Positions 1-21,969 of a stretch of DNA of 21,969 nt are shown here, one piece after another. Both the position numbers and the translations under genes were made by a program. The stretch spans positions 1 through 21,969 of the IMG/VR virus record IMGVR_UViG_3300009149_000332. One strand, given 5' to 3'. The stretch comes from a virus. A model generated the notes under the pieces. It was not told the origin of the DNA and ran no database searches. It saw nothing but the letters and a program-made list of their open reading frames with translations. Within the stretch, counting starts at the first letter, position 1. Every line of letters starts with the position of its first letter.

Positions 1-2409
1 ATTACGCTCATCACAAACAATTAGGTAATCATAAACCCCTTCATTATTCTTCGCATAGTCGAATATAGGCGAAATAGCTGCTCTTAAACGGTTCTGTGTA
101 AATACAGTGTTTTGTTCAAACACGAAGTAACGCACGAGCTGTAATGTAGCCTTCTCAAGCCACAAGAACAATCTACGAACATTGATACGATCAAATGCCG
201 AAGGCTTCTTCTGTAATGTCTTCTGTCCCCAAACCACATAACCATCACCTGGCCAGTATACAATTGGATTCATACCACTCTTGTATAGCAAATCACGTTG
301 CTTCAAGGTTGGATTAATACCAAGATCTACGATGTCTTGTAGAATACCACGATTTAATCCAGCAGGTGCAAACCATGGGAAGAAATTAGTATCCGTATTA
401 ATCATAGTTCTGGATAGCCATCCCGATGATGGTAACCATACAAACTTACCAGCATAAGAGTCATAATGCTTGAGCCAGTTAGCATATGTACACGCGTAAC
501 TAGAATTTGCTGTACCGTAAAGATTCTTCAGCGGCCAGTATATATGCTGCGAGAAGTTCTTTGTCTGGTCATCCATAACCTTTACATCACCTTGTCCTTG
601 TACGAAGATGTAACGTAACGGGTCCGCAATATGTAAACAATCTTTACGAGTATCTTTGCAGAATGTATTGAATATTCCGTAAATAGTCTCATATAAATCG
701 CTCGCTTCTGAAGACGAGCCAGTAGCTTGACTCATTAAACCATCACTGTCCGAATCAAAGGTATGCGAATTCAAGATACCATCGATATAGTGCGTTTCAT
801 TGAATATCTCCTGCGTACGAGAGTAAGCATAATTATTCGTTGCATCAGATGGCCAGTTATTCATATCAAGAACCATACCTGTCCAGACGGTACCAAGACC
901 AGCTTCAGGAACAAGATCAACACGAATTAAATCACGGTTCTCTGCAAGACGTAATGCACGCTCAAGCTTCTGTGGAAGTTCGCCAATATACTTCTCACTA
1001 CCCTGACAGCTCTCAACATACTCACCAGTAGCATAGAGATTGTCTGCATTTACTAGATAACTATCTGCACTAGATAGATCAAATACAACTTTTGCTTTAC
1101 CGTGAGGCTCTGCTGGGTTAGTCGGATTATCACTCAATGCAACTCCATACTCATCTGTATTTGATTTTGCACCGCAAGCTACTCGAATCTTCTTGATTGG
1201 TAAACCATTCTGTGGATCGAACCATAGACCACTTCTCTCGGAAATATTTGGATTAATAAATACTCTCATTGTGGTTGATTCATTGTTAATAACGTCCTCT
1301 AGATAATAGTTTAGAGGTGATCCACCACGTGGATTATTAATAGTACGAGTACTATCAAACGAGCCGCTGTAAGTCTCTGAAACAACTCTATCAAGAACGC
1401 GATCCTCGGCGTTATATAATGATGGGCGTAGTTTGAACTGTGTAAATATAATACTGTCAGTATAACCACCTTGACCTTCATTACCAAATTCCCATCCTGG
1501 AACAGTCTCAACTATTTCAGAAATACAGCCTGGTGATTGACGATACGTACCAGTTAGTGCAAATGCTAAACGGTCAGTATTGAGCGTCAACCATTCTGTG
1601 TTAGTTGTAGAACTATTAATAGTCTTTGCTTTTAATACTGAATCGAAATTAGAACCTTTATCAATCTTCGAGTTATCGGCAATCGCGATATAATATCCAC
1701 CGAATGTTTCGTCAATTACAGACTTAATCTCGTTAACAACGATTAGACCGTTATAGCCGACGTTTGATAACAATGCAGCCTCTGTAGTTGTGTAACCAGA
1801 TGGCATCTGTCCGTCTTTCCAGTTAATTCCACCTTGTAGCCACTGAAGATAAATCTCTTCGTTAACTACTGTGTGAACTGGTTGACCTAAATAGTAATTC
1901 TCTGCTGTTGAGAATTTCGGTGTGGTTGCAGCAGTAATGCCTGATGCTTCGTATGTTGTTGTAATCTTTACATTAGAAATAGATTCTGTTTGTGAACTAA
2001 ATTTCCAACGGAACGAATCATAATCACTATCGACTGGTGTATATGTACCTGTCCATGCACTATCATTAGATACAAAAGCTCCACCAGAAAGAGTAAATGT
2101 TACCGCTTTCCTTGTAGTTGAACTTTCACCAGATAGGCTTACTGTTAATCCACTAAATCCTGCATAGTTTGGCTCAGTACCGGAAACAGCACTATAAACA
2201 TTATAAGTATTATTCCAGTTTTGACCTGTTGCAGCTACCTGCAAGTACTGATGAATATGTGGCTGCTGTAATGCCGGTTGCATATTCATCGATGTCTGAA
2301 TTCCACGGAAAGCATGGAAAAGCAAGAACACTATAATTAGATGTGTATCCTGTTCCTCCACCTGAACCGTAAGGAATACGAGTGACAAGCAATGTGCCAT
2401 TAGCTTGCA
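1..2409 (-). CDS. Tail sheath protein (gp18-like), main body and C-terminus. It is partial (runs off the window start) and lies in a frame offset by +1 from the N-terminal ORF.
   Basis: My minus-strand translation of 121-200 gives AFDRINVRRLFLWLEK, which matches the conserved T4 gp18 C-terminal motif PFDRINVRRLF. The same frame (codon 5' positions divisible by 3) is open at about 1000 (YVESCQGSEKYIGELPQKLE) and at 2213-2409. The frame-B stop is at 2410-2412. It is absent from the ORF track because no stop falls inside the window. Confidence 0.7.
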
Positions 2410-2629
2410 TTACTTGTTTACATGTGTGATAGAAATACCGCTCTGCAGCATTCTCCGGTTGGCCATAAATCTGTTCAAACTCTGAAATACTAGTTACGTT
2501 AACAAGTTCATCTGTAGGACCTTGTGGGGCATAACCAGCACAGAAAACAGTTGTGCCTACTGGAAGCTCGGTATTAAAACTTAAATCAATTTCTCTTATC
2601 TCTACGCCTGGGCTCTCAATTGTTCGCAT
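2210..2629 (-). CDS. Tail sheath protein (gp18-like), N-terminal 139-aa segment. It ends at a TAA that the main sheath frame bypasses.
   Basis: MRTIESPGVEIREIDLS... resembles the T4 gp18 N-terminus MTLLSPGIELKETTVQS. The block ...GPTDELVNVTSISEFEQIYGQPENAAERYF resembles gp18 ...GPAFQIKQVTNEVDLVNTFGQPTAETADYF. There is a strong SD (agaggag) about 6 nt upstream of the ATG at 2629. Confidence 0.8.
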   Translation of the reverse strand: MRTIESPGVEIREIDLSFNTELPVGTTVFCAGYAPQGPTDELVNVTSISEFEQIYGQPENAAERYFYHTCKQVMQANGTLLVTRIPYGSGGGTGYTSNYSVLAFPCFPWNSDIDEYATGITAATYSSVLAGSCNRSKLE

Positions 2630-2739
2630 ATTATTCTCCTCTTTGAATGGTAAAACTCCTATTCGTTTTAATTATTTATTGTTCTTTGGATAATATTTTC
2701 GGGACAGACGACACTATACACACGATAAAATATACAGTT

Positions 2740-3357
2740 TTATGCAAATTTCTGTGTATCTGTTCCATCATCCAGTAGTTCAATATCCAGTCGATTAAAC
2801 ACAAATGTAAAACTACATTGCAACTGACCTGAATCTCTGTAATTATAGTCTAATTCCCCTAATGTAGTTATAAATGAATTAGTGAATACAAATCTTGCTT
2901 TTTCATTGTTATATTCATCCATTGCATTTGCTATAATTGTTGTTTGATAATTAGGTACGATTTTTGGATCAAGAACAGGCGCACCCTCAGGAAAGATTCC
3001 TTTTCCGGCGTAAGCCGCTGTAGTAGGGTCATTTAAAAGCTGTAGCCATTTCCAAAGAACCCAATAGTTTTTAAATTCATTATCGACTTCAAAATTAATC
3101 ACAACAGGAGCATATGCTGGTCTATCATACGAAGTTATATTATAATTCTGTTGGCCAAAGTGTATTTGATGCTCAGGTACAGTTACACTCGGTATATTAA
3201 TGTTATAAACAGAAAATTGTAGACTATCCAGATTTATAAATTTATCTTCTCTTGTAGATCTCGATTGTAACTGCTTCATTATATTAGGTAGTGTCAAGAT
3301 AACTACAAATTTATCTTTCCTAAGTTTGTTTAAATGTGGTTGTGTTATGTTACTCAT
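2740..3357 (-). CDS. Tail tube protein (gp19-like). The ORF track gives 2740..3375, but the ATG at 3357 (MSNITQ...) overlaps the upstream stop as TAATG and is the more likely start.
   Basis: The C-terminal GELDYNYRDSGQLQCSFTFVFNRLDIE resembles T4 gp19 GELQLDWDSNNEIQTFEVTLALDYWE. The internal block ...NFEVDNEF..YWVLWKWLQLL resembles gp19 ...VTVMNDEAHDARQKFVDWQSIA. It sits beside the sheath gene. Confidence 0.6.
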   Translation of the reverse strand: MSNITQPHLNKLRKDKFVVILTLPNIMKQLQSRSTREDKFINLDSLQFSVYNINIPSVTVPEHQIHFGQQNYNITSYDRPAYAPVVINFEVDNEFKNYWVLWKWLQLLNDPTTAAYAGKGIFPEGAPVLDPKIVPNYQTTIIANAMDEYNNEKARFVFTNSFITTLGELDYNYRDSGQLQCSFTFVFNRLDIELLDDGTDTQKFA

Positions 3358-3737
3358 TAAAATACCTCCTGCCAATAATCGACCTCTTTACCCTTTCTCG
3401 GTAAAAGTTTAAAAGTTTTCGTGTCCATCAAATCTTTCGCTTTTCTCTGCTCTAGCCATCCCTTTTCTTCAAGATATTCAAACATAATCTCATATCGAAA
3501 ATTACCATTATTATCGGCAAAAAGTTTCCATACATTCGACTTCATTTCTGAATCAGCGTCAAATACTGCTTGAGATATCACCGGATCAACGTCATGTGTT
3601 CCAAACCAATTAATACCTACTTCACTCAAAATAGCATCATAAACTACTTCTAGTATCTCGTTAACGCGATCTTCTCCATACTCTTTCGAGTATATCTGAT
3701 AATATTGATTAAACGAACCTATCATAGACTGCTCCAA
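3357..3737 (-). CDS. Hypothetical protein, 126 aa, between TerL and the tail tube gene.
   Basis: It is a complete ORF. Its start overlaps the TerL 3' end by 16 nt and its stop overlaps the tail tube start. I recognise no motif. Confidence 0.45.
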   Translation of the reverse strand: MEQSMIGSFNQYYQIYSKEYGEDRVNEILEVVYDAILSEVGINWFGTHDVDPVISQAVFDADSEMKSNVWKLFADNNGNFRYEIMFEYLEEKGWLEQRKAKDLMDTKTFKLLPRKGKEVDYWQEVF

Positions 3738-5266
3738 CCTGCTTGGTGTAGTTCGTTTATTCCTTGGCCTCCTGGTGAAAATTGTCCTGATGTTGGAGAT
3801 GATCCGATAATCGTCGGTAGTGGAGCATTTTCATTCTTCTGGAAGAAGTCATCTAGTTTAAATATACCTGGTTCTGTAATTGTATAGTTTTGAATCTTAA
3901 GCGGTTTACCTTGATCATCATACGCAACGATTTCATAATGCTGTTGACAAATCTCTTCTTGTAGAACATATAGACCCCAGACTAGAGACAATACTCTATC
4001 ATCATAAATCTGATTGCCTTGCTTAGCCTTCCAAGTGCCGTTTGGATACCGTACAAATGTTTGAAGCTCTTGAACAGTTGCAATATCGTATATTTTAACA
4101 ACCTTAAGAGTATTCATCCAATAACGCATATTCATTACACCATTATACTTGGTATTAGTATGTGAATAAATACCTTGCCGTATATCTCCGTACTTAAGAT
4201 TCGATGGATTATGACTAACTAGATTATGATAGTTGTGCTTCTCATTCAGTGAAGTTATCACCTCACCACCGCAATTGTTTCTCTCGATTAACATCGGCGG
4301 TCTACCCCAATGGTTTCCGATGCGGTTTAATACTTCTGCAAATCGTGTTGGGTGAATTGCGTTATTGTGATAGCATGCAACTTGCTCAATATGCGTTAAG
4401 TCTGTGAAGTCAAATATTTGCGCTACAGATGCTGCTCGTCCGATGCCTTCGCTAACATCAACTCCTATACCGTATATATGGCCTGCTTGAGGTTCAGCCC
4501 AAACTCTATAATGTCCATCTTCAAACGTCTGCAGAGGTAATCTGCATTGCTCTTTATAGTCTTCAAGAACAGATGCATCAATAGCAGATTCTCCTGTCTC
4601 TAAAAATACACACTCAAACTCTTGTGCAAATAATTGCTCATCGTTACCAAGAGCAGCCTTCATATCTGCAATCCACTTTTTACCGTGTCCTGGTACTTCA
4701 CTATAATGAATATTCTCTGCATGCCAAGAAATTCTACCTTCTATAGCCTCACCTCGCTGTGCTTTTGAATAAATTTCGTGGAACTTGTTACCTGTACCTT
4801 TCGGAGTACTAACAGCAAAAATCTTTGTAGTTCCTTTTCGAGATGACGAAATAACAGGAATAACTGATGCCCAAAAGTCATCAATAAGATGAGATTCAAT
4901 GTGAGCCATTTCGTCGATAATGATGCATTGATGACTTAATATACCATTTGCAAAATATGTATGAGTATCTTCAATTTCAAGAAATTCAAACACTTCCTCA
5001 TCATTTTCAAATTCATTAATCGACTTAACAACATCATTGAAAATCTTGTTTCCAACTTGTAGGTCATTTGCAAAAACATAATCAGTTTCATTAACCATTA
5101 ATTTATGCTTTGGTGTACAAATTAGTTGCTTATTAGATTGAAAAGTTAAATGAATTTTGTTCGGATTTTTACCACAGAAAACTCCTTTGAAATCTTTAAA
5201 CCCTTCTTCGGTCAAGATTTCATATTCTGTATTCTCAAATACATCAAAATTTGTTAAATCAGCCAT
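3722..5266 (-). CDS. Large terminase subunit, C-terminal gene (TerL-C). Its N-terminal 113 aa form the C-part of a split intein, followed by Walker B, the remaining ATPase domain and the nuclease domain.
   Basis: After ...FEFLEIEDTHTYFANGILSHQ comes C, then IIIDEMAHIESHLIDDFWASVIPVISSSRKGTTKIFAVSTPKGTGNKFHEIY. This aligns with T4 gp17 [47 protein letters not shown]. The ATG at 5264-5266 overlaps the upstream ORF stop (TAATG). Confidence 0.85.
   Translation of the reverse strand: MADLTNFDVFENTEYEILTEEGFKDFKGVFCGKNPNKIHLTFQSNKQLICTPKHKLMVNETDYVFANDLQVGNKIFNDVVKSINEFENDEEVFEFLEIEDTHTYFANGILSHQCIIIDEMAHIESHLIDDFWASVIPVISSSRKGTTKIFAVSTPKGTGNKFHEIYSKAQRGEAIEGRISWHAENIHYSEVPGHGKKWIADMKAALGNDEQLFAQEFECVFLETGESAIDASVLEDYKEQCRLPLQTFEDGHYRVWAEPQAGHIYGIGVDVSEGIGRAASVAQIFDFTDLTHIEQVACYHNNAIHPTRFAEVLNRIGNHWGRPPMLIERNNCGGEVITSLNEKHNYHNLVSHNPSNLKYGDIRQGIYSHTNTKYNGVMNMRYWMNTLKVVKIYDIATVQELQTFVRYPNGTWKAKQGNQIYDDRVLSLVWGLYVLQEEICQQHYEIVAYDDQGKPLKIQNYTITEPGIFKLDDFFQKNENAPLPTIIGSSPTSGQFSPGGQGINELHQAGWSSL
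4928..5266 (-). other. Split-intein C-part (IntC, 113 aa). It begins at the translational start of the TerL-C gene and carries Hint blocks B, F and G. Cys (4925-4927) is the +1 extein residue.
   Basis: Block B reads LICTPKHKLMV (TxxH). Blocks F and G read VFEFLEIEDTHTYFANGILSHQ followed by C. The terminal residue is Gln rather than Asn. Confidence 0.7.
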
Positions 5267-5748
5267 TATTGTTCTTCTATATAAAATTTAATAATTTCGC
5301 TTCTGTCTTTGACTGTGAATTGAATACCTCTTTCAACAGCTATCCGCTTAATTTTAAGTATTTCGGACATATTATCGTCATTTATAATATTTGGTTCTAT
5401 ATTTATATGATAAATATCTTTAATTTTAACACAGCCTTTTATTTGTAGAATTCCCCCCTCTACTTTACTATATTTGCTACGCAATATAATATCTTTATTA
5501 GTTTTGATAGTAAAAAGTACATCTGGATCCGACCAAGTACCACAATATAGGTATTCATCATCTATCTTTTTACTAAATGTAGATGTATAAACATAATCAC
5601 CATAATTTTTCGATCCTCTTTCTTGTGATATAACATTTCGCTCATCTTCGCTATCAACAAGATCCCAAAGTGGACAAATTTCCTCACGCATCAAAATAAG
5701 AAGAGCGTTATCTATACTTGTCTCATGGAAGCAAAATTTATTAATCAT
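5266..5748 (-). CDS. Hypothetical protein, 160 aa, encoded between the two halves of the terminase gene and the split intein.
   Basis: It has its own SD (gagagg, about 8 nt before the ATG at 5748). Its stop overlaps the TerL-C start. I see no recognisable LAGLIDADG, GIY-YIG or HNH motifs. The upstream TerL-N gene ends with two stops, TGA AAA TGA. Confidence 0.5.
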   Translation of the reverse strand: MINKFCFHETSIDNALLILMREEICPLWDLVDSEDERNVISQERGSKNYGDYVYTSTFSKKIDDEYLYCGTWSDPDVLFTIKTNKDIILRSKYSKVEGGILQIKGCVKIKDIYHINIEPNIINDDNMSEILKIKRIAVERGIQFTVKDRSEIIKFYIEEQ

Positions 5749-5778
5749 CTTTCAAACCTCTCAAATATTAACTCATTT

Positions 5779-7494
5779 TCATTTTTCATCTAATTTTATA
5801 TCCAATCTATTATTAATTTTAACCCTATTAAACAATTCAGACATCTCGATGTCTTCAATTTTTCCTGTCTTTTTATTTCGAACCGTAACAATATTATCTC
5901 CAGTAATACAGTTTACAGAATCACCACGAACTGCACTACCAGTTGTAGTTGAAATAGCTATACTAGATCCGTTGCCGAAAATAACTTCAGTGCCGCCCCA
6001 TGTAGCTAGACCAGGTTTGAGCCAGTTAGGTAATTCTTCAAAAGCCATTTTAATACGGCGAAGAATCATAATAGCCGTTTTTTCTTTATTGGCTACAATA
6101 ACAACTCTTTTATTTGATTGAAAGCAAGTATACCATAAAGCATAAATGGTCATAAGAGTGGTGTTTGCACTAACAATATTAGTTTTTCCTATTGTAAATA
6201 ATTCATCTTCTGCATCCACTGTTATACATCGAACAGGTACTGATTGGATTTTAGTTATATTTTTAATATAATGGTTTACTTGTTTTATAGAAACATTACA
6301 ATTTTGTTTATCAATTTTTCGTTTAAATTTAAATACAGGAAAAGGAGAACTAAAAGTAATGCGAAACATCGGTTTACCAATTTTTGTTTGCTTTGGATTC
6401 ATGTTTTTTAAAAATACATTTTTAGTAGCATGTAATCCTAGTGATCTAACAAGTTCTAGAGCTTCATCAGCTAGTTGCTCATTGGTGTTGTAAAATACAC
6501 ATTTTTTTCCTACTGTCGATCCATCTGTATCCATTAACCCTTTTAACAGTTCTAATCTTTGTGCCTTACTGCTTCGTAAATATACTTCAGGTATATGCTT
6601 GTTACGATATACATTTAATTCCCTAAGCAATGTGATTAACCTCTTACCGTCTTTATATTTGTCCTGATTTATCCATAAAATATAATGACCATCCGGTTGT
6701 GTTATTTCTTCACGGATAATATCTGGATCAATATCAAGACACCTTCTTGCCTCTTCTACATCAAAACGAGATACACTCAAAGCTGGAGCTCTCGAAAATC
6801 CGTCACCTAACCAATAACCAAGTAGGTACGGATCAACTAAAAGATCTCGCTCTGGGTATTCAAAAGCTGGCGCACTTGGTACAGAATAATTTAATTGTGG
6901 ATATTTCTGATTAACTGTAAGCTTATTAAGAAATTCTTTTGTTGTATATATTCTACCTACTCTTTTATGACATCTATCATAATGAGATTGCGCCCACCAT
7001 CTATGATCTTCATCTGCAATTATCTTTTCACCGCTACTAAACTCAATTTCGTAACAAGTTCTGTTATACAAGATATCATGTGCACGAACAACTCTAGTAG
7101 GTTCTCCGTTAGAGCCGAATACAACATCATTGTCCTTTAGTTGACCCATTGTCGTCCAGCCTGCCGGAGTAGGTACTGGGGTATCTAGTGCAAGCGCTTT
7201 CCCAACCTGTCTCGATGCATTTACAATTACAAATCGATTACTAGTCAGTGATTTTAAAACTCGTCTTTGAGAACGATATAAATCAATTTTTCGTTTACCT
7301 TCATCCACATCAACAATAAAAAAGTAATTCTGTGCAAAATATCCGAGATCATTTTTAGATTTTTTTAGTTCCGCAATTCGCTGTGGAGTCCACTCAAACT
7401 CAGCATCAGCGCGTGGTAATCTTTTATTACGCAGATATGTTTGATTATCAGATAGCTCTACATCATCAACCATTTTTTTAGGATCTATTTTCAT
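5779..7494 (-). CDS. Large terminase subunit, N-terminal gene (TerL-N). It holds N-extein aa 1-99 with Walker A, a 345-aa intein, 83 aa of extein, and a C-terminal 43-aa split-intein N-part.
   Basis: ...FVIVNASRQVGK is then interrupted, and the extein resumes as TTLMTIYALWYTCFQSNKRVVIVANKEKTAIMILRRIKMAFEELPNWLKPGLATWGGTEVIFGNGSSIAISTTTGSAVRGDSVN. This aligns with T4 gp17 [91 protein letters not shown]. Confidence 0.85.
   Translation of the reverse strand: MKIDPKKMVDDVELSDNQTYLRNKRLPRADAEFEWTPQRIAELKKSKNDLGYFAQNYFFIVDVDEGKRKIDLYRSQRRVLKSLTSNRFVIVNASRQVGKALALDTPVPTPAGWTTMGQLKDNDVVFGSNGEPTRVVRAHDILYNRTCYEIEFSSGEKIIADEDHRWWAQSHYDRCHKRVGRIYTTKEFLNKLTVNQKYPQLNYSVPSAPAFEYPERDLLVDPYLLGYWLGDGFSRAPALSVSRFDVEEARRCLDIDPDIIREEITQPDGHYILWINQDKYKDGKRLITLLRELNVYRNKHIPEVYLRSSKAQRLELLKGLMDTDGSTVGKKCVFYNTNEQLADEALELVRSLGLHATKNVFLKNMNPKQTKIGKPMFRITFSSPFPVFKFKRKIDKQNCNVSIKQVNHYIKNITKIQSVPVRCITVDAEDELFTIGKTNIVSANTTLMTIYALWYTCFQSNKRVVIVANKEKTAIMILRRIKMAFEELPNWLKPGLATWGGTEVIFGNGSSIAISTTTGSAVRGDSVNCITGDNIVTVRNKKTGKIEDIEMSELFNRVKINNRLDIKLDEK
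5782..5910 (-). other. Split-intein N-part (IntN) at the C-terminus of TerL-N. It carries Hint block A only.
   Basis: CITGDNIVTVRNKKTGKIEDIEMSELFNRVKINNRLDIKLDEK follows the extein ...AVRGDSVN (T4: AVRGNSFAM). The pattern C..GD..V.....GKI.IEDL is block A. A stop follows before block B. Confidence 0.7.
6163..7197 (-). mobile_element. Intein (345 aa) inserted in the Walker A P-loop between GK and T. It starts with Ala, carries an internal LAGLIDADG homing endonuclease, and ends ...IVSAN with Thr at +1.
   Basis: Block A reads ALALDTPV. Block B reads GEKIIADEDHRWW, with His and Trp in the expected positions. LAGLIDADG motif 1 is LLGYWLGDGFS and motif 2 is LLKGLMDTDGST. Block F reads PVRCITVDAEDELF and block G reads NIVSAN followed by T. 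The Ala1, block-B Trp, block-F Cys and +1 Thr pattern fits class 3 inteins. Confidence 0.75.
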
Positions 7495-7981
7495 TTCTTT
7501 CTATTAACCTCGCTTTATGTCCTTGAACGTCAATATCTCTAACAGTATAATTCGGTAAATAGGGGGCTATCTGTACTATTAACTTTCCGTAAATGCGATA
7601 TAATTGTTCATTCTTTGCGATTAAGATAATTTTCTGTGGTTGCATCATTTTAATAAAGTTATAAGTTATTCCTGCTATTTTTTGTAAAACATTTAATGAG
7701 TGTTTAGTTATATTACCATATTCAGTTCTCACAGGAGCTGAAGCAACGAAATCTACTTTAAAAAAACCGGGTTCTATCTCACTAGCAACCCATATATGCG
7801 ATACATCACCACCACTATAAAAACTATATGAATATACGTCATCTCCCATCCAAGGAACATTTCCAATCGATGGAATATAATTGCCGTACTCCTTAGGATC
7901 AAACCTTTCGGATATTAGAAAAGAGTTGAAATACTTTTCAAAATTTGTTATCTTATTCATTATTGTCTTCGCTGTGTTCAT
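7478..7981 (-). CDS. Hypothetical protein, 167 aa. It sits where a small terminase subunit would be, immediately upstream of and overlapping TerL. I see no TerS-like sequence features.
   Basis: It is a complete ORF overlapping the TerL start by 17 nt. Only its position suggests a role. Confidence 0.4.
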   Translation of the reverse strand: MNTAKTIMNKITNFEKYFNSFLISERFDPKEYGNYIPSIGNVPWMGDDVYSYSFYSGGDVSHIWVASEIEPGFFKVDFVASAPVRTEYGNITKHSLNVLQKIAGITYNFIKMMQPQKIILIAKNEQLYRIYGKLIVQIAPYLPNYTVRDIDVQGHKARLIERNENRS

Positions 7982-8130
7982 TTCAATATACTATTCTAGA
8001 TAGTGATTTAGATGTTTCGTTTAAACTCCTTATATATCTCTCAAAAATTAAATTATTTTCAGCTCTCATATATTATCCAAAATATGCTTCAGTATCCTTC
8101 AAATATCAGTTCGTTCTCCATCTTGTTATT

Positions 8131-8246
8131 CATAAATATTATCCTCTGTGGCTTTAAAGGGGAATTAATAATTATTTAAAACTACAACACCTTTCTCAAT
8201 ATAACATAAATATTTATGAAAAAATTGGAGAAGATTACAATAAATA
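8131..8246 (+). promoter_or_regulatory. Candidate T4-type late promoter motifs (NATAAATA) in the divergent intergenic region upstream of the 8288 operon.
   Basis: CATAAATA occurs at 8131-8138 and 8205-8212. The second copy is part of the palindrome CATAAATATTTATG at 8205-8218. AATAAATA occurs at 8239-8246, about 42 nt upstream of the ATG at 8288. The T4 and cyanophage late consensus is TATAAATA or NATAAATA. Confidence 0.3.
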
Positions 8247-8287
8247 ATTAAAAGACACATCAGACTATGTCTAAGGAGATTTAAAAA

Positions 8288-9157
8288 ATGAGAGATATGT
8301 TAGCAGAACAATATGAATTAGTACTTGAGAATCAAATGAAAGGTACGGTCGACGCACCTGGAATGGCAAAGCCGGGCCAGAGTATGCTAGATAAAGATAC
8401 TAAAAAAGCATCTGGGCTAGGTGTTGAAAGTCCTGCTGCAAAGGCTGTTGGTTCTCCAAAGGAGATGGATAAGAAGTTAAATCCGGGTCACGGAAAAATT
8501 ATGAAAGAAAGGGATATGGACGAAATGTTACCAGAAAGCAGTTTTGACAAATTATTTAAAGCTACATTAATTGAAGAGGAACTCGGCGATGATGAGAGCC
8601 CACTTGAGCAGACAGGTGGAGATGAATTTAATGATGAAATGGGAGATTTCCCACCAGACGGTGAAGGTGATGATGATCTCGGTGAGGAAGTCGATGTAGC
8701 CACAGAGCTACGAATGATTATCGATCGCTTAACTGAAATTGCAGAGAAGCTCGGTGCTTTTGATGAAGAGTCAGAAGAAGAGGGTGGAGAAGGTTTCGGT
8801 GAGGATGAAATGGGCGGTGAAGGATTTGGTGAGGAAGAGCCAGTTGTTCCAGAAGCTGTAACATACGGCAAAGGCGGTGGTGGTAAAGCTGGTGGACCAG
8901 GTAAAGGTTCAGATGGCAAACTATCTGCATTCCCAGATCGCACCTCCCAGATGCAATCAAAGGGTAGCCAGAAGGTTAAGCATAGCGCTGTAACATCAAA
9001 GCAGACAGCAGCTGGTAAGGCTAGTGCTGGCGGACCAGGTAAAGGTTCAAACGGTAAGCTCGGTTCTTTCCCAGATCGTACATCACACATGCAGTCAAAA
9101 GGTAGCATGGTTGTGAAGTCGGAGATGGGTAAAGCAGGCCGAAGCGTTTTTGATTAA
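8288..9157 (+). CDS. Acidic, low-complexity protein (289 aa) with Gly/Glu-rich segments and a tandem 46-aa repeat. It may be a head scaffold, core or internal protein, but its function is unknown.
   Basis: An SD (aaggag) lies 9 nt upstream. The repeat AGGPGKGS(D/N)GKL(S/G)(A/S)FPDRTS(Q/H)MQSKGS occurs twice. GGEGFGEDEMGGEGFGEEE is also present. Antisense ORFs 8488..9108 and 8718..8960 are compositional artefacts. Confidence 0.6.
   Translation: MRDMLAEQYELVLENQMKGTVDAPGMAKPGQSMLDKDTKKASGLGVESPAAKAVGSPKEMDKKLNPGHGKIMKERDMDEMLPESSFDKLFKATLIEEELGDDESPLEQTGGDEFNDEMGDFPPDGEGDDDLGEEVDVATELRMIIDRLTEIAEKLGAFDEESEEEGGEGFGEDEMGGEGFGEEEPVVPEAVTYGKGGGGKAGGPGKGSDGKLSAFPDRTSQMQSKGSQKVKHSAVTSKQTAAGKASAGGPGKGSNGKLGSFPDRTSHMQSKGSMVVKSEMGKAGRSVFD
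8891..8968 (+). repeat. Direct repeat unit 1 (about 78 nt). Its partner is at 9029..9106, giving a 138-nt period.
   Basis: ggtggaccaggtaaaggttcagatggcaaactatctgcattcccagatcgcacctcccagatgcaatcaaagggtagc compared with ggcggaccaggtaaaggttcaaacggtaagctcggttctttcccagatcgtacatcacacatgcagtcaaaaggtagc. Confidence 0.8.
9029..9106 (+). repeat. Direct repeat unit 2 (about 78 nt). It is an imperfect copy of 8891..8968.
   Basis: It was aligned by eye with unit 1, as given there. Confidence 0.8.
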
Positions 9158-9176
9158 TTTGACCTGTATATATTTC

Positions 9177-9214
9177 AAAAAAGCGGAAGCATTAATTTGT
9201 TTCCGCTTTTTTAT
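9177..9214 (+). terminator. Rho-independent terminator after the acidic protein gene. It is symmetric, with an A-run before and a T-run after, and could act in both directions.
   Basis: aaaaAAGCGGAAgcattaatttgtTTCCGCTTtttttatt. The 8-bp GC-containing stem is followed by a T6 run. Confidence 0.7.
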
Positions 9215-9267
9215 TGGCTAAATTGATATACGTGAATTACATCGAAAAGACTTAAATATTAATATCA

Positions 9268-10176
9268 ATGGAGAATTTAATGAATTTTGAAAGAGCAATA
9301 AATAGAGCAATTTTAATCACAGAAGCAGTTGTTGATATTCCACGTGATACTTTAGATCCCCAAGTATTCCAGTTTTTCGATGGAGAGGGTACACCTATTC
9401 TCAGAGATGGTATAAAAGCACAAATACTACAAGACATTCAAGCACTAGCATCAGTTGTGCCTGTTGTAAACTTTTATATTACTGGTGATATACTGACACA
9501 CGATTGGACACCTAAAACTAGCATTGATGTTAACGTTGAAACTGATCCAGAAGCTATCGATAGTATCTCTGTTGCAGAGGTATTGTTTAATCTTAGAAGA
9601 CTAAATGGCCGTCTAGCGATTGGGACACAACATCCTATTAACTATTACATTATACCAGATGATGTTGATTATGATAGCTTAGATGCAGTTTACGATATAG
9701 CAAATGAACGATGGGCTAGATTGCCAGAAATACTAAATCCTGGTATCACCTCATTTATGTCTCGAATTACAGAGACAATTAGTAGTATTGATATAACAAC
9801 AGGTAAAATACATCGTAACTTAATTAATTTCGAAGAACTAAAAAATATAGGGTTCGATAATCTAAAACAAATACGCCACGAGCTGCAGCGCAAGATAGAT
9901 CAATTAGGAGATAGTATTCACTATTTAACAACAATCTATAGTAGTGTTGACGCGCTTCGTAGATTAGCAACTGATCAAACAACAACAGTTGAAGAAATTT
10001 TATATTACAGTGAGAAAGAATACCTACCGGAGAATGTCACATTTAAGCTTCTCGAAAAATACTATTATACTAAAATAACTAAAAAGATAGATCAACTACT
10101 CGATGTTGATAAGGAATACGATATTAACCAAACCATCAAGCAAAGTAAAATGGGAGCAGATTTCTTAGAGGCATAA
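9268..10176 (+). CDS. Hypothetical protein, 302 aa.
   Basis: It is a complete ORF with an SD (tggag) upstream. It is the first of four tightly coupled genes. Confidence 0.55.
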   Translation: MENLMNFERAINRAILITEAVVDIPRDTLDPQVFQFFDGEGTPILRDGIKAQILQDIQALASVVPVVNFYITGDILTHDWTPKTSIDVNVETDPEAIDSISVAEVLFNLRRLNGRLAIGTQHPINYYIIPDDVDYDSLDAVYDIANERWARLPEILNPGITSFMSRITETISSIDITTGKIHRNLINFEELKNIGFDNLKQIRHELQRKIDQLGDSIHYLTTIYSSVDALRRLATDQTTTVEEILYYSEKEYLPENVTFKLLEKYYYTKITKKIDQLLDVDKEYDINQTIKQSKMGADFLEA

Positions 10177-10177
10177 A

Positions 10178-10555
10178 ATGGAAACTTTTGAAATGAATTT
10201 AGTTAAAAATAAATATTACAAAATTATACCAATATTCAGACATGAACTTCCTGTTGTTAACATATATACAGATAAAAGTGTAAGATCAAAAATTTCTTGT
10301 ATATATAATGACTTTGATGAAGATCCAATTATAGTAAAACTAATCTGGGCTATTAACGGACTGAAAGGTAAAGAATGTAAAATTCTACAGGATCAACGAG
10401 ACAGACAAATGATTCAAGTCGGTAATCTCAAGCCAATTTACCCTTTTAAAGCTTTTGAAACATTCTATGTTACACAGGCGTTGGAGCCTGTAAATATATC
10501 GTTTGATAAATATTTTTCCAGTGCCACTCAACAAGCATCAGAGGATATATTTTAA
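10178..10555 (+). CDS. Hypothetical protein, 125 aa.
   Basis: It starts 1 nt after the upstream stop. Its stop overlaps the next start (TAATG). Confidence 0.5.
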   Translation: METFEMNLVKNKYYKIIPIFRHELPVVNIYTDKSVRSKISCIYNDFDEDPIIVKLIWAINGLKGKECKILQDQRDRQMIQVGNLKPIYPFKAFETFYVTQALEPVNISFDKYFSSATQQASEDIF

Positions 10556-11043
10556 TGAAAACTTTTGAACAACAAACTATAAATGAAAGCCTTAAGCGTT
10601 TCGGTAAAATGAAGATCCGTAAAGCAAAAGATCCGCTTAGTTCTCATAAGTATAAAATGGCTCGTGGTATCGGTAGAAAGAGTCTTAAACAAACTCCAAA
10701 ATCTCAAGAGAGTGGAGTAAAAGGACCAAAGCTTTCCCAGACAATTGGATCATTTGTCCAGAAGATGGATGTAAGCAATAAAATGGTTGACGTTGCAAAG
10801 AAAGCGTCATCAGGTGTATGGCGTGTTTCCAAACCACAAGTCTATGATATTGCAACTAAATATAAATTCAATATTCCTGATAGCGGCAAGCCGATGAAGC
10901 ATCTTGGATCAACAGGCATTCAGATGGTAAGATTAAAACCGAATGTTTACTATTTGTATAAGCCGCGCCGTAAAACTCGCAAAAAGAGAATAAGCGCTGC
11001 TGGAAAAGCTATTGGCAGTTTCCAAATGGGTATGGGAGAATAA
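10555..11043 (+). CDS. Highly basic, Lys/Arg-rich protein (162 aa). It may bind nucleic acid or be an internal virion protein.
   Basis: Composition includes KRFGKMKIRKAKDP... and YKPRRKTRKKRISAAGK. It is translationally coupled on both sides. Confidence 0.5.
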   Translation: MKTFEQQTINESLKRFGKMKIRKAKDPLSSHKYKMARGIGRKSLKQTPKSQESGVKGPKLSQTIGSFVQKMDVSNKMVDVAKKASSGVWRVSKPQVYDIATKYKFNIPDSGKPMKHLGSTGIQMVRLKPNVYYLYKPRRKTRKKRISAAGKAIGSFQMGMGE

Positions 11044-11047
11044 TTAA

Positions 11048-11953
11048 ATGAAATGTGCTAATGGAACAAATTTCAGATTTAATCGTAAAGAGGCAAACCA
11101 AAACGAGCGCCGTATATACCAAAATTATTGGAAAGAGATAACACAATTATACGGAACGTTCATCGACTACTTTGTTTATGATTATAAGCTATCCGCTCAT
11201 GATTTTCTTTACGGTGAAGAGCCTCTAGCTCCTTTTGTAGTTCCACCAAAAGGATTTCCAATTCTTGCTGAATTTCAAAACGATTCTTTACTACTTTCAA
11301 AATTCGGTATTCAAACTGAATCAGATGTAACTTTCATTATCCCTATACAAACATTCTACGAGCAGTTCGGTAACGGTGCAGAACCAAAAGCAGGTGATGT
11401 TATTCGTATGATAGAGCTTGGATGGGATAGGCCAGGTGGCCCCGATGATATCAATGTTTCCGCTAATGCTCCTCTTACGTCCTGTGAAGATGCCGCAGAT
11501 CCATACTCATTGATATGTTCTGATGGACTCGTGGATATACCTGCAGGAGATTGTGATACAGATGAAAATGCATTATCTGGTTACGATGATCCAGAATCAT
11601 TTAGTAGACTCATACGTGGTGCGCCTTGTTACGAAATCACAGAACGAAGAGATGAAAATTTAACTCTTAATTATAACCCACTACAAGGCCACTACGTATG
11701 GATCTGCCACGCTAAGAGATTCGATTATAGCTATCAACCAAATGCTCCAAGAGAGCCTGGTAGTTCACAACCGTCAGATGAGACTCAATATGGTCTTATT
11801 TCTAGTGAAAACGGAACTGGATGGCCACCTGCATCAGCTTTACCAATGCCAGAAGATAGAAAAGATCCACCATACGATCAGAACGTAAATGATGAATCTA
11901 AGAAATCATGGAACTACGATAATACAGCAGACGATGTATATGGTGGATATTAA
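11048..11953 (+). CDS. Hypothetical protein, 301 aa, with a Cys-containing middle region and an acidic, Pro-rich C-terminal tail.
   Basis: It is a complete ORF that converges with minus-strand ORF 11950..12300. Confidence 0.5.
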   Translation: MKCANGTNFRFNRKEANQNERRIYQNYWKEITQLYGTFIDYFVYDYKLSAHDFLYGEEPLAPFVVPPKGFPILAEFQNDSLLLSKFGIQTESDVTFIIPIQTFYEQFGNGAEPKAGDVIRMIELGWDRPGGPDDINVSANAPLTSCEDAADPYSLICSDGLVDIPAGDCDTDENALSGYDDPESFSRLIRGAPCYEITERRDENLTLNYNPLQGHYVWICHAKRFDYSYQPNAPREPGSSQPSDETQYGLISSENGTGWPPASALPMPEDRKDPPYDQNVNDESKKSWNYDNTADDVYGGY

Positions 11954-12300
11954 CTCTCGGCTAGTGATGCCGCAATTTGATTGCGTTGATCTCGTAGCTT
12001 ATCAGTCTCACCAGAAATTTGTGCTATAAAATCATCACCTGCAGAACAATCTGAAAATATTTTCTCGATCGTTTGTTTAGTGTTTATATTTTGGAACAAA
12101 TATTTAACCTTTAATTGACCGTCTTCTCTAAGAGGTGAAATATACAGCAACTTGTATACCTTACCAGGCTCAAATCCACTGTCAATAGGTACTCGTGATT
12201 GTCGTTTGTTTAATGCAATTTGTTCAGTAACAGATCCGCCGCGTATTGGGCTCGACTGTATTGCACCTGCAGTAAATTTATGATCAAGAATATACAACAT
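11950..12300 (-). CDS. Hypothetical protein, 116 aa.
   Basis: It is a complete ORF and the last gene of the minus-strand cluster. Confidence 0.45.
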   Translation of the reverse strand: MLYILDHKFTAGAIQSSPIRGGSVTEQIALNKRQSRVPIDSGFEPGKVYKLLYISPLREDGQLKVKYLFQNINTKQTIEKIFSDCSAGDDFIAQISGETDKLRDQRNQIAASLAES

Positions 12301-12556
12301 GTTTTTGTCTCTCCGCTACAGCATTATATATTTTTTGTTCTACTTGTCTCTTTGCATCTTCGCGCTGCTCCTGTAATCGCCTTGCAAAAATATCACACGT
12401 CTTTTCTACATATTTTTTAATATGTAATGGTTCTAGACGTATTGACTCAAAATCAATATTTCTCGATTCACACTCATCTGCTATAAAATTAACAGCCTCA
12501 TATAGTGCATACCAGCGAGATACCTGAAAATCCGTCATCTCATTTGTGTTTATCAT
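12284..12556 (-). CDS. Hypothetical protein, 90 aa.
   Basis: It is a complete ORF overlapping its neighbours by a few codons. Confidence 0.45.
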   Translation of the reverse strand: MINTNEMTDFQVSRWYALYEAVNFIADECESRNIDFESIRLEPLHIKKYVEKTCDIFARRLQEQREDAKRQVEQKIYNAVAERQKHVVYS

Positions 12557-12559
12557 AAA

Positions 12560-13027
12560 CTAACTTTCTATTGAATTTTTTATATACGACTCTATAAACC
12601 CATGCAAACAGGCCAAAAAGTCTACCGTTGTCATCTGTGTTAAATTCTTTCTTTCCACTTCTATTGCTAATATCTTTATTATATTAGAAATTACATCGAA
12701 ATGGCAAGATAAATCTTCAGTAGACTTGTTTTCTAGGTTGCATTGTTGTTTTGTAGTCTCTATAATTGCAGTAGAGAGTCGTTTATAAAAATTCGAAATA
12801 GTGTTAGCATTATTGCCAAACTTACCTAGTGCAACCCCATATTGGTATTGCTGAGATAGTTTTCGACTTTTACTAGACCAATATTCCTCACTAGTTGCGT
12901 CAATACTAACTTTTAGTGGAATAATTTCGGTAGGTCTTGATAGCGGAATTGTTGCAGGTTGTCCTTTTTCTTTAACAACCTGTTTTATTGATTCCGTTTC
13001 AATAAAATCTATTGGTGCATTTGTCAT
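12560..13027 (-). CDS. Hypothetical protein, 155 aa.
   Basis: It is a complete ORF with a 4-nt overlap with the upstream gene. Confidence 0.45.
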   Translation of the reverse strand: MTNAPIDFIETESIKQVVKEKGQPATIPLSRPTEIIPLKVSIDATSEEYWSSKSRKLSQQYQYGVALGKFGNNANTISNFYKRLSTAIIETTKQQCNLENKSTEDLSCHFDVISNIIKILAIEVERKNLTQMTTVDFLACLHGFIESYIKNSIES

Positions 13028-13500
13028 GTGAGTTGAATAGGTTCGTTTATTGTAGTTTGCCGCTGAGTTGGCTCGTCATTCACTTCGCGTATTTCTATTT
13101 TACTCGACAGTGGTTGAGTTACTCTTACGGTCGAAAATTGCATATATACTTTATTTGGCTGGTTACATGAAACACATTCAAAACTATTGTCTTCCATTAA
13201 CGAGAGTGGTACTCGATTTTGCATATTGCAATATGCACAAGATAATACAATAGGAACACGTAATTCCTGTGCACCATTCATCACACCATTGATTATATCC
13301 TGAGCCAAAACCTCTTGCTTTTGATCTCGACGGATACTCGCAATATATCCAACCAGAAATTGTGCTACAAGTAAAATCAAGCCTACTCCTATACCTATAC
13401 TTGTGCTTTTGAAAATTAACCCTGCACCTGTACCACATCCAGCAGCAACTCCGAGAACAGTACAAATTGATTTGTAAAAAGCTTTAACTTGGGGTGACAT
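13024..13500 (-). CDS. Small membrane protein with two predicted TM helices and a C-terminal CxxC...CxxC zinc-ribbon.
   Basis: The hydrophobic segments are ICTVLGVAAGCGTGAGLIF and IGIGVGLILLVAQFLVGYIASI. The zinc-ribbon region reads CAYCN...CVSCN. Overlapping ORFs 13068..13253(+) and 13184..13465(-) are rejected. Confidence 0.5.
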   Translation of the reverse strand: MSPQVKAFYKSICTVLGVAAGCGTGAGLIFKSTSIGIGVGLILLVAQFLVGYIASIRRDQKQEVLAQDIINGVMNGAQELRVPIVLSCAYCNMQNRVPLSLMEDNSFECVSCNQPNKVYMQFSTVRVTQPLSSKIEIREVNDEPTQRQTTINEPIQLT

Positions 13501-13726
13501 TACTACGACCTTCTTTAATATTTTTTATTGATTGTTCTAGGCACTCCGTCACTTGATCAAAGAACCAATCTTTTAGTATTTTGTTCTTTGGTAGTCCTGA
13601 TTTAGTTCTACGGCATAATTCTTCTGCATCACCGATGGTCAGCATAAAGCGTCCCATTAATTGTGCTTCACTCCACTTAATAGTATCGAATTTGATTCCA
13701 GGAATCTTTCTTAAATCTTTTTTCAT
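13484..13726 (-). CDS. Hypothetical protein, 80 aa.
   Basis: It is a complete ORF coupled to its neighbours by overlaps. Confidence 0.4.
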   Translation of the reverse strand: MKKDLRKIPGIKFDTIKWSEAQLMGRFMLTIGDAEELCRRTKSGLPKNKILKDWFFDQVTECLEQSIKNIKEGRSNVTPS

Positions 13727-14196
13727 GATAATGTTATGCGATCAAAATCTCGTGTAATACTTTTTATCATCTCTTTGATGACTTTTACTTTTCGAAAACA
13801 ATTCTCTAACACAAGCTTTTTCTCTGCGTCCTTTGTCAATACCTTATTGTACTTGACACAAGACTTCAACTGGATTTCCGCATTTGTAAGCTGAATATAT
13901 GCATCAGCGAGATTCTCATTTACACCCTCTAGAGGAAACATTTTATTCTTTCCTCCAGTTTTCATCAGTTCTTCTCCCTCTTGTGCAATATCCTGAACAT
14001 TGATGCCACCAGGAGAGCCAGTCATTCCACGAAAAGGTGGGGAGCCAGGCTGCCACGGCTTATTACCAGTTTGACTCTGCGGCACTCCTCGACCTCTCGC
14101 AGCCGATCCAGTACCACCGATCCCAGCACCATTCCAATCCTCAGAGATCACCTCTTCTAGTGATTCTGTTAATATACTTTGTTTTTTTGTTGTCAT
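13723..14196 (-). CDS. Hypothetical protein, 157 aa, with a Gly/Pro-rich low-complexity N-terminal half.
   Basis: It contains GAGIGGTGSAARGRGVPQSQTGNKPWQPGSPPFRGMTGSPGG and is a complete ORF. Confidence 0.45.
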   Translation of the reverse strand: MTTKKQSILTESLEEVISEDWNGAGIGGTGSAARGRGVPQSQTGNKPWQPGSPPFRGMTGSPGGINVQDIAQEGEELMKTGGKNKMFPLEGVNENLADAYIQLTNAEIQLKSCVKYNKVLTKDAEKKLVLENCFRKVKVIKEMIKSITRDFDRITLS

Positions 14197-14200
14197 GTAT

Positions 14201-14602
14201 TTAGTTTATATCGTAATAAGATGTTACAATTTGCCCCTTGTGGTTAACGATAACAGCATTAGGTGGTATTTGAGAAACATTAATAACCCTTTTCCACATC
14301 TGTGGTTCCCGAAAAGCTCTTGTAAGATTATTTAAAGACTGATCACCTTCACCGGATATTTCCGGACCAGCAATAAGTTCTTTTATAGTTTCATGTACTG
14401 CACCTGTCATAATCGAATCGTTAGGTGAACTACCTGAATTATTAGTATTAAAAACTACAACAGGTGGATTGATATTAGTGTTTACAACAACATCTTTACC
14501 TGCGTCTATAATTTGTTGTAGTCTAATACCTATACTCCTTTCAATTAGAAGGCTGTTTATATAGTTTTCAAATATCAAATTGTTTTCGGCTTTCAAATGC
14601 AT
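14201..14602 (-). CDS. Hypothetical protein, 133 aa.
   Basis: It is a complete ORF. Confidence 0.45.
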   Translation of the reverse strand: MHLKAENNLIFENYINSLLIERSIGIRLQQIIDAGKDVVVNTNINPPVVVFNTNNSGSSPNDSIMTGAVHETIKELIAGPEISGEGDQSLNNLTRAFREPQMWKRVINVSQIPPNAVIVNHKGQIVTSYYDIN

Positions 14603-14614
14603 TATCCTTTTTCT

Positions 14615-14803
14615 TTATTCTTTATCCTTTATTCTTTCAACGATCCCAGATGCAAAGCGGTGACCACATCTTGAGCACACCCATGTAGCTTCGACAATGG
14701 TTTCTTTTGCGAACCGGTCGTAACTTCTATCTTCTCGTGGATTCGTTGGATTACCGCAAGCGGTACATCTCTGTTGTGTTGGTTGCACAGTTCCTTCGTA
14801 CAT
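14615..14803 (-). CDS. Small zinc-ribbon protein, 62 aa.
   Basis: It contains CTACGNPTNP...CSRCGHRF, that is, two CxxC pairs. Confidence 0.45.
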   Translation of the reverse strand: MYEGTVQPTQQRCTACGNPTNPREDRSYDRFAKETIVEATWVCSRCGHRFASGIVERIKDKE

Positions 14804-14823
14804 AATATTCTCCTTTAAAATAC

Positions 14824-15768
14824 TTATGAAAATAACGTATTAATGATTGAAACTAAATTGTTCCTTGTCAATACCTTCTTCCAATCCTTTATTTGCTCGA
14901 CTTCTTTATCTAGACCATATTCTAAGCAAAGTTGCTTAAACTGATCAATATCGCCTCGGGAAACTATCTTTTCTTTTTCGAACTGCATCTTATACGCATC
15001 TAGTTCACCCGTTTCTATTGTAAATCCATAATCTAAATCAACAAGCTTTAAGTTTCGCTCAACAATCTCTCTATACTCGCTAGTGACTGTTGCATCTTCC
15101 CAATCTTTTGCAAGCTTTGCAGAACGAACCTTACCGTGACCTGGTAGTCCTGGTATATTATCAGATTTATCGCCCATTATAGCCTTATATAGCTTGAAGT
15201 ATTTAGGCTCGATTCCAATTTGTTCCATAAAATTATCTTGTGTAGTTAATCTTTTTAAATCCCAGACTGAAGTATCCTCGTTTACAAGCTGTAAAAGATC
15301 GTGGTCTCCAGATACAACAATTGTATCGCCCGGTAAAGTTCTTGCTAACCACGCAACTACATCATCTGCTTCAAGTACATTTGGAAAAATATGCTTTACT
15401 CCAAGAGATGAAAGCAATTTTATAATTTTTGGCTCCTCATCGTATAATTCATGAACATTATCCGGTTTTGATCTACCAGCTTTATATTGTCCCTCAAGAA
15501 TCTCTTTTCGAAAATTTGTCGAGGGATACGCTAGCTTTTTATCCCAAGATGCATAAACTTCAGTTGGATCGAATCGTTCGACTAATTTTTTAAACGTAAC
15601 TAAAAAGCGTGACATTAATTCTAAGGTATTTGCACCGTTGTGGTTTTTATAGCTTTGTGCTACATAAAAAATACGAAATTCTAGATTAGTACCATCAAGT
15701 ATTAAATTTCTCACACTCATTTTAACTCTTTTCTTTGTAGTAGGTCCAATTCGCGCAACATACCTCAT
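14824..15768 (-). CDS. rnh: 5'-3' exonuclease / flap endonuclease of the T4 RNase H and T5 D15 family. The more likely start is the ATG at 15718-15720 (MSVRNLILDG...), which follows the upstream stop and has an SD (aaagag).
   Basis: The motifs LILDGTNLEFR, EADDVVAWLA and GDKSDNIPGLPGHG correspond to LLIDGNSLAFR, EADDVIATLA and GDSSDNIPGV.G.G of Pol I-type 5' nucleases. Confidence 0.8.
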   Translation of the reverse strand: MRYVARIGPTTKKRVKMSVRNLILDGTNLEFRIFYVAQSYKNHNGANTLELMSRFLVTFKKLVERFDPTEVYASWDKKLAYPSTNFRKEILEGQYKAGRSKPDNVHELYDEEPKIIKLLSSLGVKHIFPNVLEADDVVAWLARTLPGDTIVVSGDHDLLQLVNEDTSVWDLKRLTTQDNFMEQIGIEPKYFKLYKAIMGDKSDNIPGLPGHGKVRSAKLAKDWEDATVTSEYREIVERNLKLVDLDYGFTIETGELDAYKMQFEKEKIVSRGDIDQFKQLCLEYGLDKEVEQIKDWKKVLTRNNLVSIINTLFS

Positions 15769-16027
15769 ATACTTCTACAGGAAGTTGCTCAACAAATTCG
15801 ATTCCACCAGTTTTAAGTTCATTCTTGATTTCTATTTGTGATAAAAATAGAGCTTCCATTGGATTAGGACAAAAAAGAAATGCATGAGTCTTCTTTAAGT
15901 CTTGCTCTTTAATCCAAATGAGAAAACCGCCTTGACGATCTCCTGTTTTAATAACATACATTCCTCTAGGTTTTAGTTTAGAGGAGTTCAGCAAAATACT
16001 CGGTAATAAACGTTTCATAATCATCAA
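15722..16027 (-). CDS. Hypothetical protein, about 100 aa. The reported start is TTG and the first ATG is at 16022-16024.
   Basis: The ORF is complete, but no SD precedes it and it overlaps the next ORF by 50 nt. Confidence 0.3.
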   Translation of the reverse strand: MMIMKRLLPSILLNSSKLKPRGMYVIKTGDRQGGFLIWIKEQDLKKTHAFLFCPNPMEALFLSQIEIKNELKTGGIEFVEQLPVEVYEVCCANWTYYKEKS

Positions 16028-16235
16028 AATACTTTATTTCTGTAACACGTCGTAAGTCTATCGTTAATCGATTAAGCTTCTCATTTTCATTTAATCTTGT
16101 CCAGTTTCCTTCATCAGATTGCCACGAATACGGTTGTATTATAACCAGGTCTCCAGAATTTGTTATTAGTTCTAAAACTAGCCCGATAACAGATCCTGTT
16201 CGATCTTTAAAATGAATAAACTTCTTAAAATTCAT
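15978..16235 (-). CDS. Hypothetical protein, 85 aa, the first gene of the minus-strand cluster.
   Basis: It is a complete ORF immediately downstream, in the minus sense, of the AT-rich divergent region 16236-16349. Confidence 0.4.
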   Translation of the reverse strand: MNFKKFIHFKDRTGSVIGLVLELITNSGDLVIIQPYSWQSDEGNWTRLNENEKLNRLTIDLRRVTEIKYFDDYETFITEYFAELL

Positions 16236-16271
16236 ACCTTTATAATATAATCATTTTTTGAAAAATCAATC

Positions 16272-16300
16272 TTGATTTATTTTTAAAATTTCATATTATA
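16272..16300 (+). promoter_or_regulatory. Sigma70-like promoter upstream of the MVP-like gene. The -35 element is TTGATT, the spacer is 17 nt, and the -10 element is TATTAT.
   Basis: cTTGATTtatttttaaaatttcaTATTATatagg. A strong SD (gaggagg) at 16338-16344 lies 5 nt before the ATG at 16350. Confidence 0.45.
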
Positions 16301-16349
16301 TAGGCATTGATGAAGAGGTTATGTGTTAAACAAAAAATGAGGAGGATAT

Positions 16350-21969: not shown

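What the first reader, a model, noticed from the sequence alone, without database searches (positions are those of the whole stretch)
3722..7494. Large terminase encoded as two genes joined by an atypical naturally split intein with a short N-part
TerL-N ends with extein ...AVRGDSVN followed by CITGDNIVTVRNKKTGKIEDIEMSELF..., which is Hint block A only, and then two stops. After a separate 160-aa gene, TerL-C starts with 113 aa carrying block B (TPKH) and blocks F and G (EDTHTYFANGILSHQ). It then resumes precisely at the extein with C-IIIDEMAH, the Walker B motif, which in T4 gp17 reads AM-IYIDEC. The break therefore lies between blocks A and B. This is the atypical split architecture with a tiny IntN and a long IntC, reported so far only from metagenomic TerL genes, for example the AceL-TerL type. 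Here it is in full genomic context. The terminal residue is Gln, not Asn. A functional terminase would require protein trans-splicing of two polypeptides, one of which must also cis-splice a second intein.
Basis: partly seen in the sequence, partly recalled or inferred. Interest (0 to 1): 0.8.

Follow-up and report, generated by a model that had tools for sequence, protein, structure and literature searches.

The report
Terminase gene broken by split intein
In a T4-like phage, the gene for the DNA-packaging motor is cut into two genes by a self-splicing protein element broken unusually near its start; this rare arrangement is known, but here it sits at a new site, ends in glutamine, and holds an ADP-ribosyltransferase-like gene where a homing nuclease normally sits.

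Summary
On the minus strand, TerL-N (7494..5779) ends in a 43-aa intein N-piece (CITGDN...). An intact 160-aa gene follows (5748..5266). TerL-C (5266..3722) then opens with a 113-aa intein C-piece ending SHQ|CIIIDE. Removing both inteins in silico gives a 584-aa protein that aligns without gaps to T4 gp17 across Walker A and Walker B. The region is base-identical in three other independent assemblies.

The architecture is the known "atypical" split, first seen in Dassa 2009's terminase fractured gene and later in AceL-/GOS-TerL. It is not the AceL-TerL allele. AceL-TerL sits about 100 residues downstream at QEFE|C, a site that is empty in this window.

This intein belongs to an apparently undescribed family of 48 distinct IntC sequences in IMG/VR. 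All sit at the Walker-B site N|C-h-h-h-DE, and 39 end in Gln. In 50 of 66 related loci the gap holds a GIY-YIG homing nuclease. Only this phage carries ORF160, a near-orphan gene whose predicted fold resembles ADP-ribosyltransferases (Tpt1, DarT).

The first intein looks like a class-3 LAGLIDADG intein in the P-loop. Splicing itself is inferred, not shown. Overall this is a new variant of a known kind and of moderate interest.

The parts
5779..7494 (-). TerL-N gene (571 aa). It contains extein 1, the contiguous intein-1, extein 2 and the short N-piece of the split intein.
   Evidence: ORF list. PHROG terminase large subunit, E 5e-73. Alignment to T4 gp17.
7198..7494 (-). Extein 1 (aa 1-99). 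It ends in the Walker A sequence ...NASRQVGK.
   Evidence: Gapless alignment to T4 gp17 SRQLGKTT once aa 100-444 are removed.
6163..7197 (-). Intein-1, 345 aa, contiguous, with a LAGLIDADG endonuclease domain, inserted in the P-loop (GK|TT). It begins with Ala, has H-R-W in block B and R-C-I-T-V-D in block F, and ends SAN|T. These are class-3-like signatures.
   Evidence: Pfam LAGLIDADG_3, E 1.4e-6. Boundaries. Motifs compared with the class-3 definition in PMC2807308.
5911..6162 (-). Extein 2 (aa 445-528), TTLMTIY...GSAVRGDSVN. This is the ATPase segment between Walker A and Walker B.
5782..5910 (-). IntN: the 43-aa N-piece of the split intein (CITGDNIVTV...DIKLDEK), block A only. The stop codon is at 5779-5781.
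   Evidence: Cys1 is present in 44 of 45 distinct relatives, and family IntN lengths run 35-51 aa. The piece is colinear with the contiguous homologue L094. GC is 25.6%.
5266..5748 (-). ORF160: an intact 160-aa gene in the gap between the intein halves. It is a near-orphan with a predicted ADP-ribosyltransferase-like fold, and it is not a recognisable homing endonuclease.
4928..5266 (-). IntC: the 113-aa C-piece of the split intein (MADLTNF...ANGILSHQ), with blocks B, F and G and a terminal Gln113.
   Evidence: Best match among solved structures is CatC, 6dsl_B, E 2.7e-7. There are 48 distinct relatives in which T51, H54, H102, N107 and the +1 Cys are at least 90% conserved. GC is 27.7%.
3722..4927 (-). 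Extein 3 (401 aa plus stop). It starts at Cys+1 of the Walker B sequence CIIIDE, then covers the rest of the ATPase domain and the nuclease domain.
   Evidence: Alignment to T4 gp17 and RB49 gp17. Terminase_6N.
4610..4624 (-). Unoccupied AceL-TerL-type insertion site (QEFE|C).
   Evidence: AceL-TerL locus L007 reads QTEFE|C...SHN|CEFLGS. Relatives L002 and L003 carry a second or third split intein at this site. Coordinates.
7478..7981 (-). Upstream 167-aa gene in the position of the small terminase subunit (T4 gp16). Its end overlaps the TerL-N start.
   Evidence: Position only, and synteny with phage TG1. No family hit.

Best explanation
This is a genuine "fractured" large-terminase gene of a T4-like phage. 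A mobile low-GC element at 4928-5910 sits inside the Walker B strand, at RGDSVN|CIIIDE. The element is a HINT-domain intein broken right after block A, plus a cargo gene.

Proposed mechanism:
1. TerS, TerL-N, ORF160 and TerL-C are probably transcribed together. ORF160 and TerL-C are probably translationally coupled through the overlapping TAATG.
2. TerL-N first or concurrently removes its P-loop intein in cis by the class-3 route. The block-F Cys attacks the K99-A100 bond, the N-extein is transferred to Thr+1, and Asn444 cyclises.
3. The 43-aa IntN tail docks onto the 113-aa IntC of TerL-C to complete the HINT fold.
4. Cys529 makes the thioester, and the N-extein is passed to Cys+1 (C114 of TerL-C).
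5. The terminal Gln113 cyclises to release the intein, and an S-to-N acyl shift gives a normal peptide bond.

The product is a 584-aa TerL with contiguous Walker A and Walker B motifs. Neither half alone has a complete ATPase site.

What is shown: the anatomy, the exact extein restoration, the family-wide conservation and the reproducibility across assemblies. What is inferred: the splicing chemistry, the order of the steps and the co-transcription.

ORF160 most likely replaced the GIY-YIG homing endonuclease that occupies this gap in most relatives. It is a passenger gene with a predicted ADP-ribosyltransferase fold and an unknown substrate.
For: - Both inteins excise precisely in silico, giving a gapless alignment to T4 gp17 at E 2.8e-55. 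Domain scores rise above their cut-offs only after joining.
- The best match to IntC among solved structures is CatC, the consensus of the atypical TerL split inteins (6dsl_B, E 2.7e-7), followed by gp41-1 and VidaL.
- The family was surveyed in 12 metagenomic proteins and 77 IMG/VR loci. It has 48 distinct IntC sequences at 40-58% identity.
- Cys1 (44/45), block-B Thr (48/48), block-B His (47/48) and Cys+1 (48/48) are conserved. The terminal residue is Gln in 39, Asn in 7, and cut off by a contig end in 2. Conservation of this kind across divergent phages implies selection for splicing.
- A contiguous mini-intein at the same site (L094), and one with an in-frame GIY-YIG domain at the break point (L100), show that the two pieces are halves of one intein.
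- The region is identical in four independent assemblies.
- No second TerL copy is present in the roughly 27 kb available.
- There is no Rfam intron and no minus-strand terminator-like site in the locus.
- Inteins ending in Gln are known to splice, for example CIV RNR and Pab PolII (PMC4031507).
- Atypical TerL split inteins have been shown to trans-splice in vitro, namely AceL-TerL and GOS-TerL as summarised in PMC11766414.
Against: - There is no experimental evidence of splicing for this allele.
- Gln cyclisation is slow in some inteins. The penultimate His is not conserved in the family, which shows HQ, RQ, KQ, NQ, SQ, EQ and QQ. Step 3 could therefore be inefficient.
- A single-sequence AF2 model of the fused intein failed, with pLDDT 34.8, so the fold is inferred from homology only.
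- The host and the full genome are unknown. A second TerL elsewhere in the genome cannot be excluded.
Confidence: 0.8

Rival explanations
1. The two halves work as a non-covalent complex. The intein pieces would have become mere docking domains and would no longer complete splicing. A precedent is the HEG-split NrdA of phage Aeh1, which reassembles without ligation.
For: The terminal residue is Gln instead of Asn, and the penultimate residue varies across the family. Gln slows C-terminal cleavage in Pab PolII. Functional genes-in-pieces without splicing are documented in PMC3045599, listed, and are mentioned.
Against: Cys1, the block-B Thr and His, and Cys+1 are essentially invariant across 48 distinct sequences. 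A pure docking role would not require this. A 156-residue HINT domain would also remain lodged inside the Walker B beta-strand of the ATPase core. The CIV RNR intein splices better with Gln than with Asn.
Confidence: 0.1
2. The gene is dead. On this view the TerL locus is decaying in a defective phage or relic, and the stop codons reflect pseudogenisation of a once-contiguous intein with a degraded endonuclease.
For: The same window copy carries a 2-bp deletion that frameshifts the tail sheath gene relative to L004 and L005. At least this sampled genome therefore has one damaged essential gene.
Against: The TerL region is identical in four assemblies, including ones with an intact sheath gene. 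All three ORFs are intact. IntC has its own conserved M-A-D-L start, and the IntN stop is at the family-typical position. There are 66 related loci with the same split. ORF160 shows no similarity to any endonuclease.
Confidence: 0.04
3. The intein is really contiguous and the split is a sequencing or assembly artefact, or the parts are joined at the RNA or translation level by an intron or a programmed frameshift or bypass.
For: Contiguous alleles do exist at this site in two related loci, L094 and L100.
Against: There are zero differences in 3722-7494 among four independent assemblies. A 512-nt gap holding a complete, unrelated ORF separates the halves. No Rfam intron family matches anywhere in the window. 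IntN and IntC carry their own stop and start codons at positions conserved across the family.
Confidence: 0.02

Closest known systems
AceL-TerL atypical split intein (Thiel et al. 2014; summarised in PMC11766414)
   Same: The host protein is a T4-like TerL. The intein is broken just after block A, giving a short IntN (25 aa) and a long IntC (104 aa). It has Cys1 and Cys+1 and shares the HINT family, since CatC, the consensus of this group, is the best PDB match at E 2.7e-7.
   Different: The insertion site differs: QTEFE|CEFLGS at the end of the ATPase domain, against Walker B N|CIIIDE here. The two are 25% identical. AceL-TerL ends in Asn, has no gene between the halves in L007, and has a shorter IntN.
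Terminase "fractured gene" / GOS-TerL (Dassa et al. 2009, PMC2677866; Bachmann & Mootz 2015)
   Same: Split-intein halves flank a free-standing gene inside a myovirus gp17-like terminase. The C-piece (122 aa) contains all motifs except N1. IntN is 37 aa.
   Different: GOS-TerL uses Ser1/Cys+1 and is described as the close homologue of AceL-TerL. Its insertion site was not checked here. In fractured genes the gap gene is a GIY-YIG or Vsr-like endonuclease, whereas here it is an ART-fold near-orphan gene.
Unannotated split TerL genes of cultured phages (Yersinia phage vB_YenM_TG1 / phiR1-RT; Campylobacter phage CP21)
   Same: They are T4-like phages with a short IntN of about 35-41 aa and a long IntC in or next to Walker B, with a gene in the gap.
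   Different: The sites differ by 2-6 residues: TG1 has IDE|C and CP21 has RGFS|C. Both end in Asn. The TG1 gap gene is a TnsA-like endonuclease. Identity to the window's intein is 30%.
Inteins with C-terminal Gln (CIV RNR, Pab and Mma PolII; PMC4031507)
   Same: A terminal Gln replaces Asn, and Gln cyclisation is presumed to occur in step 3.
   Different: Those inteins are contiguous and sit in other hosts. Here Gln is the majority state of a whole split-intein family, in 39 of 46 distinct complete sequences.
Class 3 inteins (MP-Be DnaB prototype; PMC2807308), for intein-1
   Same: A non-nucleophilic first residue (Ala), Trp at block B position 12, Cys at block F position 4, Thr+1, and insertion in the P-loop of a helicase-like ATPase. 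Terminase large subunits are named among the hosts.
   Different: Block G position 5 is Ser, not Thr (IVSAN). The mechanism is untested here.
ADP-ribosyltransferase-fold enzymes Tpt1/KptA and DarT, for ORF160
   Different: There is no sequence-level similarity, in Pfam at E<=10, in PDB profile searches, or in hhalign against E. coli KptA at probability 0.3%. ORF160 is only 160 aa. Model confidence is modest, at pLDDT 65.8.

Membership tests
Intein (HINT domain, class 1 chemistry) | Cys, Ser or Thr at intein position 1 | tested here: met
   Cys529 of TerL-N (CITGDN). Cys is present in 44 of 45 distinct relatives.
Intein (HINT domain, class 1 chemistry) | Block B T-x-x-H | tested here: met
   T51-P-K-H54 in IntC. 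Thr is conserved in 48/48 and His in 47/48.
Intein (HINT domain, class 1 chemistry) | C-terminal Asn, usually preceded by His | tested here: not met
   The intein ends His112-Gln113. Gln is a documented functional substitute and is the majority state in this family, with 39 Gln against 7 Asn.
Intein (HINT domain, class 1 chemistry) | [quoted passage not shown] | tested here: met
   Cys114 of TerL-C, conserved in 48/48.
Intein (HINT domain, class 1 chemistry) | In-frame insertion whose removal restores a conserved host motif | tested here: met
   Gapless alignment to T4 gp17 Walker B after excision. Terminase_6N scores 56.8 bits only after joining.
Intein (HINT domain, class 1 chemistry) | Protein-splicing activity | not testable with these tools
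   This needs co-expression or mass spectrometry.
Atypically split inteins (short IntN) | The two intein parts lie on separate ORFs. IntN carries block A (N1) only, and IntC carries blocks B, F and G. | tested here: met
   IntN is 43 aa ending at a stop codon. IntC is 113 aa with its own ATG. The break point matches AceL, TG1 and L003 in the alignment.
AceL-TerL / Cat allele | Same insertion point in TerL (QEFE|CEF) | tested here: not met
   AceL locus L007 is inserted at QTEFE|CEFLGS. The window is inserted at RGDSVN|CIIIDE, and its QEFE|C site is empty.
AceL-TerL / Cat allele | Close sequence similarity or interchangeable fragments | tested here: not met
   Identity to AceL-TerL is 25%. The match to CatC is homologous but distant, at E 2.7e-7.
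Fractured gene sensu Dassa 2009 | A conserved enzyme gene broken by a split intein, with a free-standing gene between the halves | tested here: met
   ORF160 lies between IntN and IntC.
Fractured gene sensu Dassa 2009 | The intervening gene is a homing endonuclease (GIY-YIG or Vsr-like) | tested here: not met
   ORF160 gives no nuclease family hit and no BLAST link to the gap genes of relatives. Its predicted fold is ART-like. In 50 of 66 related loci the gap gene is a GIY-YIG endonuclease.
Class 3 intein (intein-1) | Non-nucleophilic residue 1, plus the Trp(B12)-Cys(F4)-Thr(G5) triplet, plus Ser or Thr at +1 | tested here: inconclusive
   Ala100 is residue 1. DEDH-R-W gives Trp at B12, and VR-C-ITVD gives Cys at F4. 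G5 is Ser instead of Thr (IVSAN). The +1 residue is Thr, and the insertion is in the P-loop. Motifs were placed by eye against the published description, not with a profile.
ADP-ribosyltransferase superfamily (ORF160) | ART fold | tested here: met
ADP-ribosyltransferase superfamily (ORF160) | Sequence-profile membership or a catalytic H-Y-E / R-S-E motif | tested here: inconclusive
   There are no Pfam or PDB profile hits, and hhalign against KptA is not significant. The invariant His8, Tyr54 and Glu97 are candidates only.

The most novel reading that the evidence does not exclude
ORF160, an ADP-ribosyltransferase-fold protein, may have taken over the slot that a GIY-YIG homing endonuclease occupies in about three quarters of related loci. 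On this reading it is itself the drive or retention factor of the element. For example, it might place a DarT-like ADP-ribose lesion on the intein-less TerL allele, or on a competitor's DNA or RNA, which would provoke recombinational repair and copy the element in. Alternatively it might act as an addiction or anti-defence factor that keeps the fractured gene from being lost. This would be a non-nucleolytic form of homing.
Probability: 0.07. Interest if true: 0.85.

Novelty: new variant of a known kind. Interest (0 to 1): 0.5.

Why it matters
- Split inteins with a short, synthesisable N-piece are prized tools for protein semi-synthesis, and few natural ones are characterised (AceL-TerL, GOS-TerL, VidaL, PolB16). 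This locus points to a family of 48 distinct natural sequences at a different TerL site, most ending in Gln. I found no characterised split intein ending in Gln in the papers I read.
- Some relatives carry two or three atypical split inteins in a single TerL gene (L002, L003). These would have to avoid cross-reacting, so they may be a natural source of orthogonal pairs.
- The family holds several states of one intein at one site: a contiguous mini-intein, an intein with in-frame GIY-YIG, split with a free-standing GIY-YIG gene, split with an empty gap, and split with a non-nuclease cargo. This gives a testable series for the Dassa model of how endonucleases enter and break inteins.
- An ART-fold gene in the endonuclease slot is unexpected. 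It may be a simple passenger or a new kind of selfish cargo.

Tried and rejected
- A megablast of the locus against 50,697 phage records gave no match. The phage has no close cultured relative. A tblastn search of the same collection with IntC plus 61 extein residues gave only matches below 60% identity.
- A single-sequence AF2 model of the fused IntN+IntC failed, with pLDDT 34.8, and was not used. The tool does not accept the IMG/VR sequences that would have given a deep alignment.
- For ORF160, Pfam, PHROG and PADLOC searches, a PDB profile search and hhalign against E. coli KptA were all negative. The ART assignment therefore rests on predicted structure only.
- A Foldseek search against viral models returned only uncharacterised proteins. 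The afdb50 library was unavailable.
- I considered that the window's intein was the AceL-TerL allele. This was rejected after fetching the AceL locus.
- I considered an intron or RNA-level join. No Rfam family matches anywhere in the window.
- I considered an assembly artefact. This was rejected because four assemblies are identical.
- I considered that ORF160 was a degraded GIY-YIG gene. There is no BLAST link to the 50 GIY-YIG gap genes, and the 512-nt gap leaves no room for remnants.
- The promoter and terminator scan gave nothing beyond chance that bears on expression.
- Two key papers, Bachmann & Mootz 2015 and Stevens et al. 2018, are not held in the library.

Full report
**1. The observation**

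Three co-oriented minus-strand ORFs fill 7494..3722.
- TerL-N: 7494..5779, 571 aa.
- ORF160: 5748..5266, 160 aa.
- TerL-C: 5266..3722, 514 aa.

TerL-N ends ...GSAVRGDSVN|CITGDNIVTVRNKKTGKIEDIEMSELFNRVKINNRLDIKLDEK, followed by TGA-AAA-TGA. TerL-C begins MADLTNF..., carries TPKH, and reads ...EDTHTYFANGILSHQ|CIIIDEMAH.

I removed aa 100-444 of TerL-N and the two intein pieces in silico. The resulting 584-aa protein aligns to T4 gp17 (3ezk_A, E 2.8e-55) with no gap at either junction. SRQVGK-TTLM pairs with [10 protein letters not shown] (Walker A). RGDSVN-CIIIDEMAHI pairs with [16 protein letters not shown] (Walker B).

Pfam behaves as expected for a broken gene.
- Terminase_6N is sub-threshold on TerL-C alone (15.5 bits). 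It reaches 56.8 bits on the joined protein.
- Intein_splicing passes its cut-off only when IntN and IntC are fused (36.1 against 35.8 bits).

The window is 99.8-100% identical to contigs from three other sources: ENA ERZ27249621, JGI 3300024262 and Logan SRR5210834. Positions 3722-7494 have no differences at all. The stop codons are therefore real. The only correction is that IntN is 43 aa, not about 27.

**2. What kind of intein it is**

The best solved-structure match of the fused intein is CatC (6dsl_B, E 2.7e-7). CatC is the consensus of the atypically split TerL inteins. The next matches are gp41-1 and VidaL.

The architecture has been published.
- Dassa et al. 2009 described a gp17-like terminase "fractured" at an unusual point. 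Its 122-aa C-piece holds all motifs except N1 (PMC2677866).
- AceL-TerL (IntN 25 aa) and GOS-TerL (IntN 37 aa) were later shown to trans-splice (summarised in PMC11766414).

I fetched the AceL-TerL locus from IMG/VR (L007, 99% match to the published IntC). It is inserted at ...QTEFE|CVYGDT... / ...VVSHN|CEFLGS, with no gene between the halves. That position is about 100 residues downstream of the window's site. In the window it is unoccupied (AQEFE-CVFLETG, 4610-4624). The two inteins are 25% identical. So the window shares the AceL-TerL architecture and superfamily but is not that allele.

**3. The family at this site**

A word-indexed search found 12 metagenomic relatives of IntC at 46-57% identity. 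A pattern scan of IMG/VR found 77 loci. I located the junctions by tblastn and stop-to-stop translation. This gave 48 distinct IntC sequences, all followed by C-[LIV]-x-x-D-E, which is the same Walker-B site.

- The terminal residue is Gln in 39, Asn in 7, and cut off by the contig end in 2.
- Cys+1 is conserved in 48/48, block-B Thr in 48/48 and His in 47/48.
- Cys1 of IntN is present in 44 of 45 distinct sequences.
- IntN length is 35-51 aa, with a median of 44.
- The penultimate residue varies (H, R, K, N, S, E, Q).

Conservation of the catalytic set across this divergence is the main indirect evidence that the intein splices. Gln-terminated inteins are known to splice. CIV RNR does so better with Gln than with Asn, while Pab PolII is slower with Gln (PMC4031507).

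**4.

Two related loci have a contiguous intein at this site.
- L094 is a roughly 155-aa mini-intein, colinear residue for residue with the window's IntN plus IntC.
- L100 has a GIY-YIG domain fused in-frame exactly at the atypical break point.

The other 66 loci with both halves present are split. This count includes the window and L034, which is the same phage as the window. Their gaps hold the following.

| Gap content | Loci |
|---|---|
| One homologous free-standing GIY-YIG gene (SegE_GIY-YIG, 29.1 bits, above cut-off) | 50 |
| Nothing (gap of 2-74 nt) | 10 |
| ORF of about 560 aa (DUF7487) | 2 |
| 71-aa HNH-like fragment (motif read by eye) | 1 |
| 400-aa ORF | 1 |
| ORF160 (this phage only) | 2 |

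The window's gap is 512 nt and is filled entirely by the intact ORF160, so it is not a frameshifted endonuclease.

The element at 4928-5910 is also a low-GC island. IntN is 25.6% GC, ORF160 29.0% and IntC 27.7%, against 33-39% for the exteins. This is consistent with an acquired mobile element.

**5. ORF160**

ORF160 has no Pfam, PHROG or PADLOC hit. The 5.8-billion-sequence word search returned only the protein itself.

An exhaustive HMMER scan of 1.84 billion representatives found three relatives at 29-31% identity. They share the invariant motifs FHET, YG.YVY..T and E.G. These relatives lie elsewhere in phage contigs. One follows a gp13 neck gene and is directly followed by a TnsA-like endonuclease ORF. 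Another sits next to a baseplate gene. TnsA-like endonuclease is the same family that fills the TerL gap in Yersinia phage TG1.

Sequence-level confirmation failed. I therefore rate "ART fold" as probable, at roughly 0.6, and the substrate as unknown. The simplest reading is a passenger gene that replaced the GIY-YIG gene in a protected slot. The speculative reading is given as the novel case.

**6. The other intein**

Residues 100-344... more precisely aa 100-444 of TerL-N form a 345-aa intein with a LAGLIDADG domain (Pfam E 1.4e-6). It is inserted at GK|TT of the P-loop.

- It begins with Ala.
- It has DEDH-R-W, which places Trp two residues after the block-B His.
- It has VR-C-ITVD...F in block F.
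- It ends IVSAN|T.

This matches the published class-3 signature: a non-nucleophilic first residue, Trp B12, Cys F4, Thr or Ser at +1, and a P-loop of a helicase-like ATPase, with terminases named among the hosts (PMC2807308). The exception is Ser instead of Thr at G5. It is a known kind of intein.

**7. Context in other phages**

The Walker-B region of T4-like TerL is a hot spot for such elements.

| Phage or locus | Arrangement |
|---|---|
| Yersinia phage TG1 | Split at IDE|C, IntN 41 aa, TnsA-like gene in the gap |
| Campylobacter phage CP21 | Split at RGFS|C, plus a contiguous intein at VDE|C and another in the P-loop |
| Salicola phage SCTP-2 | IntC-like N-terminus ending VSQ|CDEF |
| Vibrio VmeM-32 and Desulfovibrio SRB7757 | Contiguous inteins at IDE|C |
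| Metagenomic L003 | TerL in four pieces with three atypical split inteins (P-loop, Walker B, AceL site) |
| Metagenomic L002 | TerL in three pieces |

The architecture therefore already exists in complete genomes of cultured phages, where it is annotated only as duplicate "terminase large subunit" CDSs.

**8. Mechanism and rivals**

The best explanation, at confidence 0.8, has two steps. The class-3 P-loop intein splices out in cis. The class-1 atypical split intein then splices in trans, using Cys1, Cys+1 and Gln113 cyclisation. Together these give a 584-aa TerL. The anatomy and conservation are shown, and the chemistry is inferred.

The rivals are as follows.
- Non-covalent complementation without ligation (0.10). 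It is disfavoured by the invariant nucleophiles and by the position inside the Walker B strand.
- Pseudogene or defective phage (0.04). This window copy does have a frameshifted sheath gene, but the TerL locus is intact and identical in assemblies with an intact sheath gene.
- Artefact or RNA-level joining (0.02). This is countered.

No second TerL occurs in the roughly 27 kb available. The rest of the genome is unseen.

**9. Novelty and score**

The kind is known: an atypically split intein in a fractured TerL gene. As far as the papers I could read show, four things are new.
- This insertion site and its sizeable family.
- Gln as the family's majority C-terminal residue in a split intein.
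- The co-occurrence with a class-3 intein in the same polypeptide.
- A non-nuclease, ART-fold gene in the endonuclease slot.

I rate it a new variant of a known kind, with interest 0.5. It would be useful to intein engineers and to people studying homing-element evolution, but it is not a surprise in principle.

Noticed in passing
window ~2240 (tail sheath gene, minus strand, about 1..2629): The window has a 2-bp deletion relative to L004 and L005, where the sheath gene is an intact 920-aa ORF. In the window the N-terminal sheath ORF stops after 139 aa (2210..2629). This is either a frameshifted essential gene in this sampled genome or an assembly error.
   Followed up: partly
window 6163-7197 (-): The first TerL intein has class-3 signatures (Ala1, Trp B12, Cys F4, Ser G5, Thr+1) and a LAGLIDADG domain, and it sits in the P-loop. 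One polypeptide therefore combines a class-3 cis-splicing intein with a class-1 trans-splicing intein.
   Followed up: partly
window 5266-5748 (-): ORF160 is a near-orphan gene with three relatives among 1.84 billion representative proteins. Its predicted fold is ADP-ribosyltransferase-like (Tpt1/DarT-like). It occupies the slot that holds a GIY-YIG homing endonuclease in 50 of 66 related loci.
   Followed up: yes
L003 2861-7837; L002 4378-8834: Related metagenomic phages encode TerL in four pieces (L003) or three pieces (L002). L003 has three atypical split inteins, at the P-loop, Walker B and the AceL site. The inteins in one gene would have to be mutually orthogonal. The gaps hold a 355-aa ORF with a weak restriction-endonuclease-like hit, a GIY-YIG gene, an unknown 315-aa ORF, or nothing.
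   Followed up: partly
L094 4299-6536; L100 796-2364: Contiguous alleles exist at the window's insertion site. L094 is a mini-intein colinear with IntN plus IntC. L100 has a GIY-YIG domain fused in-frame exactly at the atypical break point. Both are possible intermediates in how an endonuclease enters or breaks an intein.
   Followed up: partly
L001 (Yersinia phage TG1), L114 (Campylobacter phage CP21), L112 (Salicola phage SCTP-2): Cultured-phage GenBank records contain short-IntN split TerL genes annotated only as two terminase CDSs or left unannotated. TG1 is split at IDE|C with a TnsA-like gene in the gap. CP21 is split at RGFS|C and has two further inteins. The SCTP-2 TerL ORF starts with an IntC-like segment ending in Gln (VSQ|CDEF).
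   Followed up: partly
L040 and L042: After the Walker-B extein CLVIDEMAFIE, another short IntN starts at a Cys, and a further IntC ending SHN|S/T lies downstream. This suggests yet another atypical split-intein site a few residues after Walker B.
   Followed up: no
window 16350-18563 (+) and 20530-21882 (+): A 737-aa protein has a Major Vault Protein shoulder domain (PF11978, E 1e-25) and a vault repeat. About 2 kb downstream lies a 450-aa SPFH/Band-7 protein. This is an unusual pair for a T4-like phage.
   Followed up: no
window 8288-9157 (+): A 289-aa acidic, Gly-rich, low-complexity protein contains an internal direct repeat (GPGKGS[DN]GKL[SG][AS]FPDRTS[QH]MQSKGS). It lies in a locally high-GC stretch (45.6%) and has no family hit.
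   Followed up: no
L030 1825-2783: P0014, a relative of ORF160, sits between a gp13 neck gene and a TnsA-like endonuclease ORF, and its stop overlaps that ORF's start. The ORF160 family may therefore travel with homing-endonuclease cassettes.
   Followed up: partly

Follow-up and report, generated by a model that had tools for sequence, protein, structure and literature searches.

A predicted class 3 intein with a LAGLIDADG homing endonuclease domain in the Walker A motif of a T4-type viral terminase

Introduction

Class 3 inteins were defined by Tori et al. in 2010, and a Cys residue in block F is obligate for their splicing (PMC2807308). In these inteins, Cys, His and Thr work as a triad, in which the hydroxyl group of the Thr bonds to the His at position B:10 (PMC7664689). 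The DnaB intein Msm DnaBi1 no longer splices when it carries the C118A mutation, and it also requires Cys48 (PMC6195587). Tori et al. already counted terminase large subunits among the hosts of class 3 inteins (PMC2807308), and Kelley et al. (2016) described the inteins TerL1-a to -e in mycobacteriophage TerL (PMC5050341). Class 3 inteins in terminase P-loops were reported between 2009 and 2016, and with these precedents documented (PMC2807308, PMC5050341) such an insertion is not unusual. Here, we describe a terminase gene from an uncultured virus that carries an insertion of this type together with a split intein.

Results

The window, i.e., the whole stretch of 21,969 nucleotides that was analysed (IMG/VR record IMGVR_UViG_3300009149_000332), contains a 571-aa ORF (5779..7494) on the minus strand, as are all the features described below. 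The ORF matches PHROG terminase large subunit families, with an E-value of 5e-73 for phrog_36964, and its sequence identifies the host protein as the N-terminal half of a T4-type large terminase (Terminase_6N family). It comprises an N-extein (aa 1-99), the P-loop intein (aa 100-444), a middle extein (aa 445-528) and the N fragment of a split intein (aa 529-571). The in silico removal of both inteins yielded a contiguous Terminase_6N match spanning positions 3-211 of 215 (56.8 bits).

The P-loop intein (6163..7197) is an in-frame insert of 345 aa, whose removal restores the host protein. Its reverse complement reads ALALDTPV...TNIVSAN without stops, from Ala1 to Ser343-Ala344-Asn345, and is followed by Thr+1. 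The insert has NASRQVGK on its N-terminal side and TTLMTIYALW on its C-terminal side; at the N-junction, the DNA sequence CAG GTT GGG AAA is followed by GCG CTT GCA, where GCG encodes Ala as residue 1 of the intein. The Walker A part of the N-extein, SRQVGK (7198..7215), ends with Lys99 at position -1, while the C-extein starts with TTLMTIY (6142..6162); its Thr+1 is the Thr of Walker A and is also predicted to act as the nucleophile in splicing. The uninterrupted sequence SRQxGKTTLMTIYALW is present in approximately 90 intein-free terminase homologues, and empty P-loop sites are visible in the DNA of the relatives L002 and L003/L004. This contiguity fixes the boundaries of the intein and establishes Ala as its first residue. 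A boundary moved by one residue, which would supply an N-terminal nucleophile, was also considered and rejected; only the cut between Lys and Ala and between Asn and Thr gives back GKTT. Thus, the two proposals of the preliminary description concerning this site, an insertion exactly between GK and T of Walker A and an intein starting with Ala instead of Cys or Ser, are borne out, and the empty site whose search in homologous terminases it had suggested does exist.

The same 571-aa protein, identical in sequence and followed by the same 160-aa ORF, was found in the independent assembly SRR5210834, which argues against the P-loop intein being an assembly artefact. A recent foreign acquisition of the intein is unsupported by its base composition (GC 0.343 and GC3 0.197; in the extein, 0.353 and 0.208). 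A megablast search with the terminase region retrieved no near-identical cultured phage; the relatives among cultured phages were detected only at the protein level, with approximately 31% identity in the extein and 34-37% in the intein. A feature on the opposite strand was also considered, but the ORFs across from the intein are short (55-81 aa) and attributable to chance. No Rfam families, tRNAs or meaningful repeats were found.

The splicing (HINT) domain of the intein is formed by two lobes. The N-terminal lobe (intein aa 1-100; 6898..7197) aligns without gaps to the DnaB inteins 6BS8 and 6RIX, with approximately 65% identity over aa 1-70, and contains Ala1 of block A, Cys48, and the block B residues Asp62-x-x-His65 (His65 codon, 7003-7005) and Trp67 (codon 6997-6999). 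The C-terminal lobe (intein aa 301-345; 6163..6297) contains block F, PVRCITVD, which includes Cys324 (codon 6226-6228) and aligns to SVPVRC of the same two structures, and block G, IVSAN, with SAN (residues 343-345) at 6163-6171. Thus, all four HINT blocks (A, B, F and G) are present in the insert, which ends with Asn345 and is followed by Thr+1. Cys324 and Asn345 are 21 residues apart, as are Cys124 and Asn145 of the Mch DnaB1 intein.

In a phmmer search against the PDB, the class 3 DnaB inteins 6RIX, 6BS8 and 6RIY were the top matches (E = 1.7e-23), while the best class 1 match was gp41-1 with an E-value of 0.02. We also recovered 895 database homologues of the P-loop intein at E <= 1e-3; together with the E-value to the class 3 DnaB inteins, this number indicates that the resemblance is not due to chance. 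In the 120 best homologues, the signature residues are nearly or fully invariant: Ala1 was found in 117, Cys48 in 120, Asp62 in 118, His65 in 120, Trp67 in 120, Cys324 in 120 and Asn345 in 119, with Ser or Thr at position +1 in 119. The AlphaFold2 model of the intein has a pLDDT of 94, and a Foldseek comparison based on this model gave its splicing domain target-normalised TM-scores of 0.85-0.88 against two class 3 inteins, those of Mch and Msm DnaB1.

The non-nucleophilic Ala1, the Trp at position B:12 (His65-Arg-Trp67), the Cys at F:4 and Thr+1 are the features by which class 3 inteins are recognised, and relatedness to experimentally characterised members places the intein, by its sequence, in the class 3 clade. 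At +1, class 3 inteins have Ser or Thr and only rarely Cys. The third position of the WCT triplet, block G:5, deviates, with Ser343 instead of Thr. Based on these comparisons, positions 6163-7197 are best read as a class 3 intein, which adds one more clear-cut member to an established type of element. The class 3 signature of the preliminary description, with Trp in block B (DEDHRWW) and Cys in block F (PVRCITVD), is upheld by the homology to 6BS8/6RIX and by the conservation of both residues across the family. The generic intein models PF14890, TIGR01445 and TIGR01443 did not match the P-loop intein, a result that reflects the limits of these models and is not evidence against an intein.

The IVSAN ending and Thr+1 had also been described correctly, while two substitutions within block G had gone unremarked. 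Position G:5 is Thr in 117 of the 120 relatives and Ser in two; the penultimate position G:6, Ala344 in our sequence, is His in 112 and Ala in two. The replacement of Thr by Ser is a conservative deviation and not a loss, since the hydroxyl group is chemically retained. Nevertheless, a change at G:5 could matter, given that the Bethlehem DnaB intein became temperature-sensitive upon T339A mutation (PMC2807308). Mutation of the penultimate His had a minimal effect in the same intein (PMC2807308). The nearest relative, P0002, whose intein is 59% identical, also ends with SAN; it has Cys at position 1 and retains Trp67 and Cys324. Five further relatives end with TSN. The SAN and TSN endings in such diverged relatives indicate that this essential gene has diverged for a long time without regaining the penultimate His once it was lost.

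The central part of the intein (approximately aa 101-300; 6298..6897) is a LAGLIDADG homing endonuclease domain, which in Pfam matches LAGLIDADG_3 (E = 6e-7) and, less strongly, Hom_end (E = 3e-3). Its two motifs are PYLLGYWLGDG (aa 123-133; 6799-6831), with Asp132, and ELLKGLMDTDGS (aa 216-227; 6517-6552), with Asp225; each of the two LAGLIDADG helices of the predicted alpha-beta-beta-alpha-beta-beta-alpha fold ends with a catalytic acidic residue. In Foldseek, the intein model matched PI-SceI with TM-scores of 0.73-0.75 and also matched I-DmoI. The four active-site residues are kept, and among the 120 relatives Asp132 is present in 116, Asp225 in 114, Lys200 in 118 and Lys294 in 120. In agreement with the intact-looking endonuclease proposed earlier from LLGYWLGDG and LLKGLMDTDGS, both fold and active-site residues are intact, and the domain is predicted to be active. 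The empty sites of L002 and L003 are candidate cleavage targets, with 29 and 26 of 40 nucleotides, respectively, identical to the flanks in the window. When the terminase alleles were ranked by extein identity, those at 77% and 74% were empty, that at 71% was occupied and both states occurred at 70%; occupied and empty alleles are therefore interleaved.

The second intein of this terminase is split. Its N fragment (CITGDNIV...KLDEK, 43 aa; 5782..5910) lies after RGDSVN, just before Walker B, and this architecture recurs in all but one of the 19 nearest relatives. The ORF for the C-terminal half of the terminase (3722..5266) opens with the C fragment (113 aa; 4928..5266), after which come Cys+1 and the Walker B motif (CIIIDE). 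The C fragment was recognised by TIGR01443 (intein_Cterm), ends with GILSHQ and matches CatC, a consensus atypical TerL split intein (PDB 6DSL), with an E-value of 1.4e-7. A cis class-3-like intein and a split intein had been proposed to share a single terminase ATPase domain, and both were located. Additionally, the idea that this gene is a hotspot for selfish elements finds support family-wide: intein sites number at least five among the terminase relatives, as many as four inteins (one split and three cis) occur in one terminase, and the family is unusually rich in inteins. The 160-aa ORF between the terminase halves gave an unusable single-sequence AlphaFold prediction, with a pLDDT of 49; it had no family match and no homologue in the word index, and its three remote relatives are all in other genomic contexts.

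Discussion

We consider the insert to be, with a probability of approximately 0.88, a full-length class 3 intein with a LAGLIDADG endonuclease, located between the Walker A Lys and Thr, that splices through its block-F Cys and spreads by homing. Splicing and its dependence on Cys324 we infer from the characterised homologous class 3 inteins. After translation, the thiol of Cys324 would attack the Lys99-Ala1 peptide bond and yield a branched thioester intermediate on Cys324. In this step, His65 would activate Cys324, the hydroxyl of Ser343, normally Thr, would hold His65, and Trp67 and Asp62 would shape the site. The N-extein would then move to the side chain of Thr+1, the cyclisation of Asn345 would free the intein, and an O-to-N shift would rebuild an intact GKT P-loop. 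ATP binding by the terminase would have to await both this reaction and the trans-joining of the two gene halves by the split intein at Walker B. The endonuclease is predicted to cleave the conserved DNA that encodes the P-loop in terminase alleles lacking the intein during co-infection, and the repair that follows would copy the intein into the empty allele.

A decaying insert derived from a class 3 intein that has lost splicing, as in a dead terminase allele comparable to the pseudogene Arth_1007 of Arthrobacter, is very improbable. The minority residues at both G:5 and G:6 could be taken as signs of such decay, an inactive class 3-like intein is on record (PMC3196547), and the sequence comes from a metagenomic contig, so that this exact phage may not be viable. 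Against these points, Arth_1007 lacks His B:10 and Cys F:4 (PMC3196547), while the ORF considered here is open over 571 aa and retains all the catalytic residues with a known essential role, namely Cys48, His65, Trp67, Cys324, Asn345 and Thr+1. The SAN and TSN endings of the relatives and the small effect of the penultimate His in the Bethlehem intein likewise speak for a tolerated change. Since TerL is essential, a non-splicing insert would be lethal; the neighbouring genes are intact as well, and the phage has been recovered twice. We give hardly any credence to a class 2-like or other route, with a direct attack of Thr+1 on the N-terminal junction and a purely structural Cys324. KlbA-type inteins with Ala1 do take such a route (PMC2807308), and the chemistry proposed here is read from sequence; nevertheless, class 2 inteins have no Trp/Cys signature and rely on Cys at +1, whereas the Thr at this position in our intein is a poor direct nucleophile for an amide. 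Moreover, close homologues need the block-F Cys (PMC2807308, PMC6195587), which all 120 relatives have.

That the intein is kept mainly for a conditional role, in which a redox-sensitive Cys48-Cys324 disulfide delays terminase maturation under oxidative stress, is unlikely and would add to the class 3 homing intein as main explanation without replacing it. Both Cys residues are invariant in the family, in Msm DnaBi1 a reversible Cys48-Cys118 disulfide blocks splicing under H2O2 (PMC6195587), and the P-loop insertion makes splicing obligatory for the ATPase. Nevertheless, the need for Cys48 in splicing itself (PMC6195587) explains its conservation without regulation, and the intact endonuclease and patchy distribution in close relatives are what a plain selfish element predicts. 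The joint proposal that our intein and P0002 form a sub-lineage with Ser at G:5, no penultimate His and an Ala/Cys switch at position 1, and that the two inteins of the terminase impose an ordered or redox-gated maturation, is speculative and probably does not hold as a whole. If both inteins splice, the pair would be a natural experiment on the freedom to use an internal-Cys or an N-terminal-Cys route and would show what assists the cyclisation of Asn when the His is missing; it also bears on the debate on class 3/class 1 interconversion (PMC7664689). If the proposal is true, a cis class 3 intein and a trans split intein with a C-terminal Gln would both be needed for one ATPase site, and double splicing could order the maturation of the packaging motor or gate it by redox state.

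A plain annotation of this gene would give a 571-aa "hypothetical protein with LAGLIDADG domain", since the class 3 splicing domain escapes the generic intein models. The recognition of the class 3 and split inteins reconstitutes a normal T4-type terminase and adds a well-defined environmental class 3 intein at the classic site between GK and T, leaving the current understanding of how inteins work unchanged. The terminase family is also a possible source of orthogonal splicing tools, in the form of a class 3 cis intein and of an atypical split intein whose N fragment is short.

The closest characterised inteins are Msm DnaBi1 (6BS8) and Mch DnaB1 (6RIX/6RIY), which also occupy a P-loop site after GK and before Ser/Thr. 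They share with our intein the start ALAL(D/Y)TP(V/L)PTP.GWTTMG, Cys48, DxxH, Trp67, SVPVRC and the same fold. In contrast, they are mini-inteins without endonuclease, reside in a bacterial helicase and end with T-H-N, whereas the P-loop intein has a 200-aa LAGLIDADG domain, resides in a phage terminase and ends with S-A-N. The mycobacteriophage TerL inteins resemble it in their TerL ATPase host, their classic P-loop site, with the invariant Lys on one side and the nucleophilic Thr on the other, their LAGLIDADG domain and the several sites per family; their hosts are actinophage terminases of the terminase_1 family, while ours is a T4-type Terminase_6N protein from an uncultured aquatic-type myovirus. 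The Omega and LittleE inteins are only approximately 35% identical to the P-loop intein, and that of Omega is located at a different site (EFK/.../T).

Full-length matches to the intein at 34-37% identity were found in gp267 of the Synechococcus phages B23/B3 and in the TerL proteins of Vibrio phage 489E54-1 and Acidovorax phage ACF1; the likeness of ACF1 refers to this full-length match. The inteins in these terminases are unannotated. Those of B23, also a T4-like phage (Kyanoviridae), and 489E54-1 share the site (GK/A...N/T), Ala1, H-x-W and the block-F Cys, but they end with T-H-N instead of S-A-N, and the B23 terminase lacks the split by a second intein. Finally, the companion split intein resembles the atypical split inteins AceL-TerL, GOS-TerL and Cat-TerL in its terminase host, its short N and long C fragments and its Cys+1. 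Unlike them, it ends with Gln (SHQ) and not Asn, and it shares its ATPase domain with a cis class 3 intein.

Boundaries of the terminase intein

The N-terminal half of the large terminase (TerL) is encoded by a 571-aa ORF at 5779..7494(-). Within it, the reverse complement of 6163-7197(-) gives a stop-free translation of 345 aa, the class 3-type intein ALALDTPVPTPAGWTTMG...KTNIVSAN, with ...FVIVNASRQVGK immediately before it and TTLMTIYALW immediately after it. The DNA at the N-terminal junction reads CAG GTT GGG AAA↓GCG CTT GCA (arrows mark junctions), so that intein residue 1 is unambiguously Ala. All of the motifs quoted in a preliminary description of this DNA were found: DEDHRWW (His65, Trp67), PVRCITVD (Cys324) and SAN (343-345), as well as the endonuclease motifs LLGYWLGDG (Asp132) and LLKGLMDTDGS (Asp225). 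The arrangement recurs in an independent assembly, where an identical 571-aa protein is succeeded by the 160-aa ORF of the window and then by the beginning of the C-terminal half; therefore, an assembly chimera is unlikely. The strand opposite the intein holds only chance ORFs of 55-81 aa, Rfam and tRNA searches of the region returned zero matches, and a repeat search of the region revealed none of meaning.

Using the in silico spliced N-terminal extein (183 aa) as the query, we retrieved 110 homologues, approximately 90 of which present an uninterrupted SRQxGKTT(L/I)MTIYALW sequence. Among the intein-free relatives, the closest two (extein identity 77% and 74%) have the DNA sequences ...GGC AAA↓ACT ACA... 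and ...GGG AAG↓ACT ACG... exactly at the junction. The preliminary description had raised the objection that a misassigned boundary might hide a nucleophile; checked against these intein-free alleles, the objection fails because a boundary shift of one residue in either direction breaks the GKTT consensus, and both the GK↓T boundary and Ala1 hold. With the inteins in place, the Pfam profile Terminase_6N has no match in the N-terminal half and only a 15.5-bit fragment in the C-terminal half; after the in silico removal of both inteins, the match is contiguous (56.8 bits, profile positions 3-211 of 215).

Class 3 assignment and proposed splicing mechanism

Class 3 inteins lack an N-terminal nucleophile and present a Trp(B:12)-Cys(F:4)-Thr(G:5) triplet with Ser/Thr at +1 (PMC2807308). 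In a phmmer search of all PDB chains, the top matches of our intein were the class 3 DnaB inteins 6RIX, 6BS8 and 6RIY (E about 2e-23), while gp41-1, the best class 1 match, reached only E = 0.02. Residues 1-70 align to the class 3 DnaB inteins without gaps at ~65% identity, and a second aligned segment covers block F, SVPVRC. These structures correspond to Mycobacterium smegmatis DnaBi1 and M. chimaera DnaB1, whose first nucleophile is the block-F Cys; in the characterised class 3 DnaB inteins, splicing is lost in a C118A mutant, and the Cys-His-Thr residues act as a triad resembling that of proteases (PMC6195587, PMC7664689).

Among the 120 top-ranking database homologues of the intein, the window residues Cys48, His65 (B:10), Trp67 (B:12) and Cys324 (F:4) are invariant (120/120 each), while Asp62 is present in 118 and Asn345 (G:7) in 119. 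Position 1, Ala in the window, is Ala in 117 and Cys in 2; position +1, Thr in the window, is Ser in 93 and Thr in 26. Together with the PDB matches, the invariant Trp67 and Cys324 support the class 3 call of the preliminary description, and by homology, beyond motifs alone, the sequence is assigned to the class 3 type. The generic intein profiles PF14890 (Intein_splicing), TIGR01445 and TIGR01443 do not detect the splicing domain at 6163-7197(-), where only LAGLIDADG_3 fires, and PHROG 36964 ("terminase large subunit") aligns through the intein without a break. Because generic profiles fail on the class 3 splicing domain, automated annotation would miss the intein and mislabel the terminase.

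Based on this assignment, Cys324 would attack the Lys99-Ala1 bond, the N-extein would then be handed to Thr+1, cyclisation of Asn345 would free the intein, and an acyl shift would rebuild the GKT sequence; during co-infection, the endonuclease would drive homing into empty P-loop alleles. We give this mechanism as a whole, Cys324-first splicing with endonuclease homing, a probability of approximately 0.88.

The intein departs from the family norm at G:5, where Ser343 replaces a residue that is Thr in 117 homologues and Ser in 2, and at G:6, where Ala344 stands against His in 112, Ser in 5 and Ala in 2. Nevertheless, Ser343 retains the hydroxyl needed in the triad model, and mutation of the penultimate His in the Bethlehem DnaB intein had little effect (PMC2807308). 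The SAN ending is common to the window intein and its nearest relative, P0002 (59% identical; L001 5872-7575), and five further relatives end in TSN, so the block G variant has been retained in an essential gene over a long period of divergence. That the intein is inactive and decaying is thus given very little weight. A splicing route independent of Cys324 is slightly less probable still. Residue 1 is Cys (TGT) in P0002, compared with Ala in the window, and is also Cys in P0005; P0002 retains Trp B:12 and Cys F:4 as well as the S-A-N ending, and these relatives are natural Ala1/Cys1 variants of the class 3 scaffold. A redox-switch role via the invariant pair Cys48-Cys324 is unlikely, and would add to Cys324-first splicing rather than exclude it.

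Fold and endonuclease domain

The AlphaFold2 model of the intein, built from a 61-sequence alignment, has a mean pLDDT of 94 and a pTM of 0.92. In Foldseek searches of the PDB, the whole model matched the yeast VMA1 intein endonuclease PI-SceI (TM 0.73-0.75), and matches to the TliVMA, PhoVMA and PI-PfuI inteins were also obtained; the splicing domain matched the class 3 Mch and Msm DnaB1 mini-inteins (target-normalised TM 0.85-0.88), and the central domain matched I-DmoI. Pfam recognises LAGLIDADG_3 (E = 6e-7) and Hom_end (E = 3e-3) in the endonuclease domain. Catalytic Asp132 and Asp225 and conserved Lys200 and Lys294 are all retained. With these fold matches and all four residues present, the endonuclease, previously described as intact-looking, indeed looks intact in our predictions. 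Identity to P0002 is 55% in the endonuclease domain versus 63-67% in the splicing lobes; endonuclease domains are usually less conserved than splicing lobes.

Distribution of the intein and of terminase insertion sites

Along the terminase relatives ranked by extein identity to the window, the states of the P-loop site alternate: empty at 77% and 74%, occupied at 71% and 70.5%, empty at 70.3-69.7% and occupied at 68%. Such patchy occupancy is what homing followed by loss would predict. In base composition, the intein and the host gene are equal (GC 0.343 vs 0.353; GC3 0.197 vs 0.208), which argues against recent acquisition from a genome of different composition. By tblastn, the family occurs in 828 phage records, and the match spans 80% or more of the intein length in 561 of these. 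Members occupy GK↓(S/T) sites of unrelated proteins (DnaB, an IstB-like ATPase and other terminase families), so the distribution fits a family that may follow a short local motif. The family is also present in many Chloroflexota dCTP deaminases at RLEGK↓SSLGRLG (P0021-P0120, 34-39% identity), very common in Chloroflexota-type metagenomes. dCTP deaminase is no P-loop ATPase, yet has a local GK↓S motif.

The second intein is split. Its 43-aa N fragment (5782-5910(-), RGDSVN↓CITGDNIV...) ends the N-terminal half, and its 113-aa C fragment (4928-5266(-)), ending GILSHQ↓CIIIDE at Walker B, starts the C-terminal half. Since the C fragment matches CatC (6DSL), an engineered consensus atypical TerL split intein (E = 1.4e-7), we assign it by sequence to the AceL/GOS/Cat-TerL type. 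Eighteen of the 19 nearest intein-bearing relatives share the two-intein N-terminal half; in the remaining one, P0009, the tail begins with Leu, not Cys.

The terminase family presents the sites GK↓T, RGxSxN↓C, SLLY↓C, DELAFIE↓C, IFAVS↓...↓TPxGTGNKF (a cis LAGLIDADG intein with a C-terminal Gln) and QEFxN↓C (cis or split). At GK↓T, the class 3 cis intein is replaced in P0209 and P0218, whose gene is broken at the P-loop (SRQxGK↓CF...IRNKKTGxIE..., then a stop), by what looks from the sequence like a split intein beginning with Cys. The C-terminal terminase halves of two related loci, L001 (7702-10584) and L003 (7677-10985), bear further inteins: the LAGLIDADG intein is again Gln-ended (IFAVS↓C...GHQ↓TPxGTGNKF), and L003 has an extra mini-intein, QECN↓C...VNHN↓CVFLESGES. 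The window is empty at both of these sites, IFAVS and QEFxN (KIFAVSTPKGTGNKF; AQEFECVFLETGES). Up to four inteins occur per terminase (L003, one split and three cis). Given these multiple sites, the earlier remark that this gene is a hotspot for selfish elements was well founded.

Neighbouring genes

The gene that hosts the inteins encodes a terminase of the T4 type, which shares ~31% identity with TerL of cyanophage and Acinetobacter phage. A tail tube gene lies downstream; T4-like capsid genes lie near the terminase in relatives. Between the two halves, the 160-aa ORF (5266-5748(-)) had zero matches in Pfam, PHROG and NCBIfam families and only three remote relatives among 1.84 billion representatives, located elsewhere in T4-like contigs. 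Its position holds a GIY-YIG-like free-standing endonuclease gene in L002 and L003 and nothing in L001; candidate identities for the 160-aa ORF are a novel free-standing homing endonuclease and a small, unrelated gene. A 167-aa ORF (7478-7981(-)) occupies the small terminase subunit position, with a 17-nt overlap onto the terminase start; it had no family match and is absent upstream of the L001 terminase. The 289-aa ORF at 8288-9157(+), acidic, Gly-rich and transcribed divergently from the terminase, has an internal duplication (GGPGKGS(D/N)GKL..FPDRTS.MQSKGS, twice). The equivalent position in L001 has uncharacterised 282- and 296-aa ORFs beside head-assembly genes (prohead protease, scaffold-like protein and major capsid protein), and the 289-aa product is a candidate scaffold or internal head protein.

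Comparison with known inteins

Tori et al. located most class 3 inteins in ATPase P-loops and listed phage terminase large subunits among their hosts (PMC2807308). In mycobacteriophage terminases, Kelley et al. reported seven intein sites, including the "classic" Lys↓Thr P-loop site, with class 3 members related to DnaB inteins and splicing and endonuclease activity demonstrated for some (PMC5050341). We read out the junctions of two cultured-phage examples, gp267 of Synechococcus phage B23 (also T4-like) and TerL of Vibrio phage 489E54-1; both have the same GK↓A...THN↓T arrangement, but with THN instead of the SAN of the window. The AceL/GOS-TerL split-intein family is likewise already in the literature (PMC11766414); the window member has a C-terminal Gln (GILSHQ↓C) where Asn is usual, and its relatives end NHQ↓C in L001 and SKN↓C in L003. 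The window intein thus adds an example of an already described element, set apart only by its Ser/Ala block G and by its pairing with an atypical split intein.
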